DNA of 64,000 nucleotides from contig BDGG01000004.1 of assembly GCA_001949185.1 (NCBI GenBank), positions 4,001,777 through 4,065,776 of the forward strand. The letters run 5' to 3'. A model generated the notes under the pieces. The model searched no databases. It was not told the origin of the DNA and was given only the letters and a program-made list of their open reading frames with translations. Shown one piece after another: positions 1-64,000 of this stretch. The number at the start of each line of letters is the position of its first letter. Position 1 is the stretch's first letter. This DNA comes from Ramazzottius varieornatus (Eukaryota > Animalia > Tardigrada). The translations under genes were made by a program, and so were the position numbers.

Positions 1-110
1 CGTGTATTTTGCTTTCTTGGAGGTTGTAGTGCTCCAGGACCAGATATGAATGGAGGAAGAATTACCGCGACCGTTGGTGGACGGATAAAAGTCATGCGGA
101 GTTAGGAGTC

Positions 111-1196
111 ATGGACAATCGCATCTCAAACTACGTGGATCAAAACTTGAAATTAATCCGGGTAAGATGGCAAAACAGTGATGAGTTTGGAAATTGCAAA
201 TTCCTTCTCCGGTTAATATAGTGTCTTGGTTCACTCAATACGATTCGCTTGATTTAGTGGGCTATATTGGGGATTGGAATTGCAGGAGTGACTCTGATAG
301 TAAAGAATACGCACATGGTAGGTCTACTAATGAGCTCATCGAGCTCGGAATTTCGCTAAATAATAATAATTATGTCTAAACTCTAGATCCCTCTGCTTGC
401 TGTATGTGCTTTATGTTTCTGGTTACAGATGTCGACGTTTTCTCGGGCGAGTTCCGTTCCAGAATCTTTCATCGACAAGCAGATTAGTCTTTATGGGAAA
501 CTAATGAGCGTCGATCAATCTGGTTTTCTAAACGTCGCACATACACCAGCAGTATCTTCTTCCTGGTTCAGCCGTAAGTATTTACACACTAATGACTTTG
601 AGCGCATAGCACTGCTCTCCCTTCAGATGGCTTTATATCTCGTCAGGACGAAAAGATGAGGATTCGCATCTGAAGATCAAACTGGTGGGCGTTGGCCACA
701 CGGACAGATCTCTTCAGTGGTTAAGGCAGAACCTTGTTGGCCGACGAGTGTTTTTCAAGATGTTGGCTCGGGAGGACCCAGATATCTTGATGTGCATTGT
801 GAAAATGCAGAGGGTAGGTTCCTCCACCGTGCACGAGAGTTCGTTTTCTGTAGTATTTTATTCCAAGGAAGGTTCGAGCTAGTGAACAACTTCTAGTCAT
901 ATTATCCAGTTAGGCGAAATATATGTTGATGTTACGGAGAAGAGTTACGTGTTCCACTTGGAAAAGCAGATTGTACAAAAGTCACAATTGATTTTGTCTT
1001 GCAGTACGGCGTGCTGAACATAAACCTTAATGTCTACCTGGTGAAAAATGGGTATGCCACATTTGTACCGTCGCCGGTCCTCACTGGCAACACGAGTTAC
1101 GACGCGCTTTCGCAGCAGCTCCGAAGGATGGAAATCGAGGCTTCAGGCAAGACGGGGTTCTTTGGTTGGCTGTGGAGGCTCTGGGTGGGGAAGTAG
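111..1196 (+). CDS. C3orf33-like protein (N-terminal hydrophobic helix, SNase-like fold family), 5 exons
   Basis: GT-AG exons at about 111-161, 259-318, 429-572, 647-813 and 1004-1196 splice in frame: MDNRISNYVDQNLKLIR-WAILGIGIAGVTLIVKNTHM-MSTFSRASSVPESFIDKQISLYGKL...HLKIKLVGVG...WLRQNLVGRRVFFKML...NLNVYLVKNGYA. This resembles the C3orf33 family pattern from memory. Confidence 0.7.
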
Positions 1197-1921
1197 TCCA
1201 AACACCTGCAGCGGAAGTTCGCAGAGGAGCTTTTTATGTCCAGTTTGACGCTATGCGCAGAGCTGTTTTTGTTTTGAGGGGTTTTGGGATACAGTCAACA
1301 TACTCGCGACCTTTTATTCTGAGTTCTGGCAGATGTACCGTGATGCGGTTGACTTAGTTGACGGTTTTCCCGTGTGAACGCTGCCCATGGTCACTGGACG
1401 TCACTCTCATGCTGTTGCTTGCGCTTGTCAGTTGTCACGGTTGTAAAACGAGGATAATGAACACAGAGTGGCTCTATTGTCGGACAGTAGATGTTCCGTA
1501 CCACCTAACCCGTCGATTAGAAAACCGGTTTTCGTGAGAGACTTCCAGACACTTTCGTGTGGGTGATTTTAGAATGTTGCTTGACAAAAGGTAAAGAGCG
1601 CGTTCCTGTTATGCAGTGTGTCCAATTTACAATCAATCAAAGGTATCAGCAAGTAGGATTTCGTAAACAGAAAATCAAAAATCAAACGATGGAATTCCAT
1701 AAATTTTCGAACTCGAAGTTTTGCCAGTTCTGCGACTTCATTTTCTGACTTCTCGCATCTGCTATGATTCTTTGTTTCTAATTTTCCATCGAAGGAACGT
1801 TTCTGCGCGTCCGGATCCTCACATCTTCCACGTCCTGATCCTGTATGAGCTTAACTGTCTAGACCTGTAACTCTGCTCGATCACAACATTCCATCCTTTG
1901 AAACTTACCTTGTGTCTGCAG

Positions 1922-2754
1922 AGGAAGGCTCTGAAGCAGCTGACAGGCACGATGAGCACCATCCTGGCTCATCTGGAAAACACCTACGCCGCAATGCTGG
2001 ACGAAATCCAAGCTTTGAAAGACGTTTGCATTACCACCGTGCAGAACACTGCCGATATTAACCAACGACTGCTGGAGGAAGAACAAAAGTTCAACGAGTA
2101 AACATCAAATTTATTCACTTCAGAATTCGTTTCACCGTTTTCTTCCATAGGACCAGGCAAGCTTTGGCATTTTCTACTAAAGCTGCTGACGATACCAAAA
2201 AGTAAGTGACAGGACGCCCTGTGTTCGAAGAGTAAGATAAGTATCTTGTGCCTTGCAGGGAGTTGGCAGAACTGTCGGAAGCGGTGTCCGAGGCGCAGAA
2301 CGCCTATAACGCTGCGGTGGACACTGGCTCGTTTTCGCTTGACGAATCGTTTGGACCTCTCCACAAAGAGATCGATGTTTTGCTGAAGGAGTGTAACTGG
2401 AATATCGGCGCGTTTGGCGCTTTGTTGAAAGATCGTACTGCATTCATGGATCGTATAAAGCGTCTGCAGAATGTCGAAGATGTTAAGAAGGAAAAGGAGC
2501 GGGCTAAGCAGTTCAGCGAGGTGTTCGATAAATACGAAATTCTGAATAAGGTAGTGTGTTTATCTCTTGAATTCTACCTATTCCATTTGGCTCAAGGTGT
2601 AGTTTAATCACAACGGATCTTGCAGGAGAACCAAACCCTGCATGCACAGCAACTTCGTCTTAAGAACGAACTGGTTGCTGCCGAGCGCGACTTGGAGAAG
2701 TCCTGTGGTGTTCGTCGCTTTGATCCTTCGAAAGCTTTCAATGCCGAGAAGTAA
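1922..2754 (+). CDS. Short coiled-coil protein with an HMMR/RHAMM-like C-terminus (5' end uncertain)
   Basis: Exons 1922-2097, 2259-2550 and 2626-2754 join in frame and end ...KENQTLHAQQLRLKNELVAAERDLEKSCGVRRFDPSKAFNAEK*, similar to the HMMR tail (LKDENSQL...GIKHFDPSKAF). First ATG in the exon is at 1952; upstream exons are possible. Confidence 0.55.
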
Positions 2755-3629
2755 CTTCTGTCAAACAGTCGAACCGACAACGATAGCGGCTTTTTAGTGG
2801 CGATCCTCGGGAAGATTTTTTCTTGATATTTCGCGTACTGCTTATTTTTTAACGTGTCCTGTCGGCGTAATAGTTTTGTTTCCGTGCTCCGAATTGGTTT
2901 TCGAAGAGCCTATCTTTCCAGTGTCTGATTTCCTTAGCCAAGGCTTACACTATACCACAGTGTGGAAATCTTCTGTGGTCCTTTTCTCGTTTTACCTTAA
3001 AATCTATCTGCGTAGTTTTTGGATAGAAAATGGAAGCTGTAATGGTGAGTTTTTATGGAATAAAGAAAACAAAACAAATGACTTGAGAACGAAAATCCAT
3101 GCACCGGTGCACTGCAACTTGCAAGAAAGATAAAGATTCGACATGAACGCAACATGAACTAAAAGCACCATGGGGTAACACGAAAACAATCGGCGAGATG
3201 ACAGCTGCTTCCAAAGTTCGCCATCGTTACAAAAAGAAACCAGAAGCATAAAATGTACGAAACTTTCTGCTAGCAGAAAACTAAGCGTGAAATTGTATCG
3301 TGGTGAAGCTAGCGAATTAAGAAATCGAAGGCCGTCGATGAAGAAGCTAAAGTAACGTATAAAAGATGTTCAAGCAAAACAAGTTTCTCATAAAGGCTCT
3401 GCAGTGCAATGAGCAGAAGGTTCTTGGGCAAAGAAGAAGGCAAGAAGGCCCCACCGACTTGTGACCATATCCGACGGAAACAGCGTATACTGATGATTGA
3501 TGCATTGGTTTGGACTACTGCATTGTTCGACCCGAGCATTCAACAAGATACTTTTTGATAGAGAAGGTACTCTACACAGGCACCGCATTCCAACAAAACA
3601 CTTCACACATAAGAAGATACTGCATGCAT

Positions 3630-6600
3630 TCAGGGCGGAGTCCCTGAACTTTGGTCACTACCAGAATTCCCCGCCGACTCGTGACTTCCGCCGATTTGGC
3701 CCGTGAAGAAGGCACGATGAGAATCTGTAGGAACACATAGGCCTTCATCGGGTGAAAAACAACACATTGGCAAGTTGTTCAAGATCAAGCCTACCATCAG
3801 TTAGCATGGGATAACCCAGCTGTATATGGTCTTCGGGGTTCGCACCACCAGCCATAACCTGGAGGGACGCCAGAAAGTGGTTGTAGTCCTCTTCTTGTAT
3901 GGCTTGCCCATTCCAACGGGACACCGGGGTTCCGCGCGGCGTCACTCTGGGCGTGTTCACGGGAGAAGCGAAGATACCGGTCGGAGACATCATGCCACTC
4001 ATCGTTGGCATATTCGTGTTCACACCGGGAAATGGTAGATACTGCAATACGCAACCCATTACTCAATATAAACGTGCCTACCACAACGAAATTCTATCTA
4101 TATTTATCTATCTATATTATATATATTATATTATATATCTATATTTATCCTATCTATATTTATATCAGACGTTTAAACTAACACCAGCGATGGAGGAGAA
4201 GAGAAAAGAGCTTACAGGTGACGCCGGAAACTGAGCAAAGTTTGTATCGGACCGGCTAACGAAGTAGTTTCCCATCATAGGCCGCCCAAGACACGACGGG
4301 TCGAAGCCAAAGCCAAGGAAAGAGTGGCCCATAGCTTCGGCCGAAGATGACGGATGGTCTTCCGGATGACCAGCCGATACCAGAGATTCTGTATCGGAGA
4401 TCTCGATCAGTCCATTACGGTTACTTCGGGGACTAACGTGCGAGTAGGAAACCCCACCGGACGTCGCAGCGTAAACCTGCGGGAGCTTCATGGCAAGACG
4501 GCTAGAGCTGCTTGAATCGGGAGACTGTTGCTGCACATCGCCGCTCTCAGCTTCTCGGGCTACTGCCAGATTGGCAAAATCTGTCAGGTTATCTGAACCT
4601 GCTTCTTGGTATTTGTGTGGTAGGTAGAAAACAGCACCAGTCATATCTAAAAACATGAAAAGCAGTCAACTTCACGTTCAAACATTCCTGTGGATGAGCA
4701 ATTGGAAGGCCGACAAACGAAACGTGCAACACGTTATCTTAAGTAGCGCAAATTCCTGGCCAGTAGTACGGAAAAGTGCGCTGCTTGAACCAACGACCAT
4801 GCGCGTTTCCTCTGCCGGCCTCTCTGTTTACCCTCATTTTCCCACACTTCCAGAATACTTTTTTTGGCTACTCAAGATAAACTTACTTCATTCTTTCCAC
4901 TATATTAAACACAATTTACTGTGTAGGGTTTTCGCCGAACTCTATCGAAACCAGAAGACGGAACTTACGTCGCATGTCGCTGGCCTGAGGGGGCGAACTC
5001 ATTAGACTTTCGTTGGGCGAAACTTCTCCTTCCTCCTTTATCTTCATCTGGTTCTCAGATTCTGAAAGTGTGAAACTATCAGTAGAATACCATTACGAGT
5101 TGATGAAGCCGACAATGGAAGACTAGTACTCGAAGAAAAGCGAAGAAACTGGGTAAATTGAGCACGTACCGTTCCAGGGACCGAGTGTGTGTCCACTACT
5201 CCCACGAATAGTAGCTGCAGGCGAGCTACCGGGATACATCACCCCGTTAACAGTGTAATCCACGCTGTTACTCCGGTGATCGTTGTCCGACGTTCTGCGG
5301 CGCTTGTTATAGCGTGGCGTTGCGAAGCGGTCGTCGCGACCCACGTTTAGTAAACCGTCCGAGTTGGACGATGCTCGTTTCAACTGGGATTGATAACTGC
5401 TGGACGCTCTAGGAGCTGAATACTGCTGCGTGTTGTACCGATACGACGAAGAAGCTGCCGACTCCATCGCTTCGTTCTTCCCGTGTTCCGAGTGAACCAT
5501 CTGGTCAGTCAGTATCGGCACTAGGAACCACATAGTCGCGATAATCACACAATGACTTCCTTTCTCAAGAGCTTCATCTTTTTTAAGCACACAAGACAAA
5601 TACTAACTTCGAGTAAAGCGCGCTAGTTCTTTTGCCGTGAAGACTCCGTTCGTTCTGACAGAATCTAGGAACGGTAAGGGTGCACCTTCGTCCTCGTCTA
5701 TGGGAGCTTCCTGTTCCATGTGCTGGTTCAAGGTTCCGTTCAAGTCTACCGCCGCTGGAAACAGCTTATTAGTATTGTCCAAAACCGGTCGGACTGTTGG
5801 AGGGTTCTGAGAGCTGCAACTTACCACGAGGAGGAAAGACGAAGTTGGCCAGGTACAGATCGAGTTCGCGGACAGTCACGTTGATGTGGTGCGGATTGAC
5901 GCACAGCGCGGGGTTCGCGCATTCCGGTGATCTTTCCAGTCTTTCGGAATCTGTACTCTCGAGTGGAACTGCGCGGAAGAGAATCACCATGACCAGATCT
6001 AGCCGCCACACCTAAGGAAAATTCGAAGACCTTACATTCATTAGCTGCTACTGTATCGTTCATCAACTTTATGCGAACTAACTTTATCTGCCTGTCGAAG
6101 ACAGTCTATTCTGCGCATTTTGCCTTTTTGGTCCGGATTGCTGAGTATGCATGTGCTTTCGTTCGGGTGGCCAACCGTCTTCTTCCCGGCGACCGTGTGG
6201 ACGAAGGAGTCGCGATGGTCCTGCAGGATGTCTTTGCGGAGTTTTCCCAGCAACCTTGAGGCCCATTTCGCCTTGACTTCCGCCTTCTCATTCTGCAAAG
6301 ACAACACAAGGCGGAGGGAATTAGGTAACAGTGGCGTGGAGATTAACCAGTGTGTGTGTGTGTGTGTGTGAATCTTGAGAAGTCGGCTGATTTTCCGCAA
6401 CGTAATGCAATTTTCGATAAGACGACGATGCGGTAACTCTGCCCTCTAGTCAGATTATTATTACAACAATCAAGTCGTAACCGTTGTGACATAATTCCTA
6501 CGTCTCACAAGACTGCCTTTTCTTCAACCAGTCAAGTCAGCCGGAAGCCACTTGTTGCATCATGATACCGTTGATTTTCTCCTGGTGAAGGGCAAGAGCA

Positions 6601-9600
6601 GCAATATTTTTCGCAAAGTAAACATACACAAAAAGAGCCATACTTCGGCATCCTGGTTGGGATGTTGCGCAACTGGTAAATACCCGCAGAAAATATTCTG
6701 TACCTGGAAGTCTTCTTTACAGCGCTGTTCATCCTCTACGCTCATCCGCTTCTCGTTCTTCTTGCAGTATCGTCGTTTCGCCGCTTGGAGGTTGAACCAG
6801 GTGTAGGCGAAATTCTTGACGAAAGGCATCAGGTTGTCGATGAAGGGATGAAAGTCATCCTGAAAGACACAAGAGCAAAAATCAGAGCCATTTCTAAAAC
6901 ACAACGAGTTTCACTCAAGGATCGAAGCTCTGAAGCTAAAAGATACTTGGGACATTTCGGTGGAAGAGTTTCTCTTCCCTTGTTCAGAGGAGACGGAATT
7001 AGATTTTTCAGTAGAACTATCGCGAGACATTCGAGGCTCAATGCCAACTTGACTGAAACAAGGATGGCTGGAAAGAAAGGAAGAAAGGAAGAATGATGGG
7101 CAGCGTCCAGGAAGTGTTATCGGACGGGATGCTCTGTGGAACCAATCAAAAAACCCGACAACCAAAACGCCACTGTTTACAAAAATGGGAAATGATCAGG
7201 CACACAACATTTGCGCCACTTGGCACGGCAAAAATCTGGCAGTATGGAAGTGGACGTCACAGGTCAGACGGCGGCGGCGAAACGCATACATTCGCGCCCA
7301 GCTTCCCTTCCGGGGCTGAAGCTTGTCTACCTGCGGCCACAATACCGCATCTCTCTGATTAAACCACAGAGCCCATAAACCAAGCGAAGATAGCAGTCTG
7401 CCCGACGTTGCCGCAGACTGTAAAAGGACCGACTTGCAAAGGACCGTGGCTAGACACCGTACGGAAGGGACTGCAGGTCCATTCATGGATCAAACACCCT
7501 ACATCCTGCTATGTGCCTTTGTGATCACGCATTCCGGCGAGCGATAAATTGCTCGGCGTGGAGGCACAGCATGGTTGCCCAACAGTGCTCCAATTCCAAA
7601 CCTGCCTGCTTTTACGTCACAGCGGTTTCAACTTTCAAGAAGGTACATACCGAAGAGATCTGAAGCTGATGGGATGCCATCAGCTGTTGTAAATCCATCT
7701 GATGACATTGAGAAGAGTCCAGAGGATTTTGCATCATGGTAATCAACCTTCAACTAGGGCCAAGCCCAAGATTACAAGATTCCAGACACAAGAACAGCGT
7801 ATTAATTTGTCAACAAGAAATTATCAGCGGAGGCCTCATGGTTTCCGCTGGGTGCTGACAGCGTTGTGTACAGGACCACCATAGATCGCAGACTATCACC
7901 ATCTACAAAGCAAACACGGTTCTCCACGCGCCACCACGTTCCGAGCTGATTTGCTCGCATATCGGCAGAATTTACCAATGACGCCGAATACAGGGTGTTG
8001 CGTAAGGACTCCTTTTCACCGTGGTTTGAAAGACAGTACGATTCTATCTACAGCAAGAATGCCTGGTACGCTCCAACCACCATCACTTCGTAGGCCTGCT
8101 TTGAGGACCCATCAATTTCTCAAACAGCAGTTTACTGCTCGTAATAGCTCTGCAGTAATAAGGCTACCGAAGTAACTTGCTGTACAAATGAAGATAACGA
8201 AATCACAAAGGACGTAACATAAATTTATGTTACGAGATAACAGAAGCCTTGGGTGGAAGTTTGCTCATAAACTTCCCGGAACAAACACGTGCTCCCTTCC
8301 CTCAGATAACGCTTAGAAAAAAAAGCCGGATGGACCTGTCCTCCAGTGCCTTTTGTGATAGGCTCAGCGTAGCTGGTTAATTTGTGGAGCGGAAGTCGAG
8401 ACAAGAGAACCACATGGTACGGTTACTAGCACTCGGCTTCCAGATACGTATTGCATGTCGAATATCACCCGGAATTAAGGGGGCCTCGGTCTTTTGGACG
8501 TTTCGGAGTAGCGACTGACCAGTGGCGAGATCTTCGAGAAGTGGCAACGCAAAACCCGAGACTGTCGCACGCATATGTTATACTGTAATTAGAGCGGACG
8601 AACCGGACACCATTTCTTCGGCCAGGTGGCGCTGTTCAAGCGAGTTGATGAATATAACCCGGAATTTTCAAGTTTACTGGAACCCTGTGTTCATCCGTCC
8701 TTTCGGGCTGTACCACAGTTCATTATTAAGCGGGCTAATGGACGTCGGCTGTACAATTCTTATATCAGCAAAACCTACTGCGACAAGATCAAAGTCTGCT
8801 CGCTACAAACTCAGGGTATCTCAACCCTACTCATACCTCGCACACGTCATCGCGGAGAGATGTTGGTGCCGTTGTAGCCTTCGCCCTGCAACTCACGCTT
8901 TCTTTGGGTCCCCGAAGACAAAACTTGACCAGGACGAATGTACCAACTTCGATTGAAGTTTCATTTCGCAGTAGAAAACGCAGATTGTTATTGTCCTGTT
9001 GTCTTCCTAATGTGCAACTATTGAGGTTCCGCATTGCCGCTGACGACAGAGCGATCACCGTAACAAAAACAAAACGGCGCCTTCCTTATATTCCTGATCA
9101 TTCAGTCTTGCAGCTCGCATAATCAGCCAATGATTGCATGAGCAGTGATGCAACCAACAGTTGTAAACAAGCCATGAAAACCATCTGCCAGCGTGTCACT
9201 TGATGTCAACATTAAGATGCTTAACTTATTCACACAAAATAACTTTCAAGGCACAACTAGCGCTGACTTGATTCTTGTACCGTGGAGAAAAAATCTCTCA
9301 AAGACTCACCAATTACCTAATAACCGGAGCACCGTATGTAGTTAGCCCAGTGGTACTCTCCACGAGAAGTGTCTAAACACGAGGCATCGTATCCTTATTG
9401 ACAATGTACATACAAAGACATCTCGAACTTTGCATTCTTCTCGCGGGGTTGCATAACTTTTCATAAGAGTCATCGAAGCTATTTTTGTCACATTTCCCTG
9501 AAGTGCAAGGCGTGCTTCGCGTTCTATACCCAAGCGGACTTTCGATTTCACTGCAAACGCAAAAGGTTTCCAGTGTATAGGTTTCGCGGTTTTAGTAGAA

Positions 9601-10836
9601 GCTATATAGCGCGGGGACCTCAGCTCCATTCGATCTGCGGTAGAAAAGCGAAAAAATTGCTCGACGAAAAAAAGCCCCGTGTACCGGTTTTTCTAAGCCT
9701 GCGGGCGTCTTGTCATTTTGATTGGCACTTTGGACCGGTTTACGGCTCGTAAAACAATCTAAACGTTTGCGATCCCTTTTATTTGAAGAGGCGATACCGG
9801 TCTCTACATTGTTCCAGGCAGAACCGGACGAAGAACCACACAGTACCTCGGAACCATAAAAGATGGAGAAAACTGCGAGATAGGAAGAAACGTCGCAGGA
9901 CTTCATCATGCCACACCGAAGCCACTTCAACGAACTGCAAGCATAGCTAAAATCACTCGGTCGTAAATAAACTTCACAGTGTTTATTTACGTGGGCCGGA
10001 AAGAAGATAATTTCTCGAACATTATCAAACCACCAATAAACTATTGTTGAATTTAGCTATTAATAGTCGAGGAAGATTAACAAATCATTTATCGTTTCTT
10101 TCTCGTCAGCTAAGCCTTGCAAGATCCCCTGAATCAATTTTCCAAGAAGATTAAAATTTAATATGAAGGATTGTTTGATACGAATATAAAGTACGCTTTT
10201 CCAGAAGAGGTCGACACGCGTGGACCGCCGGTGAAGCGTGAAGCTCGCGCGGGTGATACGCCACATTCGATACCAGTACTTCGAGTTGTACGACATATTT
10301 CTGGAAGTATTAAAGTGAGTTCTTAATTACAGCCTCGAAAACCCTTGGCACCGGCAAGGATACTACTGTGCCAGCAAGAAGGCCTTAATGTAATGTGCCT
10401 ACTGTTGCGGTATCATCACTAGCTCACTATCGGGAAGTCGATGGTCTATTTGGCAACGGAGATTATATGAATAACTAACAGCGGCCCAAGAACGACCGCC
10501 AAAACCCAAAGACAAACGTGCGACCTTAGCAGTAACTGCTGGCAAGTCACACATCTAGCGGACATTGGTACGCTTGGCACAAATCAGCCGATTATCAACT
10601 CTGGCTTGCAAGTAATTAAGCATCTATTCTTCTGGTAGGCACCAGCGACACCCAATGTAAACAATAACCATATACGTCTTATCGCTCAACCGGAAACGGA
10701 TATTGTCTGCCTGCGATCACTCGAAAATTAGAATTTCGACTAAAAGCGGACGCCGCCGAAAAAAAATTAACTGTAAGAAAATAATCGGCCTAATTCGAAA
10801 TTAACATTTTGAAAGAAGGAGACTTACCATTGTCAT
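3630..10836 (-). CDS. NFI: Nuclear factor I (CTF/NFI) transcription factor
   Basis: Canonical NFI DNA-binding domain: [31 protein letters not shown]...[14 protein letters not shown]...[48 protein letters not shown]...[21 protein letters not shown]. Likely first coding exon ATG ACA ATG|GTAAG at 10836-10828; last exon ends in TGA at 3632-3630. Confidence 0.95.
4093..4165. repeat. TA/TATC-rich low-complexity microsatellite in an NFI intron
   Basis: tctatctatatttatctatctatattatatatattatattatatatctatattt... Confidence 0.85.
6350..6370. repeat. (GT)n microsatellite in an NFI intron
   Basis: gtgtgtgtgtgtgtgtgtgtg. Confidence 0.9.
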
Positions 10837-12297
10837 ATTTTGGGGCTCAGACATGCGGGAGCATCATTCCATTCACCTCGAACGTCTGCACGTGTTGTTT
10901 TCCACGACGGCAAAGGAAAAACGGGACATGTCCGGCCTCGTAGTCTGGGGAAAACTTAACAGTCGCTACAGATAAGCGACGATAAAATAGTTCTTTACAG
11001 ATAACAACTCGCGATTTCGCAGTACCACAGTGCACTAGATGGAACTTCATAGACGAAGATTGTATGCGCGTACTCACTTGGAAGGGCTGCTGGGCGTTAT
11101 TCGAGCCGTTCGACCGCTGTATATAGAAGGCTGTGCAAGGTTGACGATGACGCGATGACGAAATGGGAAGTCAGCTGCTTCATCTTCTTCGATGAAAACT
11201 TGCCAGTCTGTCTTTTGGTTTTCCTTCCACTTTGCAGTCGAACCGTCGCGTTCCATGCTAGTCTCGTCCAGCCCACCAACTTCCGTCGCTAACAGACTCG
11301 AAGCATAATTAGCCAGCCTTCCATGTCACAAACAAGATACGCGTTGTACACAAGCGTAAATCCGGCCTACACCAGAAAAACACTTGACTACTTAGGAACG
11401 GAGACCTCGTTCTGCCGGTTCCTGGCTTCCTGCTGATATTGTAACCGCGCCAGTGCAAAACGAGAGGGAGACAACTTGAAACTACCAGAAATAATTGACT
11501 GCGAAAAACCTAAATCGAACCACACCCACTTCGGACGAACACAGCGCGACATGGTTGAGTCAATCTTCTAATTATCCCAAACGAAGCTGCAGCTCTCCTA
11601 AATCTTTTCGCGAGACCCAGATAAGTCTTGGGTTTTAAAGCAGCACCGTACGTGCTGGGGCGCCTTTTCCCGCTCGGTCTTTGTGGCGTTTTGAAAATCG
11701 TCGCGTAAAGGTGCTCTTAGGGTTATAAACAAGGCAATTTTGAACAGTAAATACTGTAAGAAAAGACATCCATGACAATTTTGCACGTCCGCCCCCTGTC
11801 GATATTCGTGTCAGGAGAAAATCCGGCCTCCTTGGCGTCAAGGCTTTCAAAACGGGTGCAGGTTAAATGGAGCGCCATCTATCGCTTCCTTCTCGAACTT
11901 GCAGTTCCTCTACGAGTCTTATGAGATGCAGTCCTTCGGCGCTCCACAGAAAGAACGTACTATCGAAGGGAATTTAGTTTCATACTTCAGGCAGACCTTC
12001 CTTAATGTGAAATGTTATTTCCGCCTATGATCGACTCAAAAACTACAGGATTTCTGGACTGTCGCTGCGTCACCCAACCTGTGAGATACCCAACTGAAGA
12101 AAGCAAGACAAGATTAATAAAATCTCCACATCAAAAGACGAACCTCGAAAAGACATACCAGAGCTGAAACGAACTCAACACACATCTGAATAAAACTCGC
12201 GGAACAGAACTTTGCAAAAGAGAAGAATCACCCATCACAAGGCATGGAGGGCTGCGATGATCAGAGACTCAACGGCAGTACACGTTCGGCAGGAATT

Positions 12298-13528
12298 TCA
12301 GACTTTCTTCACAGGTCTAGGAATACGCGAGGACGCACCTGCCGTGCTGCTGGGCGTCGGAATACCGGACGGTATCTTGGCTGTGACCGGACGCCGTACC
12401 ATAGTCGCAGTTGACCCACCTATCTTTGGCTGGACGGTATTCAGAGGACCGTTCAGCGACTTCACCGTTCCACGAGTGGTGCTACTGGCACGCACACTCG
12501 GTGCAGCAATACCGTTCATACCTTGTAAACCTCCGGTTAGCGATCCGGTCCGCGTAGGAATGGCCGGAATGTTGTTGGCTGGAGCAGCACCGACAGACAA
12601 CCTAACCCAAGAAAACAACGAAAGTTAAAACATTTCTCTGGCCCGAGGATGTAGAATTCATTTCTTACTTGTTCGACGATAAGTTGCCCAACGAAGTCGT
12701 TCGATTCATGCCATTGCTACCAACTGAGCTCGTCGTCACAGGTGGCTTGGACGGAGGTCGCAGTCCGGGTCTGACTATGGCAGAGGGTCTGGCTTGCATA
12801 CCGGAAGCGACAGCTTTACCTACTATCTTGTAACTGGGTTCGTTTCCAGAAGCGGGCTCTTGCTCAGTTTTGACTCCGTTAGTCTGCGCGGACGACTGCG
12901 GAAGCTGTTCTTCTTTGCCGAAGGTTCGGTTAGCGGCATGGACCACCGTCTTGTTTAGTTCGTCTGCTGCTGCGTCTTCGGGTTCAGACCCAAAATCGAC
13001 ATGGGGAACTGGACTGACGGGACCATCACCTCCAGCTCGGCGCTCGAAACGACGAACAGTTTTCGATGGGTTATTCGGTGTGCTCTGTGAAGGCGGAGAT
13101 CCCGCCGGCAAGATGTGTTCTGACGCCGGTGCAAAGTCATCGCCGTCGGTGAAGGGAACTTCGACGAGAGACGCACGGTTCAGCGCGCCTAAAGAAGTTG
13201 ACTTTCGCATCCCACGGCTGGCTCGCTTTCCTTCGATGGGACCGGACAACCTAAAAGCACAGCGCAACATCAGAAGCTAGTCAGGACTAACCCATAGAAG
13301 CTTGGCTTAAGTGAAGCTTCCGTCTACTTGATTAGCGTAGACTAAGGATGTCGCCGGAAGTAGTCTTGCTTACCATGTTTCGGGATTATCAACGCGTAGG
13401 TCCATGGCGTAAAGATCCAGCAGCTCGAACTCGGAGATGTCATGCTGAAAAGAGGGTGGCATCTTGACAGGGCTAAGATCATCTTTGACCGGGAAGAGGG
13501 GTGCGCTGGAAACGTCGCCTGATGCCAT
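12298..13528 (-). CDS. SLAIN-motif-like, Ser/Pro/basic disordered protein with SxIP-type EB-binding motifs, 3 coding exons
   Basis: ATG at 13528 is preceded by an in-frame stop. N-terminal ISEFELLDLYAMDLRVDNPETWL resembles the SLAIN LDxVExLDL...WL segment; the C-terminus has SGIP and SRIP plus AKIP and PAIP. Exons at about 13528-13374, 13250-12669 and 12600-12298; a 5' UTR donor lies near 14095. Confidence 0.5.
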
Positions 13529-14420
13529 GTTCAGAGTTTACTTCCGGGCGGCTCCTCCTCCGAAAATACCTGCATCCAGAAGAGCAATACTAAAGCGATC
13601 AAAAACAATAAAAACAGCAAAACAATCAAACCGTGCCAAACATCTACGAGGAGCACGTTATGATAGTTAATGGACGGCATTTTTTTCTCGCTGAAGGATC
13701 CTCGTCTTCCGTAAACTCACATTACGCTGTTCAACGTGAACACTCAAACCCGAGCAGCTGCCATGCAACATTCTAATTACCTTCTTCGACCGTCCCGTAA
13801 AATGCCTACTGGGGCATGGAGATCGAGGCTCGGACCTCAAAGATCACAAGTGTTAATCAACGCTGTCAACAGCCGGTAGCGTATGGACGCGGCGAGAGAT
13901 GAGAAAGCGATGGGCGACCAATCGATAGCGCATTAGCTGACAACAAAGGACAAGATCAATCATGCAAACATCGAATCTCACGGGATCATATCTTTGTTCC
14001 TGGATTCCTTCGCTCATGTCTCTTCTGTCCAGTTCCTCGATTTAGTATATAAGGAAGCAGTGTTCAACTTGGTTATTCGAGAATCGAGACTTACCTGCTG
14101 CTGAGCGAAGGACGCGACAGGCGAAGATCAACTCGGTTGGCTCATCAGACGATCACCCAGGCAGACGGCAGCTGCTCCCAGTCTTCCACGTCCGTATCGA
14201 ATCGCTTGCGGTACTCGTAACTGTTGGTCACTAGCCAACCGGATTTCGAAGCATATCCATAGGCACACTCTGCCATAGGCTATCGAAGACGACAAGAATC
14301 GATATCACCTCGAGCGGACATCCAGAAAAATAATCAAACAGAATCGCGGTATCGCGATCGCTGCACTAGTGCGATGCTATGCATATGTTATTGTCATGCG
14401 GCTCATGCCATCGAATGTCA

Positions 14421-14630
14421 TACTGTATTCCCTCGATAGTTCTGCGAATCACGTGACTATCCTGGTAAATGTCACCCGGCGGGGCAAAGAAAACATTTAT
14501 ACCTTCAATCAAAGATTACCCGCCAATCAGGTGCAGTGATAGGCGACAATCAAACAATCAGCGATACCAGTGCGGGTTTTATTCACTGGCGTGATGACGT
14601 CGTTCGCAGAACTATCGAGGGAATACAGTA
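14421..14630. mobile_element. Tc1/mariner-type MITE (206 bp) with perfect 26-bp TIRs and TA flanks
   Basis: TA-CTGTATTCCCTCGATAGTTCTGCGAA (14421-14448) and its exact reverse complement TTCGCAGAACTATCGAGGGAATACAG-TA (14603-14630); no ORF inside. Confidence 0.85.
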
Positions 14631-15207
14631 CTCTACTGTCTGTACTCTGTACGTGAGTCTGTGACTGACCAAAAGCTATCTTTAATTGGGTTCATGGATA
14701 TCGATTCCCTCTCGATGAGGATGTGTCGGATTCGTGGCCTTCGTCTGCCTACACAAGAATGTTGTCAGTTTGGAGACTTTATGAAGAGTTTTTACTGTCG
14801 ATTCTACCATCCGTTCAGCCCGCGACAGATGACGTTACCGACCTTGGTTGCAACGGATTGTCGAGGTCCACATGTTCATTTTACTGTAGGACAGGTCAGG
14901 ACTCACAGAAACGCTTGAAAAAATCAAAAGGTAAAATCCCTGAACAAGAAAGTGGAATACTGTGGTGACCGCGCTTAACGTACGACTGTACGAGTACTCA
15001 ACGGAACCAGTAAACCACTCCACATAGGTACATCACAAAACAACAACAACGTCAAACTTGAGAAAATACCTGCTCTCGTCGCTAAAGTAAAAGAAACTAC
15101 TGTACGGTCAATTTTAAAAACAACGAACCGAGTGCGTGCTCTGAAAGCCCACATCAGTCCCCAAAAGTAAGGTTGACTATTCAAACAGGAAAAAATCGTC
15201 AGCTAAC

Positions 15208-18200
15208 TCAGGAAGGAGGAGGCGAAATGGCCTCAAACGTCTTCGGAGGAGGAGGTCGAGTCTGGCTTGCGGACACCGACTTCCGGGTATCGCCAGGCAC
15301 CGCAAAGAAGGATCCGGCCAATGACCCAGCCATCGATGCAGCTATCTGTGCCGGATCCGCTGCCATGGCTGGGTAGGAGGAAACGAAACCAGCCGGGATG
15401 GCTGGCCGAGAAATGAAGCTGGAACCATACGCCTGGGTTCCCCGAGCGTCTTGCTGCATGATACGTGGACCGGCGAAACCAATTTGAGCACCTAAATGAT
15501 ATTTTCATCAATGATATTTTTATCAGTGAGTTGAAAAGATTGTTCTACTGCAACTACCAACTAGAATCGTATTAAACATCCTCAAACTTCCCATATCTGG
15601 GACCTCGGCCAACAAACTCGACGAGATCACTTCCTCAAGCGGCGCATGTTTTTGACATTATTGGCTGAAAGCGTGCGCTATTGAAAGAATATCTTGTCGA
15701 CTTCATTTGCCGGGCCCCCACATTGTCGCAAATTATATGTGGTTGAACCGTACGGAATGTGAATCATACCTGAGGCATCCACGTACGGACCGTTCAAGTA
15801 GTGACTAGAGTAAGGATTAGGAACCATGCCAGGATACACCTGGACAGCGCCAGGATGTATCACTGCACCTGGATACTGTTGAGCAATGGTCATTTGTTCG
15901 GCGGTGAGTGAAGAAGGCTGTATGCTTTGCATCGTGTTGGCCGGGACTTGAGCATTTGGATACGTCGAGGTATGTTGAGCATTGAAGGTAGGTCTACCTT
16001 GAGGTTGTTCTGAGGGATGACGAGGTGAAGGACCACGAAGGTTTCCTTCTTGACGGGCTGGACTAGGTTGGGCTTCCTTCGAAACACTCGACAGGGAGTG
16101 CTCGATCATACGACCTAGAGCGGTCATATAAGAAGGATCACCCGACGCGCTGCCCTGTCTGACTTCGGGTTTTTGAGCGGAAGTAGACTTGATACGGTCT
16201 CGAGGAACAGGTGTGGCGTTCTGAAGACACGGAGGTGTTGCTGAAAGCAGTGCATATTCTCACAACACATTCATTCTGCTTACCTCTCGTGGGTTTTGTG
16301 GAGAGGCAAGCGGCGTGGACCTTACGATAGTGCTCGCAGGTCGGCTGAGGTCCACAGGACGGCCGGAAGAGGACGTGCCGCTTTTACGCTGTTTGGCTTC
16401 ATGGGAAGAGGAGGACATGTGCGATCCCGACGCTGATCGCTGCGACGACGAGTGCCTCTCACCAGAAGATGGAGGGAAGAGGGAGGAGAATCCATTGTGG
16501 AGCCCGCCGTAGACGTCGTGGTGTGATAGCCCGTTGGGTCCCTGGGTGGAGCACGAAACATGGGCAGCTGGTCGGCTGTGCGTCGGTGTTCGGAACATAT
16601 TCGCAGTTCGCAGAGCTTCCACGCCGATCTACCGCGAGAACAAAACTTTGTCAAACAATCGTTCTTGACAATTTCACGAACTAAAAGTACCAAAAGTCTT
16701 ACGGCAGTTGTCTGATGGGTGCTTTCGATCCAGTTCAGGTCATCTTTGAGAGAGCTTTGTCGTTCGCGTAGAGCGTTCATCGTCTGTAACATCTCTTTAC
16801 TCATGTGGCTCAGCTCGGTTGCCGTTCTCGGGAAAGCTATTCCCTTCTAAAGGTAGAAAGCATTGGTTAACATTGCCGGAAGTATGTGAGATAGTACCAC
16901 GAACACAAACCGAGCGAAAGAGGAAGTCGATCTCCTTTTTCGTCTGAACTCGCAAGAGGGAAACCTCCTTCTCGAGCCTTGCCTGAGTTTCTTTCAACTG
17001 TTCAACCTTCAGCTATACAACAAATATCCATCATTACTTGGTCATAAACCAAATACTAGCTAAACTTCATACCTGACCAATCTTCATCTGTTCGGCGACC
17101 TGCGAAGGATAATTTGAGCGCCTTATCACGTCACAGTAACTGCGCATAGCCCCCTTGATTTTTTCTGCAAAGAAAAATATATCCAACACGTTATCAGGAC
17201 AGCGATATCAACTCCACTCACCGAGAACTTCTTGAAAGGCTTGTGGTAGACCATCGTCCAGAGAGCTAAGAAACTCGGGAACACATCCGGGTTGAGTGGA
17301 CCGATCTGCAAGAAAACCAGTGAAGGTCCAAAACTTCTACAAGAACTGCAACAAGACCGGTTTGTTTACCTGTGTCTTTGAAATTACGAACAGTCTGGTT
17401 GAAAAGCACATCCAAGGCTGGGTGTTTACCATTCGATGAGGAGGGAGCGGACCTTGAGAATGATTTTGGTGGGCGACCTCGTCTTCGACGCTTCACTGGT
17501 TGTCTTGGGTTGTTGCTGCTGACTTGCGAGGGAATGGATCGAGTGCGCTCGGTGGAGCTATCGTCTGATGAGTCCGAAGCTCCTTCCTGCGCTCAAGAAA
17601 ACTTTTATCTTCCAAACAAAAGTTACGAATTCTTAAAGCAACAAGGTGTCATGGGACGACAAAACGGGTTATTTGCGTACTTCTCTGTTAGAACTGTCTT
17701 TCAATGCTGGACGTCCTCGTTTGCGGGTCTTTTGCGGTGGTTGACTTCTGGTAACGCGCTTCGGAACTTGGTCGCTCTCTTCATCGACCACCTCCGAGTC
17801 AGACTTCTCGGTTGTCACATTTTGAGACTCGGGCTCTGAGCTCGACTCGTAGTACTTTGGTCGTCCCTTTCGTTGTTCTTCCTCAAACTGCAACTGTGAA
17901 CAGAGAAACACTGTGATCAATAACTCTGACAAAAATCAACTTAATGATACGATAACATACTCGCTTGTTCGAATCACTTCGGGCCTCCAGATACCGGTTA
18001 AGCTATAAAATTAAAAATAATGACCCATATGCACGATGAGGAAGGAAACGCCGTCATTCCCTATGCGCACCATCGTCCGATCAATTTCATGTAGGTAGAA
18101 GGTGACATCCCTTCCAGTCCAGGACATTTTCCCGTTAAACGTTGCGCGCACGGGTAAAACCGCCGAAGGATCTGAAGGAAGTACGACAAGATGAACAAAG

Positions 18201-19918
18201 CTTGTTTCGGTACAATAAATCTAACACCGCACCATACTCTGCCATACGCAAACGGACTTCAGAAAGCTGCCCTACCTGATACTGTCTTTTCCGTGATTCG
18301 AAACTTTTCGTCCGTCAGGCTTTTGGAGACCAAAATTTTAACCTCTGAAAACCAACAAGTCCAGTTACAAGAATCTTCAACCGTTACAAGTGAGCAGCCT
18401 CTTGAGTCGCGGCCTACTTTCGGGTAAGTCGGCAAAGATGTTCTTGAGCTTCAGATCGAGCTGTACTTCAAAAGCGAAATTGTTGCAGAAGATAATACTA
18501 AAAAGAAGACACATCCATTACCCAATTGTCGATAAGAACAAGGATAAATTAGTTCGTTGCCGTACCTTGATTCTCTTATCACATTGACGTGGTCCAGGAA
18601 GTCACCGGTTATGAGCTGCGCACCAAAACATTCAAATGCCCGAGATCTGCCAAGAAAATTACGTAGGAGAGCGAGGAAAGTACGCGCACCTTGAAGTCTC
18701 CATGTTTTTTCCCCATCCAGTTCATAACTGAGCGAAACTCTTTTCCCATGCCCTTCGCGAACCCTCCGCGAGTGTTAACAATCTCAATGCCGTATGCTTT
18801 CTTGCAACAACACATTGCTGCCGCCTGTAATACTACTTTGCCGACACCACTGCCGAGGTCCAGGAAAACATCGTCTTCGCCGATGTTGAGCTTGCCGATC
18901 ACTTCGTTCGCGAACTCGAAAGTCGTTTCACCATACGTCTGGAAAACCAAAACGTCAGCTCGCGCGCTCAAAAGTAGCTCATTTGAGAAACTTACCTCCG
19001 ACGACCAAGCTTCATAATCGTTCTACAGCAAGAATCAATTTAGCAAACTTCCCCAGAAGACTGGAACAGCAGTCACTGCATCATGACTACGACTTACCAG
19101 CTTATCGACCTTGTCAATAATTCTGTCGTAAATCATAGCCAGGACAAACTCCAAGTCTTCCGTGGAGATCTTCGTCAATTCCACAGGTTCCGCTGGTTTC
19201 TGCAACACACGCCGGGCATTGTTTGTACATAATTTCAGACGAATGGTTTTCAGGCTACCTCTACATTGCTGGTGACAGCCTCCTCGTACACCTTCACGAG
19301 TTCCTCCATTCCTTCGACCCTGCAATTACAAAGCAGCAGCTAAGGAGACGTCCATTCGATCGGTCACGACTGCAAAGTTATTGCCGTATGTACGTACAGG
19401 TCGCTTGGTCTTTCCTTTCCCTTCCACGCTACCAACGAGGTCTGGAAAGCCGACGACGCTTTCTCGAACGGTGCTAAGCTTGTCCTGCAAACGGTACAGC
19501 TTGTTATGTCACAGACTACATATATATGTTTGCACGGCGTATATCTTCCGTTCTACGATATGCGCGGACGTCGGAGGACAAACACAAAAACCACCCACCG
19601 AAGAAGCTCTTCCACTCGCGCGTAAGTCTTTTCCGCGTGACGCTGCAAAGAGAAACAAGAGGTTATTACGTATGAGATGATCCCGGGTAAGATGAAGATG
19701 ATCAGATATATATACGAAACATGCATCGACCGTAGTCAGTGCAACAACATCTCCGAAAAAGCACTGCGGAGCCCCAGCACCGCGATCCTTCGTCTTCTTA
19801 CCTTATGCATCTCCTCTCGAACAAAGTAGTAGCGCAGAGGAGGCCGGTAGCACGGGCTGATGATGTCCACGAAGTTCGAAGGATCCTTAGGCTTATGCAT
19901 CTCGTTAAAAGATGTCAT
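15208..19918 (-). CDS. DOT1L: Histone H3K79 methyltransferase DOT1L (grappa-like), multi-exon
   Basis: Spliced motifs: YEAWSSETYGETT, VFLDLGSGVGKVVLQAAA, AYGIEI, GDFLD, IIFCNNFAF, MSWTGRDVTFYLHEIDRT. Followed by AT-hook-like RKRGRP and RRRGRPPK, a coiled coil and a disordered tail. Start at 19918 is inferred. Confidence 0.93.
15598..15720. mobile_element. Palindromic MITE-like family A, copy 1 (DOT1L intron)
   Basis: tgggacctcggccaacaaactcgacgagatc...caagcggcgcatg...cgtgcgctattg...atcttgtcgacttcatttgccgggccccca. Confidence 0.75.
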
Positions 19919-20461
19919 TTCTCGGATGCTATCGAGCTGTGCGCCTTCCAAGTTGCAATACTGTTGTAGATCCCCTTCTCGCAATCTGCACTCAGCCTCA
20001 CTCCACCTCGGACCACAAAGATGATTCACAGGTTATCGTCCATTATACTTTTGCTTCTTATGAAAAATAAACATCGGCAGGTCTTATCTACGGAAAAATA
20101 AAAACAAGAGAAAAATTGTGCGAAAAATAAAGTGGGATTAATGAAATAACTAGGTCATTGGCCGGCACATCAATCAAACAACGGTACATTCGTGTGATCC
20201 AATCAACTTGAAGCCTTCAATCAAGCCTTCGGGATGAAGAAGTCAGAAGGACGAGAGCACAGAAAGGCGGGGCTCCGACATGGAAGACAGGCCAGCCGCC
20301 TCCGCTCCGCAAGACCGCTGCGGGTTGCGATAGAGAAAATGAATGAATAAATTAATTAACGGTTATAAAAGTAGTTAAACTCAACAGGTGCCCCCGAAGA
20401 ATTTCCAGTTCTTCGGCTCAAACTGTTTGCACATTCTGTTTCCCCACGACGGTTTCATCAG

Positions 20462-21483
20462 ATGTCAAGTCTAACAGCTCAGGATTGGGTAAGTCATTGG
20501 ACTGGATGTTTGACAACAGATGGAGTGCATCGTTGAAGCGATTTCGAAGTTCATTCCATCAAGCAATTTGTGTTTTGTGCTGCAGGTGCGGTTTCGATGT
20601 GTCTGTTCAAACTACTTGTTCTTTTAGGTTATGATGATTTCTTACAGATGTGGAAGATGGAAGATCAAGTCGGAGCTGATGGAAGGGACGATTGTTTTGC
20701 ATCAGGTACAAATCTGGATGAAGGTGGCCCGACAAAAGTACTTTGCACAGGTGCGTTTTGTACCTAATGGCGCGCCAGCGGCACGTGATCCTACACTGTT
20801 TTCCAGGTCCGAGCAAGTTTCGAAACTCATCAAAGCACCTTTACAACCGGATGATTCCCACAAACCACTGGGTAAGTCTTCTGCTCCTTCGTTTACGTTT
20901 TGCATGTCCTCCAAACCCTGCACCTTGCAATTTCAACATGGAGGAACCGCTGGGCGGAATGTTCGAGGATCGGGAAATTCAAAGGCACTTTAGATTTTCG
21001 AGAGCATGTCTTGCGTGGGTAGAGGTTATAGTCGTGTGATTGTAACTTTCATGACTAGATCTTTACTCATCCAAGCAACTCACAATCCGTCTCCCACGTT
21101 TGAGAAACGCAGAGAAACAGAACGGACGGTGCAACCATACTGGCGAACTCTGTTAACTTTTCCAGAACAACCGCGGGTCCTGCGAAAACTATGCAACAGG
21201 GCTACTACTAGGTGGAAGACGTCTGGCGTATTGTGCAAGGACGGCCACATCTGGAAGCACGTCCTCGTACAGTTCTTTGCTATTGTCTTTGCAGGCGATT
21301 CAGGAAGCGAATCAGAGACTTGTGAAATGGGATGGCCGGGTTTGTGGGTTTCTCGTCTGTGATACCATTCGCTTCGTTTCAATTAGTAACAAAGGAATAA
21401 AGGCTGTCCTGCTTGTACTTACAGGCAATCTATTGCGGAAAGGAACATCACTAGGACACCGAGACGGACCTGCGACCTACTGA
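20462..21483 (+). CDS. Candidate small multi-exon orphan gene, divergent from DOT1L; weak resemblance to the C4orf45/DUF4562 family
   Basis: Strong donors (GTAAGT at 20489 and 20872) and phase-compatible exons: MSSLTAQDW|MWKMEDQ...KVLCT|GPSKFRNSSKHLYNRMIPTNHW|...GDSGSESETCEMGWP|GNLLRKGTSLGHRDGPATY*. Middle exons are uncertain. Confidence 0.35.
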
Positions 21484-21549
21484 CCAACGACACGCGGATG
21501 TTTCGTACACTGGAGGGTCGTGACGAACTGGATTCCAGGTTAGTCGTAC

Positions 21550-24500
21550 GTCGCAGTAGGATCTTGGTCTCTTGTGGGCTTTGTTCGACCGCTCCCATTC
21601 TGTGAGCTTGATGGAACGGCGGATCACGTGAACGGAGGGCAGTGGGTTCTTCCTTCTGGTCTCCCACCGCTGTTTGGGCTGTTGGTTCCTTGTTCCGGTC
21701 TTCTCGGACCGTCAGGCTTCGGCGCTTCAGTTGTCATTAGCAAAGTACTCGAAGTACTCCCAGACTCAAGCCTGTCTTTTAGCGTGAAAGCTCGAGAGGC
21801 ACAGGATTACTAATGGCAATAGCTGTCAAAGGAAAATGTCGCTGTCATTCGGAGTTTCTTCGTAACATGATAGCCATGAATTCTTTGACGCGCAAATACG
21901 ATTAGAACGGAACGAGGCATGTTGCTCTTGGCCGTCAAGGGACTGTGATGTACGCTTCTTTCTACTTTAGCCTGGTTACTTGAAAGTCTCCAAGGTTTGC
22001 TGTCGTCCTGTCCGTTTTTCCGGTCCCGCATGCGGTACATCAGGTCTCAGTCATCTCACTAAGTCTAGAAGTTTTGAACGTTGAACGTTTTGCTTCTGTA
22101 ACGCCGAGTAAATTGGTGCTGTCAGAGACATCAGCTACGACTGTGTGATTTCTTCTGAGATCATTGGAAATCTTCCCAAACGTATCATCTTGATTTGGGG
22201 CTTTCTGCTTAACTAAACAAGTCGGACGTATCTTCTCTGTGGTCGAAACCTGTTATTGAGGCGTTGTTTTTTATTCTTGAAAGGAGATACGGGAATCAGA
22301 AGCTCAGATGACATGACGAGTAAGACTTTGAGCGACTATTTTTTGCGTCAGCAACGTCAGGGTGTCAGGATGTCAAGCGGTAATTACCAACGCGAGAATA
22401 CAGGTTCTCAAAGTAGCACCAAAGGGAGCTAATGTTCCATCCCTCTTGCATTTGCAGTCATCAATAAAAGCAATGTCTGTGTGCATTTTGCATAATAGAT
22501 GAATTGAGGCTGAAGCTTCAATGCAATGTCCTTTCCAGCAGGGCGGCCAGCTGTAGACTTTTCTGGAGTGAGCGGGATCGTCCTTCATGTACAGGACGGA
22601 TGTGGGCTACAAACCAGCTCTTGTGTGGAACTATATTGTCAAAGGTCCGGAAGTCAACTATTGAATGTTTGGTAGGCTTTCTTCTTCTATCTTTCTGTCC
22701 GCTCTCCCTGTCTTTTCCAGCATCCTTTGCTCTCCAAAAATTGACGTGTCTACAGTTACGTCTGATACATTTCAAGGGTAGGGAACACTGACGTCAGTCC
22801 GTCCCTTGATTTCCAGGGATGTCGAGCACTTGTGGACCAGTGAGACTGTTTTGGCACATGGTGCGTTCAGGGTCCGTATGGTGACACACAGCTGAAGTTC
22901 CTCGAGGTCCTTCGGCAATTTGGTGTTCCTGGAAACTCTTATGTCCGTCGTCCCGGTGGGACCTTGTTGTGTAACACGATGGTTGGGCAAAGTTTGTTCA
23001 AGTGATGCATGTTTTGTCTTGGGGTAGAACCTACTAGGGGGGAAAAGGCAGAGTGACGACAAGGGCCGAGGCAGGGCAAAATTCGTGGATGACTGCCGTG
23101 TCGACGTCTACAGCGACGCTTTTCCAGTCTTTGATATTTCTTGCGCGATGATTGATAGATCCTCCTTCTCTCTTTCAGTGCGATAGTTGGAAGAGTTTGT
23201 CAGCGCGGACCGATTGAGGCTGCATGGATGAGTACATGGCGGGCGTACTGGAAGTCGCAAACTTAGGCAGAAGAGCTAATATGTGTATAGAGCTAATGTA
23301 TACGGACATCCCAATCTGAAAATCCCGGCCAGCGGAAGCGGCCTGCTGTTTCTCACTCCTATGTCGCCTCCCTCAACTGGGCCGCGTACTAGCCTTATGC
23401 AGTGTACATCGCCAGAAAGCTCCTCTTAACTAAGATTCGGTACTGGTGTTGTCCTTCGGATATTTCCACGCGCTGTATACTCTGCCTCGGGCCTAATCGT
23501 ACTCCTCGAGAAAATTTATCGAAGCACGCGTTCTCGCCTTGTTTTATCCCTCTTCTTGGTGACAGTATCGCGTCCGCAGCTTGTGAATTACGCTTGTCTA
23601 AATTTCCATATTGTCTTGGATTGCAGCGAAATCGTCTGACGTAGGTATGACATTTGCTCAGAATATTCGAACTTCCTGTCCCTTGACTTGCCGGCACTTG
23701 GGAGAAACCCGCTATAAACTGACAGCTTATGATCCGCTGACTATTGATATTGCCTCTGCTGAATTCCAATCAGCCTTCTCATTTGACGGAGGTCTTAACC
23801 TTTATGCGCCCCTACGACTTCTTATTTTACAACTTAATTGCTCCCAGTAGGAATATAAACTTGCTTCCCAGCACTGACGTTTTTGCGTCGCGCCTTGACC
23901 TGTTTGGTAAGAGTGCAAATTTCGCTTTCGATGAAGCCGAACTGTTTCTCCTGTTCGGTTCAACCTTACCATAGAGCTCCCGTTCTTCTGGAAATATCCA
24001 CTTTTATTCAGAATTCTGCGGTCAAGAGGAGAACTGAAAGCTGGGTGGAAGCTGTGGGTTGCTCGAGGAAGTGATCAGGCTGAAGGTTCCTATCATGTTC
24101 ATCGTTCATGTGAATCGTGAAGTACCGTGTATCCCGCCAGAAATCAGAAACACGCAAGATCGATCGATCTGTCAAAGTATTATGCGGTTTTGACTTGCTT
24201 GGGAAAGCTGGATAATTACTTGTGCATCCTCGTTGCATGCTTTGGCCACCGACTGCTGACCAGTTGCTGGGTTAGTGACATATGTACGATGGTGCTGAAA
24301 TCGAGTGGTCTGGTTTTACATGGTATGGTTTCAATTAAGGAGCTCTGCAGTTCTTGGATATGCAATGCGTAGTCATTACGCGATCGATAGGAGGTCACGT
24401 AACTCTCACATGCCGCTGATGAAGTGCGCAACAGTTAAGGCCGGGCATTAGCTCTCCCTTTTTAATGACTTTGGGGAGATAACGAGGAATGTTTGTTAGA

Positions 24501-27000
24501 TAATGACAAGTTTGGTCAAATGATGGTTGGGTAAGATTGAACGAAATTGCGATGGAGGCAGGAAGCTGCTTTGGCCGAATCGATGGAGATTTGTTTGGCC
24601 AAATGATGATTGCCGTGCGATTACGGCGGTATCTGGGGACCCAACCAAAGACATCTGATGTTGAATTCTTTCAGTATTTCTAATCCAACCTATAGGGAGA
24701 GATATGGGAGCTGGGCAAATGAACTGATCCAGACTTTTTTCCCAAGTGATGCACGCTTATAGCCAATAAGAATGAGATCGTGCGCTACTGTGGACATCAA
24801 TCTGGCTAAATTCATTTGCCCAGCTTCCATATTGCTATGGAGCCGGGCATCAGGGATGAAAGATGAGATAGCTTAGACTGTATTGGGACACAAGGTGTCA
24901 CAAAGCTCATTTTGGCCGGGTTAACGTTGGGTCCTCGGGTAATCTATCATCACACGACAGTGTTGGCACCCGAAACAAGATTGGCAATTACCCGCCGTTC
25001 CTTGACTTTGCTGGTATTCTGTATACTGTCACCATCACCCAGCCGCAGGTCAAATGTTGTTCTGAAGAACTGTTTCTTCTTTCGAGTGTCACGTCTGTGA
25101 TGGCACAAGTGCGAAAACACGCGCCAACGTTACGCCCAACGGGCTCTTCCGCATCTTGTTTTGCATGAGAGGTCTTCGCTGGCGTAACTTGAGAGGACTT
25201 TGCTTCTGTCATCGCTCTGATGGAACGCCACAGTACTGTGTGAATTTCGAGGGTTGTCCACGACCTTCTTTCTGGACAAATTTGTTTAGTTCGTTGTTTG
25301 AGAGTCGCTTGTTGTCAGTGAAATGCTCAGGCCCTCACGACACAGAAATCAGATTTCGCCAAACGGAATTGAAAAATAGTCTACAATAAGTTTGCTTCAG
25401 TTATGAACGAATTATGGAGTTCAGTCCTGTTAGATTCTATGGCCGGGTTCCGCGACCTGTCAACAAACAAATTAGCTATGCTAATGGTTTCATGGGGGTG
25501 AAGAAGTCTAACAAAAATGCGCGAGCTTGCTGGGAGAATGGTGAATCGCTGATGATAGTTCAAGTTCAATGGTGGTTGGAGCAGCCTGCACAGCCACAAG
25601 CTGATTCCATTAAAATGATCGTTTTGCGTCGGCAGTTAAAGCAACATCTGGGAGATTGATCTTTGGCAAAGGCGATTTGGGGAACACGATAGCATGTCGG
25701 TCTCTATCCATGGCCTTAACTGGTACTGCGCGCTTTACGAGCCCGTATCTTTCATATGCATGTCGTACAGTACTGTGCATCCGGGTCCCATTTGAGTTCA
25801 TGTCTTGTTCAAACCTGACTTCATTCTTTTTTTGTTTATTTTGAGCATGCCAATTGTCAAGGAAAGAACCAGCAGCCTTCTCGTGCGGTGTACGGGAAAA
25901 TCGACAAAATTTAATTGAGGCCTTCACAAGCCTGCATACTTCCGTACGACAACATATGTACGGTGCGCTGTACGCAGGTACATGACGTAGCGGTATTCTT
26001 GTTCTTGCTGACTTTCCCCCCACAATGACGGATGTCTCTTACTCGATAACAATCACTTCATCGGGGTTCAGAGTTTCTTGACAATCTTCACCACACTGTG
26101 GCATCTAAGGGATCACCATACAAAATGACTGAAGCTCGAACCCGGAAGAAGGCCTCTGGCTTGGTGCATGGGTTCTGTGCTTCGTGGAACTTCATCCAGA
26201 AAGTTCAGATTATCCAGAATAGCTGATGTAGTACTATGGTAGGATGTGAAGGGAACAAGCTGAGGCCCTAATCTCATTTCTGAGATGATAGAATGGGAGT
26301 AATGGGATAAACACTTGGACTGTTAAAGGAGCACCACTCCTATCATCTAAGCCTATTCATGCCTTCGAAATCCATGCGCTCAGTCTTTCTTCGGGACGCC
26401 TTTACGGCCAAACCGAGAGTCTAGTAACCAAAACCGTCGTCAACATTCCATGATGATTACAGTAACATATATGTCATCTGAATTCACCAGAAACTTTAAC
26501 TCGGTTATCTTCCTTGTCAATAAACGATGATCAGTATGGAAGACCAGTTTGAAAAACATGAATTAATATTGTTGTCGAATCCCTGCGCTCGTTTTTTTTC
26601 AAGGATACAATGTCGGCCATTGTACTGTGTATTGCTGTAATTACCCAGAACGGTCTAAACGGTTTGATGGAGACACGAAGTCTTGTCAGCCGGTCACGCT
26701 GTGTTGAGTTCGAATGTTTGTGGGACGTTACTGGTGTTCGCCATAACCGCCTGTATAACTGCAAGAACCAAGAGAGCTAGCTCTCCATGGTACGAACGAG
26801 CAGTGTATACAAGGATGTCATGCCGTACTCTAGCTTATGTCTTTCTCCTCTCTTAACGTTGAACAGTACAGAATGAAATCACAGAGCACCACAAGCGAAT
26901 ATGTCAGACGTCCAGGAAGCAATTCATGTGGCATTTGGCTCACGGGAGGCAGCGACTCGAACTTGTCGCGGGGTTATGCGTGTTCTGCTTTTGACATTCT
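21550..27000 (-). pseudogene. Possible decayed long coding sequence (protein-like fragments broken by stops and frameshifts)
   Basis: The minus strand is purine-rich and yields runs such as MPQCGEDCQETLNPDEVIVIE*ETSVIVGGKSART... and KQKAPNQDDTFGKISNDLRRNHTVVADVSDSTNLLGVTEAKRSTFKTSRLSEMTET*. No recognisable domain. Confidence 0.25.
24689..24840. mobile_element. MITE-like inverted-repeat element (family B)
   Basis: ATATGGGAGCTGGGCAAATGAA (24702-24723) versus TTCATTTGCCCAGCTTCCATAT (24811-24832): 21/22 inverted match, with CTATAG/CTATGG outer ends. Confidence 0.65.
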
Positions 27001-27122
27001 GAATCAGTATAGATGAACCGGTTCCGGTGGTACCGCAATCTGAGCTCGTATTCTTATTCAACTCAGGTAGTTAGAATTCTGTGACTGGTACTTCTGTCCA
27101 CAGCCACAGGTCATTATGACTC

Positions 27123-27249
27123 AGGAGATGCGCAAATGTCACCGGATGCGAATGTTTTTTTCCCAGTGGCGCGGGCTGTCAGCCAACAACAGTAAAAACG
27201 TGCGTCACTTGAAGTAGCACCCTAGTTCAATTCAGTTGCTCACGTCCCA
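27123..27249. mobile_element. Palindromic MITE-like family A, copy 2 (degenerate, intergenic)
   Basis: cccagtggcgcgggctgtcagccaacaacagtaaaaacgtgcgtcacttg...cacgtccca. Confidence 0.6.
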
Positions 27250-29134
27250 CTTATTTCCTCTTGGTAAACTTAAGATTTAAGAATGAAACCAGAAACTTTC
27301 ACCGATGGTTTTTCGAGGCGTAACCGTCGCTGGTTCTTGGTGATGCTCATTGAAATGCTCTTTCCAGCCAAAAATTGCAACGCGAATTGACTTGTACCAC
27401 ATACACTCGTGACCTGGTTTCCATCCAGATAGACTTCCTTGTTCAACAGCAAGACATCCGGTTGTGGTTGCACAGATATACGAAGACGATCGTAGAGACC
27501 CTGACGGATCCTATCTTGCCAAGCTCATCGAGCGGTATATCTTTATATGATCGTGAAGTGGAAAGACATTAGGGTTCGATATTAGGCCATTGTGGGCGGA
27601 AGATGACTAAACTTGCCTGTGTTTTTGAGGTCAAATGGAGTATAGAAGCCAGAAACAACGTTTGGCTCATCCCTTTCAGCATTTCATAAGGAGCGAAATT
27701 GATTGCAGCGCAACACAGGCGGAAGACAAAGTTGCCTTTGTAAATATGTCTGGCCTAGAGCGTAAATCTAATCAAGTCTAAAGCGATGGATTTTTGCATG
27801 AAATTTCCCCTGATCGAACTTTTCATTTCGCTGAATGGAAGGATGTTCATTTTTGTGCAAGTTTCCCAGCAAGCGCCTCGATGTGTTGTGTGAGTAATAC
27901 TGTATCTGCGCTCTCTTCCCTTTGTTGGTACTGCGAACTTCGTGAAATTGACCATCCTTCCCCCCTTCGCACTGATTTTACTGTGGTTATTCCGCTAGCG
28001 TTGTGACTATATGCCACCATGAGGAGCTTGAGGGCCGAGGTCAGTTGCCTTATCTTCGGTCACAGGAAGTAATCGACTTTATCGTCTTCGGGCTCCGTCG
28101 CTAATGATAATATAAGCTAATTATCCGCGCCATCATTTTCTTCACCGCCGTCAGAGTATACAAGTCTATACAATACTAGCTGGCAGAGAATCGCTAGAAG
28201 ATGTTATGTGGATTGAGGTATAGTGCAAAGAGATCTCGATCCCGGTCGTTTTAGTACGAGGCTTTCGCGAAAATTTGAACCCTTGAAACTTCTGTAGACA
28301 ATAGTTCGCCCTGAACGACCATAGCCGCGAAGTTGTCAATGGTTATATCCTTCTGAGAGTGTCGCCATCTAGAGTGGGCATTGACTGCTACAGTAATGGC
28401 TGGCCATGCGCCCAGCCAACCCGGCGTGGCGGGAAGAATCGCATTGATGGAATCTGAATATTCTTTAACTTATCGAGAACTTATTAAAATCTGAGTATGC
28501 GTAGTCCGTCTTTACAAGAGTCTGTCTCGATTATTGTGCCAATGGGTTGAGGACAGGCAAAGACCGTTGTTGGCTTAGGTGGCACATGTGTCAGTGGGAG
28601 GAATTGAGCATGAGGTCCACATTAATACGGAGACACTACCCGATATTGCTTGGCTTAAGGGTGTGTTTTCCTGACAACGTCAGGCAAAGCAGGTAAAACA
28701 TTCCATTATTTTACGACCCACAATTTAACAGCACGGACCGCGAAGACAATATAACTGCGAACTCCGTGAAGGAACCCAGCTCACGCGCACATGCTGCCAA
28801 CAGATGCTCGTATTTCACTACGCAAATAAGCTGATGAGCAATGTGACTCTTTTATGAACAATATAGCAATATACATACGTGGCGAATGATCCCTCTTCAA
28901 GCCCATAGTCCTTTTTTCCGGGCTTTGTCAGAAACGTGTTTGGAGAGGATATGCTCGCACAAGCTCACATGTTGACCCATTGTTCTATGTGTACACACCG
29001 TTGGTAGGACTCTGTTGTTTCCCACTTCCGGCCAAAAGACATGAGCCAAGCCGCCAGCTCTGTAGTACAGAGACGATTATCCATACAGACGAGTATTTTC
29101 TTATAGAAAGTTTTGATTGCTACCGGCATCGGTT

Positions 29135-29259
29135 TGGGAGGCCCGCAAACAAACTCGGGCCTATTTTACCTCAAATGGCGCACGTTTCTAGCCTTTGACA
29201 GTGAAAAGTGCGCCGCTTGAGATTGCAATCGTCTCCCGATTGTTTTTGACGGCCTTCCA
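29135..29259. mobile_element. Palindromic MITE-like family A, copy 3 (upstream of the TRPC coding start)
   Basis: tgggaggcccgcaaacaaactcggg...tcaaatggcgcacgtttc...aaaagtgcgccgcttgag...tttttgacggccttcca. Confidence 0.75.
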
Positions 29260-30051
29260 ATCGAGGCAATGTAAAATGACAACCCAGTATCAAAGTTATC
29301 GTGCATAACTTATTATGGACTAAATTTTGATTCACGAAGAGCAAAATGTGGAGATTATTCTACAGAGAGGAACTAGTCATTAGTTGTTTCAGCGAATAAT
29401 CAAATTAATTTGCCCGTTTGTGGTGCGATGTGCACGAGGGATTAGCTGGCGTGGGGAATATCTAAATCTCGATCAGGTTTTGCAACACAAAGTTGGGTGG
29501 CCGCATATAGCCTGCTGCGTGAAGGATTACAGTTTACGGCATGTTGTGGGAGTAAGAGGCATGGGGTATATTTACGCTCGTGCCTAATATGCGGAAACGC
29601 TTTATGGGCAATTACGCCCTTGACCGTAGCATGTTTAAAAAGTCATCAGGCGCGTTGAAGAGTTCTGACATGCTCTTCCTTTTTGTGGTTACAGATGTCG
29701 GGTTTCTGGAAGCTCAGAATAAGTGCTGGGCGTCGTCTCAGTGGGTACTATGCATCTGCCATGTTGCGTATGATCGAGTCGGCATAATGGGCGCACTTCT
29801 TCAGTTGAGTAAGCTGGAGATTATCGCCGGCTAGTATAGAATGCCAGTGCGGTGCATATTTGTCGTAGTACCATTCGTCTTCCGTTTGCGAGATGCCAGT
29901 GGTTCAGTTCAAGGACGGCACAAATGGCTGCTGGTCTGTACCAGTGGAGAACTCGCTCGACTCGAGGCTGTAGTAGTGGAATCGAATCAGTGAAGAAATA
30001 TTCCGGCGATATTTGTGTGGCTGTAAGACAGTGATCGGCCATTAGTTTACG

Positions 30052-36560
<6,509 letters not shown>

Positions 36561-36825
36561 AAGGCTGTTTGTTTACATAGACCTGTTACTTTACGAAGAG
36601 ATTATCCGCTGTGGCTTTCTTTGTTCGTTCTTTCTCAATGCATTGCATCCGGTGCTTCCAGTTTCACGATGCGTTTGATTTTTTATTGACTGATCCCATT
36701 GTGAATGACGGGTCTCAGAGTTTAGATCTGTTGCTTCCTGCCGAAGTAAAGTTTTCGGTGTACTGTACTGGTCTTTAAATGTTGTGGGAATATTTTGATA
36801 CAATGCACCGGAGCAGTCGGGGTGT

Positions 36826-37434
36826 CTATGGAGACATCGTTTGACTGATTGGTAATCTGCGCTTGGGAAACTTCACTGTTGACAGCCCCGACAGGATCGG
36901 CAGTAGAGCTGAAGGCTCTGCTGCTGCAGACAGTGAGGGTTTTTTGCCGTCTCCTTCCAGAGGACGTTTTGAGTCTCGAGAGATGTCAGCTTGTCCACTG
37001 AGCGCTAGCCGGATCTATCCAACAACAGAATGTCACTGTGCTCGACATCCAACCATGTACCGTTTCCCAGAAGCCGATCACTTTCCCGTGGATCTTCCAA
37101 TGCCGCCAGAGGGTCCATTTCCAGGTTCTCTGGTAGAAGTATGGCCGGTCAAGAAGGGTACTCTGACGTCAGCAATGACTTCCGACGGTGTCACTGACAT
37201 GACATGATTTGACATGACAATACCAACCTGCTGCCTGGATGCCGTCATGCCCATCGCATAAAATTTTGCCTCCCGAGTTCCGACTTCGTCGTTCTTAGTC
37301 CTGAAATCAAATCCTACCGAGTGGAAATCTGGTGTGTTGGATCTAGCGACAAGTCTGCCAGGAAACTTTGGAGATCCTGGATCATTAGTGTCGGTAATTG
37401 GACTTGTCGCAAAAGGAGACCACATCGGAGCCAT
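36826..37434 (-). CDS. Candidate 3-exon orphan gene (154 aa), head-to-head with THUMPD1
   Basis: Exons 37434-37228, 37129-37061 and 37014-36826 are all multiples of 3 with GT-AG borders and an open frame: MAPMWSPFATSP...SRQQ|RTWKWTLWRHWKIHGKVIGFWET|IRLALSGQADISRDSKRPLEG...QTMSP*. No homology recognised. Confidence 0.3.
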
Positions 37435-37522
37435 CTGTCCTGATCGTTGACTTCTGAGTGCTGCTTTCACGTTACGGTCTGTTTCTCTGTGTTCGTTCGC
37501 AGTTAGCAAGTCAAGCTTGAGG

Positions 37523-38683
37523 ATGCCTAACCGAAGTCAGAAGCGGAAGTACTTCCAGCCGAAGCAAGGGCAAGACAAGCGACCAAAGCGAGAAGAGCTT
37601 GTGCCGGGAATGAGTGGGTAAGTCCGCTTACGAAGTGACTTTTCCGACTTCTCCGCCATAAACGTCTTGGGATGAATACCGCAAACGCTGCTTAGTACCG
37701 TGCTTCTCATTTGCAGGTTTCTGATCAGTTGCTCACAGGGCAATGAAGTACGATGCGTTCGAGAAGCTTACGACATCCTCAACGAATACATGGACATCGA
37801 GATGAGCAAGCCGGAGGACGGTTCCGGCGGAAGAAACTCAGAAGACTTGAAGCCAGTAGCCACAGCTGAGACTCCACTATCGACCAAGACCGAGCCGGAA
37901 GCTCCAGAGGACGACGCTGAGAAAGCCTTAGCAGCTGAGATGGCCGAGTTCCGCACAGGTGCTGGCATCGAAGAAAGGAAAGCCAGGTTCAAAGCGATCG
38001 ACTCCGGCTGCAGCAACCTAGTCTTCATCTCATCCGCCGTCACCGATCCTTGCCGGTTCGCTTTCGACATTCTTAGTGACATTCACAAGTCTGGAAAGGG
38101 TCGAGCCAGGTACATGCAGCGTCTCTTTCCCGTGGTAGCAACGTGCAGGGCTGACTTGGAATCGGTCAAGAAGACGGCAAGTACCGCTTTGACGAAGTAC
38201 TTCACACCTCCTGAGAGCAAGAGTTACTTAATACTGTACAAAGCAAGGAATTCCGCTTCGGCACTAGGTCGGGACTCGATCATTGAGGTTGTGGGTGGCG
38301 TGATCAAGGCTATCAACCCAGAGTGCACGGCGAACTTGAGTGATCCGGACTACGCAGTCTCCGTGGATATCATCAAGACCATGTGCTGTATTAGTGTCTT
38401 CCGTGACTTCAGCAAACTGAAGAAGTATAATATCCATGTGGAGGAAGTGCAAGCACCGGGCCACAGTCGAGTCAAGGAGGAAACCAAAGGTAAAAACGGT
38501 GATACTCGATCTGAAATTCTGGATCGCCTGAATGAAGTAGAGTCCACCAAAGCAGAGTCTGACAAATCACAAGCAGTGGCAGAAGCTGAACAACCTAATG
38601 GTAAACCTAATCATACTGTTCCTGCGGCAAGCTTTTTCGCGACGACGGAAGTCCTGAGCACTACTACTGTAGAAGCTATATGA
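37523..38683 (+). CDS. THUMPD1: THUMP domain-containing protein 1 (Tan1-like tRNA ac4C adaptor), 2 exons
   Basis: LVPGMSG|FLISCSQGNEVRCVREAYDILNEY...RFKAIDSGCSNLVFI...RYMQRLFPV..TC...YKARNS...ANLSDPDYAVSVDIIKTMCCISV.RDFSKLKKYNI; intron 37618-37717. Confidence 0.93.
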
Positions 38684-38950
38684 AATTTTTGCATGATCAG
38701 TGACAGAGAAACTTGTTACTAGTTAACTACGTACTTGTACCACTGGAATAGTTTGAGCAGTTTCCGATCAGTTGTTTTTGTTAGAAGAAAATTCAAACAC
38801 GAAACCGCTCGCACGTGGGAGACGATAAAACGGTAAACAGGTGAAATTGAGCAGGTAAAACATAAACAAGTACGGTATCAATAAAAAAATCAGAGAAATC
38901 AAAATGAATACAGTAAGACGTGCAAGCGCAGCTGAGCTTGACTGTTTCAG

Positions 38951-41900
38951 CTATCCCGGTATTAGACACAACAGCACTCTTTCTTGAGCAATCGCAGCCA
39001 ATTCCTGGACGAACTCCGACAGAATGACTGCGCTATATGCGGCACTCTTCATTCGAGCGGCTTCAGAAGGGTTCTTTGTGTTAAGTCCACTTGTCCTTCT
39101 GCCCCTCAAGTCATCTTTGCCGTGTTCCTCAACCGACTCGTCACTTTCTGCCAGGATACTGTCTGCTAGGACAGTATCCGACCTGTCATCCTGCGTTGAG
39201 TTAGGCTTTCGAAAGAAGTTCGCGAATGAGTGAGGCTTTTCCGGAATAGCCGAAGCTAGCAGAGGTGCTTCAGATGTAGGGGAGGGCGGTTGGACAGTGC
39301 GAAGTAACATTGACCGGTACGTTCGTTCCATGATGATCTTTCCGGTAGTGGTAGGCGGTATGGCGAAGTCAACAGAAGACTTCAACGAAGCCAAAACCTA
39401 AAAACCAGCGGAAGACCTTTCGATAGCTCATGGTCTTACCTACCTGCATACACATTCAAGCAGGTGTCACATGGTGGAGTGTATGCAGGTGTACCAGAAA
39501 CGTGGTCGAGTGCTCGCGGACTTCGCGAATAATTCGCCGAACTGAAAAGAAGATCCTCTGTACCTGGAGTAATGATCGCCTGGATTCTTTACTGTTGTCA
39601 GCGCGTTCAAACAACGCTGACCATATCGATCCATGTGGGAAGAGCGCGAGACGACTAATGAGGCCTGTTAGCTGTAAGGTGGAGTAGATGTCGTTCTGGA
39701 GCATGTGGTCAAGCCTGTATAGTAAACTGGAAACGAACGGGCCCAAAGTCCAAATTCCATACCACTTCAGGTCTACAAGACTGAAACGTTTAACAACGGA
39801 ACAAGCAAGGCCAAAACAGGAGCTTCAATTTACCCACCGGGATTAACTTTCAGCAGGGAAGTTACGGCGATAGCCGAAGAAGTCGACAACACCGGAGACC
39901 CAACTTCCGGGTCTACGGCAAAGGCGTCCCAGCAGGCCTTGAGCTTGTGTCGCGCACACATCAGATAGGTTGCATATTCCGGTAAAGTCAATGGTGGTTC
40001 TTGTAATGAAGTGCTTTCTGAGATGAGGGGTTTTTCCAGCGGCTTCTTCCCCATGAACTTCTGGAAAACAGTTGTCGGATTGTCTGAAACTGGGACTTCG
40101 ACTGCCTTATTCTCCCAAGCGAAGTCCAAGGTTTGGCAGCATTCGGGGATGAAAGACAAAAGTTCCTGAGCAAGAGCCAGATCATCGAAGACATCACGGT
40201 CTGCTGGTTGTGAACGAGACGACTGCTCTTCCGTCGTGAAATACCTGCATTTCAAATGGACGTCGAAAAGTGTACACACGCCGTAAATGTTAAAACGGCT
40301 TACCGTAGTACGAGGAAATGGAGTACCGGTGGATAGTTCAGTTCGAGCATAGTATGGAAGAACGACATCGTCACCGAAGACAACTGTTATTAAACAAACC
40401 GCATAAGGCTCATTAGCTCAAGAGCACTGAGCAGTCATTTCGAGACTCACTTTGTTAGTCGCGCTGAGCATATTTCCAAGAACCACATCTAACAGAGGCC
40501 GATCTCCTGCGAGAATTCCCATCAGATAATGGCAAACGCTTTCTTGAAGACGAGCATCCTCCAGGGTCTGAATGGTGTAGTGGAAGAAAGCGATGGACGA
40601 TACAGACTCTTCTACGTTTGTCTGAGCGAGGGAAGGAGTGATGATTGGGAGAAGGAACACTGCAGAAACATCGGACAAAACCATTAATTCTTCAATAAAA
40701 GACAGAAGCTTTTTACCCAACGCAAATAAGCTGTACAGATTTCCCGTACATTCTTGGAATCGCCGGATAAAGGTTTCCTGTATGGTCATGTGGGACAGCT
40801 TCATGGTCGCATTACAGAACTCGACATACTCTGTGAAGTGCTGAATATCTCTGGAACGAAAGACATCAGTAGGCTCAACACGATGCCAACCTGGACCGGA
40901 AGTGAAGGGGAGGTCTTGTGGCAGGGAAAGGTAGAAGGTACTCAGTCCATTAACGAGAACCTAAACACGCCAAGTTACCTTAAGATTCCCGAAACATTCA
41001 ATAAAACAAAAACTATCACCACAAAGCCTATGGACCTGCCATGTACTACCTGACAGAAGCTCGATCTTTCGGCAATATGGTGACTCAGCTTGTCGTTTGT
41101 CTGCAGAATTCGAAGTAAAGCCAGGACTGCTGAACGGGCGAGCTGCCCGGTCTCTCCAGGATTGTGGATGTGCGGAAACAGGTAGGAAAGTAACTTCAAC
41201 CTGGAAACAAGCGAAAATAAACAAAAGGAGATATGTCATCCACAAGTAGGACTGCTTCACCTACTCGCTTATGTCGTCTGCGGAAGAGAGATCAGCTTCC
41301 GGGTCCCCTTTCACGATGAACAGTTCTAGAAGATCAGGTGCCTGCTTCAAGCAGTACGTCAGTTCGTTCATCACTGTCATCATTTTCCGATCGGTTTCCG
41401 CATTTCGTGATGCCGTGCAAGCGTCAAACAGGCCGAGTAGTGGGCTGAGTATTGACTCGTTCGACAGAAGACGAGGGTCTCTCAAGCAGGAAGACACTAA
41501 TGTCTCGAAGATACGCAGAAGATTCCACCGCAGCATCAAGGCCGCACCCTCCGGACAGCTTCGGTGCACGGTGTAATTCAAAGTCTTCAGCAACAGGTTC
41601 TCGGATATCACATATTCTAACACCTCGTCTTCCAGAAGAATCGGTGATGACTCGCGGTCGGTCACTGCGACAGAGCTAATCTAGAAGAAATGAATCCGTC
41701 AACTCTCCAAACTGGTCGTAATTATCTGATTCAAATGCAAATGAAGCCTTGCGAAACATTTAGCCATGATCGAACTCACTTCCGGCACTTCCCTCTCCGG
41801 CGATGGACTCTGTCGCAGCTGGATTCGCGCGACGGCGGCTGCAAGGGAAGAAATGATTTGGTCAAAGAAGCTGTTCAGTTTGCTAATCACCGCAGTCGAC

Positions 41901-42106
41901 TGCAAGTCCCGACTGATGTTCGGTGAGAGAATGGTAGCTTGGTAGTGCGTGTTCGAACGTTCTGTATCTTCAAGCACCATCACGTTGTCCAATGGAGCGA
42001 GAACATCGGCAACCTTGGTCCAGGTTGACTTGACCTCTTCTAGAGCCGACTGACGAGATTCCGCGATCGACAGCTTACGGGGAGACTTTTGCGATTCCGT
42101 GGCCAT
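38951..42106 (-). CDS. FHIP1: FHF complex subunit FHIP1 / FAM160A-like (RAI16-like domain)
   Basis: LEYVISENLL, LLSYLFPHIHNPGETGQLARSAVL, IAERSSFCQVLVNGLSTFYLSLP, YVEFCNA, GPFVSSLLYRLDHMLQNDIYSTLQLTGLISRLALFP, AAYSAVILSEFVQELAAIAQE. Confidence 0.88.
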
Positions 42107-42581
42107 CCTGATCCCCGCAGCAAGCACTTAAAATGTCAACAGCCTTGCTCTGGAAAAGAACCGCGCATCAACGTACGAATGCCAGGTCGTTGGAGCCGGA
42201 CAACCAATGCTCTGGAAGACGGAACGACCAGAAGTGGAGGTTCATCAAACTCTCTTACGATCTTAAAATAAGCCCCAAGGGTGCATTGGCAAGGCTCGAT
42301 TTCCTGTAACGGTTCGGTCGGCTTCTTATAAACTAGCTGAACCGTATTTGCAACCCGGCGTGTGCTTCGTTGGCTTACGTTCCCCTTACGGCTACGGCTA
42401 GGCTAGTCCCGGGAATGGTGAGAATCCGACCACCCTAAATGGTTCTGATATACAAAAGGTGGAAATTCCCATACTGGAAGAAAGGGTGGGAACGGCAAGG
42501 TGGGAACGGCAGGATGGAAAAGCTGGGAACAAGCAATAGGGTGGAAATCTCGGTTTCCGAAGCACAGCTGGATGGTAGGAA

Positions 42582-43169
42582 AAAGGTTGTGAATTCCAGG
42601 CCAAATGCCTTTGGATTGGAAAATAGGAAAGGAATTCCTAATATTCCAATTTTCCTATTTTCTTTTTCCCAAAACGTCGTCGCGAAAATCTGGCATTCCA
42701 AAGTTCCATTTGCCAGTTTAGTTCTTCTTACATATCCGTCGAAAACAGCAATCATGATTCAAAATCATCAACAAACATTAGATTTAGGACTGAAAGTCAG
42801 CTGGAAATTGGCCGATCCAAACTTTCGGTCCAGTCGGACCTGAAAGTCTAAGGGCAAATCAACGACCTGCGAACAGTTGAATGCGCCGCACATTTTTCGC
42901 AATACAGTAGATCGAAAATGCTGTTGGTCGTGCGATTAAACGACCAATTAGTCTGAGTAGTACGCACGTGTAAGCCAGCATCGGGTTCAGTTTTTCGACA
43001 TGATCTGCTGGTTTCTCGGCTGTTTACCTCTTGCAATTCTTAGATTTTCTCCAGTTTTCTTAGTCTTCCACGTATGAATTCCACCGTTCCAAACGGCAAC
43101 CCCTTGGAACGGAAGTCCAGGAATGGAACGGAATTTGAAAAGGAATGGAATTAGGGATTTACAACCTTA
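42582..43169. mobile_element. Degenerate TIR element with GGAA/TTCC-rich subterminal repeats (hAT-like remnant?)
   Basis: Left end AAGGTTGTGAATTCC; right end GGGATTTACAACCTT (reverse complement AAGGTTGTAAATCCC). Flanks ggtaggaa and ggtaaggc resemble a decayed 8-bp TSD. GGAAT/GGAAC repeats occur at both ends. Confidence 0.45.
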
Positions 43170-43828
43170 GGTAAGGCGCGCATTGTACACTTTGCGCTGT
43201 AATATTTTGCGTGCGTTTCATCCGTTCCGCTCAGTTGTCCAGCATTTTGTTATTGCTGCTCGTGGTGAGGTAAACATGCATAACTGTGCCACGTTGTGCG
43301 GAACGCAGTTAGTAGCTGTGGCGCGCATACAGTGCTTTTGGCAGCCATGTATCCCGCAATTCTCAGCTCTAGCCAGTGAGAATAGCGTTCGGCTACCGGG
43401 ATGTTTGGACCAGAGCTGTAGCCTAAGGCAGTCCCAACGGGTATTACTTTTTGAGCTACCGGAATCTGTCCTGGACTTCCGTGGCCACATAGTCCACAGA
43501 AGATTATTGCATTCTGTCACGAAATTTCCTGCTTCGGTGAAAGAGCAATCGATCAATCAACTGGCGGGAGCTTTCATATACGCTATATCGTTTCCCACCC
43601 CAAATTGGCGTGCCAGCCTACCTCTGCAGGTTACGGCTTTACCCTTTTGCGCTTGACCTACGTGCAGTGTAAAGTTTGTTTGCGTTTTGCGAAGCTCGTA
43701 CTTCGTAGTTGGAAATTTTCCAACTTCGCTGCTGGGAGTCTTTCTGGACCTGGATCTTACCTCTGAACTCGGAAAGCTTTGATCCCTCAGGTTTATCTGG
43801 AGCAGTTCGCAGCGTGGGATCACTGAAG

Positions 43829-46800
43829 ATGCCAGCGATCAAAGTCACCCCATTAGGTGAGAGGAGAGTTACTCGACAGCTGTACGTAGCAGTTTCACTC
43901 CGTGTCTGTAAATTGTATTCACCATGCTGTTGTTGTTGTTGCAGGAGCTGGTCAAGGTAATCGTTCCGAAGCTTTCACGGAATTCAGTCGAAGTAATACT
44001 TACCATTTTAGAACGTTGTGCCGTGAATGTTTGCAGATGTCGGGCGAAGCTGTATCCTCGTGTCCATCGGAGGACGCCATATCATGCTGGACTGTGGCAT
44101 GCACATGTCCGCCGGCGACCAGGTGAGTCGAATGCCGATATTCGACATGACCCATGTTTTTCTTTGATGCGCGCACGACGTACGTCCAGCGATATCCATA
44201 TCTTTCTGTAGAAAAAGTTCCCAGACTTCGAGTTTATCACGCAAAACGGCAGCCTTGACGATTACCTGGACGTTGTGCTTATAAGCCATTTCCATTTGGA
44301 TCATTGTGGTTCGCTTCCCTACCTGACGGAAGTGATCGGTTACAAAGGACCGATCTATATGACGCACCCGACAAAAGCCATATGCCCTCTTCTGCTGGTT
44401 GGTGTCGTCGCTTTCGATCTACATGGTTTTGTTAGTTGCGCATCCATAATCAGCTTGATCAATAAACTAAATCTCGTTTTACAGGAAGATTTCCGCAAAG
44501 TGGCCGTTGAGCGACAAGGAAGCACGACGATGTTCAACTCTGCACAGATCCAGGCTTGTATGGCGAAGGTAACCGCATTAGGCCTCTACGAATGCGTGAC
44601 AGTTGGAGACATCTTCATCAAGGTTTACTACGCCGGGCACGTGTTGGGGGCTGCTATGTTTTACGTCCGTGTGGGCAACGAAAGTATCGTGTATACGGTA
44701 AGTGTGCTCCTGCTCCTTACTTCCACTCTCGCAACTCTCGAGTTCAAGGCCCATGGAAAAGTTCTTGGCTCTTGAAAATGAGAATAATTACTCCATGTAC
44801 GTAGGGAGACTACAACATGACACCTGATCGACATCTCGGTTCTGCGTGGCTTGACCGATGCAGACCGGATGTGTTCATCACGGAGTCCACATATGCCACC
44901 ACCATTCGCGATTCGAAACGAATCAGAGAGCGAGAGTTCTTGAAGAAAGTTCACACTGCGGTTGCCCGAGGAGGAAAGGTTTGTGTTTGGTGTAGCAGTA
45001 CGACTAGCTGCTTTTATGGGGTACGAAATGAAAACACATAACGGGCCATTTGTTAATTAGGTTCTGATTCCTGTTTTTGCACTCGGACGCGCACAAGAGT
45101 TGTGTATTCTTTTGGACAGCTACTGGGAGAGGATGGGTTTGTCAGCCCCGATTTACTTCAGTGCAGGCCTCACGGAAAAGGTATGCGTCTGTAGCAAGCT
45201 TGATGCCGTTTTAGCATTGCTTCTTGCCGACCCGGAAGCACACTAGTTAGCAATATCTGTCTTTCAGGCAACGAACTACTACAAGCTCTTCATCACCTGG
45301 ATGAACGAGAAAGTCCAGAAGACTTTCGTCGAAAGGAACATGTTTGAGTACAAGAATATTCGGGTACGTGAATGAGCTCCAGCATGGTACGACATGGAGC
45401 TGCGAGTACCTTTTACTATACTTTGCCGTTATAGACGTTTGACAGAAGCTACATGGACAATCCAGGTCCCATGGTAGTTTTCGCCTCACCTGGAATGCTT
45501 CACGCTGGACTTTCCCTTCAGCTGTTCAAGAGATGGGCGTCGGATCCCAAGAACATGGTACCATACTGAAAGCCTGTATTTTCTTCCCTCTCTCATAGGG
45601 AACTCTCTACTAGAGTTTCTGTTCGACAGGTCATAATGCCTGGATTCTGTGTTTCGGGCACGGTTGGAAACAAGATTCTCAATGGCGTTAAGAAGCTCGA
45701 ATTCTTCAACCCGAAAGAAACGGTTCGTATTTAACATTACGATACTTCTCAGTCTGGGTGAAACGGAGCGCTGTGCCTTGTACTGTGTCCTCTGTAGATC
45801 GAAGTGAAGCTAGATATCGAGTATCTTTCCTTCAGCGCTCATGCTGATGCGAAAGGGATCATGCAACTTACCCGAATGTGCGCTCCGCGTCACGTACTGC
45901 TTGTACATGGCGAAGGTAACAAGATGGGCTTCCTGCAGAGAAAGGTGGAGAAAGAGTATGGTGTCCCATGCCTCTACCCGGCTAATGCAGAAACTGCTGT
46001 GATACCTACCCCTGACATTCAAAACGTTTTGTTGGAAAGGAACCTGATGAGCGGTCAGTCTACTCGTCTCTTTTCGTTCCAGTGCGCTGAACGATGTCGT
46101 AAGAGATAGCATAGCCGTTGATATCGTGATGTTTTTGTTTTGCAGTTTCCCCAGCATCACGGTCAGCTTCCCGAGTTTTCGATGGCTTAATTGTACTAGA
46201 GCATGATAAGGTATTGTTTGATTTTGCAAAACCTTATGTTGATCTTCTTGCAAGGTCGCAGATCTAACAGCAGAACATCACGTACAGTGTTAAAAGCATC
46301 GAAAAAGGACCCAGTCGAAGTAAAACTAATTCTCATCATGCCTCCTTGTAACAGATGAAAATTGTAAGCGAGAGAAGCGCTACATCCGAGTATGCTGTGG
46401 AAGCTCAGCGCCTTTGGTTCACGGAAACTGTGACCGTCACTTCCACGTTGTCCCCTTCTTCATACAGAAGGCGGTTGGAAAGGGAACTATACAAGTAATG
46501 CGAAGTTGTTCTCTTAATGTGTACGTTTAATTTTCGCGAGATAACTAGTTTCCTTGATGTAGGCGATTCGGAGATTTTGTGGCTGTGAAAGACGAAGATC
46601 TGGGCGCGAGCGATTTGGGAACTTCATCGTCCCACTTAAGTCATATCACCGTCAGTATCTCACCCGACGACTCCTTGACCGGCGGACCAACAGAGTACCC
46701 CATGGTGAAGTATTCGGTCGCGGTGTCATGGGAAGATGGTCTAATCGACGACGAGGCGGCTTTCCTATTTGTCGACTACCTGGCCGAGATGAAGGAAGAC

Positions 46801-46986
46801 CACGAGGAAGAAGGTGAGATCTCTGGCGGTGCTCTAAGCGAAGAAGCTTCCTCAGATGAATACTATGTCAGCGACGCAGAACAAGAGTATGGCTGTCTAC
46901 TTCCGGCTAACAAACGAACCGCCGACAGCATGGCGACACTCGATCTCGATTGTTTAGATGAAACTGTCTCAGAGCTGGTAATTTAA
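43829..46986 (+). CDS. INTS11: Integrator complex subunit 11 (CPSF3L, metallo-beta-lactamase/beta-CASP endonuclease)
   Basis: [10 protein letters not shown]|AGQ|[112 protein letters not shown]. Confidence 0.96.
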
Positions 46987-47122
46987 CTTTGTGCAGAGAA
47001 CCATGATGACTTCAAACTCTTTCCTTTTATTGCGAACAGTTCAACATTACTTTCAAGATCATTAAAGTTTGCACAGTGTGAGTTGGAAAGACGGATAGTA
47101 GCCGAATGACAAATGCAGTTCA

Positions 47123-48163
47123 CTACGGATGACAAATACAGTTCACTTGTTGCAGGAAAGCGCGTTCGGTGTCGATGATTGTTCTTATGTAAGCGTCTCG
47201 CCGTAAGAGTTTGTTCTTGAGATCAAGATATTCGTTCCACTGCTCTCTTTTTACTCGGGGCTCGATTTCTTCCTCAAACGACAACAGCGGAGCTCCGTCT
47301 GCTTCGTCGTAAAACTTCAGAATATCCTGCGACAAAGACACATCAAAGTAAAATGGGACTTCGGCAGAAAAACTCTACAAGATCTTTTCCTCAATTGGCG
47401 CATGTTTTCGGTGGTACTAGCTGGAAGCGTGCGCCACTTGGGAAACTATCATGTCGAGAGTTCGCTTGCTTAAGTCCCAAGTAGCATTCCAACCTGCGCT
47501 TCAAAAACGCTAATACCATTTAACTTGACACCGTTCACTTACCTCGACAGGTGTGGCAGATGCTTGAAGGCTGAGAAGTTCCTTCAGCACATCTTCGATG
47601 ATGCGAAGTCGTTTGAAAAGCTGTGGAAGATGTTTAAGGTACTCATCCAGTCCAACAGCAGCATGTCGTCGTTGCTGGTTCCGATCAACCGGGATTGCCG
47701 TGCCTCTGACCTGCGTTATCGTTTCAGCAATTCGATCCAAGAGAGTCGACAGCAAATCTTCTGCGTAGTGGATCAAACTCAAGACGTCCCCTTTAGTCTT
47801 TAAGACATCTTCTAGCTGCCCTCTTGGTGGATCGCGTCGACCTCCACTAATCCCATTTACATTCCGACCTTCCGTTCCTGCCTCTACCAGCTGGCTGAGT
47901 AGTGGGTGCAGGACACTGGTAGCAGGCATTGGGTTGCTTCGGCTGTCTGCTGGTTGCTGAGATGTTTCTGCAGCCTGTCCTTGTACGGCTGGCTCACCGA
48001 AGGTAGGCAGCGGTGTACCTGGAGCTGCAGACCCAGCTGACATGGGATTTCCAGGAGTGCGGGGACTGGGTGTCAGTGTTCTGCCTGCAGGTAACGTCGG
48101 TGTCGATGGTGCCCGAGGAATGAAGTTTCCGGATAAGTTAGGGTTTGGTCTTTGCTCCGCCAT
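47123..48163 (-). CDS. MED30: Mediator subunit MED30-like with a Pro-rich N-terminal extension, 2 coding exons
   Basis: VLSLIHYAEDLLSTLLDRIAETITQVRG..IP...LDEYLKHLPQLFKRLRIIED...PVE|DILKFYDE...LKNKLLRRDAYIRTIIDTERAFLQQVN follows the MED30 helix pattern (LFRKLRLVYD, PVEQLIPY, IMDQLRNLIWDIN). Confidence 0.7.
47354..47479. mobile_element. Palindromic MITE-like family A, copy 5 (MED30 intron)
   Basis: tgggacttcggcagaaaaactctacaagatc...tcaattggcgcatgttttc...gaagcgtgcgccacttggg...atcatgtcgagagttcgcttgcttaagtccca. Confidence 0.8.
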
Positions 48164-48670
48164 ATCGGAACAGAGCCGTCTTCGGCCCTCGACGTTTCCT
48201 TGCCTGTCGCTCCTTGTTCTCGCCTCAGTCAGATCTCTGGCACATCACCTAGAAGATAAGAAATCCAGTGAGATAAGCCACATTTACAAGACACGATGAC
48301 GAAGGAAACAAAAGCAAACGGAAGAAACAAAACTGCCACTGTGCCACAGCCAGATTGCCCATGGAAATTTTGAGGGGCAATCAATTCTCAAATCAACTGA
48401 ACATTATAATGCACTTCATTACGTCATGCCCACACGTCACCGCGGAGTAAGTAAACATAGAATTTGCGCCAGTTTTTGAAAATCGAAGGCTGCGTGTTGC
48501 GACTGTTGCCATTTCCGGTATGCCGCGAAATCTTCACCTTTATGTTGCCCTCCTAACTTCAGCCCCAGCTGGACGACCGTTTTCTTTAGTGTAACCGATC
48601 GGACGTTCGGACAAGGTGGATCTACAGCTGTCAGGTTTGCGGGGCCACGGTTAATACGTTCATACTGTAG

Positions 48671-49323
48671 ACGGTACAAAGGCTCTAAGCGCAAGTCGAC
48701 ATTCCCGCGACTATAGGAAACTTGCGGAACTTATTAGGTACCGGAAACCAGGAACAGCAGACGGTACGTAGAGACCTGCACATCGGGATCCAGAGTTGTT
48801 GGCAATCTCTAATGCTACCGGGACTACATGCAACTCGCCAGTCGCCATTGTGTTTGTACAGGAACAGTAAGTTATCGCAGAAAACTATTCACTTACTGGC
48901 AATCAATATATCCAGAGCTTTGTGAGAGGGATTTCTCTCCATTCCATGCATCCCAGATACTCTGTAAGCATGCAGCATGCTGGGCCTGACCTACGTATAA
49001 CCCGTCATGCTCCCACACGGATATCCCGCTCAATACGATCCTTTGCAGGCGGGATCTCGAGATCGTTTAATCGATTGCGACGGTACTCTCCCTATCCTCA
49101 GTCTTCGCTACGGAACATACTCCTCGATCAATCGGCACGAGAGTCTTAACCATTTGAGAGCTTTACTACAGTGGAGCTTTGTTCTCGCACTTTACGAGTT
49201 TTACTTTAGGCTAGCACCTCTGGGGACCTACCTTACATACTACAAGCTGCTTCCTCCTTGTTTGTCCCCAAGCTTCAGTCTGAACTGAATGGTCCACTGA
49301 CGCTTCCGATTCCGTTTTTCTTG
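48671..49323 (+). other. Candidate spliced orphan transcript between MED30 and the POSH-like gene
   Basis: Clustered strong splice signals (GTAAGT 48867, GTAAGC 48964, TTTAG acceptor 49209, GTGAGT 49324) bound short open exons. Coding status is unresolved; it could be 5' UTR of the POSH-like gene. Confidence 0.25.
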
Positions 49324-50035
49324 GTGAGTAACCCGCTCGATTGAAACTGAGCAGTTTGTGTCTGAATCTCTTGGAAGTTCGGGACAACTCTAGACCTGGT
49401 CGAGCTTTTCGATTTCGAACACTGGAATAGCTTTGCATAACATGCAGAAGTGCCAGAAGGTGATATAGTTTCTTTATAGTTCCTCTCAGTCTGTTCCATC
49501 CAAATCGGTTTACGATATCAGGTGGATCGACGCTTAAACCATCCGTTCTGCATTTTATTGGTCGTACTACATGGTGGCCCATATGGTTTAACGTGTCGTG
49601 GGACGGGTTTCCGAAAAGCTGTCCATGTAGTCTGATTAATATAGGGTTCATGGTTCTTCTGTGGTTTTTACTTAAGTTTATTCTGGAGTACGCAGCAAAT
49701 GTACTAAATTGGCTTTTTTCTGATTTTCAAGGCTTAGAGTATGATGGGGGATGAAAGCGTCTAATCCATTAAGGAAGGTGCGAGCTTGACATCCTCTACC
49801 CGGCAGCGGATCGATCATCGCTGCAGCGCGCATTAGGGAGTTGCACCCACGCAATGGATGCCGAATATTGTGGAGCAAAGAGCAGATGGAAACGAAAGCT
49901 GATCGATCTTTTCACTAACGACAATAGGCTGGACAAGAAAGATTAGCCTTGTCATTTCCTTTCGTGCATTTGCCTGCTCCTGTTTTTGTGCGTGTTTCCT
50001 GAGACGGAAAAGGTGGCTTTCTTTTGACCTTTTCT

Positions 50036-52066
50036 ATGGAGGATGAAGAGAGCCTTTTAGCGAGGCTGTTGGAATGTCCGGTAAGTTACACTCTCACCTT
50101 CTAGAGTTCATCGGTAAATTTCAATGACCGGATGCTTTTTTCACAGGTCTGTTTCTGCACGCTAACGGAGAACAGCCGGGTTCTTCCTTGTCAGCACACC
50201 TTTTGCTTGAAATGCTTGCACGATATTTACGAGAAACGACGAGAGAACGTCCTGTGCCCAGAGTGTCGGGTGAGGCAACTTATTCCATGATTATTGAAGT
50301 GTTGACTGATGGGTATTGAACGTTCCATCCATTCTGTTCCTTGGACTATCGAATTTTGCACGCACGTCAAAATATGGCCTCATTTGCTCTGTAGACTGTG
50401 TTGACCACACCGATCGAACTTTTGCCTCGCAATATCCTCTTGATGCGGCTGTTGGAAGGAATCAAGTCTCGGCGGAATAGCGTAAACACGTTGTGGCTCA
50501 GATCCCCAAATGAGCCAAAACTAACCGCCAAGTCATGTCCCAGTACGCCAGGAGTCACGACAGCCACCAGTTTTTCTTTCCTGTAAGTATGGAGTGTGTG
50601 GCGACCACAGTCTTCCTTCCTTGGTGGTCTTATCAGGCCAACAAAACTTTCTTTGTAAACTACAGTAGTTTTTTTCTCAAAGTTTGGCCGTCTTACCCTA
50701 ACTTTCTTCCGTTCTTTACTTTCCAACCGAAATGTTTATATCGTTCACCAGTTTCCGGACGAGATGACGAGTCTTTCGCCCTCGATTAGTCGGCTTCCAC
50801 AGGACCAAGTACTGGCACCATTCTAATTGGATTCATTACAGATTTCCGCTCAACGACGCGAACTCACAACGCTGTACTCCACAGTCGGAAGAGCCCTTCA
50901 CCGCAAAGTCGACACTGAGCGTAGACATCGAACCCGATATCCTGTCTCGACATTCAAGTGAGCAGCACTTGTCCCTCGGTATTCCCTCATTGTTTCAAAG
51001 ACGAACCAGTGCCGTCTCTGTGATCGAGCAACCTCCCCCATGTCCAGATGGTCCTCCATCCTCTCGCATGCTTGCTGGTCTGAGAGCCAGCCGTACAACT
51101 GCCGACCTAGCTAGCACTAACGATCCTTCGGTTAACAATCGATTCATCGAAGTTCCCTCAGTCAGCTTTTCTCTGGCTGATGCACAAAGTGCATCAAGGT
51201 TCGATCAAGCCAACTGGCGCCACCTACCGGGAAACCGTTCACTGCCGTCGGAGAAAGTGATTGCTGGTAGCTATTACACCAAAAAGTGTTCTTCGCGGTC
51301 AACTGCGCACCAAATACCCCACTGGCAAGTTCTGACGGGCGCAGAAGTCTCGTCGCCGACAAGAACTACGACGTTCGAAGTATCCTTCGCGGACCGGGCG
51401 GCAAACCATAACAACAGGTCCGGCTTGCCCGGGACGCACTCGTCGAGCTCCCCGAGCTTTTCTTCGGTTGTCCAACAAGGACGCGAACAACCAAAGGAAA
51501 GCCGTTCTTTCATCAAGCAATGGTTCGGTGGAACCAAGCAGCACCATTCTAGTCACGACCTATCAAGGAAGATGAATGTGGTGGCGACGACGGCCTCGAA
51601 CGGACTACTTTCTACAGGGTGAAAACTAATTTCCAAACTTTAAAAACTCCAATCAAAATTATGCCCATGTTTGATCGGACTTTTGTAAGGTGAACTCTTG
51701 ACTCTTCAATGTCAGACGCGAAGTGTACTGGAAATTCTACACACTTCTTGTAGAATGTGGTTTGACAATGCTATGTCTTTCAGGGTGGCGCATGGGGATG
51801 AGCGTTCGAAGAAGCACTATTTCACCTCGGGCCTCCGACCGGATCGCCATCAGAAGCCGACAACATTCGAGTGCTACCGCTGTGTGACACCCTATCCAGC
51901 CAGGAACCACTACGAACTGGACCTGCATTTGAACGACCTGCTGTACGTCCATCAAAGGCATTCTGACGGCTGGATGAAGGCTACGCATGAACGTACAGGA
52001 CGTAACGGTCTGATCCCGGTTGCGTTTGTGGAACGGCTACATCCCGGAAAGATGTCTATGTCGTGA
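50036..52066 (+). CDS. SH3RF: SH3RF/POSH-like RING E3 ligase with a single C-terminal SH3
   Basis: LLECP|VCFCTLTENSRVLPCQHTFCLKCL...LCPECR|...IELLPRNILLMRLLEGIK (POSH RING); terminal SH3 YRCVTPYPARNHYELDLHLNDLLYVHQRHSDGWMKATHERTGRNGLIPVAFVE. Confidence 0.85.
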
Positions 52067-53746
52067 TTTTGGTCTTTTCAAGTATCCTTTATCCCGTCGT
52101 TTACTGATTGTTTTATACTTTTACAAAATCTGTTCTGTTTGAGTTGCTGAATATGGTAAATACTGTTGTAACCTTGCGGCAGGGCGTAGTTACATGTGAA
52201 CCCGAACTCGCGAGCAATTTTTTTTTTAGGCTAAGGTCTAAACCCGAAAATATTTGGCTTCACTGTATTGTTAGTGCTCTTGAGAAAACTCAATGCGGAT
52301 AAACTTCTACGTCACTTTTTCTTAGAATTTAAAGTTTTTAAGCAATTTCCCGTTCGTCGTTCAGAAGCCTCACCCACACCTTTACATATCTGTAAGCCGG
52401 CAAAGTATGAAGATGAGAGGTTGTTCACCCTGACAAGCAATCTTTGACGTCTCACATGCGGTGCCTATCGAGCTGCGGACCTCGGTAGAAACACTCTGAA
52501 GATGCATTATTTAATAAAAGAATACAGTAGATATTAGAATATGAGCTAAATTTTATCGTTCCGGTTGTTGCGAGAGGCTCGAATTGTGAGAACCAATGTA
52601 TTTTTGATCACAGAGAACTAGTTATGTTGTTCCGAAACCGAGTACTTGAAACATGAATGATTTATAATGTAAATCAGCGTTCCACAGTAGTAAAGCTCTG
52701 CCAATACGAAGGTAATAAAACCAACTTCAAATTAGTTGATAATTGTCGGTGGAGTAGATAGTCAGGCATTTTTTACTAGTTTGACAGTGAGAAGAGTTAG
52801 TGCACGCAAAAGCCCGCGCATTGGGCGTATACCAACCTTGGTGCCATGGACCATGATTATTTCTGGCATATGACACACAGGTAGATCGGTTGTGTAATGA
52901 TCATGCGTCGATGGTCGGTGTTTTTCGCATCATTATAATCTAGTGCAGCAGGTGCCTTTCACTGGCATACCTTGATAGTTTCATATTTTAGCTAATCAAG
53001 CGGTTTAAATGGCCGTGTGGTGAAGGCAGCCCGGTATTTTCACTGTCATTTTCTTCCTCGAAAATTTATTGCATAAAATGACATGATCCAGATTGTTTCA
53101 TCCCTCTTACATATCCTTTTCACGATACGTCAGATTCCGGAACTTTCACATTCACTTGTCCCTGTCACCAAAGCTTCGCGTTGAATCTTCCAAGGGGTTC
53201 TTCATCCTCGGTCTACTATAGGTACGTTTTCCTCCACGCTGTTGCGATACTAAAGCCCAAATGCCATTATGAAATTTTGGTGACGTACTATAGAAGAATT
53301 CAGGTCGATACCAAAATGGATTTTCGTTTTATTTCCTTATGGGCAGTGAGTTCTCCATGAAAAGTTCTCTCCGTATAATCAACAGGTCTTCGCATCGTTT
53401 TCCCACAGAGTGATACACATTTATTGCTACATTGTGATATATCACACATGCTAATATGACGTTTCGAATGTATACGCCAGCCTACTGTAGGTGCGGTTGG
53501 ATATATATAGCTCCAGATCCGTGATCCATCATATCAATAAAAAACATATATTGATTGAACATTGTCTTTTTCGCTAGCTTGAAATTTTAAAATAACTATA
53601 TACTACACGCCCAAAGTGTTTCTAGAAGCCAATATAACGGATCGCACGTAAGGCAGACCTCGTTCCTAACTTCTATTTTTCCAGTTTTAGACGCCTTCAT
53701 CGACAGGAGCAGAAAGAAGGGAACCCGGAAAACGGAAGAAGTTCGA

Positions 53747-56700
53747 ATGCGCCATTCAAGCTCCACTCCCGGACTTCAGCGACGTCGTGATCAGATGCCC
53801 TCCGAACAGGTTCAAGCTGACCTGGACACGTCTCTTTGGGAAAACTTTTTCCGGAACCCTTCGAATTCAATGGTGAACTGTCGAGAACCCCAGCAGACTC
53901 CTGAAGAAATTTTCAAGGTAAAAAGGTCGTACTTTTCCCGTTTCAAGAAGGCGGCACTAAGAGACCTGCCTTTGCGGTTTCGGTTTCGTAACGGCAGATG
54001 CCGGATTCTTACATGAGTATAGTTCGCCTTGAACGTGAAATCGGTGTTCTTGAAAAAGTCTCTCAATACGCTTGAGGGAACCAAGAATCACCACGATGAT
54101 ATAACGGTGAATCTGGCGGCCAAGTTTTGATTACAAAACAGTCCAAGTTCACTGTGCTGCGACGCAGAATTTTCACCGCACCTTCTACAAGGTTTACAAA
54201 AAGAAATTGCACTGGAGAGACAAGAGCCAAATTTTTATAGAGCCCATTTTTTAACTTTTGTTTTCAGAATCGGTCTGTCCATTTGGCAACACAGCCTCAC
54301 ATTAGTATTTTTCAAGTAGCGTCGGGCTAGCGACTTTGCAATAATATTAGAATGAGAAAGTAAGCACAAGCGTTTCGCTTGGAGGGCGATACACCGGCTG
54401 GCGTATACCAGCTATACTATGACTACGAAGTTAATGGTCAATTGTATTCTGTAGATAGGTTTAGACTGTCTATTTTCGCTGCAGACCGTTCAGATGGCAA
54501 CAACGCTGATACTATTTTCAGCTTCGTTTCCTGCAACAGAAAAAACCCATCATTACGAGCATGTTACGTAAAGCCTCCTTGCAAAAACTCGCCATGTTCA
54601 CATGCTTCAGCGATCAGCTGACTGCATGTTCTGAATATTTATGGATTGGTTTGTCAGAGGAAAATACACTAAATTCCAACTACATTAGACAGAAAAGCCT
54701 TCGTTTTTCGAAGACCATTGCGCGAGTTCTCAGGGATAGTTTGGCGCGCTTGTCTTCTAATTTGCCGGAAAATATTCATGCAAACTCTAAATTTAACTCT
54801 GTTGATCGTGAACTACCTACTGTACTGGTCAACTGTGAAGGTGTTTACGGAAACTTAAATTGGGTCAGTACCTGCATCAGCAACTGGGGGTGCTTGTCCC
54901 ATAACAACATTACGCGGTAAGCTCTCCGCGCAGGTTGAAGTGAGGTCGCCGTAGGTATTAACGCCTGGGTTCCTGCTGCAGCGGCAGCAATTCTTTAGAG
55001 TTCGATGGCATTGAGCTTGCCATTACGATGGATACCAGAGTGGTGGTATCATGCGCCGGTCCGCCAGTGAGGACCTGCAAGTAGAAAGACGCGCGTGAGG
55101 ATGATGCACGTGTATTAGTTTAAGTGGTCGACTCAAGTACGTCCGTAAATCTTACGGTGTCACAATTCAAGACCTCTTACCATCAAATATTGTCCTGTGT
55201 ACGAATACCTGTTGATGCTCAGCTGAAAGTCCGTCCATCAGCAATACCGCGTAGGTGGACGACCCTTTGAGTACCTCCAACACGTGAGCACGAGCGTCAA
55301 TCGCGAACCCTCGGAACCCACGGTCATATGGTGTCGTTGTGTCGTCCTCGGTTCTTCGAGCCGAAAAAGGTGTTTCGAAAATTCTTACCTTCAAATTTGA
55401 CGGATCGTTACAGCAAAGATTGTGGTAAACTTTTCTAGCCTCGTTTTTTCCGCGGCGTACTGACACCGCGGCTATCGACGTAGAAGGTCGCCATCTGAGG
55501 TCTTCCGAAGAAGCCCTTGAAGACGGACGATAAACAAGGGACCCGAGCGTTGATACCGCTAAAGGTCTAAAAAGTACTGAAATTACTTAGCGCAGAAAGC
55601 ATAAATCCTTGTTCCTGGCCCCTCGGTTTCGGTTCCAACCCAAAATCAAGGAGCTTCGACAGCAGTAGAACCCTGGAGAAAGTTAGCCTGGTTTATGTTC
55701 TATCGCATGGAAGATTCGATTTCTCTGTTCTCAGGTGACAACATCTGCCCGAATTATATCGTCTTGATCTAGCGCATTCTCTTGGATCGTCTGGGTCTTT
55801 TCTTCGAGTTGGCGCGATGTCGATCAGGGTCCAGGATCTGACAACAATGATCAGTCTAGGGTCTGCCAACGACGCTGTTGGCCATATTCTTTAACCTGGC
55901 GCTCAAAGCCGGCATATTCGAGGTACACGGTGTCATGGACCAACTTAAAGCTCTGTAAGCCATATTTGTATGGCAAACTGCTGGTCATATTAACTTTTAC
56001 CTGGCTTTACGTTTTACGGCCAAGGGCCATTCACCCGACGACCACATCTTGGCCAGCTGCGATCGTCCGCTGGTAATGGCAATGAAAAATCATCTGCTCA
56101 AGTTGATGAGTCAGTTTTCATCTTGAACTGCATTTTGCCGATGCTGCACTTGTTGTAGGCCAGTGCTGAGCACTTTGAAATCATAGACGGTGCGACTAAC
56201 TTACATGTACATGGCTCGTTGAATCAAAAGCGGCCATTCCATAGTTTCACTGACTTTTTACTTTCGAAGCCGGTGTTTTCACAGTTAATCACGTCAGTCT
56301 AGTGTTTGAACAGTTATTAGAACAATGCGCCTTATATTCCCAGATTCATCCATTTCGCTATCCTGTTTCATAATCGACTGGATTTCAAAACAGAGTCAAC
56401 CAGAGAATACACAAAAGGAGTTTTGCGTTTGAGAGGGAACGGGCTCAGTTTCAATTGGGTAGGTCCACCTGGGAGGCCTCCCCTTTCCCGTCACACCACG
56501 CCCTTCCGGTGCCTGTGTGAAAAATTTCGATGTTGTTTGTTTGTTGATTGTTGATTAAAAACGAGCCCATTGTGGGGCCTGAGCCTGAGGCGTCCAGCCA
56601 GCGTTTCCATTGATTTTGGAAGGGATCTTTCTCCAACGGTTGTGGAGGATGCTAGTCCTGTTTTCTTGGAAGCTCTGTCAGAATGATGCTGCGTAGTGCG

Positions 56701-59700
56701 GGACTTCGACGGACCTTACCAGTCATGGCTAACTCTGACCGTTCTTTGCAGTGTTACGGATCCTTGGGAAGTCGACAGTGTTCCGTACGAAAAGCGCCCG
56801 TCGTCGTCGGATCTCCTCCGTCATTCTCTTCAGCACAGTCAAATCATCGCGTTCTACCGGCGGATCCTTCTTCGGCACGTTCCTCCTCGTCATTCCATAA
56901 ACAAGCAGGCCCAGCTTTGGATCGCTTTCCAGTCTACAATCATCCAGCATCATCGGTGACGGTGAGTGCAGTAGATTCCAAGTTGGTGTTCCCAGCCATA
57001 CTGTACGTGCTAATGAGAGTCCTAATACGTCGAATCTCGCTTGGACAGTGTCCCTTTGTCCTGGTAATGCTTCTAGGTTGTCCGTTCAAGATTCGTGTGG
57101 CCTTCCAGAAGGATAACCGAAAAATCTCCTGGCGGTTAGTTCTTGACGCCCCTAAACAATTGACTTGATTGCGTTGATCTGTGCTTTTGTCGATGAGAAC
57201 GCGCGCGTCGAAAGTCTGTCTGGCGCAGTTTTCCGTTTCTAATTGGGATGTTTGACCACCGCTGTTTCGTTCTTAGACTCTCAAGCAGTATCTTAGCAAG
57301 ATTGACGAGAATGTTTTGGTGAGGGACAACAGGAAGGAGACACCAGCTAAGAGTCCAGCCTGTATGGACAACAACGCAGGGACCAAGCTTACAGTTTGGC
57401 CTCGCGTTGTAAAGACAGGCTTTCCCTTCGAATTTCTGTTATTTCAGAATGGTCTCGTTTTCTTTCTGAAGTGCAAGAGCTTCGTTGAAGGCGAGATCAA
57501 CGTCCTCCGTTGCGGAGTCAGTTGTTATTGTCTGCACGTGAGATGCAAGTCGGCAGATTTGGAGGCAACTGGTGGCGCACTTTGTTGCATACACAAAGCT
57601 TGCCAGAGAAAGCGAGGCCTGTTGATCTACAATATCAACATTCAATAATAACACCACATCGTTTGACGAAAACCAGTCGAAATATTCAAGAGCGACGTAC
57701 AGTACGATGATGAGCAACGGCACGGTCAATGTACTTTACATCTTTCGATGCTGCGGAAAAGGCTTAGATTTCAGTCAGCGTAGGCACTTGAAAGCCTTTG
57801 CACTAGTTTTTGCCGGTATTGTCTCGCTGACTCGGCGCAATCTGGGCAGCTCAAAATAGTTCAATCAGACCCGAGTATTTTGCCGGCACTTTCGAGGGCC
57901 AAAGTGGCTTGACCGGCGACGCTAATAGGAAAACACGCGAGAGTCGCGCGACAGATAAGTTTCTGTCGACGTTGCAAATATTCTCTAAATGCCCTATTAT
58001 ATTCTAGATCGGAATTCCACTCATCTTGACCCCAATTTGGGGCAGAAAATTGCTTTAAAACGGCAAGAATAGTTCCTCGGAAAACAGATTATTGCACTGT
58101 TTTGCGATACAACTTTCAAGTTAATGCAAAGGTTTGCCGGATTGTTTTAGAAAATTATTGAATACTCTTGTTGAAGTTTCGTCGGTTGGTAGCCCAATGG
58201 GATGGTAGAAGGCAGTGAGGGTAATTTTTTGTAGGTAATCGCTAATGCACGGTTGCATTTTTTTCTCGGCGAGAGGGAGGATCTCTCATCCGTCATAAAA
58301 GCCGTGCGCCGCTCAAGTGAAGTTGGCTGGACGTAAATTATGCGGAACATTGAAATGTTCAGCTGTCAGGAGTAATAATGTCCCCGCTCGACAGTTATCA
58401 TATTGCAACATGCAACTGTTGTGACTGCGCCTGTAAAACTGCTGACAGATGATCACAGATCGGGCAAGTAAAGGTCTAATGAGCATCGGCATTTTTGTCC
58501 CGTCAGAGCGGTTATGAACGATGAGTGACTTGTTTGTGGCTTCACCGGCCTCTTTTTCCATCGGCGGTAAAGTGGAGAGGAGGTTTGCTATCGTGACTTC
58601 GGGGAACCGCGATATGCTAGACTGCGAACCTGGTCCTGATGAAGTTTTTGTTCGAGCAAGTTGTTTCCTCAAGTGACGCATACTCTCAGTGTTATTAGCT
58701 GGGAACGTGAGCTTTTTGATAAAACGATCTGGCCAGGCTTGGGTGTCGAAGAGTCTAACTCCCAACTAAATACTGATTACTGCGGAACTTTTCTGACTGC
58801 TTTGTAGCTTCGTGGTTTGAGGGTGTTCCGTTCGACGAATATTTATGTCCAATGGAATTACTGTTGGAATGTCTTCGTCCTGAGTCCTGACGACTGATAT
58901 CTTGGTTTTGCAGAACGCCAGAATGTACCCGCCAGAAACGGCAGTGGCTCCACCTACAACAGGAGGTTCACCGGCCGCCTCTTCGCAGATCCAGGAGGTC
59001 TTCCACACCCAGCATCGGTCTGCCTACCAGAACAACGTTCAGAACCAGTCCATGCAAAGCTTTGATCACACTTCTTTACACCCCGGGTCGAATAAGAATC
59101 ACAACGGCACTCCAAACGTTAGCTTCACGCATTCCTCAAGTTACCCAGTCATCACGCGCACTTCCGGTAACTTCGATTCCTCACAATATAACGGTGGACA
59201 TGGACAGCCGCTCCCGCCTTTGGCTCACTTCAATGAATACATCGCGAAGACTCAGATGACCGCGGGTACGTTTCCAGTATCTTTTCAAGAAACCAGGAGT
59301 GGAACATACTTTGGAATAACTTGAATTAACTTGGGGCGCCGGCAAACAATTTGAGCAAGATCGTTTCCCAAGTCGCGCACAGCAAAGCCAAATCAACCAC
59401 GATACGCGTCACTTGAAATTACGATCATTTTTAACCTCATTTGCCGGCTTCTCAGTTAGTATGAGCGAGGTCGACGAAATTACGTCGAGCGATATTAGCT
59501 TCTCTGAACTGAGCTTTCATTTTCTTTGCAGCTCTGAATCGGAACCCATATGGTATAGCGGCGTCGGAAGGGCACGGCGCAGAATTGCCTACCAAGCGTA
59601 TATGTGCCTGGAACCCAGCAGATGTCGCGTCGTTTTTCCGTGCTGTTGCGCGCGACAACGGTCAAGACCCTTCGCGCTTGAACGTGGGTAAGCTGTACGG

Positions 59701-61790
59701 TTTGGATGGACCAGCCCTTCTTCGGCTAGATGAGATCGACTTTCTGGAACGAGACCCAATGAACGGCGCACAGTGGTATAGGGCCCTGCGCAAATTTGTC
59801 GACCGCCGTAAGTCCTTGCCTCTCTTCTTCCACTCTTACGTTGTTCTGATCTCAGAAAAAAGAATTTGTAAATCAAGTTTGCATACTACATTGTTGGTGG
59901 TTATTTTCTCTGCAGCTCAAGTGGGTATGTTCACACCGAAGATGGAGCCAGGAGAAACATCGCCATACGTAACTGATCCTCATGCCCCATTCCTCACATC
60001 ACAACAATCAAGTGGTACGAAGGCTGTTTTCGGTAAATCTTTTGAGTCTTTCACTCGAAAACAGTTTTAATTTGGTTAAAAATTTAAACCGTCTGGAAAA
60101 TTGGGAGTTTGACAAGCAAGCGACAGGGTCGGTTTTTCAAGTGGCGCACATTTCAGCCGTATTGGCCGACAGCGTGCGCCACTTGGCAAAGACAATCTTG
60201 GCCTCAGTATCTATATCTACATCTATATCGGGTTTGGTTTTTCTCGCCACTTCAGAGTCTCACAAGTTGCTAAATGCTTTGCTATGACTGAACATGTCTC
60301 TTTCTGTCAGCAGGCCCCTTCCACGACGACTACTCGGAATACATCCAAGAGTCCTTCACGAAGGACGAGTTTGACGACATTGATATAGCAGACTCGAGCG
60401 TCGTGTACGGAAATGGTCCTCAACAGCTTCACTACGCACCTTCTCATACTAGTCAGACGTTCAACGGAAACACCGTAGTTTTCCAGAACTTCTCACCCAT
60501 GAGCCTCTGTGGAACCAGCATGACTAGTGACGGAACGGAGACAGTCAAAACAGGTATGAGTCTTCCTTTTGTTAATACTATACATTACTAGATTTGGTGC
60601 TTTATCGCTGTGGCTGATTTTTTCGGGGTTGTAGATCTAGATTCCGACATGGAGAGTAGCCGAAGCTGCACTCGATCGTCTTACACGGACAACATGAGCG
60701 GACAAAGCCTGTCAAGCTACAACTTTGAAAGTGTCTCTCCTCGCTGGTCTTCTTCCAGCCCTGAAAGCTCCTCCTCCAAACGGCAGTTCAAGCCGAGTCC
60801 CAAATCCGAAAAGCTAAAGAAGTCGAGCAGCAAACACGGTAGGTTGCTTTCAATTTTTTGATCGAAAGTCCAACCCGGAAATCCTTGGAAGTTCATCGAT
60901 GTTTCTGCTGCAGGAACCAGAGGCAACCACTTGTGGGAGTTTGTCGTTAAGCTCCTGAAGAACCCTGTCCAGGACGGAAAGCAAATCATCAAATGGGAGA
61001 ACAAAGCAGAAGGTGTTTTCCGGTTCGTGGAGTCGGAGAAGGTCGCCAAGCTGTGGGGCCAACAGAAGGCCAATCCCCGAATGACGTACGAGAAACTGAG
61101 CCGTGCTATGAGGTAAGACCCAGTTTGCGCAGTATCTTTTATTCGTAACTCACGAAGGAAAATAGCAGTGCTCTCTTACAAAATTACCCTTCTGTAAACT
61201 GACGATACCGTCCTGGTTTTGCATGTTCTTTCTGAACTTGAATGGGATCTTGCTTCTCTTAACTTCGTGCGACTATGGAATGCTGCCTGTTTGCTTTTTG
61301 CACGATGCATGACTTCTTCTAACGAAAGCGTTCTCTTTCCTTCAGGACGTATTATGGTAGCAAGATCCTGGAACCGGTTGCCAAAAACGGGAGATATCCC
61401 AAGAAGCTTGTATATAAATTCGGGTCGAAAGTAAACTGGGCCTGAACCCTCTCCTTGTTGATCTTTTCTTGTTCCTTCTGATACCCTGTCTTATTACTCT
61501 GATACATTTTCTTGCTCTCCCTTCGCTTGCATGGACTTCAGTCCTCCAGACGTTTTCGCTGTTGCGCTCTTCTCGTGTCCGTTATCTCCGTACTGTTGTT
61601 TCGTCAGGATGGATCTTGCCAAAGCTGAACATGATATAAAACATCCCGGTGTCGTACAATATCTTCATTTGTTTCTTTCCTTCTGCGCAGATACTATTAC
61701 AAGAGCAGGATTCTTCTTCCAGTCATCGGCAGACGTCTGGTGTACCAGTTCGGACCAAAAGCCTCGGGTTGGCGCTCTTCGACCTGCTAG
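53747..61790 (+). CDS. ETS transcription factor of ESE/EHF type (PNT/SAM + ETS domain) with alternative first and last exons
   Basis: PNT domain: ICAWNPADVASFF...YGLDGPALLRLDEIDFLERDPMNGAQWYRAL. ETS domain: GNHLWEFVVKLLKNP...IIKWENKAEGVFRFVESEKVAKLWGQQKANPRMTYEKLSRAMR. Common exons start at 58914; terminal exons are 61346-61445 or 61691-61790. Confidence 0.92.
59332..59454. mobile_element. Palindromic MITE-like family A, copy 6 (ETS intron)
   Basis: tggggcgccggcaaacaatttgagcaagatcgtttcccaagtcgcgcac...acgcgtcacttgaaattacgatc...catttgccggcttctca. Confidence 0.7.
60102..60254. mobile_element. Palindromic MITE-like family A, copy 7 (ETS intron) with a (TATCTA)n-like insertion in the right arm
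   Basis: tgggagtttgacaagcaagcgac...tcaagtggcgcacatttcagccgtattggccgacagcgtgcgccacttgg...atcttggcc; perfect 12-bp stem CAAGTGGCGCAC/GTGCGCCACTTG. Confidence 0.75.
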
Positions 61791-62949
61791 TGAGCTAGTG
61801 CTAACTTCCTGGTATGTTATGGCTGGTTGTCGGGTTCCCGTGCGTTACCGGATGGTACGAGCCATTTAGAGAGTTCTTTGATTAAATTGGTTAAGTTCCC
61901 CGCCTCTATATAGTTTAGGATGTTAGTCATGTTATCTTTCCGTTCCATTGGAGTTCCTTCTAAAGTTCCCCGAAGTTTGCAAACTTATGCTCGCTTCTTT
62001 GTTGTTTGTTTTCTCCGCGGCATCATATTCAAGTTTCTTGTTATGTTTCGTGGTGGATAGGTCTTCTTGTTACTCTTTCTTGTTTCATACATGGTGGAAA
62101 ATAGTCGTTTTTAGAATCAACGCCCAGCGAGAATGACTGGAGTTTTGTGTTTCGTCTTACCATTTAAACTTGTGGTCTCTGGCCGGTACAAGAACAAATT
62201 AAAGCCTGATGGTTGTCTGGCTTGACAGTTTCCCGAAGGTCTTTCTGAATTACTCGTACGCAAAGCCGATAGCGCCGAGACTGGCAACAAAAACTAAAGC
62301 GTGAATATTCAACTTTCGATGGATGCGTAGTTTCTGGATCACCGTACAGGTGGAATGGTTCCTCATTGAAATCTTGTTTGCTGTACGTAGTATCGCTATC
62401 AGCTTTGATGTATTTGCCCTGACGGCTTTACGACATAGCGTTGGCTGGACTTTAGCCCCACTCGAACCACTCTGAGCAGGGCGAAGGTTCCCGAAGTTCG
62501 ACAGAGACGCACAGTCACTTGCAGTTGGACGGAACTATGAGAAATGTCCGGCGGTGCAGGACGAGCACATCGAGCCCAGGCCCATGAACTGAGCGAGCTG
62601 GAGAGCTGAGCATTGTACTACAGTTTTCTTCCATCTTTCCCGTTTAGAAAAATGAGTCTGCTGTTATCAGAGAGTGACGCATGTTTTATCGCAATTAAGG
62701 ACGGACATTTGTTTGGAGTTGACGCTTAAGGTAAACAGTGAGTGGGTTTATCACACCTGCGAACGGGTCTGATAAGGAATTCCGTATGTATTGTATCGCG
62801 AAACGAGAGCCACCGTCGGCACGTTGTTTCGGTTCAGCATTCCAACAACGTCGCTTGCCACTAGAACGTAGATCACAGTACTTCGCCAGAAAACAAAATA
62901 CTTCACGGGACAGGATTACTGGAATAACCGACGACCCAATCAACTCATC

Positions 62950-63932
62950 ATGGCCTTAGAGAAGAACCGGTATTACGTGGTCTCGAAGTTCATTCTGTTC
63001 TTCGTAACGATCCTATATTTCGTGAGTATAAATACATCTTTTTCGCTGCTCTCTGGCTTCCCGTTTGACTCTCGAGAAAAAAACTCACATTTCTCCTTAC
63101 AGATGTTCGGGGTTGTTCTCTTCGGATTATCCGTGTGGATTCTTGCCGATCCCAACCAAGGAAAATACGTACGACGTCTGAGACTTCGAGATGTACAAGC
63201 AGGAGCTGGAATAATTCTAACGTCCTCCATCCTGCTAGTTATCACCTCTTTTGTTGGATGCGCGGCTCTCAATGGTAGCAAAAAACCCAAAACGATGACT
63301 GCGGTAAGTGTTTATCGTTGTGCAGTCTCGGGTTGTCAAGAGTAGTCCACGAAGTGATCTGCTCCAGGAACCCAATTCACAACCGGAAGTCTGTCACATA
63401 GGCGGCGCCACTTTCGGCCTGGCTCGCTTCGTTTTACATGTAACATTCGCGGCTAATATATGGGATCACTATTTCTAGTACTTCGCTCTACAAATTATCA
63501 CCCTTATCCTTCTGTTCTCTGGATCCATATTCATGCTGGCGCGAACCAAAAGCTACCAGAGCGCTATCGACTGGGAGATCGAGCGTGCTGTGCTGGAATA
63601 CGACAACCGAGGACCCAACAGAGGAGAAGCTGAAGAGTTTCTTGACGTTCTCCAGACACATGTAAGGTTTACCAGGACGTTTTCATCGTCCCTTAGGTAT
63701 CTTTTTTCGTAGTACTTAAATGCGATATCATCGCAAATTTCGCGTTACAGCTGATGTGTTGTGGTGGAGAGTCTCCTAATGACTACCGCATCCGCGGGAT
63801 CCCAGAGTCTTGCCGACGTCCTTGGCTATCAGGAACCAGTCAGATGTGGGGCTGCAAGGAAGTCACCAAACGATGGATCAAGTACAACACCGATGCCACG
63901 GCGGGAGTCGGTCTGTTCGTCTGTTCTATGCT
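62950..63932 (+). CDS. Tetraspanin (3' end beyond the window)
   Basis: YYVVSKFILFFVTILYF|MFGVVLFGLSVWILAD...SFVGCAALNGSKK; large loop with LMCCGGESPNDY..IPESC..GC; four hydrophobic segments; exons 62950-63021, 63103-63303, 63479-63661 and 63751-63932. Confidence 0.9.
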
Positions 63933-64000
63933 GGTAAGAATGCGCAAGTCCGTGGTACACTAGATTTCCCATAGTTTCGATGATTGACCGGCATAACCCT

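What the first reader, a model, noticed from the sequence alone, without database searches (positions are those of the whole stretch)
61100..61790. One ETS gene, two DNA-binding domains: alternative terminal exons swap the recognition-helix residue and the wing
Seen: the ETS domain is cut by a phase-2 intron inside the codon of the second invariant Arg (…LSRAM AG|GTAAG at 61112). Two separate downstream exons each have a pyrimidine tract + CAG, the correct phase, an intact frame and their own stop. Exon A (61346-61445) gives R-TYYGSKILEPVAKNGRYPKKLVYKFGSKVNWA*. Exon B (61691-61790) gives R-YYYKSRILLPVIGRRLVYQFGPKASGWRSSTC*. Both keep IL.PV...LVY.FG...W but diverge strongly, so this is an old duplication with both copies apparently under selection; the ORF track shows neither. 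Established: the residue after the second Arg (Tyr395 in Ets1, Gln in SPDEF, Asn in PU.1) and the beta3-beta4 wing shape ETS site preference. Inference: a splice/polyadenylation switch makes a canonical Tyr, short-wing (ESE-like) isoform and a Thr isoform with a wing 5 residues longer, probably with different target specificity.
Basis: partly seen in the sequence, partly recalled or inferred. Interest (0 to 1): 0.88.

Follow-up and report, generated by a model that had tools for sequence, protein, structure and literature searches.

The report
ETS gene with two swappable DNA-binding tails
One tardigrade ETS (ELF3/EHF-like) transcription-factor gene really does make two messenger RNAs that finish its DNA-binding domain with different last exons, and the same pair of endings is kept in other tardigrades, ticks, spiders, locusts, nematodes and probably molluscs and annelids, so it is an ancient and apparently undescribed way of getting two DNA readers from one gene.

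Summary
The ETS exon ends AG|GT at 61112, inside the codon of the second invariant Arg. Exon A (61346-61445) and exon B (61691-61790) each complete the domain in frame and have their own stop.

RNA contigs from four studies hold both junctions. The A transcript ends in a poly(A) tail at 61656, 34 nt before exon B's acceptor; the B transcript ends at 62215-62231.

Neither exon is a decaying copy:
- Exon A is 86% identical to the tail of Paramacrobiotus Elf-3-like isoform X1 and 73% to C. elegans C33A11.4 (svh-5), but only 45% to exon B, with a 5-residue gap.
- Exon B is 89% identical to Paramacrobiotus isoform X2, which matches X1 at 625/625 residues upstream.

Same-gene A and B isoforms are also annotated in a tick, a spider and six locusts. 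Fused A-then-B gene models occur in two nematodes and an annelid. A bivalve has both tails.

A-type tails replace the specificity-setting Tyr with Thr (Asn or Phe elsewhere) and lengthen the beta3-beta4 wing by five residues. AlphaFold still gives a confident ETS fold. Different DNA specificity is likely but untested.

I found no paper describing this. The closest analogue is FoxP's alternative forkhead exons.

The parts
56931..56960 (+). 3' end of an upstream exon of the same mRNA (donor GAC|ggtgagtg); the contigs carry 339-575 further upstream letters that were not mapped
   Evidence: The loose end of the main contig in all four runs maps uniquely here; boundary read
58913..59265 (+). coding exon (Gln/Ser/Pro-rich region)
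   Evidence: Spliced RNA contigs in 4 runs; GT..AG boundaries
59532..59807 (+). coding exon with a PNT/SAM-like segment
   Evidence: RNA contigs; weak Pfam SAM_PNT hit, E=0.03, below cut-off; the matching region of the Paramacrobiotus orthologue folds as a confident helical bundle
59916..60014 (+). coding exon
   Evidence: Joints 59807>59916 and 60013>60313 (cut +1) in 4 runs; boundaries
60314..60553 (+). coding exon
   Evidence: RNA contigs; boundaries
60635..60838 (+). coding exon (Ser-rich linker, basic stretch before the ETS domain)
   Evidence: RNA contigs; boundaries
60914..61112 (+). common ETS exon: helix 1 to the second invariant Arg of recognition helix 3; ends AG|gt in phase 2
   Evidence: Pfam Ets E=2.9e-22, profile positions 1-59 of 81; the main contig ends exactly at 61112 in all 4 runs
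61346..61656 (+). alternative terminal exon A: CDS 61346-61445 (Thr after the Arg, wing 5 residues longer, stop 61443-61445); 3'UTR to the poly(A) site at 61656; TATAAA at 61635
   Evidence: Joint 61112>61346 in 4 runs and a poly(A) loose end at 61656 in X4; translation; 86% identity to the Paramacrobiotus X1 tail; signal
61657..61690 (+). 34-nt T-rich spacer between A's cleavage site and B's acceptor (…tatcttcatttgtttctttccttctgcgcag). It is the polypyrimidine tract of exon B and, by inference only, could also be the downstream element of A's poly(A) site
   Evidence: Sequence; positions; the dual role is inference
61691..62231 (+). alternative terminal exon B: CDS 61691-61790 (canonical Tyr, short wing, stop 61788-61790); 3'UTR to 62215-62231; ATTAAA at 62198
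   Evidence: Joint 61112>61691 in 4 runs, contigs end at 62215-62231; Pfam Ets positions 61-80; 89% identity to the Paramacrobiotus X2 tail; signal

Best explanation
This is an ESE-type (ELF3/EHF/ELF5-like) ETS transcription-factor gene, in a genome whose size and contig number fit the tardigrade Ramazzottius varieornatus. Its DNA-binding domain is completed by one of two homologous, alternative last exons. The shared exon ends inside the codon of the second DNA-contacting Arg of recognition helix 3. If the donor at 61112 is joined to the proximal acceptor (61346), the message is cleaved and polyadenylated at 61656. The protein then ends with the A tail: Thr instead of the specificity-setting Tyr, and a beta3-beta4 wing five residues longer and richer in Lys. 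If the proximal acceptor and poly(A) site are skipped, the donor is joined to 61691 and the protein ends with the canonical ELF3-like B tail. Both forms are made. The exon pair arose by an ancient tandem exon duplication, at least before tardigrades, arthropods and nematodes split and probably in the protostome ancestor, and both copies have been kept by selection. Shown: both junctions, both 3' ends, conservation of both tails as same-gene isoforms in other phyla, and a confident ETS fold for the A form. Inferred: the two isoforms read different DNA sites (position +4/+5 through the Tyr-to-Thr change, flank or affinity through the longer wing), and the choice is a competition between proximal splicing/polyadenylation and distal splicing.
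For: Sequence and frames: (all eight introns GT..AG; TATAAA 21 nt before A's cleavage site; ATTAAA before B's).

RNA: in runs X1, X3, X4 and X6 (studies P1-P4) the main spliced contig ends at 61112. Separate contigs join the end of that exon to 61346 or to 61691. A poly(A) tail sits at 61656. No differences from the window were seen.

Conservation:
- Exon A is 24/28 identical to Paramacrobiotus X1, 19/26 to C. elegans C33A11.4, and 13/29 to its own exon B.
- Paramacrobiotus X1 and X2 are identical at 625/625 residues upstream and differ only in the A or B tail.
- Amblyomma, Argiope and six Schistocerca species have A and B isoforms of one gene.
- Pristionchus, Strongylus and Owenia models fuse A then B.
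- Mya arenaria has both tails in one 90% cluster.
- In the tail tree, A and B split as one branch with support 84/96, and each Ramazzottius tail sits next to its Paramacrobiotus counterpart.

Fold: the A-isoform model has pLDDT about 97 over the ETS domain and matches Elf3-DNA 3jtg with TM 0.91 and rmsd 1.4. The loop between strands 3 and 4 is 12 residues in A and 6 in B.

Specificity residue: mutating this Tyr to His, Asn or Gln shifts ETS specificity at +4/+5 (PMC2905244).
Against: - No binding data exist for either isoform, here or in any paper found.
- The junction contigs carry only 28-30 letters of the upstream exon. That is the overlap expected at a k=31 graph branch, but it is one letter short of the tool's own 31-letter rule for 'bridging'. 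Raw reads were not available.
- Ramazzottius exon A departs from two nearly invariant A-type positions (PVPK to PVAK; GW to NW) and exon B from one (K to Q). Some relaxation of A in this species cannot be excluded.
- Hypsibius exemplaris has only B-tail models in the database, and its genome could not be fetched.
- C. elegans has only A-tail models.
- Contig depths cannot give isoform ratios.
Confidence: 0.85

Rival explanations
1. Both isoforms are functional, but the switch does not change which bases are read. It would instead tune affinity, DNA-flank or shape contacts, partner proteins or autoinhibition through the wing and C-terminus, or it would act mainly through the two different 3'UTRs (211 nt against about 430 nt).
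For: The wing and the residues after strand 4 lie outside the base-reading face in solved ETS complexes (established knowledge; structures listed). A-type tails add Lys residues (PK..G.YPKK) that would suit backbone contacts. The two mRNAs have entirely different 3'UTRs.
Against: The residue right after the second Arg is changed in every A-type tail seen (Thr, Asn or Phe). That position was shown by mutagenesis to set +4/+5 preference. The coding differences themselves are conserved across phyla, which selection on a 3'UTR alone would not do.
Confidence: 0.25
2. The A isoform is a weakened or non-specific DNA binder that acts as a competitor or modulator of the B isoform, as was proposed for the second FoxP forkhead isoform.
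For: The base-contacting Tyr is lost. In the FoxP analogue, the alternative exon removes direct base hydrogen bonds (PMC3002244).
Against: Both invariant Arg residues and the rest of helix 3 are kept. The fold is predicted with high confidence. In C. elegans the annotated products of the orthologue carry only the A tail, so A is probably a working factor by itself. The paralogue L008 also keeps only an A-type tail.
Confidence: 0.12
3. Exon A is a decaying duplicate or cryptic exon whose use is splicing/polyadenylation noise in this species.
For: Pfam does not recognise exon A alone. Two nearly invariant A-type positions are changed in this species.
Against: The frame is intact. The junction and poly(A) tail appear in four studies, with contigs of the same order of word depth as B. 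Exon A is 86% identical to another tardigrade's annotated isoform and 73% to a nematode's.
Confidence: 0.03

Closest known systems
Vertebrate ESE subfamily of ETS factors (ELF3, EHF, ELF5)
   Same: Best solved-structure matches are EHF 10sm_A (E=7e-34), Elf3 3jtg and ELF5 1wwx. The layout is the same: PNT-like region, then the ETS domain at the C-terminus. The B tail (RYYYK..IL..V.GRRLVY.FG....GW) is the ESE signature.
   Different: The vertebrate and other deuterostome proteins seen here carry only B-type tails. No A-type alternative was found for them, though the searches were word-based and could miss one.
FoxP/FoxP1 alternative forkhead-domain exons (Santos et al. 2010, PMC3002244)
   Same: A tandemly duplicated exon pair inside a winged-helix DNA-binding domain, used alternatively. 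It is dated to the base of Bilateria and changes DNA-contact residues. Later gene duplicates kept only one of the two exons. That parallels paralogues L008 (A only) and L009 (B only) here, and the B-only vertebrate genes.
   Different: It is a different fold family (forkhead, not ETS). The FoxP exons are internal, whereas here they are last exons, each with its own stop, 3'UTR and poly(A) site, so polyadenylation takes part in the choice.
ETS specificity classes I-IV (Wei et al. 2010, PMC2905244): Tyr in Ets1/ELF, His in class IIb, Asn in SPI1/PU.1, Gln in SPDEF
   Same: The same helix-3 position, directly after the second invariant Arg, is the one that differs between the A and B tails. Locust A tails carry Asn, as SPI1 does.
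   Different: There the variants are separate genes, while here they are isoforms of one gene. Thr (Ecdysozoa) and Phe-Cys-Arg (Spiralia) at this place are not among the four classes, and they come with a 5-residue wing insertion.
C. elegans C33A11.4 (svh-5 / tag-97, renamed ets-1 in PMC4618690)
   Same: PNT plus ETS protein whose tail (RTYYEKQILVPVPKTGLYPKKLVYKFG) is 73% identical to exon A. It is the nematode orthologue group of this gene.
   Different: Only A-tail products are annotated. The paper does not mention alternative ETS tails. B-type exons are seen in other nematodes (Pristionchus, Strongylus, Trichuris).

Membership tests
ETS family (Pfam PF00178) | About 85-residue winged helix-turn-helix with conserved Trp residues and two invariant Arg in helix 3 | tested here: met
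   The common exon hits Ets at E=2.9e-22 with LWEF, W, WG and LSRAMR present. The second Arg is rebuilt by AG+G (exon A) or AG+A (exon B).
ETS family (Pfam PF00178) | C-terminal third (end of helix 3, strands 3-4) completes the fold, with tail B | tested here: met
   Exon B hits Ets profile positions 61-80 (E=0.0075 alone). The orthologous B isoform P0002 folds with pLDDT about 97: H3 617-629, strands 633-635 and 642-645.
ETS family (Pfam PF00178) | C-terminal third completes the fold, with tail A | tested here: met
   Exon A alone gives no Pfam hit. The orthologous A isoform aligns to EHF and Elf3 through its whole tail with a 5-residue insertion. It folds with pLDDT 93-97 and superposes on Elf3-DNA 3jtg with TM 0.91, rmsd 1.4. 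This was tested on the Paramacrobiotus protein, not on a joined Ramazzottius model.
ESE subfamily (ELF3/EHF/ELF5) | ETS domain nearest to ELF3/EHF/ELF5, at the C-terminal end of the protein | tested here: met
   Top PDB sequence hits are EHF, Elf3 and ELF5. Public names of orthologues are Elf-3-like / ETS homologous factor. Stops follow 6-13 codons after strand 4.
ESE subfamily (ELF3/EHF/ELF5) | N-terminal PNT (SAM) domain | tested here: inconclusive
   The window exon 59585-59810 gives SAM_PNT at E=0.03, below the cut-off. Most orthologues have PF02198 precomputed. The Paramacrobiotus models show a confident helical bundle there, but it was not fold-searched separately.
Alternative last exons (splicing coupled to alternative polyadenylation) | One shared donor and two acceptors, each exon with its own stop, 3'UTR and poly(A) site; both mRNAs observed | tested here: met
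   Joints 61112>61346 and 61112>61691 appear in 4 runs. There is a poly(A) tail at 61656, and B contigs end at 62215-62231. Signals TATAAA 61635 and ATTAAA 62198. Caveat: the junction contigs hold 28-30 upstream letters, not 31 or more.
Tandem-duplicated homologous alternative exons | The two exons are homologous, in the same phase, and are never joined to each other | tested here: met
   Same phase-2 start; 45% identity with one 5-codon indel. The A contigs run unspliced through A's stop to the poly(A) site. 'Never joined' rests on contigs, which can miss rare forms.

The most novel reading that the evidence does not exclude
Protostome ESE-type ETS genes carry an alternative-last-exon switch, more than 500 million years old and so far undescribed, inside the ETS domain. 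The A form (Thr, Asn or Phe in place of the specificity Tyr, plus a 5-residue longer, Lys-rich wing) would be a fifth ETS DNA-recognition class, produced from the same gene as a canonical class II form. Lineages then resolved the pair differently: they kept both (tardigrades, chelicerates, locusts, some nematodes, a bivalve), kept B only (deuterostomes), or split them into paralogues (the A-only and B-only copies in this genome).
Probability: 0.45. Interest if true: 0.8.

Novelty: new variant of a known kind. Interest (0 to 1): 0.7.

Why it matters
ETS factors are a textbook case of many paralogues sharing one core motif (GGA[A/T]), and how they reach different targets is a long-standing question. 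Here a single gene swaps the residue that published mutagenesis shows sets the +4/+5 preference. It also swaps the wing, through a choice of last exon that has been kept across phyla.

This gives a natural, matched pair of ETS domains, identical up to the second Arg, for testing what that residue and the wing length do.

It adds ETS to the short list of transcription-factor families (FoxP is the clearest case) in which an ancient exon duplication inside the DNA-binding domain does the job that gene duplication does in vertebrates.

It flags mis-joined gene models in Pristionchus, Strongylus and Owenia.

It points to an unexamined feature of the C. elegans svh-5 orthologue group.

For tardigrade biology, it offers a regulator whose isoform ratio could be followed through development and anhydrobiosis.

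Tried and rejected
No genomic loci of Hypsibius, Paramacrobiotus, tick or nematode orthologues could be fetched, so exon order, intron positions and dN/dS in relatives were not examined. Co-retention rests on protein isoform models.
Exons were searched one by one by reference, and the natural Paramacrobiotus isoforms P0152 and P0002 stood in for folding.
- The third homologous-protein search (whole Hypsibius protein) returned only the query, because its Gln-rich region flooded the word candidates. The annotated Ramazzottius protein was therefore never seen.
- The representative search did not return the window's own protein. It is presumably represented by a relative.
- scan_promoters_terminators uses bacterial consensus patterns and is irrelevant here.
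- The search of earlier findings gave nothing for this place. One unrelated note on another gene turned up.
- Seven of the eight literature searches found no description of alternative ETS-domain tails; the eighth was run to find the specificity paper. Subscription journals are not covered, so this is not proof of novelty.
- Considered and rejected: chance ORFs in an intron; genomic DNA contamination of the RNA runs (the contigs are spliced at eight GT..AG introns and one has a poly(A) tail); exon A as an internal exon spliced on to B (A contigs run through A's stop to the poly(A) site).
- Contig word depths (A/B: 17.3/36.7, 14.6/19.2, 16/6.3, 8.5/21.2 in X1, X3, X4, X6) are given only for the record. 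The tool states they cannot rank parts of a gene.
Full report
**1. What is in the sequence**

The region 60914-61112 encodes the first two thirds of an ETS domain: TRGNHLWEFVVKLLKNPVQDGKQIIKWENKAEGVFRFVESEKVAKLWGQQKANPRMTYEKLSRAM (Pfam Ets, E=2.9e-22, profile positions 1-59 of 81). The exon ends ATG AG|gtaagac, so the intron splits the codon of the second invariant Arg after its second base.

Two places downstream have a pyrimidine tract plus CAG and continue in the right phase:
- 61346 (AG+G = Arg) reads TYYGSKILEPVAKNGRYPKKLVYKFGSKVNWA, then a stop.
- 61691 (AG+A = Arg) reads YYYKSRILLPVIGRRLVYQFGPKASGWRSSTC, then a stop.

The two tails align at 13/29 identities with a single 5-residue gap. 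At DNA level there is only codon-scale similarity and a 15-nt indel.

**2. Both are used**

These are RNA assemblies in practice: the contigs skip GT..AG introns and nothing lies on the introns upstream.
- In every run, one contig covers the exons 58913-59265, 59532-59807, 59916-60014, 60314-60553, 60635-60838 and 60914-61112, and stops exactly at 61112.
- Two further contigs each begin with the last 28-30 letters of that exon. One goes on at 61346, the other at 61691.
- The A contig runs through A's stop to 61656, where run X4 shows a 24-A loose end. In X1 it reads on to 61682.
- The B contig ends at 62215-62231.
- TATAAA lies 21 nt before A's cleavage site, and ATTAAA lies at 62198 before B's.
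- No base differences from the window were seen.

This is the pattern a k=31 assembly graph gives at an alternative-splice branch.

The junctions are therefore very strongly indicated in four independent studies, but they were not seen in single raw reads. Contig depths (listed under Tried and rejected) are of the same order for A and B, but they cannot be read as ratios.

**3. The gene and the genome**

The assembly has 55.8 Mb in 200 contigs. By my own knowledge this fits Ramazzottius varieornatus, and the nearest proteins are from the tardigrades Paramacrobiotus metropolitanus and Hypsibius exemplaris.

A six-frame Pfam scan finds four genes with an intron at the same ETS position.
- One paralogue (L008) has a single A-like tail with Tyr: YYYATNILVTFEKHGYPKKLVYKFGPAFNWRNA.
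- Another (L009) has a single B-like tail with His: HYYKSKILNSVPGRRLTFQFGPRASGWTEID.

Both tail types are therefore long-standing parts of this genome's ETS repertoire.

**4. Conservation**

An all-against-library search with the common exon returned ESE-like proteins. Their sequences after YEKLSRAM-R fall into three types:
- B: YYYK..IL..V.GRRLVYKFG.
- A1: TYYEKQILVPVPKTGLYPKKLVYKFGP..GW.
- A2: FCRSAGYF..VPKNGKFPKKLCFKFG.

Cluster look-ups and tail-focused searches named the proteins.

Same-gene pairs:
- Paramacrobiotus Elf-3-like X1/X3 carry an A tail (RTYYGSEILQPVPKNGRYPKKLVYKFGPKATGW) and X2 a B tail. X1 and X2 are identical at 625/625 residues before the junction.
- Amblyomma americanum EHF-like: eight isoforms carry A and five carry B, on the same upstream sequence.
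- Argiope bruennichi: X1 and X3 are A, X2 is B.
- Caerostris darwini has two models, one of each type.
- Six Schistocerca species: X1 is A-type, with Asn after the Arg, and X2 is B.

Other evidence for the pair:
- Gene models of Pristionchus pacificus (named svh-5/tag-97), Strongylus vulgaris and the annelid Owenia fusiformis run an A-type exon straight into a B-type exon (...YPKKLVYK|YYYNTKILLPVSGRRLVYKFG). This is best read as a predictor joining two neighbouring alternative exons, and it gives the order A then B.
- In the bivalve Mya arenaria, an independent model with a B tail sits in the same 90% cluster as RefSeq isoforms with A2 tails.
- A2 tails occur in gastropods, bivalves, an octopus, a nemertean and an annelid.
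- Deuterostome hits (sea urchins, hemichordates, vertebrates) had B tails only.

How the window's exons compare:
- Exon A is 86% identical to the Paramacrobiotus A tail and 73% to C. elegans C33A11.4. Exon B is 89% identical to the Paramacrobiotus B tail.
- A tree of 36 tails separates A from B on one branch (ultrafast bootstrap 84, SH-aLRT 96). It has only 32 columns, so the finer order is unresolved.
- That tree puts each Ramazzottius tail beside its Paramacrobiotus counterpart, L009 with exon B and L008 among the A tails.
- The shared 5-residue insertion is an independent rare character for the A group.

**5. Structure and likely mechanism**

The nearest solved structures by sequence are EHF, Elf3 and ELF5. 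The A tail aligns to them throughout, with the insertion between strands 3 and 4.

I did not build a joined Ramazzottius model. Instead I folded the natural Paramacrobiotus isoforms with alignments of A-type or B-type relatives. Both give an ETS domain with pLDDT about 97.
- In A, helix 3 is 548-559, and the strands are 564-565 and 578-581, leaving a 12-residue loop.
- In B, helix 3 is 617-629, and the strands are 633-635 and 642-645, leaving a 6-residue loop.
- The A model superposes on the Elf3-DNA complex 3jtg with TM 0.91 and rmsd 1.4 Å.

Wei et al. 2010 (PMC2905244) showed by mutagenesis that the Tyr right after the second Arg sets the preference at core position +4. Changing it to His gives class IIb behaviour, and changing it to Asn gives class III behaviour at +4 and +5. 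In SPDEF, Gln at this position together with a Ser accounts for the preference for T at +4, and mutating the pair moved SPDEF towards class IIa. Every A-type tail changes exactly this residue: Thr in tardigrades, chelicerates and nematodes, Asn in locusts, Phe in spiralians.

My reading is that the two isoforms recognise overlapping but different site sets. The longer, Lys-rich wing probably adds backbone or flank contacts. That step is inference.

On the RNA side, A's cleavage site lies only 34 nt before B's acceptor. The T-rich spacer between them is B's polypyrimidine tract. It could also serve as the downstream element of A's poly(A) site, which would make the two outcomes compete directly. 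This too is inference.

**6. Comparison with what is known**

[quoted passage not shown] Using alternative exons to change a DNA-binding domain is a known kind of device.

The closest parallel I could document is FoxP. There, a tandemly duplicated exon inside the forkhead domain is alternatively spliced, dates to the base of Bilateria, changes DNA-contact residues, and was reduced to one copy in later paralogues (PMC3002244).

Differences here:
- The family is ETS, not forkhead.
- The alternatives are last exons, each with its own poly(A) site.
- The A variant falls outside the four described ETS specificity classes.

None of the literature searches turned up a description of it, nor did the paper on C. 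elegans svh-5 (PMC4618690). One search was the search that located the Wei et al. paper. The isoforms do exist as unremarked automatic RefSeq models. I therefore rate this as a new variant of a known kind, with the proviso that subscription literature was not searched.

**7. Limits**

- One protein search was lost to low-complexity sequence.
- Only one read-laying run, on contigs and not on raw reads, was possible.
- Isoform ratios, their regulation, and any difference in DNA binding remain to be measured.

Noticed in passing
L008:1341-1695 (G000:C1:1239356-1239544 region, minus strand): A paralogous ESE-like ETS gene with the same phase-2 intron but a single A-type tail that has Tyr restored (YYYATNILVTFEKHGYPKKLVYKFGPAFNWRNA). 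Its helix 1 reads KKLINFVCDLL, so it lacks the otherwise invariant Trp of LWEF. It has a long branch in the tail tree.
   Followed up: partly
L009:1492-1845 (G000:C1:1178076-1178276 region, plus strand): A second paralogue with the same intron position and a single B-type tail that starts RHYY. His is the class IIb residue of Wei et al. It groups with exon B in the tail tree (98/92). With L008, it looks like the A/B pair resolved into separate genes.
   Followed up: partly
window 61656-61682: In run X1 the exon-A contig reads on past the poly(A) site to 8 nt before exon B's acceptor. Some transcripts are therefore not cleaved at 61656, or are unspliced precursors.
   Followed up: no
window 62826-64000 (+): The next gene downstream starts about 600 nt after exon B's 3' end and has contigs with higher word depth in all four runs. 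Its ORFs look membrane-spanning, and a CCGG motif at about 63754 suggests a tetraspanin. It was not analysed.
   Followed up: no
proteins P0215/P0278 (Pristionchus pacificus svh-5/tag-97), P0210 (Strongylus vulgaris), P0019 (Owenia fusiformis): Public gene models that run an A-type ETS tail directly into a B-type tail. They are almost certainly mis-joined alternative exons and should be split into two isoforms.
   Followed up: partly
proteins P0213, P0252-P0254, P0257, P0260 (Schistocerca, six species): The locust A-type isoform has Asn after the second Arg (RNYY), the residue that defines the SPI1/PU.1 class. This appears to be an independent arrival at that state inside the A exon.
   Followed up: no
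protein P0001 (601 aa): The top-scoring library protein holds three near-identical copies of an SPDEF-like ETS segment in tandem. This may be an assembly or annotation artefact. It is unrelated to the finding.
   Followed up: no
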